Below, piece by piece: positions 1 through 64,000 of a DNA stretch of 64,000 nucleotides. The position numbers and the translations under genes are program-made. Where the stretch lies: positions 62,001 through 126,000 of the forward strand of contig NIVC01001008.1 in the NCBI GenBank assembly GCA_002269645.1, written 5' to 3'. This DNA is from Macrostomum lignano. Lineage: Eukaryota. The notes beneath the pieces are model-generated. The model was not told the DNA's origin. It saw nothing but the letters and a program-made list of their open reading frames with translations, and searched no databases. Positions within the stretch are counted from its first letter, which is position 1, and each line of letters begins with the position of its first letter.

Positions 1-229
1 CCATCTTAAACAACAGCGTAAAAGTTAAAATTAATCAAAAAATAGTTTACGAATATTCAGTTTGCTGTTTCTTGGAAAAATTTCCGACAAAATAGTAATG
101 CAAATAAGCCACATTATCAGCAACAACATACCTGACATTAGGAGGACATTATAAAAAACCACTTGCATGTACAAAAAGCAATACAAAAGCAAAGGATATT
201 GTGCCTTTTATCTGCTTTCGGGTGTACGT

Positions 230-648
230 AATCCATCCTGTTCTTTCACTTGGGAAATAGATTAGCAATCCATCCTGTTCTTTCACTTGGGAAATAGATT
301 AGCAATCCATCCTGTTCTTTCACTTGGGAAATAGATTAGCAATCCATCCCGTTCTGTCACTTGGGAAATAGATTAGCAATCCATCCTGTTCTGTCACTTG
401 GGAAATAGATTAGCAATCCATCCCGTTCTGTCACTTGGGAAATAGATTAGCAATCCATTCTGTTCTGTCACTTGGAAAATAGATTAGCAATCCATCCCGT
501 TCTGTCACTTGGGAAATATATTAGCAATCCATCCCGTTCTGTCACTTGGGAAATAGATTAGCAATCCATCCTGTTCTGTCACTTGGAAAATAGATTAGCA
601 ATCCATCCCGTTCTGTCACTTGGGAAATATATTAGCAATCCATCCTGT
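230..648. repeat. 37-bp minisatellite (~11 units)
   Basis: Unit aatccatcctgttct(t/g)tcacttgggaaatagattagc; shares the core tagattagcaatccat with the arrays at 26533, 32025 and 35517. Confidence 0.95.
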
Positions 649-790
649 GTCTTCCTCATGGAGATCAAGCTTCATCGCTTTTTAGTTTGCATCAAAGAAT
701 TAGACAAATATGAATTGTGAGTCCTGTCAATGATTGTTGTGAATTTTTACACTCATTCAGTTAAACGGGTTCATACTTCAAAAGTGCCGC

Positions 791-2698
791 CTAGTTGTTG
801 CCTTCGGGCGGCGGCATCGGCTGGCTTGGCATCCCAGCGGCAGCTTCATACGGCGGCGGCTTGTCGCCAAGGTCGGCATCGGTTGGAGCGCTGGCGGCAG
901 TGCCGGGCGGCGGCATGTAGCAGGCATTGTAGGCCGGCGGCATCGGCGCCCCCGCGGCGGCGGTATTGGGATAGTTAAAAGACGAATTGTCGTAGGCGGC
1001 CGGTTGCTGCAGCGGCGGTGGCGGCGGGTGCTGCTGCTGCACCGGGTAGCTGCCGGGCGGTGCCGGCGGCAGGTCGCTACGAGTTCCAGCGCCAGTTCCG
1101 GCCGTTTCGCGCCGTCGCTGAGCTGCCACAGCCCGATGGTAGAACGCCATCCGGGTGCCGAACACGGCGAGCACGGTGAGGCCGCCGATGATCAGGCCGA
1201 TGGACCAGTAGGGAAACGAGAAAAAACTGCTCGAAGACTTTTTGCTACTCAGAGTCCGGTCAAGCGTAGTGAGGTTGTGGAATTCGCTCTCTCCGCCGAT
1301 GCTGCTGCTGCACAAGTAGCGAAGATCCTTCCAGCAGTTCTCGCGGTAGTACGAGTTGAATCTGTAGATCACGCAGCGGCAGCTGCCAGTTGAACAGCCG
1401 GAGCTACTGGAGCTTGAGCTGTAGAACTTGAGACTACCGCTAGAGCTGAAAAATCGGGAGCAGAGGGAGGGAGTGAGTAATAAATGTTCAGTATAGGAGC
1501 TTGGGCATTAACTACGATGCAACTAGCAATAGAGTCAATTGGTAACAAATTGAGACAAGTAGCTTGATGTTAATTAGTTCACCTGATAAGAGAGTAAGAC
1601 ACTGTAGAGATACTGTAATTGATGTTAATTAGTTCACCTGATAAGAGAGTAAGACACTGAGAAGATAATTGATGTTAATTAGTTCACCTGATAAGAGAGT
1701 AAGACACTGTAGAGATAATTGATGTTAATTAGTTCACCTGATAAGAACGTAAGACACTGAGAAGATAATTGATGTTAATTAGTTCACCTGATAAGAGAGT
1801 AAGACACTGTAGAGATAATTGATGTTAATTAGTTCACCTGATAAGAACGTAAGACACTGAGAAGATAATTGATGTTAATTAGTTCACCTGATAAGAGAGT
1901 AAGACACTGTAGAGATAATTGATGCTAATTAGTTCACCTGGTAAAAGCGTAAGACAGGAAGCTGTTGTGCTCTGCTTACCTGACGAGAAACTTATTAGCG
2001 TCCAAAAAGTACACTCCAGACGAAGAGTCGGCGGCCCCAAGCCACACCTTTGTCAAGCTAGACCAGCCTGAACTCGAAATTGCCGATTTAAGCGCGCTGC
2101 TGGAGTCAAAGCTCAAGGCTAAATTAGCTCGCACCTGGCGGCACGCGCCGAGGGCGGTATTAAAAGTGGTCCCTGATGCGTCGGGACGCGCAGAGCCGAA
2201 GCACTTATTGTTGTAGGAGACCCACCAGGATGGACAGCCGTGAACGGCCTCAATGTCTAGCATGATCAGCTCGTTGTAGAATGGAGACGGCAGGCTGCTG
2301 GACAAGATGGCGTACAGGCTGTTTCCAGGCGTGGCGAATGCCCGGTACACGGTATCATTGGAGGAAGTCAGGGAAGCAACGAACTCGCCTCCAGAGCCAT
2401 GGTTGGTGCTCAGGCTGAGCCGCGTATACGTTGACTTCAGGCTGCCGTTGACCCGGATGTAATAATAGGCGGATGTTAGCAGGTTGTTGCGGATAAGCAC
2501 GTGGCATGTTGGTACAGCTTCGCTGATTTCTAGTCGAAGGCCAAACTGGGTTTCCGTTGGAGTGAAGTAGGCAGGGCTGGACCCATCGCTGCAGTTGTAC
2601 ACGGGAAAAGAGGCGCTTTGGCTAGAAACGCCTGGCAACAGAATCAGCGGCAGCAGAAGCAGCTGCAGCAGGAACACTGGATGCTCGAGGCGACACAT
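791..2698 (-). CDS. Type I membrane protein: signal peptide, CUB-like domain, C-type lectin-like domain, TM, Pro-rich PPxY tail (paralog 1)
   Basis: Exons 2698-1980 and 1445-791, phase-2 intron (AG|GTAAGC ... tttttcag|C). Signal peptide MCRLEHPVFLLQLLLLPLILLPGVSS; CTLD pattern CPSWW...KCF...C...WLGA...CRCV...CWKDLRYLC; TM WSIGLIIGGLTVLAVFG; PPAY and PPPY in the tail. The CUB assignment rests on pattern only. Confidence 0.85.
1564..1956. repeat. 50-bp intronic minisatellite
   Basis: Unit ttgatgttaattagttcacctgataagagagtaagacactgtagagataa, about 8 copies. Confidence 0.95.
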
Positions 2699-2767
2699 TG
2701 CCGATTGAGGCAGAAGTGGCAAAAGAAGATTGTGGCATTTATTACAATTGATTGCTCATAAACCTAG

Positions 2768-3581
2768 GAGAGGCAGATTCAATGAGTTGAGGGGGAGCTG
2801 AGACTCTGAGAGGCAGATTCAATGAGTTGAGGGGGAGCTGAGACTCTGAGAAGCAGATTCAATGAGTTGAGGGGGAGCTGAGACTCTGAGAAGCAGATTC
2901 AATGAGTTGAGGGGGAGCTGAGACTCTGAGAGGCAGATTCAATGAGTTGAGGGGGAGCTGAGACTCTGAGAGGCAGATTCAATGAGTTGAGGGGGAGCTG
3001 AGACTCTGAGAGGCAGATTCAATGAGTTGAGGGGGAGCTGAGACTCTGAGAGGCAGATTCAATGAGTTGAGGGGAGCTGAGAGGCACATTCAATGAGTTG
3101 AGGGGGAGCTGAGACTCTGAGAAGCAGATTCAATGAGTTGAGGGGGAGCTGAGACTCTGAGAGGCAGATTCAATGAGTTGAGGGGGAGCTGAGACTCTGA
3201 GAGGCAGATTCAATGAGTTGAGGGGGAGCTGAGACTCTGAGAGGCAGATTCAATGAGTTGAGGGGGAACTGAGACTCTGAAAGGCAGATTCAATGAGTTG
3301 AGGGGAGCTGAGAGGCACATTCAATGAGTTGAGGGGGAGCTGAGAGGCAGATTCAATGAGTTGAGGGGGAGCTGAGAGGCAGATTCAATGAGTTGAGGGG
3401 GAGCTGAGAGGCACATTCAATGAGTTGAGGGGGAGCTGAGAGGCAGATTCAATGAGTTGAGGGGGAGCTGAGAGGCAGATTCAATGAGTTGAGGCGGAGC
3501 TGAGAGGCAGATTCAATGAGTTGAGGGGGAGCTGAGAGGCAGATTCAATGAGTTGAGGCGGAGCTGAGAGGCAGATTCAAT
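2768..3581. repeat. 40/32-bp G-rich minisatellite
   Basis: Unit gagaggcagattcaatgagttgagggggagct(gagactct); the right part uses the 32-bp form. Confidence 0.95.
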
Positions 3582-4232
3582 AAACGAGCTTCACTAAACA
3601 TACTGTTTGTTGTACTAATACTATTTTCAGGTTCTAAATATTAGCACAAGGAACTGAGAACAAAGAAAGAAAAACAAAAATTAACAAATATATATACGGG
3701 TCTATCGCAATAAGCTTTACAAAGGCACATGAACAGACAATCTTTAGAGCCTCTGATCCCCCTTTTACGGGTTTGAGAAAAAAAATAAGATTATGTTACA
3801 AAGATCTAAGATTAAACAGTACAATATAAACTAAGAACTTTTGATTTTTTGCAAAACATTTTTGCCAGAAAATTACGACTATTGGACGGATGAACTAGAC
3901 ACAGCAGCAGTAGACATTCGCAACAATGTACTTTATAAACTAAGAAAATGTAGTCTTTGTTAAATAAATACAAGAATACTTGTATCTGAAGGTGTGAAGG
4001 AAAAAATGTAAAAAAAATTACAGGTTACACAAAAACAATGCAAAGTATGCCAGAAATATTTGGCCACATAAAATAAGCGATCACAGCGAAGCAATGCATC
4101 GAGAGTCTGCAGACCAGGGAAATAGCTTAGTCTGTCAGGTAGCTGGTGCTGCTCCATAAAGGGCCAGGAATTCCGCTCATTTCAACTAACAGATTAGCAA
4201 GATAGGCAACAAGCGATGCAACTTCGATGCCA

Positions 4233-5882
4233 TCAGGCTTCGCTGGCGCCACCGTCGTCGCCAAAGGCGGCCAGAGCGGCAGCGTAGGACGGCGGAGGCT
4301 CCGGCTGGTTCGGCGAGTCCTCGACCGAGTCGGCTGATGCGGCGGTCAGCGCGGACGGACTCGGCGTGGCTGCGGCTGCCGCTTCAGCGTAGCTCGGAGG
4401 TCCTTCGTCATCATCTGGCGGAGCATACAATTCAGCACCGGTGCCGGACTCTGCTGCATTGGTTTCCATGACAACCGAGTCCGAGTCTATTGAGTTCAAA
4501 ATCTCCGACACCGCAGCCGCCACATCGTAGCTCGGCGGGCCGCCGTCGGCCGAATCGTCCACTGCGACGTCAATGTTTCCAGGATCCGTAGCAACGGTTG
4601 CCGTAGCAACTGACTCAGTCTGAGAGTTTGCCACATCTTCCAGATCGGGCGTGCCGCCATCGCGCACACCGCTGGCAGCTCGAGAACGCGTGAATCGCAG
4701 ACACCTGCGCAGCCGGGACCGAAGCCGGCTCAGGCAGGTGCGCAGTCGCGAGGCCGGCCTGCTGGTGGGGCAGTCATTGTCTCGCGCGAAAAACAGCCCA
4801 AACAGGACAGCGCCAAAAAGACAGCCAAAGATTAACAGCCCGCAGCTGAAGCCGGAGCAAACTTTTTCGTCATCAGAGACAAGAGATCCGTCCAACAAGT
4901 CATCGAGGCCGTCCAAGTCGTAAACCGGTCGGACTAAACAGTCAGCGCAGCCGCTGCACAGGTAGGGCAGCTTCTTGTCGCAGTCAGCCAAGAAGTATTC
5001 GCCCTTAGCAACAAACACGCAGCGGCAAGACCAGCGCGAACAGTTCATCGAGATGCCGTGGCTGAAGTCCCGAGACTCTTCCACCCTGCAGAGAAAAAGT
5101 TTCGATTCAATCGATTTAAAAAAGATCGAAAAAATGCTCATTAACTAGTAGAAGACTCACACAAGAGGCAGCCCGAGCTCCTTGGCACTGAGAAAGTACA
5201 CCGAGTACTTGCTGGCTGCCGCCCCGATCCACACCGGCTGATCGGGTGGCCAGCCTGAGGCGGACAGGCCGCTCCTCAACTCACTGACGGACCCGAAGTC
5301 CATCGCCAGGTTGGCTCCCACGTGACGGCACCCAGTCACCGCCTCGTCGAACGACGCAAACGAGTTCTCTACAGACGCCGCACCGTAGCAGCTGCCGTTG
5401 CTGTAGAACCAGTTCCTGGGACACTTCGTCACCAGCTCGATGTCCAGCAGCACCTCATCTGATGAGCCCGCCAGAGATGGGCTGCTCAGGCTGGCATAGA
5501 TGCTCCAATACTGCATTGCGAATGCTCGGTACAAGCCCTGGTTTTTGTGCGTCACCATGGCGACCTGCGAGCCGCCGAGCTGGCGAGTGCGCAGAATCAG
5601 CACTGAGGACTGATGGCGAAGCTGGCCGATCAGTCTGACATAGAAATGCCACCTGCTGGCTCCGGTGGCGCTGCCGACAAGCAGCGAGTGGCAGGAGCGG
5701 CTGCCGCCTGCGCCGCCGATGCTCAACCGCAGCTGCAGCGACTCGCCGGGCCGGATCGACCTCGGAGCTGGCGATCCTGCGGCTGCGTTGCTGCAGTTGA
5801 GCAGCGGCCCGCCGCCCGCCACCACCAGCGGCAGCAGCAGCGGCAGCAGCAACAGCAGCGACAGAGGCAGATTGGCTTGTGA
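4233..5882 (-). CDS. Type I membrane protein: CUB-like + C-type lectin-like + TM + 3x PPSY tail (paralog 2); start codon not in the local sequence
   Basis: Exons 5882-5161 and 5085-4233, 75-nt phase-2 intron at the same position as in paralog 1. CPRNW...SCY...C...WIGA...CRCV...CDKKLPYLC; TM CGLLIFGCLFGAVLFGLFF; three PPSY motifs. The hydrophobic signal peptide begins right after the acceptor tttcag at 5883. Confidence 0.8.
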
Positions 5883-6177
5883 CTGAAAGCATAATTTACA
5901 GAATAATATTAGATACCTTGGACTGAAGTGCCTACTACATATATATAGTAGAAGATTCGAGCCAGCGAAATTAGCAAAACTTTCCTAGACGATGTGAAAT
6001 TTCCAGATTATGAAGTTTCTAGCTTGTCTGTTTTGGCCTTAGGTCTATCAAAATTTAAATAAATCGACAAGAAAACAGCACAGTTTTTCGAGAAACAAGA
6101 CAAAATGCAATGTTCTACTTTGCCGATCGGTTTAACGCTTTTTCACTTCGTCAGAAAATGCAATTCTACGAGCTAAT

Positions 6178-9100
6178 TCACTGACTATCACCAGGCGCGT
6201 CCAGCACCCAGATTCTCTTCTGCATCCGGTCAGCAGACGGCGCTGGGAACAGCGCATCCCGCACGCAGGCGTCCAGTTCCTCCAGCGCCAGGCGCACCTG
6301 CACCAATGCGGCCTCGTCTCGTTCGACCGATTCGGCCAGCCGCAGAGCCCGGTGCAGCTCGGACAGACAGGCGGCCGGCAGACCGGCCAGGCTGAGGCGG
6401 TCGCAGGCGCGCACCAGCTGGCAGAGGAGGTGAGCGGCCGCCCGTCTCGGCAGCGGGTCCGGATCCGAGCGTAGCAGCGAGCAGGCGCAGCCGAGAATCT
6501 CCTGCAGCCCGACTGACGGCCTGTCCAGGCACCACCAGCGCTGACGGCCGCACAGTTCGGCGAGGCAGCTGACGGCGCTGGCACGCAGCTGCGGCTCCGG
6601 GTCGCGGGCACCTAGCAGAAGCGGCCCAACTATGCGACTGGTCTGGCTGGGAAGCAGCTCGTTCAAATAGCGGCTGCAGCGGACCATTGACTGCGGTGGC
6701 GGTGGCGGGTTCGTTTGCACTAGCCAAGCATGAGGAATGCAGCTTGTGAAGATTGAGGCTGTGGGAATGCAGCTTGTGAAGATTGAGGCTGTGGGAATGC
6801 AGCTTGTGAAGATTGAGACTGTGGGAATGCAGCTTGTGAAGATTGAGACTGTGGGAATGCAGCTTGTGAAGAATGAGGCTGTGGGAATGCAGCTTGTGAA
6901 GATTGAGACTGTGGGAATGCAGCTTGTGAAGATTGAGGCTGTGGGAATGCAGCTTGTGAAGATTGAGACTGTGGGAATGCAGCTTGTGAAGATTGAGACT
7001 GTGGGAATGCAGCTTGTGAAGAATGAGGCTGTGGGAATGCAGCTTGTGAAGATTGAGACTGTGGGAATGCAGCTTGTGAAGAATGAGGCTGTGGGAATGC
7101 AGCTTGTGAAGATTGAGACTGTGGGAATGCAGCTTGTGAAGATTGAGGCTGTGGGAATGCAGCTTGTGAAGATTGAGACTGTGGGAATGCAGCTTGTGAA
7201 GATTGAGACTGTGGGAATGCAGCTTGTGAAGAATGAGGCTATGGGAATGCAGCTTGTGAAGATTGAGGCTGTGGGAATGCAGCTTAGGAACTGCGGGAAT
7301 GCAGTTGAAGAGAGCAAACCCCTGACAGTAGATGATCGACATGAAGCTTCCTGAATCACCTCGCCAATTCGTAGCCGCAGCTCTGTGGATCGCCGTCGCC
7401 CTTCGGCGCCGCCTGGTCCGTCGCCGGGCCCAAAGAGGCCGGCCAGCAGTGGCAGCAGGCGGTCGGGCAGCTGGCAGGCCAGCACAGCCAGTGCCTCGGC
7501 GGCGGGCAGGTGCACATAGCTGTCAGGATGATCGGCGCACATCTGCAACAGCCGGGCGCAGGCGTCGGCTAGGCGGGGACCGCGCGGAGCGCCGGCGCGC
7601 AGCTGTCGCGTCAGCGCCAAAATGCCGGCGCCCATTCGCGGCGGCTCGCCAGACTGGATGTCGGCGAAGACGGCACGGTAGGCGGCTGGCGCCTAGGAGG
7701 AACCAGGACACCGTTTGAGGTCATTTAAAATAGAATTGAGGGACAAAAGTACAAAGTAGAATGTACTTAGTTATTTGCTAATCAAGGCGACAGTCGACCC
7801 GCAGCCAGCCAGAAGGCAAGCAGTCGTCATGCCCATTTTTCTGACCTCTGAGCAGGCACACGCACCCGCTCACACAGGGTGTACAACGGTCCTTGAATTT
7901 CTTATCGTCAGGCATGTAAACACACAGGCGGTTGACACAAGCACCGGGCAAATATTTGTGCACGAGCCCCAAATTAATTATAGGCCACGAACGTAATTGA
8001 TCCCTGGACAGTTGTTCCAATCCAGTGACCCAATTATCGAATATGAAAACCATAACAGTATGGATCTAAGTCTCTATGACCGTAATGTTATGAATCAGGG
8101 CGTCAAATCACGGAAACTTGAGGGTCTGGGGGGGAGAGACGATAAATACTTACAGGAAGTTAATATCAAAGGCAGCATCAATTATCAAAGTCACCAATCA
8201 ATCATCAAAGATATCAATCAATTATCAGACATTAATCAATCATCAAAATCAATTATTAATTACCAAGGATAAACAATCATCTAACGCATCAATAAATCAT
8301 CAAAAGGATCAATCAATGATGAAATGCATCAATCATCAAATGCATCAATCAATCATGAAATGCATCAATCAATCATAATATGCATCAATCAATCATGAAA
8401 TGCAATAATCAATCATGAAATGCATCAATCAATCATCAAATGCATCAATCATTCATGAAATGCAATAATCAATCATCAAATGCATCAATCAATCATCAAA
8501 TGCAATAATCAATCATCAAATGCATCAATCAATCATCAAATGCATCAATCATTCATGAAATGCATCAATCAATCATCAAATGCATCAATCAATCATGAAA
8601 TGCATCAATCAATCATCAAATGCAATAATCAATCATGAAATGCATCAATCATTCATGAAATGCAATAATCAATCATCAAATGCATCAATCAATCATCAAA
8701 TGCATCAATCATTCATGAAATGCAATAATCAATCATCAAATGCATCAATCAATCATCAAATGCATCAATCAATCATCAAATGCATCAATCAATCATGAAA
8801 TGCAATAATCAATCATGAAATGCAATAATCAATCATCAAATGCATCAATCAATCATCAAATGCATCAATCAATCATCAAATGCATCAATCAATCATCAAA
8901 TGCATCAATCAATCATCAAATGCATCAATCATTCATGAAATGCAATAATCAATCATCAAATGCATCAATCATGAAATGCATCAATCAATCATGAAATGCA
9001 TCCATCAATCATGAAATGCGCCCACCTCTCCTTCCTCGTCTTCGACTTCCTTCTCCGTCTTCTCCTCGTCGCCGGGATTCAACAGAGCCGACCCCGACAG

Positions 9101-12100
9101 TAGAAGGTCCGACACTGCCGTGGGCCGCGTCCGACACGCCTCGTCGATGTCATCGCCGACGCTCACCCGGCCGAGGGTGGCCGTCCGCACAGCCAAGCTG
9201 CGGGCCAGCTGACGTGTTGCCTCCGGAAGGTCGGGACGGCCGGCCGCCTCCAGCAGCGTCGGTGTCAGCGCTGCGACCTCGGCGTTGCCGCCGGCCGAGT
9301 GCAGGCCGAGCGTCACCGCCGACACGATCGACAGGGCGAGCTCGAGCGATTCGCGCCGCTGCTCATCCAGCTCGGCTGACGAAGCCGCCGATGGCAGCAT
9401 TGTGTGCCGCAGCAGCGACTGGCACAGGCTGGCCAAGTCGGCCGGCTGGGCGGTTGAGAAAACTCGCTCTGCCAGCCGCGGCTCCTGGCACAGGCGGACA
9501 AGCGCGGACAGCTGGCCGAGGCCCATGCAGCCACCGTTGGTTGAGAACGAATCGGACAGATCTTTGAGCAGCCGGCCGAACAACCTGCCGGACAGGCCCG
9601 GACGACCGGAACTGTCGCTGGTTGAGTCGAGCAGCGCCAAAACAACATCCGCAGCGATCAGGCGCAGCGCCGGATCGCTGACATCCGGGAGCTGGACGTG
9701 GCGCGGGCGAACTAGGATCGAATCTGAATGAGATAGGCAGCGTTTGAAATTGTGCACAGATTTTTTTGATATACAAAATAATACCCAGATACTTATATTT
9801 TACTATTAGTAGTTCACATAACTCTTTTTTGAGTAACCTTTTTCTTGACTTTTTACTTACTAAAGTAGGCTAGTTCGACTTTCATAGCTTCAGTTTCTTC
9901 ATAGATCTGAAGGCTGCGTACGGCTGTTCAGTCCAAGGACTGAGGGGTCGCCACACACCCCCTCAATTACTCAGTTAATGCTGGCACCCATTTTACAGCT
10001 GGGTGAACTGAAGCAATACAGAGTTAAGTGTCTTACTCAAGGACACAAATTGTTCCGAGTGGGATCGGGAATCGAACCGCCAACCTTCAAGTCGTGAGTC
10101 CGACGCTGTTGACTCAATCCCCGTGTTTCTTATCTGATTATATTGAATTGAGCAATGCCAGAGAGCTAGAATAATGTACCTGGCAAGGAGAATTCCACGC
10201 TAGGCAGGTGACCGCCGTTCACCGGCTCACTCAGCAGGCGGTGCAGCAGACCGGTCCCCAGCTCCAACGGGTAGACTGCGGTAAATACAGACAGAGAGGC
10301 TGTAAGTCGATCGCACAGTTGGGCAAGATCGCCACCACGCTGTTGCTGTTTCCGCTGCTGCAGTTCCGCAGTTGCTGCAACTAGAAGGTAGAACAAAGGA
10401 TCAATCAGGCCGGCAAGTCGACGCAAGAAATCTGAGTCGGTCTGCTTGACGCAGGAGAGCAGGATGCTCAACCGGCTGAGCGGCTCTGTCAGATTCACAG
10501 CGTCTTCTGGTGCAGATCCAGCAGGGCATGAAGCATCTTTATTCGATGCCGCAGGCTTATTCGATCTAATGACGTCATCTTCTGGATCAATAGGCTCAGC
10601 AGAGTCGATGACGTCATTATTTGAAGCTGCGTGTCTTTTGGGCGAGATGACGTCATCTTTTGAATCAACAGACTTAGACGAAGTGATGACGTCATTTTTT
10701 GAATCATCAGGCTTAGACGAAGTGATGACGTCATCTTTTGAATCAAAAGACTTAGACGAAGTGGTGACGTTATCGTTTGAAACTGCAAGTTCAGACGCGT
10801 CGGCGCTGGCAGCGGCGGTAGCAGGCCGCCTGGCGGCCAGACAGTTAAAGTCGGCCAGCACGCAGTCGCGAAGCAGCTGGTCGAGAGTCGCCGCCGCCAG
10901 GCTGTTGGCGCCGCCGCACCAGCAGACGATGACGTGACAGCAGGCCGATTGCAACCGCTTATCCGCAGGGCCGAGGCGTCGATAAACTTGAAAAAGCTGC
11001 TTCGCTAGACTGTCCGAAAATTTGGCCGGACAAGCGCTTAGCAGGCCGGTCACGCTGGTCACTTTCTCGGACACCGAGTGTCGACTGTCTCCGGCGCCAG
11101 CGGCCGCCGCGTCGTCAAATACGGCGCCCAGTAGGCCGAGAACGCCGTCAGGTCGTTGAAGGAGCTGCTCGGACAAAAGGTGGGAGGCGGCTCGGACCAG
11201 CCACTTGGCTGCAGAGTCGGGCAGTCTAAAGGGAGGGGTTGGCATCGGGAACAACTGCATGAAAGATGAGCTTGTGGTAATCTTCAAGACTTTCAGGCTT
11301 AAATTATGGAATTCGTTCGGTTTCCAAGAACGGTTTAACTTTAATTTCAAGAAAAGAACGGTTTAACTTTAATTTCAAGAAAGAACTCAGATCAGTTTTG
11401 ACATGAAATTCGAGTCAGTTTCGGGATGGAATTTGGGCCAGTTTCGGGATGGAATTCGAGTCAGTTTCGCGATTGAATTCGGGCCAGTTTCGGGATGGAA
11501 TTCGGGCAGTTTCGGAATGGAATTCAGGTCGAAGGATGGAATTCAGGCCAGTTTCGGGGTGGAAGTCGGGCCAGTTTTAAGATGGAATTCAAGCCAGTTT
11601 CGTGATGGAATTCGGGCCAGTTTCGGCATGGAATTCGGGTTAATTTCGGTCTGCCAACCCGCTGCCTCACCCGGCCCTCCTGTGCAGGCAGAGCAGCTCT
11701 CGCATGGCGGTCGCGCAGGGCAGGCGGCTCAGCAGGCCGTGCAGCCGCCGCCTGGCCGCCGTCCGCTCCGCCAGCCCGTCCGGCGCGGCGGCCTCCGGGC
11801 CGAAGGACAGCTGCAGCAGCACCGCCAGCCTGTCCGCCAAGAATCGGCCAGCCGCTACAGCCACCGCGCCATCACCCTCTGTCCACCGGCCGAGAGTTTC
11901 GGTCAGCCAGGCCAGCCGACGCCGTCGTTCGGACGCGTCCGATGGAGGCCGGACACGCAGGAGGTTGGCGCCGGCCGTGCCGCTGGCCAACCGGTCGGAG
12001 AGAGGCGGACCGACGCCCGGCGCCAGACAAGGCCGAATGCCGAGGCCGGCTAGGAAATCCAGGCCAGCCTGGGCCAGGGACACGTCGCCAATAGCAACCT

Positions 12101-13001
12101 GGATTGGAGCGAAAAACAAATGTTTTCCAATATTGAAAGCGGCACTTTAACTTGGACAATGTCCCATCAATACTGAAAGCGGCACTTTAACTTGGACAAT
12201 GTCCCATCAATACTGAAAGCGGCACTTTAACTTGGACAATGTCCCATCAATATTGAAAATGGCACTTTAACTTGGACAATGTCACATCAATATTGAAAGT
12301 GGCACTTTAACTTGGACAATGTCCCATCAATATTGAAAATGGCACTTTAACTTGGACAATGTCCCATCAATATTGAAAGTGGCACTTTAACATAAACAAC
12401 GGCACCGCAATATTGAAAGTGGCACTTTAACATAAACAACGGCACCGCAATATTGAAAGTGGCACTTTAACATAAACAACGGCACCGCAATATTGAAAGT
12501 GGCACTTTAACATAAACAACGGCACCGCAATATTGAAAGTGGCACTTTAACATAAACAACGGCACCGCAATATTGAAAGTAGCACCTTTATGTTACAAGT
12601 GGCGCCCCTCAACACTTCAATTTTGAAAACTGACCCCTCTAGTGGCGGCCTCTATGCAACAAAAGCAATTTGTGCCAGACCTTGTCGGCGTTGCCAGGCT
12701 CCTGAGCGGCCTCAGCCAGCCAGTCGATGCCAGCCGCCACAGCCCGCAGGTAGCGCCAGTAGAGCAGCGGCTCAGCGGCGGCCTCAGCCACGGCGGCCGT
12801 CCAAGCTGACGGCGAGATGGTGCCGGCTCTGGCAGACGCCTCGGCAAGGAACGCTTCAGTCTTGGCAGCAACAGCGAGGTCCAGCTGCGAGTGACCGGAG
12901 CCTCCGCCACTGCTGCAGCTACCGGCATCAGCCTGTTCGCCAGTGCTCCATCTGAGCAGTTGGTGGAGAGCAGATCGAGCTGCTGACAAATTTTCTGACA
13001 T
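6178..13001 (-). CDS. TANGO6: Transport and Golgi organization protein 6 homolog (TMCO7/Rtp1 family, HEAT-repeat)
   Basis: Six phase-consistent exons: 13001-12681, 12098-11671, 11225-10180, 9711-9026, 7692-7360, 6690-6178. Family-like motifs recognised from memory: LGIRPCLAPGVGPPL, LLSEQLLQRPDGV, DSYVHLPAAEALA, RLRIGE, GARDPEPQLRASAVSCLAELC, QKRIWVLD. Confidence 0.88.
6734..7285. repeat. 30-bp minisatellite in the last TANGO6 intron (~18 units)
   Basis: Unit ggaatgcagcttgtgaaga(t/a)tgag(g/a)ctgtg. Confidence 0.97.
7815..7930 (+). repeat. Unclassified dispersed repeat, copy 1 of 7 (core GCTCACACAGGGTGTACA)
   Basis: Core at 7868-7885; homologous copies near 20255-20410(-), 21808-21845(-), 29545-29655(+), 45060-45125(+), 56278-56375(+), 59110-59262(-). 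Confidence 0.8.
8180..9018. repeat. ATCA-rich ~20-bp tandem array in TANGO6 intron 4
   Basis: Unit aatcatcaaatgcatcaatc and variants; runs to within ~10 nt of the donor at 9025. Confidence 0.9.
9900..10112 (-). mobile_element. tRNA-derived CORE-type SINE (head partly truncated)
   Basis: Minus strand has a B-box (ggttcgattcc) followed by tgtgtccttgagtaagacacttaactc...cagttcacccagctgtaaaatggg, resembling the MIR/CORE central domain. Confidence 0.75.
10565..10775 (-). repeat. 39-bp coding tandem repeat in TANGO6 exon 3 (SKxxDSKDDVITS-like)
   Basis: TGACGTCA at 10570, 10609, 10648, 10687 and 10726, plus a 1-mismatch copy at 10765. Confidence 0.85.
11403..11645. repeat. ~23-bp degenerate minisatellite (TANGO6 intron 2)
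   Basis: Unit ggaattcgggccagtttcgggat. Confidence 0.85.
12128..12605. repeat. 40-bp minisatellite with two sub-blocks (TANGO6 intron 1)
   Basis: Shared half aatattgaaagtggcactttaac; the second half switches from ttggacaatgtcccatc to ataaacaacggcaccgc near 12390. Confidence 0.92.
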
Positions 13002-14109
13002 AAAAATTATTTATGCAGAGCCAATAAAAGTACTTTGTCAAAGTGGTATCTTGCTCGTTCTCTCTATAAAGTATCTAGGATTATCTTTACGGCTAAGTAG
13101 CATATTTACAACTGTTTTTAGTATAGATTTAGGTTTAAATTTGTGATTCAGGTTTAAGTTTAAACTATATTAACCTATATACCTATTGTGGTGTCATTAT
13201 CAACTTTAAAAAGTTACTTTAAAAACAACTTTGAGATATTAATAATATATAATAAATTATTATTATAATCATATCTATTGATTAATTCTGTATTCATTCA
13301 ACAAAACTATGAGTATACTTATGCAATATACATAGAAATGTTTTTCATTAAATTTGCATTATTTCTGGAATATAAAAATGGCTAAATTCATTTTTCTTTT
13401 TCTGGGGATATAGTTCAAAGAAACAACAAGGCAGTAACTCAATTCTAAAGACAAATAAGGACAAAAAACTATAGAAAGAATCAAGTATATGTTAAGTTAC
13501 AAGATAACATTATATCTGCTACTTATAAGCATTAAATTAGCCTATAAACCATATTTTTATCATAAAATTTATAATAATAGCTTCAACCAAATAAAAAACA
13601 AAAATGATTGATTGCTGTTATAAATAAAAAATTATAAGGCTGGAATAATAATTATTTAATAATAATTATAAGGTACAAACTATAGCTTTTATACTAAATA
13701 ATGGCTGGATACAAAGAATAAAGGCTACATCAATTAAACTGTATGTGCCTCTTGGCCTTGTATATAGTTTAAATAAACTATTTATATAATGTATAACGAA
13801 TAACATGACATACAACATATATACTATATTATATGGCATATGTGTCATATGTCATATAGATATAGTATATTGGTATAAAATTTGATTGATAGTGGTTTCA
13901 TTTGCTGCCAGCTTATTTGCCACTCTTTTGATTATGAAATATAATGCAGTCATTTTATCAGCCAAAAAATACTTATAACAAATAATACACCCAAAATATT
14001 TTGAACATACCATGTCTATACTTGTTGTTTCAAATATATACCTAAATATTTCTAGCATACATGTCTTCAAAATGATCCTAATATAAAATTTAACTATTTT
14101 TAAAAACTA

Positions 14110-14274
14110 TACTAGTGGACATTGAAAATATCCACCCTAATCTAGGCCTAGTGAGCCATTTCTCTCCTATCACAATTGCAATTGCAAGTAATGCAACTAG
14201 CATCCTGTGGTTGTGCTAGTGGGAAACAATATTTTAGAATAGAATAGGGTGGATACTTTTAATGTCTATTAGTA
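14110..14274. mobile_element. MITE with ~30-bp imperfect TIRs and TA flanks
   Basis: Left end tactagtggacattgaaaatatccacccta; reverse complement of right end tactaatagacattaaaagtatccacccta; TA on both sides. Confidence 0.65.
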
Positions 14275-15394
14275 TATAAGCAATATTATAAAATATGCTT
14301 TATATATTGTTCATTTATTTTCTTCTGATTTGCACTTTTGCGTTTGAGGCTCTACCCCTGCTTTTTTGAAAAGTAAAAATAAAAGTTCCCTGAAAAGATC
14401 TTTTAAGTTTCAAACAGATTTTTTTCATGCCAGACTATATGTACCATTACCAGGCAAAGTAGGCCTAGGCAAATGCACATAGGAAATTATGATTTGCACG
14501 CCACCTTCCTAAGTAAATATACAGTAGCCAGGGAAATTAAAAGGAGTTAATAATAAATTAAACATATTAGTTCAAAGTTGTGTTGCAAAGTCTCTTTTTG
14601 ATTAAATATTATAATACATTTTGCAGCTACAGGCAGCTTTTAAAGGTTTAGCACTTAATTAGCATTTAGTATTAATTTTCAGTTTTCACATTCAGTTTCA
14701 ACAAACTTCTGAAGTAAAGAAAAATGCTAATATTCATAAGGCACTTGAATAAATTTTAAACGCATAATTTAATGATTCAATAACTTGTAACTTCGTCAAA
14801 CTAAAACGTGATATATCAATTGTTTTAAATAGATTTTATAACCCTTTAAGAATTTATGAAGCGTATGAAAAAAACACTTAAAAGTAGGCCACGATGCTCA
14901 ATCGTTTCTTTGACTTTAAGTTTAAATACTACGTTAGTCTACGTACTGTTTTTTTTAATTATTGCACAATTGCACAAATCGATCATATTTCATATTTGTG
15001 CATTTCCAATGTAAATAAGCGTTCTATGAAATGGAATGTTAAACAAAAAATAAGTACTTATACATGTTCTGCTCTCTAAACTTTGTAATTAAAATGTAAA
15101 AAGGAAATAAAATTAATGCAGAATTGCATGCATTTAATTCCTAAATTAGAGATTGATCGCTGCGTTTCAACGGCCTGTAGTGTAATTTTTTATTTTTCAA
15201 TGTGAACTGTGAATGTACAGTATGCGTATTTCGGTCTTCTATGCAGAAAATACATGATGAGTAATGACTTTCAGACACAGATATAATGTGACGGCTCTTG
15301 AGCTCCTCACACCGTACTGTAGTTACTATTGCCAGTAGAAATGGCATTTTCTTCTTCCCTGTTTCTTCAATTCTTATATCTTCCCCATTTTCTG

Positions 15395-15398
15395 TCTC

Positions 15399-15466
<68 letters not shown>

Positions 15467-15480
15467 CTCTCTTTTCTCTA
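15395..15480. repeat. (TC)n microsatellite
   Basis: Direct inspection. Confidence 0.95.
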
Positions 15481-17072
15481 TCTCTTCTCGGGGGGTCTAG
15501 TGCCAAGCATCATCAAAAACGACATGGCACGGCGCAGGGTGCTTGCCTGGGGCACATTCCGCACCGTTTTTCTGATTCTTTTTTGTCTCCCCTATTACAT
15601 GTACAAGTAATGTTCCTGCTTGTCTCTTGCTATCTTCTCAATTAGCTAAGGGACCCAAGCTACTTGCCATTTTTCTGTCCTATGTTCACCTATGTTACCT
15701 TGCATGGGGCTGACCAGCTGACAGGAGCTGTATAGGCCTAAGCACTAAGTGATTAATTTCTATGCCCTAAGGCCCGACAATCCTCTGATCAAGGGCTTAT
15801 TAGGAAAGGCCGAATCCATCATGCAGTACAAGATTGGCTTAGCCAGCAAGGAAATGTAATCAATGGAACTGATGTTTTTCGATTTTCACACGACTATGCT
15901 ATCACAGTTATCAATTTTTGAGTAGCTAAGAGACTGAAAACTTTCGATTGAAGCAGATTTTGGAAACTCGAAAGTATTTATTGTAGCCACGTAACTGCAC
16001 TAACCCCCAATCCCGAACTGAAGAACAGCTCAAAGAAGATTGCGAAAAAATCCGGGCGTTTCTCGTACGCGTATTTCTTGGATTAGATTACGCGTTGCCA
16101 TGCATCTTCTAATTGATAGATTAATACAGGTAAACTAGCAAAATCATTCATCAAGCTCTGTATTGATCTTTAGTCACTGAATTTTGCGCAATGTGATCGA
16201 GTCTCAACTCGGATTCGATTTCATTTGAGCAAGCAGAAAGCAGCAAGCAGGTACTCGTAGATGTTTATTGATTGTCATATCCAGCTTTGCTTTACTTTTT
16301 TCGGGGCAAAATATTTTTTTTCAACGGAACTTTAGCCTAATTCCCTAATTAGTTGTTTCTTTTATTGAACATCAATACGCTGCCTGATATCGATTGATCG
16401 ATCTTGTATAAACATATGTACCTTTGATTCATTTGAGTTTTATATACTTTTCTTTCAATACAAGCTGTTTTACAGCGTGTATCAAATTACATCAGCTTGC
16501 ATGTGGGCTTCTGAGTCAAGGTTGTTTAACAGATGTAGCTCGCATAGCTATATGAATTGGTTGCAGAACAGAGTTTTTAAAAAATACAAGTATAGCTTCC
16601 CTGTCAAGTAGCATGCTTTAGAAGCTGGATAAAAGACACGATTGAGGCTTGCGTCCTTAGTTTTTTGTCCGCAATCGGTGATCTGAGAAGGTTCAGCAAT
16701 GCTAGCTAACTGTTTTTGCAACATAGGATAAGATTTCTGGGGTTTTTTACCCAAATGTTGGGGCATAAAAGTGCTAGCAGAAACTTGTTTTGCTTGCAAA
16801 TTTGTCTGTTAGTTGCAGTAAGACTTTCAGCGCTTGTTCCGAGACCCAGATCCAAATGTTGGTAAGAAATTCTATTCAAACATCTTATCTACTGCAGTAG
16901 CCGCGTGCCTTTTAATCAGAAAAAGCTCGTATAGTTTTTAACTTAACTGTATTTCTTGTTTAGTTTTTTTACAGTCCATTGGCGTCAAATATGACAATTT
17001 GAGCTAACAAAAGTTTCTACACAAACATAACAAACAGTTTGTATGTTTATGCCAAAACAGAAACTTCCCTCG

Positions 17073-20000
17073 ATGCTACAGATGCGACCGCTGCTGCTGG
17101 CGCTGGTGCTAATTGGCGTACTTCCCGGCGCCCGATGCTTGAACTTCACAATCGCAGTTGTGTCCGAGTCTGGTTTGATTAACAGCTCCCTAATTGATGC
17201 CACATTTAATCGCTACCTGAACTACAATTGGCGTTTGCTGCCCGGCCACTCCGTGCGCTACCGGGAGTTTGTGGTGGATCCGACGGCCGGCTCTGCTATA
17301 CAAGCTGTACAGCAGAGTGCGTTGCTTCTGTAGCAGTGACTGGTTGGCTGAGGCCGGAAGTTAATTGGCATGAGTTAGCCTGTGGTTGGTTCAGTCAGAA
17401 GCGTGCTTTTCCGGGAGTTGTTTGGCTCGTTCGATCGAGATTAGCTTGGTTTAGTCAGGAGATGCAATTGGCTCGTTCGATCGAGAGTAGCTTGGTTTAG
17501 TCAGGAGATGCAATTGGCTCGTTCGATCGAGAGTAGCTTGGTTTAGTCAGGAGTTGTTTGGCTCGTTCGATCGAGATTAGCTTGGTTTAGTCAGGAGATG
17601 CAATTGGCTCATTCGATCGAGAGTAGCTTGGTTTAGTCAGGAGATGCAATTGGCTCATTCGATCGAGAGTAGCTTGGTTTAGTCAGGAGTTGTTTGGCTC
17701 ATTCAATCGAGAGTAGCTTGGTTTAGTCAGGAGTAGTCAGGAGGATTAAAACTAAAGAAGTATGTCAGGCTCTCATTAGCTTCAGTGAGAACGTTTTAGT
17801 ATATATCTAGCAATCGTATATCAAACTACGAGTGTCCCATATACTAAAAATATTTATCTTAAAATCTTCTGCATCTTTGGATCCCAACAGTCTGCGGCGG
17901 GGCCTCCCCACCCGACAGCTTATCCGGGCTGATCGCTGTGGGCGGGTGTCAGCTTGTGCGCGAATCCAGCGCTCTGGCTGCCACCATGCAACTGCCGTTC
18001 GTTGGCGTCCCAGTCGGTCTGTGTGGCAGCCCGCTTGCCAACGGTAAGTGAGGGGCGCCAGAAAGACTGGGTTGTCGCAGGTGTTATATTAGGCCTAATT
18101 GAGACTAAAAAACAATAATTTTAACTCTAGAAAATGATGGCGTTGTGGCTTGGAACCGTCCGGACGACAGTTGGTCCGCTGCCATTGCTGTACTGCAGCA
18201 CACCAAAGCAACAAGTGCGGCCATCATCTACGACAGCGCGCAAGGTAAGCTAGCCGTGTTGCGCCTGATAATCCACGGGAGAGCGACCCTAAACCATGCC
18301 TTAGACCGGAAGGGTAGCGGCCTTGAAAGACCGGAAGGTTAGCGGCCTTGAAAGACCTGAAGGGTAGCGCATTCTTTGAGCTCCAGAGTGAGCTAAATAT
18401 TGAGCTAAGCAATGAGCTAAGCAACTAAATATTTCTTCTTCCACATCTGTACATGTAGACCTCTCCCAGCTCCAGTCGCTGCAGTCGAATTTGTCTTCCC
18501 GCGGCATCAGCACGCTGCCATTTCAATTTGACTCGGCCGACCGCTCGCTGTCTGGACACCTGACTCGGCTGGTGAAGCGTCGCGTCTATCGACTGGTGGT
18601 GGCGTCCCGGCCAGCCTCCGCAATGGCATTATTGGCAGCTGCTGCCGAGGCGCAAGTGCTGCACCAGAACTACCTCTGGCTGCTGGTGGACACCGGCTAC
18701 ACTCAGGCGCAGCTGGTGAAGGCCGCTCTGGACAACAGCAACATCCTGCTGCTGCGCGGCGGTGGGATGGCCACAGCTGCCGGGTGTCCGACAACTCTGG
18801 CCAGCTTTCTGCCGGGCTGTCAAGCAGCTTGGCTGAGGGTACGAGAGAGGGCGGATTGCAACTGTACAGCTCTACTCTGTACATCCCTACTCTGTACATC
18901 CCTACTCTGTACATCCCTACTCTGTACATCCCTACTCTGTACATCCTTACTCTGTACATCCTTACTCTGTACATCCTTACTCTGTAATCCTTACTTTGTA
19001 CACCCTTACTCTGTACCATCTACTCTGTACATCCCTACTCTGTACATCCCTGCTCTGTACACCCCTACTCTGTTACACCCCTACTCTGAACACCGGTCCT
19101 ATACCACCCGCACATCAGGTCAGCGATATTCGCTTTGTGGACGCAGCCGAGTCGCTAGTGTTGGCCATCGGCGACCAGCTGGCCAGTGGCGGCCTGTTGC
19201 CAAGCAACGCCACGTGTCTACCAACGAAACTGCAGGCTTGGACATCCGGGGAGGCCGTGAAACTGCGTTTGCTCAATGTACGAATTGATGAAGCTACATT
19301 ATGGCACCCAAATTGTCGTGTTTTTTATCACTGACTCACAAAACAAAAACATTTAAGAAGCACTGACCTACAAAACCAAAAATAAGTGCACTGTCACGAA
19401 GGGCCTTAAAGAAAACATTCCAAGGTGGCGTGCAAGGCTATGGATGAAAAAACGAACCCAAAAAACTTAAGCAAAACTCTTTGTTAAAACTCACTCTGAC
19501 CAAAAAACTACGACCATCCAATTACACGCAACCCGACATCCCGCAGATGAGCAGTCGCACCACTGGCCGGGGATTAATCTCCTACAGTCCCGACAGCCGA
19601 CATTTCACAGCCTACGGCATTGAGCTGATCGGCACCTTCAATGCGCGATTCAACGACCCTTTGACAATGCTGATATCTGGCAGCTACCTGCCGGACACAG
19701 ACTCTCTGGCTCTGACCCACCGAGAGAAGGATCGCACCCTGGCATTCCCGAACCAGTTCACCGGGTTCAAGAATGCCACCCTGATTCTCTGCTCTCCGCC
19801 GGTTCGCGAACAATCCTTGCTACAATTGTGACATGTGGATTTATTGCAGGGGATTGCTAAGACGTCAAGGCTCACGGGAATTGCTAGAATGCTGTGACTC
19901 TTGGAGTGAATTGCTGAGATGTCAAGGCTTACGGCGGAATTGCTGAGATGTCAAGGCTTACGGGGGAATTGCTGAGATGTCAAGAGTTACGAGGGAATCG

Positions 20001-23000
20001 TTGATATGGCTGATGGTGTTAAGGCTGAGAGCTCCGAAGCTATACTCAACAACATTAAAAAGTCGAAAGACACTGCTCACTGGGGCAAAGGGTGGCGACT
20101 TTTCAATGTTGCTGAGTATACATGTAGTCTTTTTCAGAAATTTTGATTTTTATCTTTGTTGGCTTCCCAATGGGGGCGCTGATTGCTAGTCCATATACTA
20201 AATTTGGTGCAAAATTGGAATGTCGGCTTGGCTCTGCTCGTGGAATTAACGCACTTGAGGGCCAACCCCAAGGCACAGTGAAGTGTACATGACTAACGAT
20301 AAAAAATTTAGCGTCGCTGTACACTTCTGTGTGAGTGTGGGCCTGTGCGTATGACTGCGTACGTATCCGCGCGCTTGTGTGCCTGCTCAGGGGAGTCGGC
20401 GGAATGGCAGTAATGTCTCTCGCCGGTTGTGTGACAATGTCGCTTAAAGTGCACCAGGATGCACACAGCCTCCTGCCTCTAATAAAATGATGTACATTTA
20501 GCCAGGACACGGGGTCCTGGTCATTTTACTTGTAAACATTGCATAATTAATTGCAGATTTGCATGTCACTACGATCGAAACATTAACGAACACTTTTACG
20601 CTTTCCAGTTTCCGCCATTCATTGACATCGCCTCAACTGGGCCAAATTTAACCTACGTTGGTGTTGGCATTGCTAAGGACATCTACGATATCCTTGGTGC
20701 TCAACTGGATTTCAGGCAAGCTGGGAAGTTTACTTGCAGTTGTTGATTGTTCAGAAACTTGAAGGTCTGTTCCCAATTCAACTTGACTTTCAGATTCGTC
20801 TACAAGCTGCCGGTGGATGGCCAGTGGGGAGGAGTGATTCCCGGCAGTCCGTACATGTCTGGCTGCGTAGGCGAAGTCCAGAAGGGGGTGAGCTGACGAC
20901 TGCTCTTCATGGGTTAGATGCTCAGTTAAACTCGCTCAGCCTCACCCAAATCTTCATCCCACTCTCAACCAGCCCAGCCTCCGAGTGTCCCATCCAGATC
21001 ATCATCCTGCTCTCAAACAGCCCAGCCTCCAAATGCATCATCCAGATCTTCATCTTGCTCTCAACCAGCCCAGCCTTTCATTGCCTCACCCAAATCTTCA
21101 TCCCACTCTCAACCAGCCCAGCCTCCGAGTGTCCCATCCAGATCATCATCCTGCTCTCAAACAGCCCAGCCTCCCAATACATCATCCAGATCTTCATCCT
21201 CCTCTCAACCAGCCCAGCCTCCCAATGCATCATCCAGATCTTCATCCTGCTCTCAACCAGCCCAGCCTTTCATTGCCTCATCCAGATCTTCATCCTGCTC
21301 TCAACCAGCGCAGCCTCTCAGATCCCCATTTTCCCCGCCTCACCCAGATCTCGGACATGGGTGGCAATGCATTCGCCATAGTCAGCAAGCGTCAAGAAGT
21401 GGCTGACTACTCGGTGCCGCTCTACGAAGAGAAGACGGCCATCATGCTGCCCCGGCCCCAGCCGCCGCCAAAGCTATGGAACGTGATCAGGCCGCTGCAG
21501 CTCCAGGTGTGGCTGACAGTCCTCGGGGCTCTAGTCGTATCGGCCCTCACCACCTGGGCATTTGCCTGCTTTAGCCCATTGTCGATGTGGAACCTCGGCG
21601 TAGAATACGCCATTGCCGACGAGGTGTGGCTGCAGGAGTACATCTGGAGCGCTATTGGCAGCTTCCTCCAGCAGGGACAGGATTTTTATCCCACCTGCAT
21701 GTCGTCGCGCATCGCGATGGTGTTCTGGTGGTGCTTCACTGTTATAATCTACGCTTCTTACACAGGTGCGTAAGCGCTAACTCGTATGTCTGGTTTTTAT
21801 TAAGCCATGTGTACACCCTGTGTGAGTGCGTGCCTGCGTACGTAGCTTTTGTCCCCCATGTAAAATCAAGCTGTATAGCAAGCAGGTGAAAAGCAGCTCA
21901 CATGCTGGGAAGAAATCCAGAGTTGAGTTCAATTCTAGGATTGCAACACTTCAATCGAGTCAATTGCAACAATTCCCATTTAACCATAGGAATGGAGTGT
22001 GGGACTGCGATCCCAATCGTACTTGAGATGACTTGCTTGTACTTGACTCAGCTGTAGGGAGTTCCGGGCATCCGGATACAGCGGGGAGGCGTCGACGACC
22101 ACCCCATTCTGCTGGTGCTGCGGTGTGGCTCAGGGAGATCCGGTGTCTGCAGCAGCGCGGTCCCCCTCCAGAGAGTGCAGGAGGTGGATTGTCGCTCGCC
22201 TGGTAGCCCTTCTAGGTAGCGGACGAGCTGGCAGAAACTCTCGGGCATGAAAACGTCAGAGAGATTCTAGAGTTTGGGCCGAGGTGGGTGAGTCTGTCCT
22301 GGGTTAAAGGCGGGGCAGTCACAGATGAAGTGCTCCGCATTCTTGACACCGGAGAGCCAGAGAGGCCAGCTTCTGAGTCTACATGTACACTCTCCGTCAG
22401 CTGGTCTTAACCCCTGAGCCAGGACCTTGCATGTGCACACAGGCGTTCAAGGTTGGATCGAAATACCAGTGTGCAATCTACTCCCAGGTGACCTGACCTC
22501 GGCTCTGACAGTCTCCGTGGAGACGGTCACCATCAACAGCCTGGAGGACCTGGTCTCGCAGTCTGCCGTTCCATTCGTTGTACCGGCCGGCACCAACTGG
22601 GAGCTGCTGTTTCGAGACTCGGATTTTCCGACCTACAAGCTGGCGGCCCAGAAGATGCGAACCGTGCCCGGCATTGTCGAGTGTGGCGACGCGGTGAGTC
22701 CAAGGACCTTTAAAATTTGTTTGATCGTACCTGGACTGGAAAAAAGCAGGGAAAACTTTTTACTTGTTTCTATCTACGAGCTATTCCCAGATCCCAGATC
22801 GCAGATCCCAGATCGCAGATCCCAGATCGCAGATCGCAGATCGCAGATCCCAGATCGCAGATCCCAGATCGCAGATCCCAGATCGCAGATCCCAGATCGC
22901 AGATCAAATTATTTTTTTAATTGAGTCAACCTCCATGCTTTAAAATCCCCAAAAAGGTGTACGCGGACAAGGTTGCCTGCATCTCGGACTACGCATTCCT

Positions 23001-24042
23001 GCTTAACATTGCCAATAAGAACTGCTCGCAGGTTTACCTGGCTCAGGACACCTTCAATACGGCCTACAATGGCTTTGTGTTGCCGTACGATGCCTATTAT
23101 GGAGAGCTGTTTAACTACCAGTGAGGCTCTGACTGGCTTATTTTGATTGAAATTTGGGATTGAAGCTGGTGACTAAATATGTAAATAGTGTGTCCCAAAT
23201 GATCATTGTGTCTACCAAACAAATAGTGTGTCCCAAATGATCATTGTGTCTACCAAACAAATAGTGTGTTTGGTAGACACAATGTCTACCAAATGAGAGT
23301 TACAGGTAGACATTGTGTCCCACATGAGAGCTACAGGTAGACATTGTGTCCCACATGAGAGCTACAGGTAGACATTGTGTCCCACATGAGAGCTACAGGT
23401 AGACATTGTGTCCCACATGAGAGCTACAGGTAGACATTGTGTCCCACATGAGAGCTACAGGTAGACATTTTGTGCCACATGAGAGCTACAGGTAGACATT
23501 GTGTCCCACATGAGAGCTACAGGTAGACATTGTGTCCCACATGAGAGCTACAGGTAGACATTTTGTGCCACATGAGAGCTACAGGTAGACATTGTGTCCC
23601 ACATGAGAGCTACAGGTAGACATTGTGTCCCACATGAGAGCTACGGGTAGACATTGTGTCCCACATGAGAGCTACAGGTAGACATTGTGTCCCACATGAG
23701 AGCTACAGGTAGACATTGTGTCCCACATGAGAGCTACAGGTAGACATTGTGTCGCACGTGAGAACCGTATCGAAATGAACACTAAAACCCGGCCAAAATT
23801 ACAGTCTGCAGAAGCTGAAGCAGAGCGGCGTTGTGCAGGGCATCTTCAACAAATACTATGGCAACAGCGACTGCGTGAACAGCCTGACCCCTAGCGAAGC
23901 CGATTCAATCAACCTGGAGGGCACGGGAGGTGCCATTATTTTGCTGGCCTGCTTCTACCTGACTGGCATCATCATTCTTATCCTCGAGCTGTTTTGGAGT
24001 CCAATTTTAAAGAAGCAACCGCTGGATCTTGTCTGCTATTGA
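17073..24042 (+). CDS. Divergent ionotropic glutamate receptor-family channel (ATD + S1/S2 LBD + M1-M4)
   Basis: 12 phase-consistent exons: 17073-17316, 17891-18043, 18131-18244, 18459-18838, 19119-19277, 19547-19801, 20609-20715, 20794-20887, 21348-21765, 22488-22693, 22957-23120, 23805-24042. Signal peptide; S1 DGQWG...GCVGEV and KRQEVADYSVP; pore IGSFLQQG; M3 YASYTGDLTSAL; M4 GGAIILLACFYLTGIIILILELF. Confidence 0.92.
17413..17733. repeat. 44-46-bp minisatellite (iGluR intron 1)
   Basis: Unit gcaattggctcgttcgatcgagagtagcttggtttagtcaggagat. Confidence 0.92.
18865..19090. repeat. 15-bp minisatellite (iGluR intron 4)
   Basis: Unit tactctgtacatccc. Confidence 0.93.
19875..19995. repeat. Short ~29-bp tandem repeat (iGluR intron 6)
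   Basis: ggaattgctgagatgtcaaggcttacg, 3-4 copies. Confidence 0.75.
20935..21350. repeat. 48-bp minisatellite (iGluR intron 8)
   Basis: Unit atccagatcttcatcctgctctcaaccagcccagcctcccaatgcatc and variants. Confidence 0.9.
22025..22430 (-). mobile_element. Degenerate 3' end of a non-LTR retrotransposon (C-terminal zinc-knuckle region)
   Basis: Minus strand encodes KNAEHFICDCPAF followed by LSDVF...CQLVRYL, the E.H..C.CP pattern at the C-terminus of LINE ORF2; frames are broken. Confidence 0.5.
22786..22905. repeat. 14-bp (7+7) tandem repeat (iGluR intron 10)
   Basis: Unit cccagatcgcagat. Confidence 0.93.
23300..23757. repeat. 31-bp minisatellite (iGluR intron 11)
   Basis: Unit aggtagacattgtgtcccacatgagagctac, ~14 copies. 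Confidence 0.95.
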
Positions 24043-24495
24043 GAATTTGAGACTTGCATACCGCTGCACCCCGTGCAAAACCAGAGTGAATATCATTAGC
24101 CCTGGTAACTCCAGTAAAAGAAGTTAAGGTCAAATTGCAAAGGAGCTGGTCTTCTTGCAGCAAGTTTAACATAGAAAGCGCACTTGGCAATGAAACTAAA
24201 CTCTACTGAATACGAGCGTATTTACTGGGATCCAGTGTGGCGATAAGATTCGTTTTTAAAGCTTTTTAGCGCATACCACTATGAGTAGTATAGTTATTTT
24301 TTTCATCTGAATATCAAAAGCACATTTGATATATATTATATCACTGAAAATGCAACTAGGCCGTCACGAAATACAGAATGCCATGCCACTAAAGCTGTTA
24401 TTTTATGACTAAAATATAAGCACCCAAAATGTCACCAAATATACAAGTTACCCAATTTTTATTGCCCAGAAATTCTGGGTTTTTTTAAACACACA

Positions 24496-25647
24496 ACTAT
24501 AGTCTAACAGATGAGTACAGCTACAGTATAACAGATGAGTACAGCTACAGTATAACAGATGAGTACAGCTACAGTATAACAGATGAGTACAGCTAAAGTC
24601 TAACAGATGAGTACAGCTATAGTCTAACAGATGAGTACAGCTACAGTCTAACAGATGAGTACAGCTACAGTCTAGCAGATGAGTACAGCTATAGTCTAAC
24701 AGATGAGTACAGCTACAGTCTAACAGATGAGTACAGCTACAGTCTAACAGATGAGTACAGCTATAGTCTAACAGATGAGTACAGCTATAGTCTAACAGAT
24801 GAGTACAGCTACAGTCTAACAGATGAGTACAGCTAAAGTCTAACAGATGAGTACAGCTATAGTCTAACAGATGAGTACAGCTACAGTCTAACAGATGAGT
24901 ACAGCTACAGTTTAACAGATGAGTACAGCTACAGTATAACAGATGAGTACAGCTAAAGTCTAACAGATGAGTACAGCTATAGTCTAACAGATGAGTACAG
25001 CTATAGTCTAACAGATGAGTACAGCTACAGTCTAACAGATGAGTACAGCTATAGTCTAACAGATGAGTACAGCTATAGTCTAACAGATGAGTACAGCTAT
25101 AGTCTAACAGATGAGTACAGCTACAGTCTAACAGATGAGTACAGCTATAGTCTAACAGATGAGTACAGCTATAGTCTAACAGATGAGTACAGCTACAGTC
25201 TAACAGATGAGTACAGCTACAGTTTAACAGATGAGTACAGCTACAGTATAACAGATGAGTACAGCTAAAGTCTAACAGATGAGTACAGCTATAGTCTAAC
25301 AGATGAGTACAGCTATAGTCTAACAGATGAGTACAGCTATAGTCTAACAGATGAGTACAGCTATAGTCTAACAGATGAGTACAGCTATAGTCTAACAGAT
25401 GAGTACAGCTACAGTCTAACAGATGAGTACAGCTAAAGTCTAACAGACGAGTACAGCTATAGTCTAACAGATGAGTACAGCTATAGTCTAACAGATGAGT
25501 ACAGCTAAAGTCTAACAGACGAGTACAGCTATAGTCTAACAGATGAGTACAGCTATAGTCTAACAGATGAGTACAGCTACAGTCTAACAGACGAGTACAG
25601 CTATAGTCTAACAGATGAGTACAGCTATAGTCTAACACGAGTACAGC
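24496..25647. repeat. 24-bp minisatellite (~48 units)
   Basis: Unit agtctaacagatgagtacagcta(t/c/a). Confidence 0.97.
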
Positions 25648-26532
25648 CACTCACTGTTTACACACTGTGTTGTACAATTTATCAGTAGTACAGGATAATA
25701 AAAATTCTATATTATTAGGCAACCGCAAATTTTGTATGTGCTTACTATCATACCAAGACTACAATTAATTATCCCATAGGTGGGAACGCCAGGAAGTGGC
25801 GTCGCGTAGCATAGGACAGCTAGTTAGCGGGAACAGACGGAAAGGGAAACAGGAGGGGTTGGGGATTTTATGTTCTGGGCCTGGTTCCGCGCAAGTCCCC
25901 CCCCAGGCCGTTCAGGCCTTCCATCTGCCGCAGAATGAAAACCATACAGCCAGTCTGAAGCTGCGCGCTCCGCTTTGCACCCCTGCTACGCTGTCTCCCC
26001 CTCCCATTCTCCCCCACTAGCTACAGCTATCCCAAATCAATCCCCCAATGGGGCATCGAGGAGGGGAAGGGCCTCGCCCAATTCCCCTCCCCACAGCTCC
26101 CCTGGCGACCTACCCACTGTAGCAGTTTATAACGACCGCGCGCACTGCCGCTCTGGGCCTCTACTCCTGCCCTCACCCACCCATTCTTCTGTACTGCCGC
26201 TGAGCTCCCCACGGCAGCTTAAGCCACAGTTACCCGACTAAAGCATTCCATCGCAACCAGTCCTACTACTCATATATAAATAAAAACTCAAAGGAAAAAA
26301 GCAAACCCACTCTTCCACCGTTGCGAAATTCAACAAAGCAAGTCAAAGGTGAGATTTTACGTGCGGTCTCTTGAGCTCTTTTCTAACTGAATGCAGCGTC
26401 CTGCGTCACGGATGCAGCCGTATTCATCTCGAGAATGGATCAATAGTATCATATTTTTTATTAACTCTTCTCAATAAACTATTGCAGTGATTGGGTCACT
26501 TCTTTTTCTTATCCTTATTTTTTTCAATGCTG

Positions 26533-27542
26533 GCTAGATTAGCAATCCATTCTATCTCTGCATCCATGATGTTGGCTAGATTAGCAATCCATTCCATTCC
26601 TTCATCCTTGATGTAGGCAAGATTAGCAATCCATTCCATTCCTGCATCCATGATGTAGGCTAGATTAGCAATCCATTCTATTCCTGCATCCGTGATGTTG
26701 GCTAGATTAGCAATCCATTCTATTCCTGCATCCATGATGTAGGCTAGATTAGCAATCCATTCTATTCCTGTATCCATGATGTAGGCTAGATTAGCAATCC
26801 ATTCTATTCCTGCATCCGTGATGTTGGCTAGATTAGCAATCCATTCTATTCCTGCATCCATGGTGTAGGCTAGATTAGCAATCCATTCTATTCCTGAATC
26901 CATGATGTTGGCTAGATTAGCAATCCATTCTATTCCTGCATCCGTGATGTTGGCTAGATTAGCAATCCATTCTATTCCTGCATCCATGGTGTAGGCTAGA
27001 TTAGCAATCCATTCTATTCCTGCATCCGTGATGTTGGCTAGATTAGCAATCCATTCTATTCCTGCATCCATGGTGTAGGCTAGATTAGCAATCCATTCTA
27101 TTCCTGCATCCATGATGTAGGCTAGATTAGCAATCCATTCTATTCCTGCATCCATGATGTAGGCTAGATTAGCAATCCATTCTATTCCTGTATCCATGAT
27201 GTAGGCTAGATTAGCAATCCATTCTATTCCTGCATCCGTGATGTTGGCTAGATTAGCAATCCATTCTATTCCTGCATCCATGGTGTAGGCTAGATTAGCA
27301 ATCCATTCTATTCCTGAATCCATGATGTTGGCTAGATTAGCAATCCATTCTATTCCTGCATCCATGATGTAGGCTAGATTAGCAATCCATTCTATTCCTG
27401 CATCCATGATGTAGGCTAGATTAGCAATCCATTCCATTCCTTCATCCATGATGTAGGCTAGATTAGCAATCTATTCTATTCCTGCATCCATGATGTAGGC
27501 TAGATTAGCAATCTATTCTATTCCTGCATCCATGATGTAGGC
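26533..27542. repeat. 42-bp minisatellite (~24 units)
   Basis: Unit gctagattagcaatccattctattcctgcatccatgatgtag. Confidence 0.97.
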
Positions 27543-28019
27543 ATCAGTTCCCTGTGCACAGGAAGTCTCCAGAAAAGCCAGATAGGGGCAGCAGCAGCAG
27601 CAGTTATTATAATCTGCATGAGTTGTCCCCTAAGAGTGGCAGAGGCGCCAACTCTTTGAAGCGCGTGAAAGTTGTGAGCGACCGTCGACAGTTGAGGCTT
27701 GGGCTAAAAGTGCACGCCAATTTTCTGCACGCAGTTGCTTCCCGGTTTTTCTGCGAAAGAAGGGGGTCCGGGAGACACTTTGCCGCCTTTCTCAATCCGT
27801 CATTCTTCATCAGATTTCCCATAGGGAGGCTGAACCGCGACGATGGCAGAAAAATTTGGTGCAGCCAGCCTGTTTGATAAATTTAACTGAAAACTGACAG
27901 CTGCTAATTGCCGGCAGACATTTCCACAATTACAGGTTATAAATTGCTGCTGTTTACTTACTCTAAAATCTTGAAATTTCGCAGTTCTTCAAATGATAAA
28001 TAACAGACTCGTGAATACA

Positions 28020-29070
28020 CATGAATTTACAGACACAATCACTACAGACAGCTCTATACAGGACACTGAACTTACAGACACAAGCACTACAGACTGCTCT
28101 ATACAGGACACTGAACTTACAGACACAATCACTACAGACAGCTCTATACAGGACACTGAACTTCCAGACACAATCACTACAGACTGCTCTATACAGGACA
28201 CTGAACTTACAGACACAATCACTACAGACTGCTCTATACAGGACACTGAACTTCCAGACACAATCACTACAGACTGCTCTATACAGGACACTGAACTTAC
28301 AGACACAATCACTACAGACTGCTCTATACAGGACACTGAACTTACAGACACAATCACTACAGACTGCTCTATACAGGACACTGAACTTACAGACACAATC
28401 ACTACAGACAGCTCTATACAGGACACTGAACTTACAGACACAATCACTACAGACTGCTCTATACAGGACACTGAACTTACAGACACAATCACTACAGACT
28501 GCTCTATACAGGACACTGAACTTCCAGACACAATCACTACAGACTGCTCTATACAGGACACTGAACTTACAGACACAATCACTACAGACTGCTCTATACA
28601 GGACACTGAACTTACAGACACAAGCACTACAGACAGCTCTATACAGGACACTAAACTTACAGACACAATCACTACAGACTGCTCTATACAGGACACTGAA
28701 CTTACAGACACAATCACTACAGACAGCTCTATACAGGACACTGAACTTACAGACACAATCACTACAGACTGCTCTGTACAGGACACTGAACTTACAGACA
28801 CAAGCACTACAGACAGCTCTATACAGGACACTGAACTTCCAGACACAATCACTACAGACTGCTCTATACAGGACACTGAACTTACAGACACAATCACTAC
28901 AGACTGCTCTATACAGGACACTGAACTTACAGACACAAGCACTACAGACAGCTCTATACAGGACACTGAACTTCCAGACACAATCACTACAGACTGCTCT
29001 ATACAGGACACTGAACTTCCAGACACAATCAGACACAATTCCAGACACAATTCCAGACACTGAACAGGAT
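28020..29070. repeat. 45-bp minisatellite (~23 units)
   Basis: Unit ctgaacttacagacacaatcactacagactgctctatacaggaca. Confidence 0.97.
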
Positions 29071-30839
29071 ACAGGACGCTAAATGCTAGCGAATGGGTCC
29101 AAAAAAACTGGGGAAATTGATCCCACTGCTGCATGCCAGCCTTCGTCCCTCTGTGTAACCATGTGCACTACCGCAGTTTGGTTTGGTACTGCATCGGCCG
29201 GTTGTAGGGATTAACGATCCTCTTACCCTTCCAGTGTCACTTTCTTCCCCCTTTCTTCATCTTCTTTTCTCCTTAAGCGTCCTCTCACTCTCTCCGCTCC
29301 CTCCTCTTCACTAGCATAGCGAACAGCATACGCTTAACTACAGCGCGCGCAATACAAGGGGCCGGCAATTCTAGATTGCTTCGTTGACAAGCCAATAAAA
29401 GAGGTTCAGATGCTGCTAGGGCAGTGATGTTCAGCTAAAGGAGCTGTTAGCGATCCCCCCTTTTCAGGAATGATGGCTTTTTATGGGCAGAGATCCTTAA
29501 CAGCAGGGCAGTTGGGGGGCATCGTCTCACAGCCAGTGCTGACGGCCATTCCGCTGAGTCCTGAGCACACATACAAGCGCGCCAGTACTGTACGCTGGAA
29601 CAAGCTCATACACACGCTCACACAGGGTGTACATCGGAGGTTGGTCCTCAGAAAGGGGTGTGAATAGCCCGACAAGTCCGAAATGAATGTGGCCGTCCAC
29701 AAGAAATCGAGCGCCAAGGGGCCGGTCCCACAGTTCGTATTCCATAACTGCATTGCAATTTACAAGCAGCACAGGGCACAGTGAAGTGAAAATCGGGTTA
29801 TTCACTAACCGGGAGGCTCTAGGCTCTTATATTGGCGAGCTTATCGACAAACTGGCGAGTGCTTAAGTGCTTTCTGTCGTCACATCCTGCTGGCCGGGCA
29901 GCTGCAGCAGCTGATTACTGAAGGATTTTCAATCTAGAATAGCAAAAGTGCAAGCGGATAAGCGCGCAGATGATGAGGCTCACCAAGTTTTCTGAGGGCC
30001 AGGAGAGGGGGGGTGAGGAAAACTCCGGACACGAGCCGCACCTGTCGCCGCCCCAGCCAATTGCCGTCTCAGTCAGACTTAGTTGCCAGGGGAAATGCTC
30101 GGCTCACAATCGAGACATAGCCAGTCCGCCCCGGGCCTGTCCTCGATATCGCCTCCCATCTGAATTCGAGCCGCAGTATCGCTGTTGCCACGCGCACAAT
30201 ATCCATCCCCTTCCCTGTTTTGGCCTATCCGAGACGCACACTCGCTTTCTCGTTTATCTCCGGGTTCGATTCTTTTTGAAAGGCGGCGATGCTTTACCAG
30301 AGAAGCATCGGGGGCAACAGCATTGCTGCTTACTTCTGAGCTGAGACTCGGGATGGGGGGGAGAGTGAAGGGGCCGGGACTGAAAATCAACTTCCAGAAC
30401 AGACAGCCGCGAGCTTCTGGGGGGGGGGGTTGAGGAGAGGAGAGGTTGGCAAACATTCAGCAGGATGAGGCAGGCCAGCTTCCTTCCTGGCATCTGCGGC
30501 GGCATCTTGCTTAGGCTGGCTGCGTAGTAAGATCATCTAGTCTCTAGTCAGGAACTAGAGTCAAATTATAAAGCACTTTGTAAACTCTAGTCTATTATGC
30601 TTTCAAGGCTATGGGACGAATTCCCGAGGGGAGGGTTGGGGACAATTCAAAGTCTGCGATCGCGTGCGCTCGCACGAGCCTCTCTCCTTTTCTCCCCATT
30701 CCTCACCCAATTAGACTGAAGTGACGAGGGCTTGGCCATGGAATTCTTAAAACTGTGCAAATCTGGATTTGTAACGGATTGCAACCGGGCAATTGAGTCC
30801 TGGAATCTGATGTAGAAACTGGATGGGAAACTGTGGAGT

Positions 30840-30985
30840 CTATGGAGATCTGAGTGTAGATTCTGGAGAGAAAACTGCAAGATTTCCATCCATCTATAGA
30901 GATCTGAGTGTAGATTCTGGAGAGGAAACTGCGGGATTTTCATCTATATGGAGATCTGAGTGTAGATTCTGGAGTGGAAAATTCT
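30840..30985. repeat. Short tandem repeat (3 copies)
   Basis: gagatctgagtgtagattctggag at ~30846, 30899 and 30950. Confidence 0.75.
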
Positions 30986-32024
30986 AACTAGCTACCAGGG
31001 GATTGAGAAAACCGCAGTTTGCAAACTCGAAAAGGCAGATTCCAATCCAGAGTACACGTCGAGAGGATGCAGAGGCTTCACCTCATCTCTGAATTCCAAA
31101 GATTGAGAAGAGCGCAGCTAGCGTCTCCCCCTTTCTCTCCTCCCCCCCCCCCGATGTTGTCCGCCTCGCCCATTCAAGCTTGATGGAATCTGCTCGCTCC
31201 CCGGGACACGACCGGCGATCAATAGTTAATAGATATGGAAGAGATGTATTGGGAAGCTGCGCACGAAATTGAGGGAAGTGGCTTAGCCTTGGCCGCCCAG
31301 CCTCCTCTGTATGAATAATAAATCATTGCTGTTTTCGGGAGCAAGCCAAAGAAGCTTCTGCTGTTCCTATCTCTCTCTCTTGAGCAAAGAATTCCTCGCG
31401 CTGGTCAAGAATCGATCCTGCGCATCCCAAAAATATCCCTATAGCTTATATTGCGGAGTGAGGAGAGAAAAGTGCTCATTATTCGGCAGTAGTTCTCCAT
31501 GATAAATGATGAGGCACACACCGCAGCAAGCTTCGTGTCTGCTGATCATGCTCCATGCCCTTGGACTATATTAGAGAAGGAAAAGCAGAAATGTCAACAT
31601 ATGCAGTCTAAATAATTGATACTCGAAATCAAATACTCGGTGCTGAGTCCAGGCAGACGAGGGGGTAGGTAGGACCGGGCTGGCGGCAGAATTTAATTAG
31701 ACATGAGCAGCTTCTGAGTTCTCCCTCCCTTTCTCTCCGTCCCGATGCATCTGCATCAGTTGCTCGCCTCATCAAACAGATCCCTTACTGAGTCCGATGC
31801 GCCAACGGTCGCGTCAACAGCTGAGAGGATCAAAATTAGTTTCTGTGCCGTCCCATTGGGCCACCAGGCACTACTGTGCACTGAGAAGGCAGACAAAAGC
31901 TTTGGTGACTCGAAATGAGATGGTCACGCGGGAATTAATCTGTTTTAGCTGGTGATTCGGCTGCCTTCTGTGTATGGGGCTGAGGAACTAATCTGCAAAC
32001 ATTCAATGCCTTAAAATAGTATGC

Positions 32025-32268
32025 GCGTAGATTAGGTTAGCAATCCATTATATTCTTCACACCTGTAGGACTTGAGATAAGCAATTCATTCTATTCCTTA
32101 CATCCACACGATGTAGATTAGCAATCAATTCTATTCATTATATCCGCATGATGTAGATTAGCAATCCATTCTATTCCTTATATCCGCATGATGTAGATTA
32201 GCAATCCATTCTATTCCTTACATCCGCATGATGTAGATTAACAATCCATTCTATTCCTTATATAGCAA
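32025..32268. repeat. 40-bp relative of the 42-bp minisatellite family
   Basis: Unit gtagattagcaatccattctattccttatatccgcatgat; ends ~30 nt before the USP start codon. Confidence 0.85.
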
Positions 32269-32297
32269 TCCAACGAATAATCCCCGCAGTTGCAGCG

Positions 32298-32987
32298 ATG
32301 GCGGAGGCCGCAGCAGCCAGTACCGCCAGCGGCAGCTCAGACGGCAAGACAGCCCAGGAGCAGGCGGATTATCGCAAGGCCAGCATCACCTCGGAGATGA
32401 GCATGCTCAAGCTGGCCGACCAGACCGCGCCTCGCCGTGTCCTCCTGCCAGTGGACGGCTCGCAGCACAGCGAGCGCGCATTCCACTGGTTCCTAGGCAA
32501 CCTGTACCGGAACGGCGACATCGCTGTACTGGCCTTCGTGCTGGACCCGCCGCAGTACTCGCCGGCTGACGGTCAGAGCGGCTCCTCGTTCGTGCAAGAG
32601 GGCAACAAGGCCTACAATGACGGCTTGAAAGAGGCCAACCGACTCAAAGCGAAGTTCTTCGGCCAGCTGAAACAGCTGGGCTTGCCGGCCTCGGCCGCGC
32701 AGTTCCAGGAGCTGATCGGCACGAAACCGGGCGAGACTCTGGTGAAATTCATTCACGAGTCCGACATCAACTGCGTAGTGATTGGGTCTCGCGGCCTTGG
32801 CAAGATTAAGCGCACATTCCTTGGCTCTGTTAGCGACCACTTGCTGCACAACGCCAATTGTCCAGTGATCATCTGTCCGAACAAGAAGGACAAGAAGGAC
32901 AAGGACAAGGACAAGGACAAGAAGGACAAGGACAAGGAGAAGAAGGACAAGGACAAGAAAGATAAGAAGGACAAGGAGAGCGGTTGA
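32298..32987 (+). CDS. Universal stress protein (UspA domain), intronless, with Lys/Asp-rich C-terminal tail
   Basis: RRVLLPVDGSQHSERAF, CVVIGSRGLGKIKRTFLGSVSDHLLHNANCPVII; complete G-2x-G-9x-GS ATP-binding motif. Confidence 0.93.
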   Translation: MAEAAAASTASGSSDGKTAQEQADYRKASITSEMSMLKLADQTAPRRVLLPVDGSQHSERAFHWFLGNLYRNGDIAVLAFVLDPPQYSPADGQSGSSFVQEGNKAYNDGLKEANRLKAKFFGQLKQLGLPASAAQFQELIGTKPGETLVKFIHESDINCVVIGSRGLGKIKRTFLGSVSDHLLHNANCPVIICPNKKDKKDKDKDKDKKDKDKEKKDKDKKDKKDKESG

Positions 32988-33606
32988 GAGCAGGGACAAA
33001 TGGCTAGGGACTATATTCTAATGATAATATTTGATTAAATTGATACTGAACTGACCTGATATCATATCCACCCTCCGTTAATGGCTCGCTTGACCAAATC
33101 TCGCAGACAAAATTTACGATTATTTTGCTTGCCGAACAGCAAACAAATAAAATTCAGCACCATGAAACCAAGCGGTACTTCACTGGAAATCATGCAGCAG
33201 AGAGGCAGAACTGCTTAACGAAGCTTACACCAAGTTTATAAACTTTTACTGCAGAGATAAAATTGTACAGAGCTCGTGAAAGCGCTGCAGTCTCGTTAAG
33301 AACACTAAAACAGCTATAGGTAGGTCATTTTATCTTTCCTCTTTTTTGAAACAGCTTTACCCCAAGATAATTGTGCTAGTCAATACTGCCTAGGCAAATA
33401 ATGTTGCTTTTTGTGTAACAAACTGAATGTACTTTGGAATAAAGTCTGTTTCCGCTTGCGGCACCTTGGAAAACAAGGTCTGCTTTACTCTCTCTTTCTG
33501 ACATTCAATGCTGCATCAGCTGCGCGCAGAGACTCGTCGTTCCAAGTTACACCAACATTGCCTTTGCCTCTTTTAAAGATATCTGTTATTTATGCTCGTA
33601 TTATCG

Positions 33607-34880
33607 GAATGTTGCATCCTTAAAGTCTGTGCCAAGATTTTGCATCCTCGAAATCTGTCTCGAAATGTTGCATCCTCGAAATATCAGTCTCGAAATGTTG
33701 CATTCTCAAAATCTCAGACTCGAAATGTTGCATCCTCAAAATCTCAGACTCGAAATGTTGCATCCTCGAAATCTCAGACTCGAAATGTTGCATCCTCGAA
33801 ATATCAGTCTCGAAATGTTGCATTCTCAAAATCTCAGACTCGAAATGTTGCATCCTCAAAATCTCAGACTCGAAATGTTGCATCCTCGAAATCTCAGACT
33901 CGAAATGTTGCATCCTCGAAATCTCAGACTCGAGATGTTGCATCCTCAAAATCTGACCCGAGATGTTGCATCCTCAAAATCTGACCTGAGATGTTGCATC
34001 CTCAAAATCTAACCTAAGATGTTGCATTCTCAAAATCTGTCTCGGAATGTTGCATCCTCAAAATCTGACCCGAGATGTTGCATCCTCAAAATCTGACCTG
34101 AGATGTTGCATCCTCAAAATCTAACCTAAGATGTTGCATTCTCAAAATCTGTCTCGAAATGTTGCATCCTCAAAATCTGACCTGAGATGTTGCATCCTCA
34201 AAATCTGACCTGAGATGTTGCATCCTCGAAATCTGACCTGAGATGTTGCATCCTCAAAATCTAACCTAAGATGTTGCATTCTCAAAATCTGTCTCGAAAT
34301 GTTGCATCCTCAAAATCTGACCCGAGATGTTGCATCCTCAAAATCTGACCTGAGATGTTGCATCCTCAAAATCTAACCTAAGATGTTGCATTCTCAAAAT
34401 CTGTCTCGAAATGTTGCATCCTCAAAATCTGACCTGAGATGTTGCATCCTCAAAATCTGACCTGAGATGTTGCATCCTCGAAATCTGACCTGAGATGTTG
34501 CATCCTCGAAATCTGACCTGAGATGTTGCATCCTCAAAATCTGACCTGAGATGTTGCAATCCTTAAAATCTGACCTGAGATGTTGCAATCCTCAAAATCT
34601 GACCTGAGATGTTGCATTCTCAAAATCTGACCTGAGATGTTGCATCCTCGAAATCTGACCTGAGATGTTGCATCCTCAAAATCTGACCTGAGATGTTGCA
34701 ATCCTTAAAATCTGACCTGAGATGTTGCAATCCTTAAAATCTGACCTGAGATGTTGCAATCCTCAAAATCTGTACCGAGATGTTGCATTCTCAAAATCTG
34801 TCTCGAAATGTTGCATCCTCGAAATCTCAGACTCGAGATGTTGTATCCTCAAAATCTCATACTCGAAATGTTGCGACCTC
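33607..34880. repeat. 30/28-bp minisatellite with higher-order structure
   Basis: gaaatgttgcatcctcgaaatctcagactc (30 bp), then gagatgttgcatcctcaaaatctgacct (28 bp). Confidence 0.95.
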
Positions 34881-35516
34881 AAATTATTGTTCCAAATTTT
34901 GTATTCTTAAAATCTGAGTGACAAAACGCCGGTCTCGAAATTAAGAGAGAAAGTGGATTGGCTATGGACTCCTCATCCGCAAAACCGAATCTAGCAAGAG
35001 AGAAATCCCAACTACCGAGAGCTTCGCTTGGCTGACAAACTGAAGTTCAGAGGCTAGATATACGCTCGTAAAAGAATTATATGCAATCGAATTTTACTTT
35101 AGCTCAGTGTTAGATATAGATTTACCCGGCCTCAAGAATGGTAGCAAAACACAATTAGCAAGCCGATACAATGGCGCCAAGTTGGCTCGCTGGATTCAAT
35201 TAGGATAGAAATAAGCCGGGCGAAAGAAGACAGCAGTAGCGGGAATCGCATGCAAAGCAGGCAGAAAGTTGGCTGGGAGCTGAGCAAACACAAAATGAGA
35301 GACTGAGGGCGCAGCTTCCGTCCAGTCAGTTCCTCATTATCTAAGATTTTCCAAGCCGACGGACTTTTCAAATACCCCTATCAGAGTCGACACGTGGAAT
35401 GATTGCAGACCGGCGAGGCGGACGGGTAAAGGGTGCGCTGTTGCCATGGAGATTTCTGGTCAAGCAGTTGGATGGCGGAACAAAATGATTTGAGAGTCTA
35501 GCCAAAATAAGGGGAT

Positions 35517-36450
35517 CCAATCTAGCCTACATCATTGATGAAGGAATAGAATGGATTGCTAATCTAGCCTGCATCATGGATGCAGGAATAGAATGGATTG
35601 CTAATCTAGCCTACATCATGGATGCAGGAATAGAATGGATTGCTAATCTAGCCTACATCATGGATGCAGGAATAGAATGGATTGCTAATCTAGCCTACAT
35701 CATGGATGCAGGAATGGAATGGATTGCTAATCTATCCTACATCATGTATGCAGGAATAGAATGGATTGCTAATCTAGCCTACATCATGGATGCAGGAATA
35801 GAATGGATTGCTAATCTAGCCTACATCATGGATGCAGGAATAGAATGGATTGCTAATCTAGCCTACATCATGGATGCAGGAATGGAATGGATTGCTAATC
35901 TAGCCTACATCATGGATGCAGGAATGGAATGGATTGCTAATCTAGCCTACATCATGGATGCAGGAATAGAATGGATTGCTAATCTAGCCTACATCATGGA
36001 TGCAGGAACAGAATGGATTGCTAATCTAGCCTACATCATGGATGCAGGAATAGAATGGATTGCTAATCTAGCCTACATCATGGATGCAGGAATAGAATGG
36101 ATTGCTAATCTAGCCTACATCATGGATGCAGGAATAGAATGGATTGCTAATCTAGCCTACATCATGGATGCAGGAATAGAATGGATTGCTAATCTAGCCT
36201 ACATCATGGATGCAGGAATAGAATGGATTGCTAATCTAGCCTACATCATTGATGCAGGAATAGAATGGATTGCTAATCTAGCCTACATCATGGATGCAGG
36301 AACAGAATGGATTGCTAATCTAGCCTACATCATGGATGCAGGAATAGAATGGATTGCTAATCTAGCCAACATCATGGATGCAGAGATAGGATGGATTGCT
36401 AATCTAGCCTACATCACGGATGAAGGAATAGAATGGATTGCTAATCTAGC
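35517..36450. repeat. 42-bp minisatellite, inverted relative to 26533-27542 (~22 units)
   Basis: Unit atggatgcaggaatagaatggattgctaatctagcctacatc. Confidence 0.97.
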
Positions 36451-36974
36451 TAAACACATGTAAGAAATAGTAAAGGTAGATAAAAGACGCCCATAAAAAA
36501 GATACTGTCAAAAAGAGCACTACCAATAATGCAATTATTAGTGAGTTAAAAGTATGCCAGAAGTAAAAAGAAGCAAATTCATGCGGCAAAACTAGCCTCA
36601 ATTTTTGTGCTAGTTTATTTGCAAATAACAAAGGAGAGCAGAGTGGAAAGCTTGACCAGCGCGGCTCTCTAAAAAGCATCGCTGATTGCCAACAAAAACT
36701 GCTCAAATGTTTAAAAGAAAAAAATCAATTTCTACTCAAAGGCGGATATGTCTGAGCTCCCAAACTGCAGGGCGAACTGCATGACTCACGATAGTACAGG
36801 ATCGCCTGGCCCCAATCGTGACAGTGGCAAAAAGAGAGAATCGCAGAATTGCATTACAAAACTACGAGTACTAAATAATCAAGCGCACTTCTCGTAATAC
36901 TTGTCAGTAGTGTGATAAGTAAAAGGTTTGTTGCATGAATCGCGGGGCGAGGTCTAAAGAGAGGATCGGGGATA

Positions 36975-37268
36975 AAATCCTAACCTGAGGATCTGGTATG
37001 AATCCTAATCTGAGGATCTGGGATTAAATCCCAATCTGAGGATTTAGGATGAAATCCCAATCTGAGGATCTGAGATGAAATCCCAATCTGAGGATCTAGG
37101 ATGAAATCCCAATCTGAGGATCTGGGATTAAATCCCAATCTGAGGATCTAGGATGAAATCCCAATCTGAGGATTTGGGATTAAATCCCAATCTGAGGATC
37201 TAGGATAAAATACCAATCTGAGGATCTGAGATGAAATCCCGATCTGAGGATCTGGGATTAAATCCCAA
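36975..37268. repeat. 26-bp minisatellite
   Basis: Unit aaatcccaatctgaggatct(g/a)ggat(g/t); begins right after the ANKRD46-like stop codon. Confidence 0.92.
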
Positions 37269-37272
37269 AATT

Positions 37273-38567
37273 TCATAAATAGTCGACATCGGCATCGAAT
37301 GGTAGCAGTTCGTCGGCGAAGTCCCCTTGATCCTCCAACTGGGTGAGCGACTCGGACGAGTTGGTCAACAGGAAGGCGGTCAGACCGGACAGCAGAAGCA
37401 GCAGGGCGGCAAGAAAAACGAGGCGAACTGGGCCGAGGGTGGCGCCAAAACGACGCCATTCGGAGCCTCCGCTGACGCCGGCGCTATCGTCCACAGCGGC
37501 CGTCGCTTTGTTCAGCCGGTCGAGCACCTCGTCTGGCAGGCCTTTGCGCCTGGGGAGCGAGTAGACAATACCCACATGTACTGTGAATAGCATATCATAC
37601 CGACGACCATGGGAACAACTGACAGGCACCGATCCTACCATAGCAACCAGACACTCACTCTACCATAGCAACCACTACACTACCATAGAAACCACCCAAT
37701 CTACCATAGCAACCAGACACTCACTCTACCATAGCAACCAGACACTCACTCTACCATAGAAACCACTCACTACCATAGCAACCAGACACTCACTCTACCA
37801 TAGCAACCAGACACTCACTCTACCATAGAAACCACTCACTACCATAGCAACCAGACACTCACTCTACCATAGCAACCACTCACTCTACCATAGTAACGGC
37901 TCACTCTACCATAGCAACCACTACACTACCATAGAAACCACCCACTCTACCATAGCAACCAGACACTCACTCTACCATAGCAACCAGACACTCACTCTAC
38001 CATAGAAACCACTCACTACCATAGCAACCAGACACTCACTCTACCATAGAAACCACTCACTCTACCATAGTAACGGCTCACTCTACCATAGCAACCACTC
38101 ACTCTACCATAGTAACGGCTCACTCTACCATAGCAACCACTCAGTCTACCATAGTAACGGCTCACTCTACCATAGCAACCAGACACTCAGTCTACCATAG
38201 TAACCAGACACTCACTACCATAGCAACCAGACTCAATCTACCATAGCAACCAGACACTCACTCCACCATAGCAACCAGACACTACCATAGCAACCAAAAA
38301 CCTCACCATAGCAACCAACCTGGCAAGATCGATGGGCCTATCGCCGAAGCAGTTAACAGCGGTGGGCGGCAGGCCGCAGTCGAGCAGATAATCGATAACG
38401 TCAAGGTGCCCGGAGCAGTGCAGCAGGCTATTGCCGTGGCTGTCGGTGGCCTGTCTGAGGGCCTCAAGACGGCCGCCAGTTAGCCGGCGCAAAGCCGCCA
38501 GGTTGCCGGCTACCGCAGCCCGACGAATTCGTTCGGCGTCGCCGGCCTCGCTATGGCCCGGCGTTGG
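37273..38567 (-). CDS. ANKRD46: Ankyrin repeat domain-containing protein 46-like (ANK repeats + C-terminal TM); two secure exons
   Basis: Exons 38567-38320 and 37549-37273 (phase 2). ATDSHGNSLLHCSGHLDVIDYLLDCGLPPTAVNCFGDRPIDLARRKGLPDEVLDRL and EWRRFGATLGPVRLVFLAALLLLLSGLTAFLL match my recollection of ANKRD46 (ATDYQGNTALHLCGHVDTIQFL...; TWQEFVEDLGFWRVLLL). Confidence 0.78.
37636..38318. repeat. ~25-bp degenerate minisatellite in the ANKRD46-like intron
   Basis: Unit ccatagcaaccagacactcactcta; starts at the donor site itself. Confidence 0.93.
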
Positions 38568-39841
38568 CTGGAGGGAATGTTTGGTGTGCCAATATGATAA
38601 TTGTATGCCAAAGAGACGGCCAGTGCCACCTCTATTAGCCTATCAAGATCTGGTGCACCAGCTTAGGCAGACATGTAGCAAACAGTTAAAACAATCCAAC
38701 CATGGTCTAGAGCAGTATATGATTAAGGTTGACTAACTTTGGTTTAATCAGCCATTGCTTCAATGCTTGCAAGCCTGACCAGCACTTCACTATCTGAAGA
38801 ACTATACTAACACCGATGAGGCCATTGCTGTGATCTAACACATTGTGAAGTAGCTTCACTGGCAGATAAACCAGCCAGAACATATATGCTTATTTTTGTC
38901 CCTCATTTAAAAGTTTTTAATATTTCTTTATAGGATAATTTTTGATTTTTATATGTAGAGATTATGGCCCTCCCTAGCCTTCCACTCCACAATACGTTTA
39001 TTGTAACCCCTTGGTTTATTAGTGCACACTCAGGGGTGGCAGAGCCTAATATTTTTGGGGGGCACCAGGCACAGGGCAAGGGGGGCACAGGTACCTTTAT
39101 AACTGCTAATTAGGGCCTAAAATCAGAAAAGCACTAAAAATTACTGCGTGGACTCATTTTCTGGGGGGGGGGGCATGTGCCCCGGTGCCGCAAGCTCCCG
39201 CCGACCATGTGCACACTATGGATTTGTTCTAACCTTCCTGCATGTAGCATATAGCCTAGTATAGCATATAGCCTACTATAGTAAAAGATAGGCTAACCAG
39301 TGCTTAGAATAATACTTAGACCTATAATATGCTTAGATAAATACTTAGACAAATTCAGTTCTATTAGACCTAGTATTACAAGTTTTTATACGAAAGTATA
39401 GTTTTTTTTTAAATAAAAAAGATTAGGCCTATAAGTCTTCAAACTTTACTATAACTTATAAGTCTATGTATTTGCATTTTGAAAAAACCAAATAATGATT
39501 ACACTTAAACAATGATTACCTAAAAATGTTTGACTTTGGCTTTGGGTTTTTCCTTTAAAGGTCCCAAAGTTTAATAATTTTGCTTGATATAAATTTTTTA
39601 AATATGTTATTGTATTGCAAAAAGTGACAATTTTAAAAAAGAATTAAATATATGACATCAAAATTAGTATTTTTGTTTTTTTTCTATTGTTGTTTTTTGT
39701 TTGTTATTTAATTTACTTTCTTATTTCAAAAGTTTGATTTTCTGCATTTGCATTTGTTTTGTTTTCTTGGTGTATCTGGAAGTATATTTAGAAATATTTA
39801 GATTAGAAAAAAATTATAAATTCAAAACATAATGCTAACAA

Positions 39842-40301
39842 TATACTAAAAATGAGTTGTTTGTTTGTTTGTACACAATCTATTAGAGAAAAAATGGCTG
39901 GACCGATTTTCTTCAAACTTGCACTGTTCAATCAGAAATTTTCCCGTGATGGTAAATGCATCTTGGGTAAGAAATTGCTCCATGTTAAAGGGATTAAATA
40001 TTCTTTCTCGCTCTTTCTCGCTATCTACCATCTATTGCCAGGACCTGCACCAGAGCGGTTACGAAAATTAGATTTCTTGGTAGTTGCTCGTACTCTTTTG
40101 CACTACTTGAGTAGTCTGATTTTCGTTCGGCATGGCTGGTTCTAGCAGGTAGTTCCTCTGGATAAAAGCGCTTACTGCGCCCATTGGCTTTCCAGCTGCC
40201 TTAATCGTTTCCAGTGATCTTGTGTGCGTGCATTCAGCTTGATTGGCTGCGGCAAGCAAGCTCAAAAGAGCTCGCTTTGCTCGCTCTTTCTCGCTATCTA
40301 C

Positions 40302-40332
<31 letters not shown>

Positions 40333-40832
40333 CTATCTATGCTATGCTATGCTATCAGGGGATGCTTGCTTTTGGGGGGATGCTTGCTATCTGGGGGATG
40401 CTTGCTATCTGGGGGATGCTTGCTATCAGGGGATGCTTGCTATTGGGGGGATGCTTGCTATCTGGGGGATGCTTTTTATCGCTGGGATGCTTGCTATCGG
40501 GGGGATGCTTGCTATAGGGGGATGGTTGCTATCGGGGGATGCTTGCTATCTGGCGGATGCTTGCTATCTGGCGGATGCTTGCTATCTAGCAGATGCTTTC
40601 TATCTGGGGTGATGCTTTCTATCTGGGGTGATGCTTGCTGTCTAGGGGGGAGGCTTGCCATCTAGATAATGGCTGCTACTTTTTGTGAAGGTTTTTTTCT
40701 TGTGTACTTTTGTTAGTTTTAGAAAAAAAAGATTCATAGCAAATATCTTTGTCCATGATATTTTTACTCAAATGGGGTGATTGTATGTCCCTTTCTTATC
40801 GGCTGCCCCAAAGGAGGGCACAACATTGCTAG
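39842..40832 (+). mobile_element. Non-autonomous Helitron-like element
   Basis: 5' A|TATACTAAAAATGAGTTGTTTGTTTGTTTG...GGCTGGACCGATTTT; 3' hairpin GCCC-caaagga-GGGC, 9-nt spacer, CTAG|T. The 5' end is TA rather than the canonical TC. Confidence 0.55.
40295..40670. repeat. (ATCT)n plus ~19-20-bp ggggatgcttgctat minisatellite inside the Helitron-like element
   Basis: Direct inspection. Confidence 0.9.
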
Positions 40833-42987
40833 TCTTATATACTATAAATTTTAGCTATATACTATTATAGGTGAGAACGGATGCTGGCAGGGCTTTAAAT
40901 AGTATTGTTGCTTGCTCTTATCATCATGTGGTTCAAGGGGTCACATTGGACAACAGCTCCGAACTCGAGTATTGACAAAGTTTTCCATGTTTAAAATAAC
41001 TGCCAGAATTTCTACAAAGTTAAAGCGAATTCAAACAAATTGGGATACAACTCTTTAGCCATGCTAAATTCCTCAAGCCCAGGGGGAAGATAGCCATGGT
41101 CTTGGTTGAATGGTCCATGTTGATACTGTTTTTTAGAATTTTGGGCACATAGGGTAGATTCTAGCCAATGAAACTTGAATAATTTGTTGTAAATTGAATA
41201 CAGTCTTGCTTTGCAAATTTAAATACTACTACGAAATCAACCTGATCAATCAAATAAGCAACAAACAATCAACAACAGCTTTTATCAGCCTGCAGTTAGG
41301 GGACCACCTCAAGTTTAAGAAAATGGAAATTGATTCCAATTGCAGCATAGGCCAACATAGGCAACGTAGACTCCTAAATAGACTATATTCTATGATCATT
41401 TATGTATTTACTAAGTGTGTTAGTTAAATAATCTATATTAGATTAAACTTTAAAGTGTCAGTAGGCCTATCAAAGTCTATAAGTATAAAAAATATATAGT
41501 TTTTTGTTGCCATACCTAAATTTGTCATGATTCGACATGAACTGATCAAATAAGATGATGCTAATGAACTATGTATTTACACTTATTTGTTGAATCATTG
41601 TCATAGAAAAGGGCAACAAATTTGCGTCAATTTATTTAGGATAACAATCAGACAATTTATTTGTTTGGTTAAACTATAAATTAATAGCAGCCAATTGAAT
41701 ACCTATAACTGTAACATTTAGAAACCATTAACAAAACTTTGTATTTTTTAATCTAATTAATGTATCATGCAAATAGAATATACTACAGCCATTTCTTCAT
41801 TTATCTGTCTATTATAAGTCTACTGATTATATGTAGTTAAATCAATAAGATTAAGATAGATGTTACAGAATACTTACAATTAAAGAAATTATTCAATAAT
41901 ATAATGGAATATTTTATTTTAATATTTTAATTGACTTAAATAAACTGAAATTGGCAGATAATAAATGAGCAACTAGACATTGACATTTGACATTTCATTG
42001 AATTTACATATTTATAAATTGACTTAGTTAGTTGAATAGTGTATGGTTTTTCCTTTATATTATATATGTTTATCTTATTTTTCTTTTTAACCACTTATAT
42101 ATAATTGTCTTTTTATATCTAATATCTTATATTTAATTGTCAATTTATAAAATTAGTAAATAAGATAGAGATTTAGTATATAAGAAGATTTAGTATATTT
42201 GGATAGGGCCTAGCATTAATAACAATAATAACAATAGTAGTAATGACAAGTAATAATTGCATATTTACAACATTGGTAATAAGCAATAAACTTGGTAATA
42301 AACAATAAGACTTGTTTCGCTATTCTTTATTGAATAGGGAGAATTAAAGCTCGTGGAGAGTCGAGACCAAGAACTAGGGGTCTAGAATAGGGGAAACTTT
42401 AGGTCGTGCCGTCTGCCGTGCAGACCCTAAGAAAGCCGTGCAGGCTAACAATAGACATTGGGCGCTAGGAAATTAGGCATTAGGGGGATAAATTAGCTAG
42501 CGCTGGATACCCTTGATCCTCAGAAACGCCAGACTTTCGGACTGAATTAGGGAATTAGACAGCGTCTTACCGCTCGAGCACTACACGCTATCACAAGATT
42601 TCTAAGGAATCACGTGAATTAGGAAAATTTCTAGGAAAGAATTATAACTTAGGGATAGATAACACTACTTAAAGTAGGCAACTTAGTGACAGTTCGAAGA
42701 TTCCCGAATTGCAGGCAGGTTCCAGCAGGCAGCTTTAGAGGCGATCCGGGTACTGCGGGCAAAGAAGGCGATTGTTTGATCAATTACAATATAGTACTAG
42801 CAATCTTCGCCCCCCGATGGGGGACATCTAGATAGAATCTCTGTTCTCTACAAGTATCAATTGATGGCCAAACAAAGCCTTCACATAGTCAATAGAAAAA
42901 CTGCTCAGATGAACTGAAGTTAAATACTCAACTAACTTATTAAAATTCTATTGCAGAACCTATTATTATAGACAACATTAAACTCAC

Positions 42988-43173
42988 CGAGTCACCGGGT
43001 CCAGGCCGACGGCCATTCGGCTGCCCGCTCCAAACGCGGTCGCCCCACCGACTGGCGTCCTTTTGGGCGTCGGCCAGCTCACGGACGAGCGCGCAGGAGC
43101 TGACCGCCAGCCGCACCAGCCGACGTATCTCCCGCTCAAGCTCTTTGATGGCCGCTGCCGCCAGTTGCCACAT
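42988..43173 (-). CDS. Probable upstream coding exon of the ANKRD46-like gene
   Basis: GC-rich island in AT-rich DNA, open frame MWQLAAAAIKELEREIRRLVRLAV...GDS, strong phase-0 donor TCG|GTGAGT matching the phase-0 acceptor at 38567; no recognisable homology. Confidence 0.4.
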
Positions 43174-45714
43174 AAGAAAACAGTGACTGTGTAATAGAAT
43201 TTGGTTCGGTACGGATATCGTATTAATTGTTGTCGTTGGTGTGAACCATAGCTACACACCAACATGACGAGTACGAGACGTATGTGACAACCGCCTGGCC
43301 CGGTTGTCAATCTCCAGCACAGTGTTGCCGCCATTGCAGTTGGACATGTCTGTAGAAAAGTGTAATCATTATTCCATTATGTTATGCACATTTCGATAAA
43401 TGATAATAAATAGCACTAAATATTTTGACAATAATAATAAAAGAAGTCCACTACTTACTGTTCGCTTAAAAAGCAATTAGCTAGTTATATAGAAGATTAT
43501 TAAGTGAGATAGCTGGGATCGAGCCGAGTGGTATAGTATGCCGAATTGATAGGCTGATCGATTTGTTGGTTGATTTTATAGTCGTCTCAGCTCATTCCCT
43601 TGTACAGTTTATACAACAAGATACATGTCTATGGCAAATCCTCAGTAGCCTGCGTTGCTCGATTGATAGAGTATTTAGTCTATGGTTCATTGAAAAAATG
43701 TTGTTACTCTTGTGTGATAGATGGATATAGTGTCGGTGTGTACTTTTATAGTGACTGACAGCAAGAATGTTGAAATGCCTGTACACTCGTACAGTTCACA
43801 AGTTTAACCATAGACAAAAGAGACGGAACTCCAAAACTTAACGATCTAGTCGATAAACCTGTCTGAACACTTTACCATAGACTATCGGATTCTCATTTGT
43901 TTTGACCATGTAGTCAAAAGAATACCACTATCAATCAGTCATACAACTGTATAAGAGCTGCTATAGACTATCTGATAGTTAGATTGACTCACACGGTCTA
44001 TCTGCCTATACACGTTTGCTGTCTAGTGTGTGCCTGCAAATGCTTACTTTCTGTGTATTTCTTTGAGCCGGGCTAATAAATAACGATGTAAGATTATTAG
44101 CTATTGTTTTATAACAGGTTAACGTCCGGTTATTGACAATATGCACTAATAGTTGGTACTTGAAAGGTTAAGCACTATTCGCTGATTGAAAAATGGTTTT
44201 TCGGTTGACGAAGAAAAACTCTTTTGACTGATGATAAAAGTTTTGATTCATGTCAATTAGGCGTCATTTTAATGAATTTCCCCCCCCCCACTCAAACGGG
44301 GACCAAGCCAGCGAGGGACTAAATGGTTAATAATAGTAACATGCTTCGATAATTTAAACAGATCGACACTGTTTGTGAATAAGTTTGTGAAAAGATTGTC
44401 CATAGATAAACGTAAAAAGATATACATCGTCGCTATATCTAGCGTAGTACATGCACACGCCTCGGCTCGGCGGTGACGTCACACTTGGTTGCTTAGCTTC
44501 GAATTTCAAGGTTCTATCAAACTCTTCGTCTGCCTACAATGGCTACAACAGCCAATTGTCAAAGGAAAACAATATACTATGACATTTTAAGACCAATTTA
44601 AGACCCAGCTATCTACATGTACTTAAAAAGTATTCAACTAGACAACTTGAGATTTATATTTACTATCGTAACAATAACTATATTAATTAATTAATCGCTG
44701 GAAAGTGCATGACATGTAATGACAATGTAACGAAGACACTTACATTAGTTTCATAGAAATGCGTGTAGCTTAACCAAGTCAGTGAAATACATGTCATGTA
44801 GGAGTGTGCTTATATTTGGGTTTTAATTTGATGCAATCATCATATTGCATGATCATTTCCCTTCACAGATATTGATTGAGTCTTCCTTTAATATAATTGC
44901 ACGTATAGCCTATATAGGAGCAATTCTAGCTGCTATCGCTAGGATTTTTCGATAAAAATACCTCAATAATAATAGTATTAATAATAATAATAATAATAAC
45001 TGCATGCACGAGAGCTATGAGCCTTCGGCTATATCATCCAACAAACCATCGCTGACAGCAATTCTGCCCATTGTGCTGACTCATGAGCTGAGTAAACACG
45101 CTCACACAGGGTGTACAGCGACACAGACCTGCGCATTGGGGGTCAGCCATCATGGGCGTGAATCTGAGAAGGATGTGATCGAGTCAGACGTGTTTAGTGC
45201 TTAAACTTCAATGCAGTAGTAAATGAGCTGCAATGAATTACTAAATAATGCGTGCAGATCAGAGAACAGCAAGTGGAGGAAGGGGAAAAAAGGTGGGATC
45301 GAGCAAATTAGTCAAAGCACACACACTTAGGAATAATATTCGGGGTCATCAGATTAAAAACAAAAGATGGGGACAATGCGACACATACTACTGATTAAGA
45401 GTCAGCTATGATAAGAATTCGAGTGCACAGATAGAAAAGCAATAATAAAAACGCTAAATGAAGACTAAGCTACACTGTATATGAACCTTATTACCAAAGA
45501 GGTCTAATATACAAAGGTCTTAAGTGTATCCAAGCACATAAGATAAATCAGTGGAACAATAAACAAGCATTTATACTAAAATATGAGCATTTGATTTGCT
45601 TCCAATAAAAAGCTATCGCTATGTTTGTGTATCTCCGTACAAACATTTTTTATAATAAACAAAGTTTCCCATCCTACTGCTTTTGGTCGTCCTTGATTTG
45701 AGAGTCTTTGAGGA

Positions 45715-48700
45715 CTAGTGCAGGGATGGGCACATCTCGCTGCCCTCCGGTCCCAGTTTCTGCCCAATATCAAGCAGCCGTTGCCTCAGCTCGGGATCGC
45801 AGCGCAGGCTCTCGTTGCGGGCCATTTCCCAGTCGTTGCTCGGAGACAGAAGCTGCTTCAGTGTCTGGTGGCGGGGTCGATTGGATTTGCACTGTTGTTT
45901 ACGATTCAGTGTCTATAGTTAATAACCCTACTAAGCACCACGGATTCTAGAATAACTATAGATGCTCCACTCAGCACATTTGCATATAAGCATTTTAATG
46001 TACTTTTTTAAAGCCAAGGCTCATTGTTTGGCTTTTACCCCCCCCCAGCTTAAATCCTTCAAATGCACCTTTTCACACTAACCCCACCCGCCCCAATTTT
46101 GATTGGCGCCTTTCTCGGAATTCCAGCCTAAATCTGCCATGTGCATTTCAGTAGACTGGCCAATGTATTGCTGAACCAATTAGCGAGTTGTTTACGCCTG
46201 CAAGCTTGGCCCGTTGGATTTTGAGTTTTTTAAGTAGACATGAAAGGTGAAAGAGTTTTGCACCTTCTGCCTCACTTTCGCCTCTCCTATGCCTTTTTGT
46301 GCCACTTGTGCACCTTTTGTTCACCTGAGTGCCTCTGCAGGGTCAGAAGGGGAATTTAAGGCACGAAATAGGCGGTAGGGGCACAGGTGTCGTAGGGGAG
46401 TTCGGTGAATAAAAGGTGCACAGTGGGCACTTTAGGCGTTGAGGCAATGCAAGGGGCGCTAAAGTTTCAACTGGCGAAGTTCTTTGCTTCCTTTTCTCAC
46501 TACTCAAAACTTTTCCTCACTAATGCAAACCTTTTCATCACATTTTGGAACTTTTCCTGAGTATTTGAAAGTCATTAAAACTTATTAGTACAGAAAATGT
46601 TTGCCTTCGTGGTTTGCCAGAATCAGGAAGGGGATAGCAGCGATTTTAGTATAGGTGTAAATAAAGCTTTTCTATGTTCAATCTGTGCGTGCAATGTACG
46701 AGTATGTAACTCTCAGTTAATTTTGTTACGAATTATTAATGCGTTAATTTTTGCATAGGCATGAAAGGTGAGTGAGGTGCACAGAAGGGGCACTTTAGGG
46801 GTCTTTAATTTCGAGCGTGTTTTGGAAATGCATCTGTATACATATTTACGCCGCACATGTACACCTTATGCACCTCTAATTCACCTTTCGTGCACTATCC
46901 GCGTCCCTTCAGCACCTTTCCTGCACCTGCTGTGCCTCACTTGTGAGCCTACTCTTCACCTTTTGCGCACCTCCAGTGCCCCTTATACACCTTTACTGCC
47001 CCTACCGCCGCAACCAATCAAAATTGAGAATTCACCTACTGCCTGACCACTTCACCGATTTTACACCTTTCATGCCTCTTTACAAAAATATTGGTGACAT
47101 TTAGGCATAAAAGGTGCACTCAGGTGCATTTCCAAAATACACACGAAATAGGCCACCAAAGTGCCTCTTTTGTGCACCTCGCTCACCTTTTATGCCTCTG
47201 CAGGTGCATAACTTTTCCAACGGGTGGGCTTCTACCGGTATACTTATCAAAGTCATTTCGGCTGCCTTTATTTTTATAAAATAGCCTACGTAGTCTTCTT
47301 TGCTACTAAACTGAAAGTAGAAAGCTGTTTTACAAAGTACATGTATACATGCCCAGTGGCGCAGTGGCGGATCTAGAATTTCATTTTGGGTGGGGGCTGG
47401 TCCAAGTTAGGGGCGCCAACACGAGTATAAGGGGCGCCAATTTTTAAGCTAGGGGCGCAAAAATGCGTGTAGGGGGCAAAAAATCAAGTTTAAAGGGCGC
47501 AAAACTAGGTTTTTGGGAGGCGCAATAAGTTCCATCAAGCTGTTTCAGGGATCTTTCAAGCTTGTGGCTTAAAAGTCCTTGCTGCTACACCCCTGGTAAA
47601 AGAAAAGCTCATCCGCTCACAGCTAGCAAGGTTGGTCGCGGCTGGGTCTGACACTTTGCTCGCACAGTGACGACTGTGTGCACCATGAGAACGGGCAGTG
47701 GCACCAGGCCGCAGGCGGCAAACAGCCAGCCACAGGCGACGGCCAGTTTCGGATACTCGTACTCGCCGTAATTGGGCGAGCGATAGTCCATGATAGTGAA
47801 TGCAAAAAGCGCCTGGACATGTTGGAAGATTGTTTGAAGCAATAGAAAAACTCAAACCATATTTCAAAAATCAATTAACTATCAAATCGAATGTCAGACA
47901 CTATGAGCACAATGCCAAAGGCTCACCATCAGCAGGATTGGTAGAAAGATGCGCCAGACTATGTCCCAGAAGATTGTCATGCGAACGCCAGTCATGAGGA
48001 AGATGTTTGCACGAATCCTGCGACTACCTGCATTTTAGATTGGCTGCAGCGTGTACAGCGGCCCTAACTTATCCTGCCACCCCCAAGAAGAAACCTAGCT
48101 TACCATAGGCGTACGCCATGCCCAAGACTTGGATGAAAGCGATGACCATGACAAACGCGCCCTGGTACCAATCAACGAGAGTGTACAGGTAATATCCACC
48201 CTGAAGCAATCGGAATACGAGTATTAATTATTGAGTCGCTAGCTTTTACTGTTTCTAAGAAGCTCATAAAAAGCTAGCGTTAAAACTCAGCTACGCCACG
48301 CGGCAGACTTGAGTTGAGGAATGAAGTGGGGGAGCGGTGTGCGAGGGTTGAACGGATTAAAGCTACACGGATCAGTTTTCTCGCATCTTTTATTTCAGAA
48401 GTCCAAGAGAAATTGCTCACTGGGCGCATAGAGTGGCGACTTTTCAATCAATGTTGCTAAGTGCATTACGAGCGTATTCTCACCTGGGTCATCATTGGCA
48501 GCCCTATGAATAGACTGACGATGCAAACGAACAGTTTTGAGGCCCAGGCCCTCTTCAGTAGGAGTCCGGGGTAGACGTCGGCAATGCTCATGTACATGGC
48601 CTCGAATGTGCCAAACTGCAAGGTTATTGGCAACTATACTTATAATTATTATATACACATATACAAGCGTAGCACATGGATAAGCGATATCTGTTTTACT

Positions 48701-51700
48701 TTGTGAGCTTCAAAGTGTACGAGCGCATGCTTAAAAACTGAGAATCAATGGCCAGTGTCCTGTTTCTGAGTTTCTGAGTCACAATATTGGTCAGGTTTAT
48801 CTCAGAAATGCACATCTTGCAGGGTTTTTTGGACATGACACCCTGATAAAATGATTGCGACCAGTTTTATCCAAGTGGCCACTTAGACATAAGACAACTT
48901 TCTATTAGTCAAATTTATTAGTAAGCATGAATCTACCTATAGAGCAGCTCATACTTTGTAGTTTATGTGCGGGGTTCCGATCAGAATCAGAATCAGTAAA
49001 TTGCCAGATCTGAATCTCCAGTTACCAACCATTTGCTTATACAGTGGGACCCCAACCCGAACCACAGCACTACGAGCTCCGACGAGCTGTGTGGACTTTC
49101 AAACTTACTGCATTGGCCAAATAATACGCAAAAGCAGTAATACATGTATAATAAATTGCACGCACCGTCGTACAAAGTTTACTACTCAAAGGTTGATTAC
49201 CAGTAACACACTGCGCTCTTTTTTCTATATAGCCGAACAGGCAAGACACGCAGAAGTACCAAAAGACCGTCGTAACCGGGCCGTGCGAATAGAATTCTTA
49301 GCATCAAACGTTCACACACACAAACACACTCGAGTACTGGTTCAACTTTCGACAGACCTCGTGCATAAGTTCAAATGACATTGTATCCACAATTTCCTTG
49401 CATTTGCGGATGCTTGCTTTGAATGATAGAGAAAACGGGAAGAAATGTTTAATAAGAAAAGCAACCTGACCCACAAGCATGCTTACCTCAAATTGATTGA
49501 TCTGAGGCGTGGGAGAATTTGATGCATGAGAAAAAGATGAATTGTAACTGGAGAACAAGAGAGAGCACCATACCGCCCACGCAAACATCTGACGAGCTGC
49601 GGCAGTGGCAGACTGTCAAACGCAGTGAGGTACACCACGAATGCCAGGCTGAGCCCGGCTTTCAGAACGCACGGAACCGGCCTGCCAGTCCGCACAGCCA
49701 AGTCGCCAACAAACGAAAAGGTGACAAAGCCGGCAAAGAATGAAGTCAGAGCACACATGAGAGGCAGCAGCAGGCTGTCTCTGTAGATGTTGTTGCGAAA
49801 CCGATTATGAGACGCCATGCAGATTGTGCAGCCCCAGGTCGGGCCGAGGCTCCAGAAGATCTGCTGAGCGGCCTCCACCCAGGGCGCCGGGGTGGCCAGG
49901 CGCTCCCAGTCTGGCGTGAGGTAATACAGAATGCCGTGCCAGCCGCCAGGTTGAGTGAGGCCCCGAACCAGAAGGACGAGCAGAAACAGGTACGGACCCA
50001 GGGCGGTGACGTACACAACCTGCATGCTCGATCAGATGGAACATTTTGTGTGCCAATATTTATAAGTCTGCAATTTTTTGTCAGCTTGCTTGTAAGTGAA
50101 TTCTTGTGGCTTAGAAGGAACTCCATATGAAGATAAATGCATGATTTGAAAGCGACCAAGCTAGGTTAGATACAAACTTTCGAATAGTATCATTCCTTTC
50201 CTACCTTTCCCAAAGATTGAACGCCTTTGATGAGGCACAGGTAGACACAGATCCAGGAGACAACCAGGCAGACCACCAGCTCCCAACGGATCTCACCAAG
50301 GTCATGGATGCCGGATGTGAGGCCAAGCAGATTCCGTCTGTGGTTTTGTCAAGTAATAACCAGTCTATTTTACTGCAAATAGCTCGTACGAGCTACGCCT
50401 ATTATTATAAATGAACCGATATGTTGTGAATGGCACCTTATTGAGCCAAAATAGGCAAATTTCAACTCACTCGAAGAACAGCTCGGTGGGTGACCGTCGA
50501 TCAGCTGCGAAAGCAGAGCAGTTTTCAGATCTCTGAATAAAATTATGATAGAAGAAATTTTATCAAAATTGCTTACGTTTGTATCCGCGGGATGAAAAGT
50601 TAAAACTAGCTAAAAAGACAAATTGTCTGGTCTCTTGTTGTCTTGTGTCTTCCAAAAACCTTGCTATGACTTGCAAAAGCAGAACAGTCTGCATGGTTTC
50701 CGTTTCTGTAGCTTCAGTGTTGGGTTATAATCTTGGGTTATAATCTAGCTGACTTGTGCGCTGTGAGATAAAGTAAGCGACATTCCCTCAGTTAATACAT
50801 GCTCCAGCATTGGAAGAGCCCTACCAGCAGGTCAATGTCCATGTCAGTCGCGTAGTCTTCGCTGGAGTTGGCCGCGGTCAGATTCGTCCAGAAGCAGCTG
50901 CTGCCGTTCCCCCAGGCCGGATCGCAGCCAGACCACGGCAGCGGATTGAAGAAGCTGTGCACCAGGTAGAAGCAGATCCACGACATCAGCACCAGGTAAT
51001 AGATGTTGAAGAAGAAGCACATCACCACGTTGCACCATCCGATGCCTGCAAGTGAAAAAATGTTCACAGGCTTCATTAGACTTCGTTGATTAGAGCCGAT
51101 CACCCATGAATTTTAAGAAGGCGACATCTAGGTAACTCAGCTGAAATAAACGATGGAGATTGTATACTAAAGAGATGAGGAAGGAGGCTTTTTGACCCAG
51201 TCGATCACGAAAAGTCCCTGAAAGACTCAAAATCTATCAAAACGGTTCAGATTTTTTCAACAGTACTTATAGATCATTTCCGATTCCGTAATCCTTCTCA
51301 TTTTACTCACCAGTGAGCAGCGGGCAGAAGCTCTTGAAGAAAGTGACCGCCGACTTGCCGGAGTACTGGCCCAGCGGCAGCTCCAGCATGAACAGCGGGA
51401 TCCCGATGGTGACGAGGAAGACAAAGTACGGAATGAGGAAGGCGCCTGCAATTTCGGCACGCAAATTGTTGGGCTTGGAGTCTCGCTAGTAAGAGGGGAA
51501 AATTGGTCAAACCGCCGCGCAGTCGCTTACCTCCTCCATTCTTCATCACCAGATATGGGAAGCGGAGCACGTTGCCCAGGCCGATGTTGTAGCCCATGAC
51601 GGTGAGCAGGAAGCCGAGCTGGCCGGGCCAGAACTCCCTGGCTGGCGGCTGCTGCCGTTTTTTGTCGCTGCCGCGGTCGGCAGCGTCGGCGGTAACAACT

Positions 51701-51726
51701 TCTGTCAGGTGGCAATTTTCAGCCAT
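45715..51726 (-). CDS. SLC6 (sodium:neurotransmitter symporter) family transporter, atypical; first-half-of-TM8 exon unresolved
   Basis: Exons 51726-51531, 51445-51311, 51045-50825, 50532-50471, 50337-50205, 50019-49594, [gap], 48615-48484, 48200-48104, 48027-47927, 47812-47621, 45864-45715. Motifs [10 protein letters not shown]...[69 protein letters not shown]. Confidence 0.85.
46757..47197. mobile_element. Foldback/MITE-like element with 40-bp TIRs in the last SLC6 intron
   Basis: aggcatgaaaggtgagtgaggtgcacagaaggggcacttt versus reverse complement of right end aggcataaaaggtgagcgaggtgcacaaaagaggcacttt; no clear TSD. Confidence 0.65.
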
Positions 51727-52255
51727 GGCGAAAGCGGCTGTCTTCGACTCGACATGAACTGGCACTACAAATTCTCACGAGTTTGCCTTAAATTTATCAT
51801 TGTAATCGGTGGCACGTGAATGGAAAATCGTATTGCTTCATTTGGGGGGGGGTTAGCCAATGGGTGACCAGATAGCAAAAGCGGTGTATGAATGAGCCAC
51901 GCACACTGTATGAGTGCAAGAAAAAACGTGAGCATTAACTAGAAAAATCTGCTGCATATTCTACTTTGCTGCCTCTACTTGAGCGACAATAGGAACAAGT
52001 ATACATTAGAATCAAGGTGCTCTTCTTTCAGGCAGCTACAATACAATTCTCGTTAGAAACCATGCAGTGCATTTAAACAATCAATTAATTCCCGCGCTCT
52101 CTCTGGTGCTGAGCAAACTGCAGTGGTTTTACAATATGCTTGTTATATGATGCTTGCAGTGTGGTGTAGCAAAATGCTTTGTAGCTAGCCCTTTTCACAA
52201 AAGCAAGTTGGCATATAAGACCCTCTGTACTTACATACTTAGATTGCAGTTTAGG

Positions 52256-53150
52256 TATTATTATTATTATTATTATTATATAAAACGCACTATAGCAGTG
52301 GTCAAGGAAAAATAACACCAATGGTGCCCCCATGGCTACGAAGAGGTAAAGGGGAAAGGAAGTGAAGGAGAACAAGACAAGGAAAATATAAGTCTAACAA
52401 ACTGATCAAGGTGGTCTTTGAGACACCTGGCTCTTGAAAATGGATGGCTTGATGCCAGGATTAGCTAATGCTGCAGGCAGAGCATTCCATAATTTACAGT
52501 ATGCGGGAATGAAGCACCGCTTCTGTGCCTCTGCTCTAGATAAAAGGAAGCTTAAAGGAGAAGCTGTGCTATTTGCTGTTAGAACGAGACCATTAGTGCG
52601 ACTGTGGCGTAATAGTGCTTAGTAAAAATGGCAAAATTCAATGGAAAATCCCACCAAAACCTCGATTTGCTTTTGCTACCGACCAAGTGCCAAGCGGAAT
52701 AAAACAGAAGCGGTCTCAACGCAAACTCAGCTGTATAGCCACTGCCTTCCTCTCGTCGAACAGAGCAGGAGTTAACCTAATATCGAACCCCCCACCATGA
52801 CATTAACAAAACCAAATTGCACCTGTCAATCCGATTAAAAAAATTAACCAGCTGCCTATCCTTGCAACCTGACAAATCGCAGTCCCTGCACTTCTATGCT
52901 GCCCTGCCACTAGCACTGGCAAGCTTTTAGGACCGCAAGGAAACACCGACCTAATGCTGGAGTACTGCGCAACATGAACTTTTAGAACGACTAGTAGCAT
53001 AGTAAAAAGAAACGCAGTTTTACTGAGTTGAATAACGCTTATTACAGGGCCACGAGTGTCAGTTGGATGTGCATAGAAATATTTTGTAAATGAGAATCCA
53101 CCAAAGTCTCCTCTCTTACAAGAAGACAGAGTGCTGCATACAGGCATGTT
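52256..53150 (-). mobile_element. Degenerate CR1/L2-group LINE 3' fragment with (TAA)n tail
   Basis: Minus strand reads RAEAQKRCFIPAYCKLWNALPAALANPGIKPSIFKSQV (WNxLP...FK signature); (ATA)n tail at 52256-52279. The 5' limit is approximate. Confidence 0.6.
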
Positions 53151-53869
53151 GTTCCCGTCAATATAAGGACGGTAGAAGTTACACTGTTGTATCTAGCGAG
53201 CAACTTTACACATTTTGACTGAAAGAAATACTCTAGATCTGCTGTTCACCTGCCGTTCCCACATCTACATACTGCATAAGGCCAAACTTTGCGTCATCTT
53301 AAAGAAAACAAAATTTTCTCAAAATTTGAAAAAAAATTATCATTTAAAGTGCTACTGAATCAGAGTTATGAGTAATTCAAGTTTAACTGCAATGCCAAAA
53401 ATGCTGGAACTGCAATATTTGAGTGCGCTGCGACACGATACAACGGTAACTTCTAGAGGACCTTGGTATAAATATTCTATGGCTTCTGTCAGCCAATGAG
53501 GGGGCACCACAGGGGTATGCAAGTGCAACTTGAGCTTGATTGCTTTTTTGCTCAGGTAAAGATCTGCAGTATTTATTCATTAAAAAATTACTTTACCAAA
53601 TAATTATGCGTATATCAGATAGATATTGAAAATTCGATACAGCGCGTTCAAAATTTTGCTTAAACATTTGGCTCTTTGTATATATCTGTTTCTAAATATA
53701 ACTTTTGAAATGGGGAATTGTAACTCAAGATCGTGCAACAAGGTCAGATCAAACCTAACTGTAGACACAAAATACAATCGTACCAAACAACAAAGACAAT
53801 ACCGCTGTAGGGCAGGTAACCCAGAAGCACGGGAGATTCATTTCAGACAGAGCTGGAGAGTCAGTTACT

Positions 53870-55450
53870 TCAATGTCCATTAGCGGCAGCAGGATTCAGT
53901 GGGCTCATCTCGCCGCCTTCGGGTCCCAGTTTCTCGCCAAGGTCCAGCAGTCGCTCTCTAAGCTCCGGGTCGCTCTGCAAACTCTGATTTCGAACGCTTT
54001 CCCAGTCTTTAGTTGGAGACAGGAGCTGCTTCAGTGTCTGTTAAGTCGGTAAAGATGATCATTTTACCAACAAGGAATGCTACAATATTTAAAAAAGCCG
54101 TACGTGAGAAGCGACTTACAGTCACCAGGCTCGGCTGCGGCTCAGATCGACTCTTCCTTCGCTCAGTGATGATGGTGTAGAGCACGAAGACCGGCAGTGG
54201 CACTACACTGCAAGAGGCAAACAGCCAGCCGCAGGCGGCAGCCGGCTTTGGGTAGTCGTAATTTCCATAATTAGGCGACCGATAGCCCATGATGGTGAAT
54301 ACGAAGAGCGCCTGGAAGAAATATGATTTGAATAGTCTCCTAATTGCAAATTCAAATGCCGTTAAATGCCATTGTTATAGAACACTCACCAACAGCAGGA
54401 TTGGCAGAAAGCCGCGCCAGACAATGTCCCAGAAGATTGTCATGCGAATTCCAGTCATGAGGCAGATGTTTGCGCGAATTCTGCGACTACCTGAAATCAT
54501 CCCAACATCAGAGAGAAAGAATCACGGGCTTAAGTCCTTTTAAGGCTTCGATAGCACGACGTTCACATTGAGCTGGCATGCGTTTGGTCCGAAGTGCCTT
54601 GAAAAGTGGATCGACTTAAATTCAGAAAGAATGCTAACTGGAGGCTGCTAAACACGCGATTTTTTAGTAAATTTCTTCAGTCAAGGTGCATTTGAAGCAA
54701 AATCATGCCTTTAAATAAAGTTCCCAGTCCCAAAAAACGGTACCTAAAGGCCAAGAAGCTTCCAAGAGTCGTTTCAGATTCTTTGCAGGTAACACAGATA
54801 CAACAGGAAATAAGTGATTCTAGACGACTCTAAAACGACGATATGCCTAAGAGTCAATTTGAGGCATTTATTGTCTACCACTCTAAACGCAAGTGACTCT
54901 GGTAGAGTCGTATCTGGGGCGTGCTGGAGTCGCTGCAGAATCCCTGAGTTGGGTCTAAAGCGCATCTGCGGCACTTTATGGAATTAGAATCGCATTTCGC
55001 ATGTGTAACAACTTTATTTAGCCCACTGAGTTAGTAGAAAGTTAAACGCTAACAACGAATCTTGGACGACTTTTTCGCGACTCTTTTACGATTCTACAAC
55101 TCACGTGATGCACTCGCACCTGAACAATCGCCTCTTCATCGCATTACAGTCGTTTGAGTTATTAAAAAGTCTCTAGACTCGCCTCAGAGTCGCTAAAGTC
55201 ACAAGTGAGTTGCTTGCAATAACTTTTTAGCAATTATTATCACGGTAACGTTTTCAAGAGAAGTGGTCTAATGGTTCTTATGAGCATGTTAGTATGCTGC
55301 TTCGATGTTACAACTTCAATAGAATTCACGGGTTGCTTTAGCATTAGAGAGTAAATGAATGCACTGTACTGTAAGCGTACGCCATGCCAATGACTTGAAT
55401 GAAAGCAATGACAACGACCATGATGAAGGCAGTTTGATACCAATCCAATC
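53870..55450 (-). pseudogene. Truncated SLC6 paralog (TM10-C-terminus only)
   Basis: Exons ~55450-55370 (LDWYQTAFIMVVVIAFIQVIGMAYAY), 54490-54390, 54311-54120 and 54037-53870 closely parallel the last four exons of the gene at 45715-48200. The TM10 exon has no usable acceptor and abuts a minisatellite; I found no TM1-TM9 exons upstream. Confidence 0.7.
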
Positions 55451-55455
55451 ATATC

Positions 55456-55990
55456 AATGGGGGTCGCTGAGATGCCAATTGGCTCAATGTGGGTCGGTGA
55501 GATGCCAATTGGCTCAATGTGGGTCGCTGAGATGCCAATTGGCTCAATGGGGGGGGGGTCGCTGAGATGCCAATTGGCTCAATGGGGGGGGGGGGTCGCT
55601 GAGATGCCAATTGGCTCAATGGGGGGGTCGCTGAGATGCCAATTGGCTCAATGGAGAGTTGCTGCCAATTGGCTCAATGGAGAGTTGCTGCCAATTGGCT
55701 CAATGGAGAGTTGCTGCCAATTGGCTCAATGGGGGGGGTCGCTGAGATGCCAATTGGCTCAATGGAGAGTTGCTGCCAATTGGCTCAATGGGGGGGGTCG
55801 CTGAGATGCCAATTGGCTCAATGGAGAGTTGCTGCCAATTGGCTCAATGGGGGGGGTCGCTGAGATGCCAATTGGCTCAATGGGGGGGGGGGTCGCTGAG
55901 ATGCCAATTAGCTCAATGGGGGGGTCGCTGAGATGCCAATTGGCTCAATGGAGAGTTGCTGCCAATTGGCTCAATGTGGGTCGCTGAGAT
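55456..55990. repeat. G-run-rich composite minisatellite
   Basis: Modules ggggtcgctgagatgccaattggctcaatg and gagagttgctgccaattggctcaatg. Confidence 0.93.
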
Positions 55991-57461
55991 CCCAAGGCTG
56001 ATGGGGGTGCAGGGACAGTTGAAACACTGATATGCCGCCCACAAAAATGGGACCGCAGGTGGACTAAATCAGATCATTTTTATCTTCAAAAAATTAGCTT
56101 GGCAAGATAGCCGAAGAAGCTTTGGCATCTGCACAAAATTTTCGATAGTTTCCGAGTGGTGAAACAGCCTTTTTTCAAATCGGTAAGTTTATTGCTTATT
56201 CAACTTTCAAGAGAAATATTTACTTGCGTAGAACTTGCGCAACGCCTTCGGCGGCATCGTCCCTCGACTAGTACTGCGGCAATTCTGCCCATTCCACCGA
56301 CTCCTGAGCACTTACAAGTGCGTCAATACTGTACGCAGGCACGCACTCAAACACGCGCTCACACAGGGTGTACACAGTGTATGTGTATAATACATTAATA
56401 GAAATTAAAATCCAGCGAAAAAGCCTTTTATGTGCATGCATGTTCCGACTAATCATTTTTATTTCTCCAAAAGGTGTAAATGGTTAACAAAGAACGAAGA
56501 AATACCAGATATAATGAGAATTCTATGCGTTTCTAAAGTGTAGAAGCAACGAGAAATTCGAATTCCAGTTTCACACTACTTACAGTAGCCAAATTTGCAA
56601 GTTTGCAGAAATATGAAGTATCTTGTGCACTTTTTATTGGTAACGATAGAGCTGAGCGTTGTTTTCAACCGCTATTTCAATATCACAAACCTAAAGTATC
56701 ATATTTCCGAAATATCACAAACCCGAAATATCCTAACTCCGAAAGAAACGCTCAACGGTATTTTGGTTTTCGAAATTATGATATTTCGGGTTTTCAATGG
56801 ACGTTGCTAGATCTTTCGGGTTTGCGATGCCCCCCTTACTTACTTGACTTAGCTGCAGGGGGCTCCGTGCGTTCGGAAACAGCGAGGAGGCGTTGCCGCC
56901 CATTTCGCTAACCCCTGGCGACCACGGGCAGCTAGTGATGCCCCCCCCCCCAAAGCAGGCACCTTGACAAATCATAGGGTGCACGTGGACTTGCGCGGGT
57001 TGAGGCAATGCCGTGATGAAGGAGAACACCAAAAGTTCAGAGAGAGAGAGCGCGGTTTCTCGGCCACTTGCCAACGAATTGCCAAAGTCGCGAAAACTTC
57101 AATGGCGTTAATTAAATTTTTTATTGATCAAAGCGGACAAATTACTATAATAAAATATGGCTAATAAATTAATGAAGATTATAACAAACATTTTTATACA
57201 CCGGAAACAGGTAGCACCAAGATTTTGTTAAAATAAGCTTAAATTTGACACAATAATTTGAATTATTTTAGTGTGGCGAGATTTTCAAATCTCTTTGTTG
57301 CCAAATAATTTCAGATTATTGTAACCTGTATGTTCCATTGCAATAGCGCTACTCTAAAGTGTTACATTATTGGAACAGATATATACACAAACTGGGACTT
57401 ATCTTGTTATTATCCCATCATTCATCCACTCTGAACTTTAACTTTAGAATGTTAATAAACT

Positions 57462-57830
57462 CTTCCCTCACTCTACCTGAATCCGACAAATTTTCACTCA
57501 CTCTATCTGAATTCCCCCGCTGTTCACCCCAACTCTATCTGAATTCCCCCGCTGTTCACTCACTCTATCTGAATTCCCCGCTTTTCACCCCAACTCTATC
57601 TAAATTCCCCCGCTTTTCACTCACTCTATCTGAATTCCCCCGCTTTTCACCCCAACTCTATCTGAATTCCCCCGCTGTTCACTCACTCTATCTGAATTCG
57701 AAAAATTTTCACTCACTCTATCTAAATTCCCCCGCTTTTCACTCGCTCTACCTGAATTCACTTACTCTGTGACTAAATTCCTTCGCTCTTCACTCATCTG
57801 TTAGAATTCCCCAGCTTTTCACTGATTTGA
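57462..57830. repeat. ~31-33-bp degenerate minisatellite
   Basis: Unit ctctatctgaattcccccgct(g/t)ttcac(t/cc)ca and variants. Confidence 0.85.
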
Positions 57831-58437
57831 ATTCCTCTGATCTAGAAGTTCTCACTCTAAACTAAATAACAAAATTGAAAACAATACAGTCATAAAGACT
57901 GTAATAAATAACTCTTAAGGAAAGACAAAACAAAGTTACTAAATTTACAGAGTTCCGCATCTTGACAAATCAATCAATATTGGCACAAAAACAGATGAAA
58001 AAATTCCAACAGTAAAAAAGTAATTTCCATATATAATGACTATACATTGATTAAGCGCACCGATATACAATACATATGTTAATGAGGACTTCGCGCCCAG
58101 ACTAGAGGCTCAGAGTATACGAAGACGAGTTACAGTTGGCCGGTGCAGCGGCCGCGGCAGCTGCGGTCTCGGGAGATGAGCACGAGAGCCGGCCCAGCAC
58201 AGTCTTGGACAAATGCTGAGAATGGGGATTGTGTGTGGCAGATATTGTACGAGACAGTCCACGGTGTCAAGCGGCACAGGAAGTTAACCGATGTCATTGG
58301 TGACTCAGCTGACCCAAGAGTTTTGCTAATCATCAACCAGTAGGTGATCAGGGTGCCATATAGGGGTCAAGGAACTCATACATGTAATAGGCTGGTAAAA
58401 AGATAAGGCACTCCCCGTACAGTATAGCTTTAGTGCT

Positions 58438-59030
58438 CCTGATGCTGGCGCCCCTGGTGCTGGTGTCCCTGGTGCTGGCGCCCCTGGTGCTGGCGCCCCT
58501 GGTGCTGGCGCCCCTGGTGCTGGTGTCCCTGGTGCTGGCGCCCCTGGTGCTGGCGCCCCTGGTGCTGGCGCCCCTGGTGCTGGCGCCCCTGGTGCTGGCG
58601 CCCCTGGTGCTAAAGCCCATAGTGCTGGCGCCCCTGGTGCTGGCGTCCCTGGTGCTGGCGCCCCTGGTGCTGGCGCCCCTGGTGCTGGCGCCCCTGGTGC
58701 TGGCGCCCCTGGTGCTGGCGTCCCTGGTGCTGGCGCCCCTGGTGCTGGCGCCCCTGGTGCTGGCGCCCCTGGTGCTGGCGCCCCTGGTGCTGGCGCCCCT
58801 GGTGCTGGCGCCCCTGGTGCTGGCGCCCCTGGTGCTGGCGTCCCTGGTGCTGGCGCCCCTGGTGCTGGCGCCCCTGGTGCTGGCGCCCCTGGTGCTGGCG
58901 CCCCTGGTGCTGGCGCCCCTGGTGCTGGCGCCCCTGGTGCTGGCGCCCCTGGTGCTGGCGCCCCTGGTGCTGGCGCCCCTGGTGCTAAAGCCCATAGTGC
59001 TAAAGCCCATAGTGCTAAAGCCCCTGGTGC
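58438..59030. repeat. 15-bp GC-rich minisatellite
   Basis: Unit ctggtgctggcgccc, ~39 copies. Confidence 0.97.
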
Positions 59031-59783
59031 ATAACCCCCCCCGGGGCAGAATAGCTCTAAACGCGTCTGTCACGCAAATTAGCCGGGGACTGTCGTGTGC
59101 GGTTTACAGCCATGAGGACCAACCCCAAGGCACACAGAGTGTACGTGCCTGATAATTAGAAATCCAGGGCCGTTGTACACCCTGTGTAAGCGTGTGTTTG
59201 AGTACGTGCCTGCGTACAGTATTGGCACGTATGTTATGTGCTCAAGGGCCAGCGGAATGGGTCATATACGAGTATAATGGCGCCGCCCGCCTGAATAAGA
59301 GATCCTCGCTAGCTACGCCCTCTAATGTCACTACAATTGATGGCACTGTGCTCGGGTTCCTTCACAGTGTTTTAACATACTGTAGTATGTAGAGCGTATA
59401 AGAATTTCACTACCGTTACCACACTAGAGTAAGTAATCAGAAACACACATTGGGCCGCTTACCATGCCAATCAGATAGTCGTCTTGAGAGATGCCAAACT
59501 TTGCCAGCTCATTAGCCAGTAGCTTCTGTGAGTCAGGCGCGCTGGAATAGACGAGTTTAGATGAGTTTAGATGATTAATTTAGACTTTTGAGACCGCAAT
59601 TGAGAACAAACACGTATACGAAAAAGTGTAAAAATGTGGGCTGACTCACGATGTCACTGCGGAGCTCCTAGCGCTTAACGCGTTTGGCCGGTTCAGGCGT
59701 CGGTGCCTTGCCAGGTGCATGGAAGTCACGGTGAGCGTCAGCTGAGCCAGCTCAGTGAAAATCCTGCGGGATTATTTGGGTTT

Positions 59784-60099
59784 ACTGACTGACTGACTGA
59801 CTGACTGACTGACTGACTGACTGACTGACTGACTGACTGACTGACTGACTGACTGACTGACTGACTGACTGACTGACTGACTGACTGACTGACTGACTGA
59901 CTGACTGACTGACTGACTGACTGACTGACTGACTGACTGACTGACTGACTGACTGACTGACTGACTGACTGACTGACTGACTGACTGACTGACTGACTGA
60001 CTGACTGACTGACTGACTGACTGACTGACTGACTGACTGACTGACTGACTGACTGACTGACTGACTGACTGACTGACTGACTGACTGACTGACTGACTG
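59784..60099. repeat. Perfect (GACT)n microsatellite, ~79 units
   Basis: Direct inspection. Confidence 0.98.
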
Positions 60100-60319
60100 T
60101 TATGTCTTCTGCTCCGACGTGGAGCTGCTACATTTAAGTAAGAAGACAACGGTTCGCTTAGGGGTTCGAGCTATCGTATTGCTCCGGTAGTTACGAACTC
60201 CTCTTGGGATTCATGTTGTAACTAGCTCGTACTTTATTATAAAATAATAGGTTGTGCCTTAGACAACAAAACATTGGGCTTGGGGGCATACTCTGTGTCT
60301 TCTCTGTTAATATACAACA
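60098..60319 (-). repeat. 3' LTR (~222 bp) of the Gypsy element
   Basis: Starts TGTTG directly after the polypurine tract AAAAGGGGGAA (60320-60330), contains AATAAA and ends CATAACA. Confidence 0.75.
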
Positions 60320-63300
60320 TTCCCCCTTTTGTCAATAAAAAGTTGCATTGTCAGTTATCCGGAATTATTCACTGTAATGCAACCGATCCGGTTTTTTTCA
60401 ATTTGCTTCGATCCCTCAGTATCCTTGTGCCCACGCCTTCTGCTCCAGAGTCAGCGTCATCCTGGTCTGTGTCCGCTGTCTGAGATTCTCCTCGGCTTGG
60501 CACGTCTTGGACCGGTTGAGTTGATTCACTCTCTCGCCGCTCTTTCTCGGTGGTAGTTTTGTCGCTCTGAACTCTCCTAGGATCCTTCAGAATAGGCGGT
60601 AGGTGATGAGCCTCCGGCTTGTTCTGTCCAGGTAATTCTGCACTGACAATTTGGTCGACGTGTCGCTTCCAGACTTGTCCGTTGACCAACAGTCAATAGG
60701 ACAGCGGTCCTGTGCGGGCGATCACCTTGGCAGAAATCCACCTGTTTTCTCGCTCCCTTCTGAAGTCCAACGTCAGAACTGAGTCTCCTTCTTGAAATTC
60801 TCGAATAGTTGATCCTCTCTCTATTTGTCGTTCAGTGACATCCGTCTGCTTGTTTAACACTCTTGAGTAAGCATCCGGCTTAAGAAAATCCAACCGTGTC
60901 CTGCGACTGTAGCATAACATCATCTCTGCTGGTGTTCTACCGGTTGTTGAATGAGGTGTACTGCGATAGCGAAACAGAAAGTTCTGCATGCTCAAGATTG
61001 GATCACCGTGAGTCTTAATTCCTGCTTTGATAGCAGACTTTGCTGTTTGCACCATTCTTTCACTAAGTCCGTTGGTACGCGGATGTCCAACAGCTGTCAA
61101 AATCTGTCGGATGTTATTCCGCTCTAGGAAAGTACGGAACTCAGCTGAGCAGAACTGGCTTCCATTGTCACTCAACACTTGCTGTGGGATGCCAAATCGT
61201 GCGAAAGTTTCTCGTAGACATTCTATCGTCCTGTTGGTAGTTGCGTGCTTCATGGGAAAGATCTCAACCCATTTACTTGTTGCATCGACTATAACAAGCC
61301 AGTAGTATCCATGGAATGGTCCCATGTAGTCCAGTTGAATTCGAGTCCAAGGCCTTTCTGGCCAGACAAGAGGCTGAACTGGTGCTTGTGCAGGCAAATT
61401 CCTTTGCAGCTGACAGCCTTCACAACTATGGACTAGGGCTTCTATAGCCTTGTCGATTCCTGGGAACCATACATGCAGTCTAGCTATGGATTTCATTGCA
61501 ACAATTCCTGGATGTCCATCATGAAGCAGTTCTAACACAACCTGTTGTAAGCTTCTTGGAATAATTACTCTTACTCCCCAAAATAGCACACCTTGCTCAA
61601 TGCAAAACTCGTTCCGCTTCCTGAAGTACTGTTCCAGCTCTTGCTCACAGGTGTCTGGCCAACCATTTTGACAGTATCGAACAACTCTCTGAAGCTGTGA
61701 ATCTTTCTGTGTCTCGGTTCGTATTGTTTCTGCGTTGACTGGTAGCATTTCTAGCCTGACCTCCAAGACACGATCAACCTTGCTGATATTACCAGGCACT
61801 GGGAGACGTGAAAGTGCGTCAGCATTAGAATGATCCTCTGTTCTTCTGAATTTGATGGTATACTGATGGGCAGAAAGCAACACGGCCCAGCGCTGAAGTC
61901 TGCTTGCTGCTATGCTAGGAATGTCCTTCTTATCTCCAAAAATGGTCAGTAGGGGTTTATGGTCAGTCACTAGTATAAAATGATGTCCAAAAAGATATTG
62001 GTGAAATCTTTTAACTCCGAATACGATGGCCAGCGCTTCTTTCTCTAGTTGAGAGTAGTTGATCTCAGGTTTTGTTAGAGTTCTCGAAGCAAATGCTACA
62101 GGCCTTTCCTCGCCATTGGGCATCAAATGTGAGATGACACACCCGATTCCATATTTGGAGGCGTCCGTTTGCAATACAAGCTGCTTCTTAGGATCAAAAT
62201 GAGCCAGAACACGCTCAGAAGTTAGAGTTGCCTTCACTTTCTCGAATGCTGCCGAACACGCCTCACTCCAATGAAACTCTGCGTCTTTGTGCAATAGTCT
62301 GTTGAGAGGTACCAGTATTGATGATAGGTTTGGAATAAACTTTCCATAATAGCTGATCATTCCTATCAAGGAACGAACCTCTGACACGTTAGTTGGTGTT
62401 GGAGCTTCATGAATTGCCTGAACTTTCTCTTTCGAGGGATGGATTCCCGATTCATCGATAACGTAGCCCAAGAATTCAATTCTATTTAGGCGGAATTCAC
62501 ACTTTTTCCGATTCAAATGCACACCGTGAGCTAAAAGACGTTCTAATACAGCTTCCAGTCTTTTGTCGTGGTCTTCCAAACAACTGCCGGATACAAGAAT
62601 GTCGTCTATATAGACAACCACTTCCAAGCCTTGTAAAATTTTCTCCATCGCTTCTTGAAATTGTGCAGGGGCCGATGCCAGACCCATTGTTAGTCGCTCG
62701 TATTGGAACAAACCCAGATGTGTGTTAATTGTAGCACGAATCCTCCAGTTCCAGTTGTAAAAACGCTTGCGAAATATCCAATTTCGAGAAGACTCTTCCA
62801 CCATTAAGAGTTGCGAAAATTTCTTCCGGTTTCGGCAGAGGGTACTTGTCAACTTCTTATTGGGGATTAACGGTTCTCTTAAAATCAGCGCAAATCCTTA
62901 CGGATTTTCCATCGCGCTTCAAAACTGGGACAATCGGAGATGCAAAGTCTGATGCGCTCACTTTTTTATTATGCCTTGAGCTTGCAAATTCGCCAGCTCC
63001 TCTTCAATGAGGCTTTTGATCGCAAATGGCACCGGTCGACTCTTACAAAACTTTGGAATGAAGTTTTCTTTCAACAGTATTCTGGCCTTTAACCCTTTGA
63101 TAGTGCCAAGGCTTTCAGCAAACACTTGATCATACTTCTTCATTAACCGCTCGATAGGTGGAACCAACGTTGTTGTTTTCACATGGGCAAATTTGCTCTA
63201 GTCAATTTTCAACGAAGAGAGCCAGTCCCGACCTAGAAGATTCACTCTGTCTCCCTTCACAACAAGCGCAGTTAGTTGATACTGTCTTTCCTGATAGTTA

Positions 63301-64000
63301 GTTACGATAACAGTAGCTTCGCCCAGAACTGGTATGAGATGATCTGTGTAACTTGACAGTCTAACATTAGATTTAGACCACCTTAAGCCAATTTTCTTGC
63401 CAGTATTTTCGTTAATAAGGGTCTTGTCTGCGCCAGTATCCAGTTGGAAATTTACAAAATGCCCATTTATATTTAACTCGCACATATACGGTGCTGATCC
63501 ACTAAAGCCAGCCATTCCTGTAGCAAACACAGTCCTGATCTCGGAATGCTTGTCTCGACCACTGCAGTCCGAACCCTCACTTTCTGACTCACTGTCGAAA
63601 TTCCGCGCGTAATGCACCTTACCGGACTTCCCACGTTTTGAAGAGTTGAATCGCTTCGACCTGCCACTTCCAGACTCTTTTGCCTTGTCCTTTGTACGGC
63701 ATGCATCTCTAAGATGTCCTACTCGGCCGCATTTGCTGCACGTTTTATTCCTATATGGACAGCTCCTTGCCCAATGATCCTTCGCGTTACAGCGGAAACA
63801 TCCATCTTGGGCGCGGCTCCTTTTCCCATGTTGAGCTGCAGTTGATTGCTTGTTAGTTTCCTTCGAGAAATTGACACTATGACCGACTCCTGTGGCGGAG
63901 GTGATAGTCACGACTCCTCGCTCTGCTGCTTCTATCGCAGTCGCTAGCGTTAATGCACCCGACAGGGTCAGTGTCTCTTCTTGTAGCAATCGCTGCTGGA
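60098..64000 (-). mobile_element. Ty3/Gypsy LTR retrotransposon (Mag/K02A2.6-like), inactivated, 5' part outside the window
   Basis: Order gag (two CCHC knuckles) - PR (FQLDTGAD) - RT (YIDDILV) - RNase H (QTDASKYGIG) - IN (HDGHPG..C..C, LDYMGP, DNGSQF, NGLSER). In-frame stops at 63198-63200, in early RT and at 60693-60695; frameshifts near 62960 and 62735. Confidence 0.95.

Follow-up and report, generated by a model that had tools for sequence, protein, structure and literature searches.

A receptor gene of Macrostomum lignano that probably takes its start codon from the spliced leader

The receptor gene BOX15_Mlig019469g2 (Mlig019469.g2, hereafter g2), on the minus strand of Macrostomum lignano scaffold NIVC01001008.1, has no start codon of its own. 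Judged from its sequence, it is likely to receive an AUG from the spliced leader, and to stand second in a polycistronic unit. Positions given below are those of the window, the 64,000-nt stretch of this scaffold that was analysed.

Results

The reading frame of g2 opens exactly at a splice acceptor. On the minus strand the junction reads ...ttattctgtaaattATGctttcag|TCACAAGCCAATCTGCCTCTG..., with TTTCAG at 5888-5883 and the exon beginning at 5882. This proposed trans-splice acceptor fits the motif published for M. lignano, [T/C]TNCAG (PMC8629364), and is preceded, at a distance of about 27 nt, by a CTAAT branch-like element. Translation from 5882 gives SQANLPLSLLLLLPLLLPLVVAGGGPLLNCS..., and 241 codons are open from that base before a stop that overlaps the GT donor. 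The start of the signal-peptide coding sequence (5814-5882, minus strand) contains no Met. Upstream of 5882 the frame reads ...V*ESFANFAGSNLLLYICSRHFSPRYLILFCKLCFQ|SQANL; the stretch from its stop (about 5987-5985) to the signal peptide contains no Met, and in-frame ATGs are absent from that stop to residue 108 of the g2 ORF. The ATG at 5892-5890, 10 nt before 5882 and identical in the three genomic copies of the gene, opens a different, alanine-rich frame of 146 codons. Translation thus confirmed two statements of a preliminary description, that the signal-peptide frame begins at the acceptor with no in-frame ATG and that the ATG at 5890-5892 is out of frame.

M. lignano has a single spliced leader of 35 nt, CGGTCTCTTACTGCGAAGACTCAATTTATTGCATG, with ATG at its end (PMC8629364), which disposes of the earlier caveat that the organism might have no AUG-ending leader. 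Joined to TCA CAA GCC..., this ATG gives MSQANLPLSLLL..., in frame with the main g2 ORF and with no stop between them; the product would begin MSQANL.... In a trans-spliced g2 mRNA the leader 3' end would be followed by TCACAAGCCAATCTG. No copy of the leader RNA gene was found in the window.

We infer that the leader is joined at 5882 and that its AUG is used as the g2 initiator. The g2 pre-mRNA would bear the 3' splice site TTTCAG| with no usable upstream donor, so that the 35-nt leader would be trans-spliced onto base 5882, and the genomic ATG upstream would be discarded with the outron. The junction would be in phase 0, giving a mature mRNA ...UUGCAUG|UCA CAA GCC... in which the leader AUG is the first met by a scanning ribosome. 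Translation would then yield M-SQANLPLSLLLLLPLLLPLVVAG..., a complete signal peptide, and a receptor with a signal peptide could not be made unless trans-splicing took place at 5882. In the alignment with paralogue P0011, the start of g2 falls no more than 3 residues from the P0011 Met. Counted from the sequences, a leader-derived Met would put the first conserved Cys of g2 at residue 31; in paralogues with a Met of their own it is at 33-36.

The acceptor motif alone is weak evidence for trans-splicing. YTNCAG occurs 379 times on the two strands of the window, roughly once per 340 nt per strand, and the prior for phase 0 is 1/3. The case for the leader ATG comes from the acceptor and phase 0 taken together with the missing ATG, with an ORF that is intact and conserved, and with what is seen in neighbouring genes.

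The g2 product is most likely a lineage-specific type I single-pass membrane protein with a divergent C-type-lectin-like ectodomain. Exon 1 (5161-5882, minus strand) would encode the signal peptide, an N-terminal domain with Cys residues and the beginning of the lectin-like domain. A 75-nt phase-2 intron (5086-5160, minus strand; GTGAGT...CTCTGCAG) is followed by exon 2 (4233-5085, minus strand), with the remaining lectin-like domain, a transmembrane helix and a tail carrying three PPSY motifs, and the stop is TGA 4235-4233. The spliced model matches PAA73509.1 (P0002) exactly, from the first annotated residue of that protein on. A profile of four paralogues matched the C-type lectin-like domains (CTLDs) of solved PDB structures with a best E of 3.8e-5, and one paralogue gave a Pfam Lectin_C match (E = 8e-4), the g2 protein itself lying below the Pfam threshold. 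Relatives are named 'C-type lectin domain-containing protein' in UniRef, and the Cys pattern is conserved in the alignment of paralogues. Only 10 relatives of the family were detectable among 1.84 billion representative proteins. The closest known proteins would be CTLD receptors such as the mannose receptor and DC-SIGN. From these g2 is very divergent, with an additional Cys domain at its N-terminus and a tail rich in PPSY.

We consider it quite unlikely that the leader AUG goes unused, either because translation begins at an in-frame codon other than AUG, such as one of several CUG codons at 5870-5850, or because the copy family is an untranslated or decaying paralogue. The signal-peptide region does contain many in-frame CTG codons, and the three copies are too alike for a decisive dN/dS test (0-4 synonymous and 1-3 non-synonymous differences). 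However, a leader joined at 5882 would place its AUG first and in frame, where scanning would use it. The ORF, 524 codons after splicing and with the leader ATG, is intact in all three genomic copies, which show 1-3 amino-acid differences, and the copies keep every Cys and the WxGAA and CRCV motifs that are invariant among paralogues only 35-37% identical. The gene also belongs to the transcript-based annotation.

A sequencing error is a still weaker explanation. Homopolymer indels are frequent in PacBio-based assemblies, and at this site the ATG is separated from the CAG by a run of TTT, so a 1-nt indel near 5883-5892 might conceal an ordinary ATG start. Yet the three separately assembled copies (NIVC01000350, NIVC01001008 and NIVC01000125), which differ elsewhere in the spacer, show no difference between ATG 5892 and the end of the signal peptide. 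This rules out the indel, raised in the preliminary description, as an assembly error in a single copy. The repaired reading, M-L-(S/F)-... before SQANL, is possible but unneeded, and overall we regard an indel as extremely unlikely.

Two independent sets of public gene models likewise lack a start codon. It is absent from the transcript-based Mlig_3_7 models and from the older ML2-based UniRef models, whose proteins begin P/L or LPLVV, and none of the five members of the 90% protein cluster of g2 starts with M, a transcript-derived MSQANL being what was sought. The g2 coding sequence is marked 5'-partial, and all three copies were deposited as 'partial'. We did not accept this flag as proof of a missing ATG, since g3 and P0021 carry it despite having genomic ATGs. 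In the annotation, the CDS of each of the three g2 copies starts 15-18 nt past the acceptor, at a point with no AG; because the same offset is seen again at TANGO6, g4 and P0021, we attribute it to imprecise boundary calling. A model that fuses TANGO6 to the receptor (P0005) leaves out the signal peptide and is probably an artefact of gene prediction. The layout of P0017 is of the same fused type, by match coordinates only.

Upstream of g2 lies a TANGO6 homologue (6178-13001, minus strand; Pfam TANGO6_N, RTP1_C1 and HEAT), with ATG 13001-12999 in the window copy and stop TGA 6180-6178. The stop was confirmed to lie on the same strand, 295 nt upstream of g2 (gap 6177-5883). This spacer, which would consist of the TANGO6 3'UTR and the receptor outron, has no usable ATG, its only two being 5940-5938, with TAG directly after it, and the out-of-frame 5892-5890. 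Exhaustive enumeration of the 295 nt found no ATG followed by a phase-0 GT or GC donor. The sole short cis-intron in the earlier description, of 34 nt (GT 5916-5915 to AG 5884-5883), does exist; the sequence upstream of it reads ATG TAG TAG GCA CTT CAG TCC AAG, with an in-frame stop, and two of the three genomic copies have GC instead of GT at the donor of this intron. A second match to the acceptor motif, CTTCAG at 5923-5928 (minus strand), was rejected as unproductive: with the frame read directly from the sequence, a leader ATG placed there would be followed by TAA after 8 codons.

An upstream cis-spliced exon missed by annotation, in or upstream of TANGO6, is very unlikely to provide the ATG. 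The TTTCAG acceptor could also serve cis-splicing; acceptors that take part in both cis- and trans-splicing have been described from parasitic flatworms (PMC12582326), and combinations of an ATG and a donor occur within the last TANGO6 exon. Against this, the TANGO6-internal candidates would add 6-37 unrelated residues before the signal peptide and would need a promoter within a coding exon. In the spacer no ATG exon can be built, and the transcript-based models of the three copies show none, which goes against the cis-spliced ATG exon named as a refuting case in the preliminary description. In the paralogues, moreover, the signal peptide begins in the first exon, directly after the acceptor.

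TANGO6 and g2 most likely share one primary transcript, with g2 second in the order TANGO6 > g2 > g3 (> g4), and the unit would be resolved through poly(A) cleavage and trans-splicing. Public annotation places g2, g3 and g4 under one transcriptional unit, Mlig019469, the gN names being given to the genes into which one unit is divided at its leader and poly(A) signals (PMC5730564). This agrees with the earlier suggestion that receptor 2 and receptor 1 (g3) belong to one unit. We presume from the numbering of g2 and from adjacency that TANGO6 is g1 of Mlig019469. A homology search with the last TANGO6 exon for its locus tag returned no match, and attempts to rebuild the 1106-aa TANGO6 model exactly produced 26 ambiguous solutions, whose splice sites were poor; no solution had strong sites. 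Genes of M. lignano are assigned to an operon when they lie on the same strand with a repeat-adjusted intergenic distance below 1 kb (PMC8629364), and the 295 nt between the TANGO6 stop and the g2 acceptor is within this limit. From g2 to g3 the distance is about 1.5 kb, 800 nt of which is a 40-nt tandem repeat; tandem repeats inflate intergenic distances in M. lignano operons in just this way. Neither AATAAA nor ATTAAA was seen in the 295-nt spacer, checked by eye.

The leader AUG would also be the initiator if there were no operon and TANGO6 and the receptor were separate transcription units, an arrangement that we regard as possible but doubtful. A TATA-like string, TATATATA (5947-5940, minus strand), might act as a core promoter of g2, with an initiator-like TCAGTC some 20 nt later (about 5925-5920), an outron of about 40 nt and trans-splicing at 5882. 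The two elements are plausibly spaced, strings of a similar TATA-like kind stand 45-65 nt before the junction or ATG of two paralogues, P0021 and the 437-aa gene, and most trans-spliced genes of M. lignano are outside operons (PMC8629364). On the other hand, TATA-like strings are expected by chance in an AT-rich spacer, the annotation of g2-g4 as one transcriptional unit speaks for an operon, and the distance from stop to acceptor is well under 1 kb.

In six distinct neighbouring genes on the same strand the annotated CDS 5' end lies 0-18 nt after YTNCAG or a mutated equivalent, where the random expectation is 4-9% per gene. The leader ATG would be in frame and open in five of the six (binomial P about 0.018 against an expectation of 1/3, the paralogues among them not being independent). 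Paralogue g3 (receptor 1; 791-2716, minus strand) has its own ATG at 2698-2696, and its acceptor-equivalent site at 2716-2711 reads CTTCTG in the window copy and CTTCAG in the other two copies. A receptor paralogue of 437 aa has an in-frame genomic ATG 15 nt inside the outron.

The copies of TANGO6 differ at the start itself. In copy L003 the start is TTTTTCAG|TCAGAA, with no genomic ATG, and the window copy reads TTTTTATGTCAGAA; its annotated CDS runs from 12983 to 6178 (2882-9687 in L002). The ATG of the window copy occupies the same three bases as the CAG of L003, so that a genomic ATG stands exactly where the leader ATG would land, and both copies would yield MSENLS.... With ATG in place of CAG, the window copy lacks the acceptor and encodes the Met itself. 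For g2 itself, we regard it as no more than speculation that ATG 5892 descends from an ancestral in-frame start, homologous to the P0021 ATG and displaced by a 5-nt deletion, as the local alignment was no better than shuffles (158/2000 reached its score) and the multiple alignment was noisy.

Discussion

Donation of an initiator AUG by the leader is established in flatworms through Schistosoma (Cheng et al. 2006, as cited in PMC9851317 and PMC12582326), and Macrostomum workers already regard the leader ATG as a start codon (PMC10468722). For S. mansoni, more than 40 cDNAs are reported, in the account of Cheng et al. 2006 given in PMC9851317, to require the leader AUG. The likeness to g2 lies in a leader that ends in AUG, a junction in phase with an AUG-less ORF and a Met1 that in g2, too, would come from the leader. 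Unlike the Schistosoma system, g2 is known from sequence rather than experiment, its host is a free-living macrostomid and not a trematode, and its product belongs to the secreted pathway, so that an entire signal peptide would depend on the donated Met. The slORFs identified with slORFfinder (PMC9851317) likewise exist only once the leader has been joined to the recipient mRNA. Most of those, however, are new or alternative ORFs that ribosome profiling revealed in nematodes, ascidians and euglenozoa, and their codons are often other than AUG, whereas in g2 the main conserved ORF of the gene and a canonical AUG would be involved. We see in g2 a clean new example of a known flatworm mechanism and not a new principle.

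The locus resembles the M. lignano operons described by Wudarski et al. 2017 (PMC5730564) and by Ustyantsev & Berezikov 2021 (PMC8629364) in its same-strand genes less than 1 kb apart after repeat adjustment, in a downstream gene that would be trans-spliced and in its g1/g2/g3 naming. Those papers do not treat start-codon donation or the Mlig019469 locus. In contrast to C. elegans, M. lignano has a single leader and no SL2-type specialisation.

We tentatively propose that leader-donated and genome-encoded start codons are evolutionarily interchangeable between near-identical copies in the Mlig019469 neighbourhood. In g2, any in-frame ATG appears to have been lost, leaving full reliance on the leader. 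The CAG to ATG change in TANGO6 could even be the product of conversion with a reverse-transcribed copy of a trans-spliced mRNA as donor; the leader ATG would in this way have entered the genome. If the proposal is right, the CAG and ATG copies of TANGO6, the 437-aa paralogue and g2 form a visible series of genes gaining and losing dependence on trans-splicing.

There are consequences for annotation. Leader trimming makes genes of the g2 type look 5'-truncated, and in older gene models the receptor was joined to TANGO6 and its signal peptide was lost. In such genes the leader ATG must be restored before the protein sequence is right and its signal peptide can be predicted correctly.

M. lignano is amenable to transgenesis. 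Leader donation of an AUG could thus be tested in vivo, with the ATG and CAG copies of TANGO6 as a natural matched pair. The principle has been known since 2006, and g2 adds an example and a test bed rather than a new question. If our reading is correct, expression of g2 as a membrane protein would be strictly conditional on trans-splicing.

The start of the receptor gene downstream of TANGO6

The receptor gene that follows TANGO6 on the minus strand (g2) was modelled as exon 1 (5882-5161), an intron of 75 nt and exon 2 (5085-4233). Its acceptor region reads ...tctaatattattctgtaaattATGctttcag directly followed by TCACAAGCCAATCTGCCTCTGTCGCTGCTG... on that strand, and the frame that opens exactly at the acceptor (5883/5882) translates from 5882 as SQANLPLSLLLLLPLLLPLVVAGGGPLLNCS... 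and stays open for 241 codons. Upstream on the same strand, this frame contains no methionine back to a stop near 5987-5985. The ATG at 5892-5890 sits 10 nt before the exon and is therefore out of frame with g2; it opens a 146-codon alanine/glycine-rich frame. The TANGO6 stop (6180-6178) lies on the same strand, leaving a spacer (6177-5883) of exactly 295 nt. The preliminary description, which had reported a signal-peptide frame without its own in-frame ATG beginning at this acceptor, was correct in every detail, down to the 34-nt mini-intron (5916-5883) leading back to an upstream in-frame stop (ATG-TAG-TAG); in two of the three assembled copies of the locus, that mini-intron has a GC donor.

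A cis-spliced upstream ATG exon and a 1-nt indel at 5883-5892 had been named as alternatives to a donated start. We enumerated all ATGs upstream of 5883 whose frame stays open as far as a phase-0 donor (GT or GC), and found no such exon in the 295-nt spacer. The cis candidates closest to the site begin in the final coding exon of TANGO6, and 6-37 unrelated residues would then precede the signal peptide. The three assembled copies vary at several spacer positions, yet are identical from the ATG at 5892 through the signal peptide, so there is no assembly artefact at this place; the 524-codon g2 ORF is intact in all three.

Receptor family and neighbouring genes

Over 15,864 nt the window shows no difference from scaffold NIVC01001008.1 (GCA_002269645.1), and g2 is therefore Mlig019469g2; the spliced model gave a 100% match to the M. 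lignano entry 'hypothetical protein BOX15_Mlig017692g2, partial'. Its 90% cluster holds three NCBI copies (Mlig017692g2, Mlig019469g2 and Mlig002897g2) together with two UniRef models, of which one (1551 aa) is fused to TANGO6. The product is a type I membrane protein. A profile from four paralogues matched C-type lectin-like domains in solved structures (mannose receptor, E = 3.8e-5; DC-SIGN, approximately 5e-3), while the single g2 protein falls below the Pfam cut-off for the lectin-like domain. The family is narrow, with 10 detectable relatives among 1.84 billion representative proteins, and seems to be confined to Macrostomum.

At least six same-strand genes follow TANGO6, namely g2, two further receptor genes (g3 and g4) and genes of 430, 426 and 437 aa (window 791-5882 and beyond; fetched genomic stretches L002 and L004). 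Sequences were read for g2, g3, g4 and the 426-aa gene, and for the beginning of the 437-aa gene, and all of these are paralogues of a lectin-like single-pass receptor. The g4 CDS in L002 (19250-19500), on the scaffold of the window copy, extends into a tandem repeat, so that its 462-aa product finishes with (RLVDR)n, and the other copy has 411 aa with a different end; either the C-terminus has changed in one copy or, as is also probable, the annotation is at fault.

The upstream gene bears the Pfam domains TANGO6_N, RTP1_C1 and HEAT. An older UniRef model (P0005, 1551 aa) joins the TANGO6 C-terminus to the receptor and omits the signal peptide, and a second (P0017, 1123 aa) has a like layout as judged from match coordinates alone; the fusion is probably a gene-predictor artefact due to the missing start codon. 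The last TANGO6 exon (window 6181-6690, 170 aa) gave no match when used as a homology query, though NCBI proteins cover this exon on three scaffolds, and the null result may reflect an index gap.

Leader sequence and reading frame

All reported flatworm spliced leaders end in ATG, which can supply the start codon (PMC12582326). The AUG-ending leader that the preliminary description presupposed is documented in M. lignano, which has one 35-nt leader, CGGTCTCTTACTGCGAAGACTCAATTTATTGCATG, with approximately 30% of genes trans-spliced and 15% in operons (PMC8629364). In a paper on two more Macrostomum genomes, the final ATG of the leader is expressly described as a translation start codon (PMC10468722). 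The top enriched motif at M. lignano trans-splice acceptors, right at the junction, is [T/C]TNCAG (PMC8629364), and TTTCAG at 5888-5883 fits it. The leader would be joined at 5882, where the chimeric junction would read ...ATTTATTGCATG followed by TCACAAGCCAATCTG, and its AUG would initiate g2 translation. Every test that we ran supported this interpretation, and we consider it likely that the g2 start codon is donated by the leader.

Placed before the first exon base, the leader ATG is open and in frame in five of six distinct genes: g2 (MSQANL...), g3 (MPQSAM...), the receptor paralogue P0021 (MSPSLLGPVAF...), the 437-aa paralogue (MNPRFSPVAF...) and TANGO6 (MSENLS...). One third would be expected (binomial P of approximately 0.018, the paralogues not being independent). 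In the third receptor, g4, which has an ATG of its own, the frame set by the leader ATG closes after three codons. With the donated methionine, the first conserved cysteine of g2 is residue 31, compared with 33-36 in paralogues with their own methionine, and the protein start thus lies within a few residues of 5882.

Annotated 5′ ends

Mlig_3_7 splits transcriptional units into genes (g1, g2, ...) by means of poly(A) signals from T-fill and of mapped reads that contain the leader (PMC5730564). The deposited g2 CDS begins 15 nt (two copies) or 18 nt (window copy) downstream of the acceptor, and there is no AG at that position. For g3 (acceptor 2711-2716, minus strand) the offset is 0 in L001 and +3 in L003, where the site is CTTCAG, and +9 in L002, where it is CTTCTG. 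It is +18 for g4 in L002 (TTTCAG) and for P0021 (TTTCTG), 0 for the 437-aa paralogue and for TANGO6 in L003 (both TTTCAG), and +15 from the equivalent position for TANGO6 in L002. A random position falls at most 18 nt downstream of an acceptor motif in 4% (strict motif) or 9% (relaxed motif) of cases, and the offsets are all within that distance; acceptors therefore anchor the annotated 5′ ends to within approximately 18 nt. This fits boundaries taken from leader-trimmed reads, and is indirect evidence, not proof, that leader reads map at 5882. The '5′-partial' flag says little by itself, since g3 and P0021 carry it despite genomic ATGs.

CDS starts across L001-L004 are repeatedly +15 or +18 nt off the acceptor, even past an in-frame ATG (TANGO6 and g4 in L002), which looks like a systematic boundary-calling shift of the annotation pipeline. 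The g3 gene has its own ATG (2698-2696), 12 nt downstream of the acceptor-equivalent site, and with CTTCTG at that site the window copy may lack trans-splicing; TTTCTG is similarly present at P0021, which lies on the same scaffold. The CDS of the 437-aa paralogue (L004:8860-8880, approximately 20 kb downstream of the window start) begins exactly after TTTCAG, with no ATG ahead of the signal peptide and an in-frame genomic ATG 15 nt inside the outron, the part removed by trans-splicing. This makes it another candidate for a methionine supplied by the leader, and it may represent an intermediate state.

Operon or own promoter

The two downstream paralogues on the window's scaffold are Mlig019469g3 and Mlig019469g4 by exact look-up, and the g2/g3 pair recurs in the other two copies, so that the proposed unit of TANGO6, g2 and g3 is implicit in the annotation. 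From numbering and adjacency we infer that TANGO6 is g1 of unit Mlig019469. TANGO6 and g2 would share one primary transcript, and we lean slightly towards such an operon. Its main rival is transcription of g2 from a promoter of its own in the spacer, as a TATA-like TATATATA at 5947-5940, followed by TCAGTC, and alike strings upstream of two paralogues may indicate; in an AT-rich spacer such as this one, strings of this kind can be expected by chance. Inspection of the spacer shows no canonical poly(A) hexamer; the g3 site is preceded by an AATAAA at a distance of approximately 27 nt.

Tandem arrays fill 42 TRF rows across the window, some overlapping. An 800-nt array (2768-3569; 40-nt unit, approximately 22 copies) occupies half of the g2-g3 spacer, in line with the published remark that intergenic distances within M. 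lignano operons are inflated by repeats. A 30-nt minisatellite (6734-7285; 18 copies, 95% matches) within the last TANGO6 intron has several open frames and inflates a mechanical ORF of 504 codons.

Start codons of TANGO6

TANGO6 in L003 (2314-2316) starts AATAATTTTTCAG followed by TCAGAAAATTTG, with the CAG of a TTTCAG acceptor and without a genomic ATG, whereas the window copy (12999-13001, minus strand) reads AATAATTTTTATGTCAGAAAATTTG and has one. The ML2-derived P0005 model, starting IFQSENLS, implies CAG as in L003. CA>AT is the sole difference between L003 and the window copy in approximately 240 nt around the start, and turns the acceptor CAG into ATG at the very position that the leader ATG would take; both versions therefore encode the same beginning, MSENLSAARS.... 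The Pfam alignment to TANGO6_N begins at residue 102, which corresponds to position 119 of the profile, and the MSENLS start is thus close to the true N-terminus. Trans-spliced mRNA from L003 would read …GCATG followed by TCAGAAAATTTG. This pair is the best support that we found for the leader AUG as initiator in M. lignano and in this neighbourhood.

Discussion

A leader-donated start is already established in flatworms. Cheng et al. (2006), as summarised in PMC9851317, described a class with leader-donated AUG, there named slORFs, and g2 is a candidate member by likeness at sequence level: the leader ends in AUG, the acceptor has no cis donor, the junction is in frame and there is no genomic AUG. 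To our knowledge the g2 locus is undiscussed in the literature, and its gene IDs were not found in the paper supplements searched. The more interesting by-product is that near-identical copies apparently exchange leader-donated for genomic start codons; the TANGO6 pair suggests that either kind can take the place of the other.
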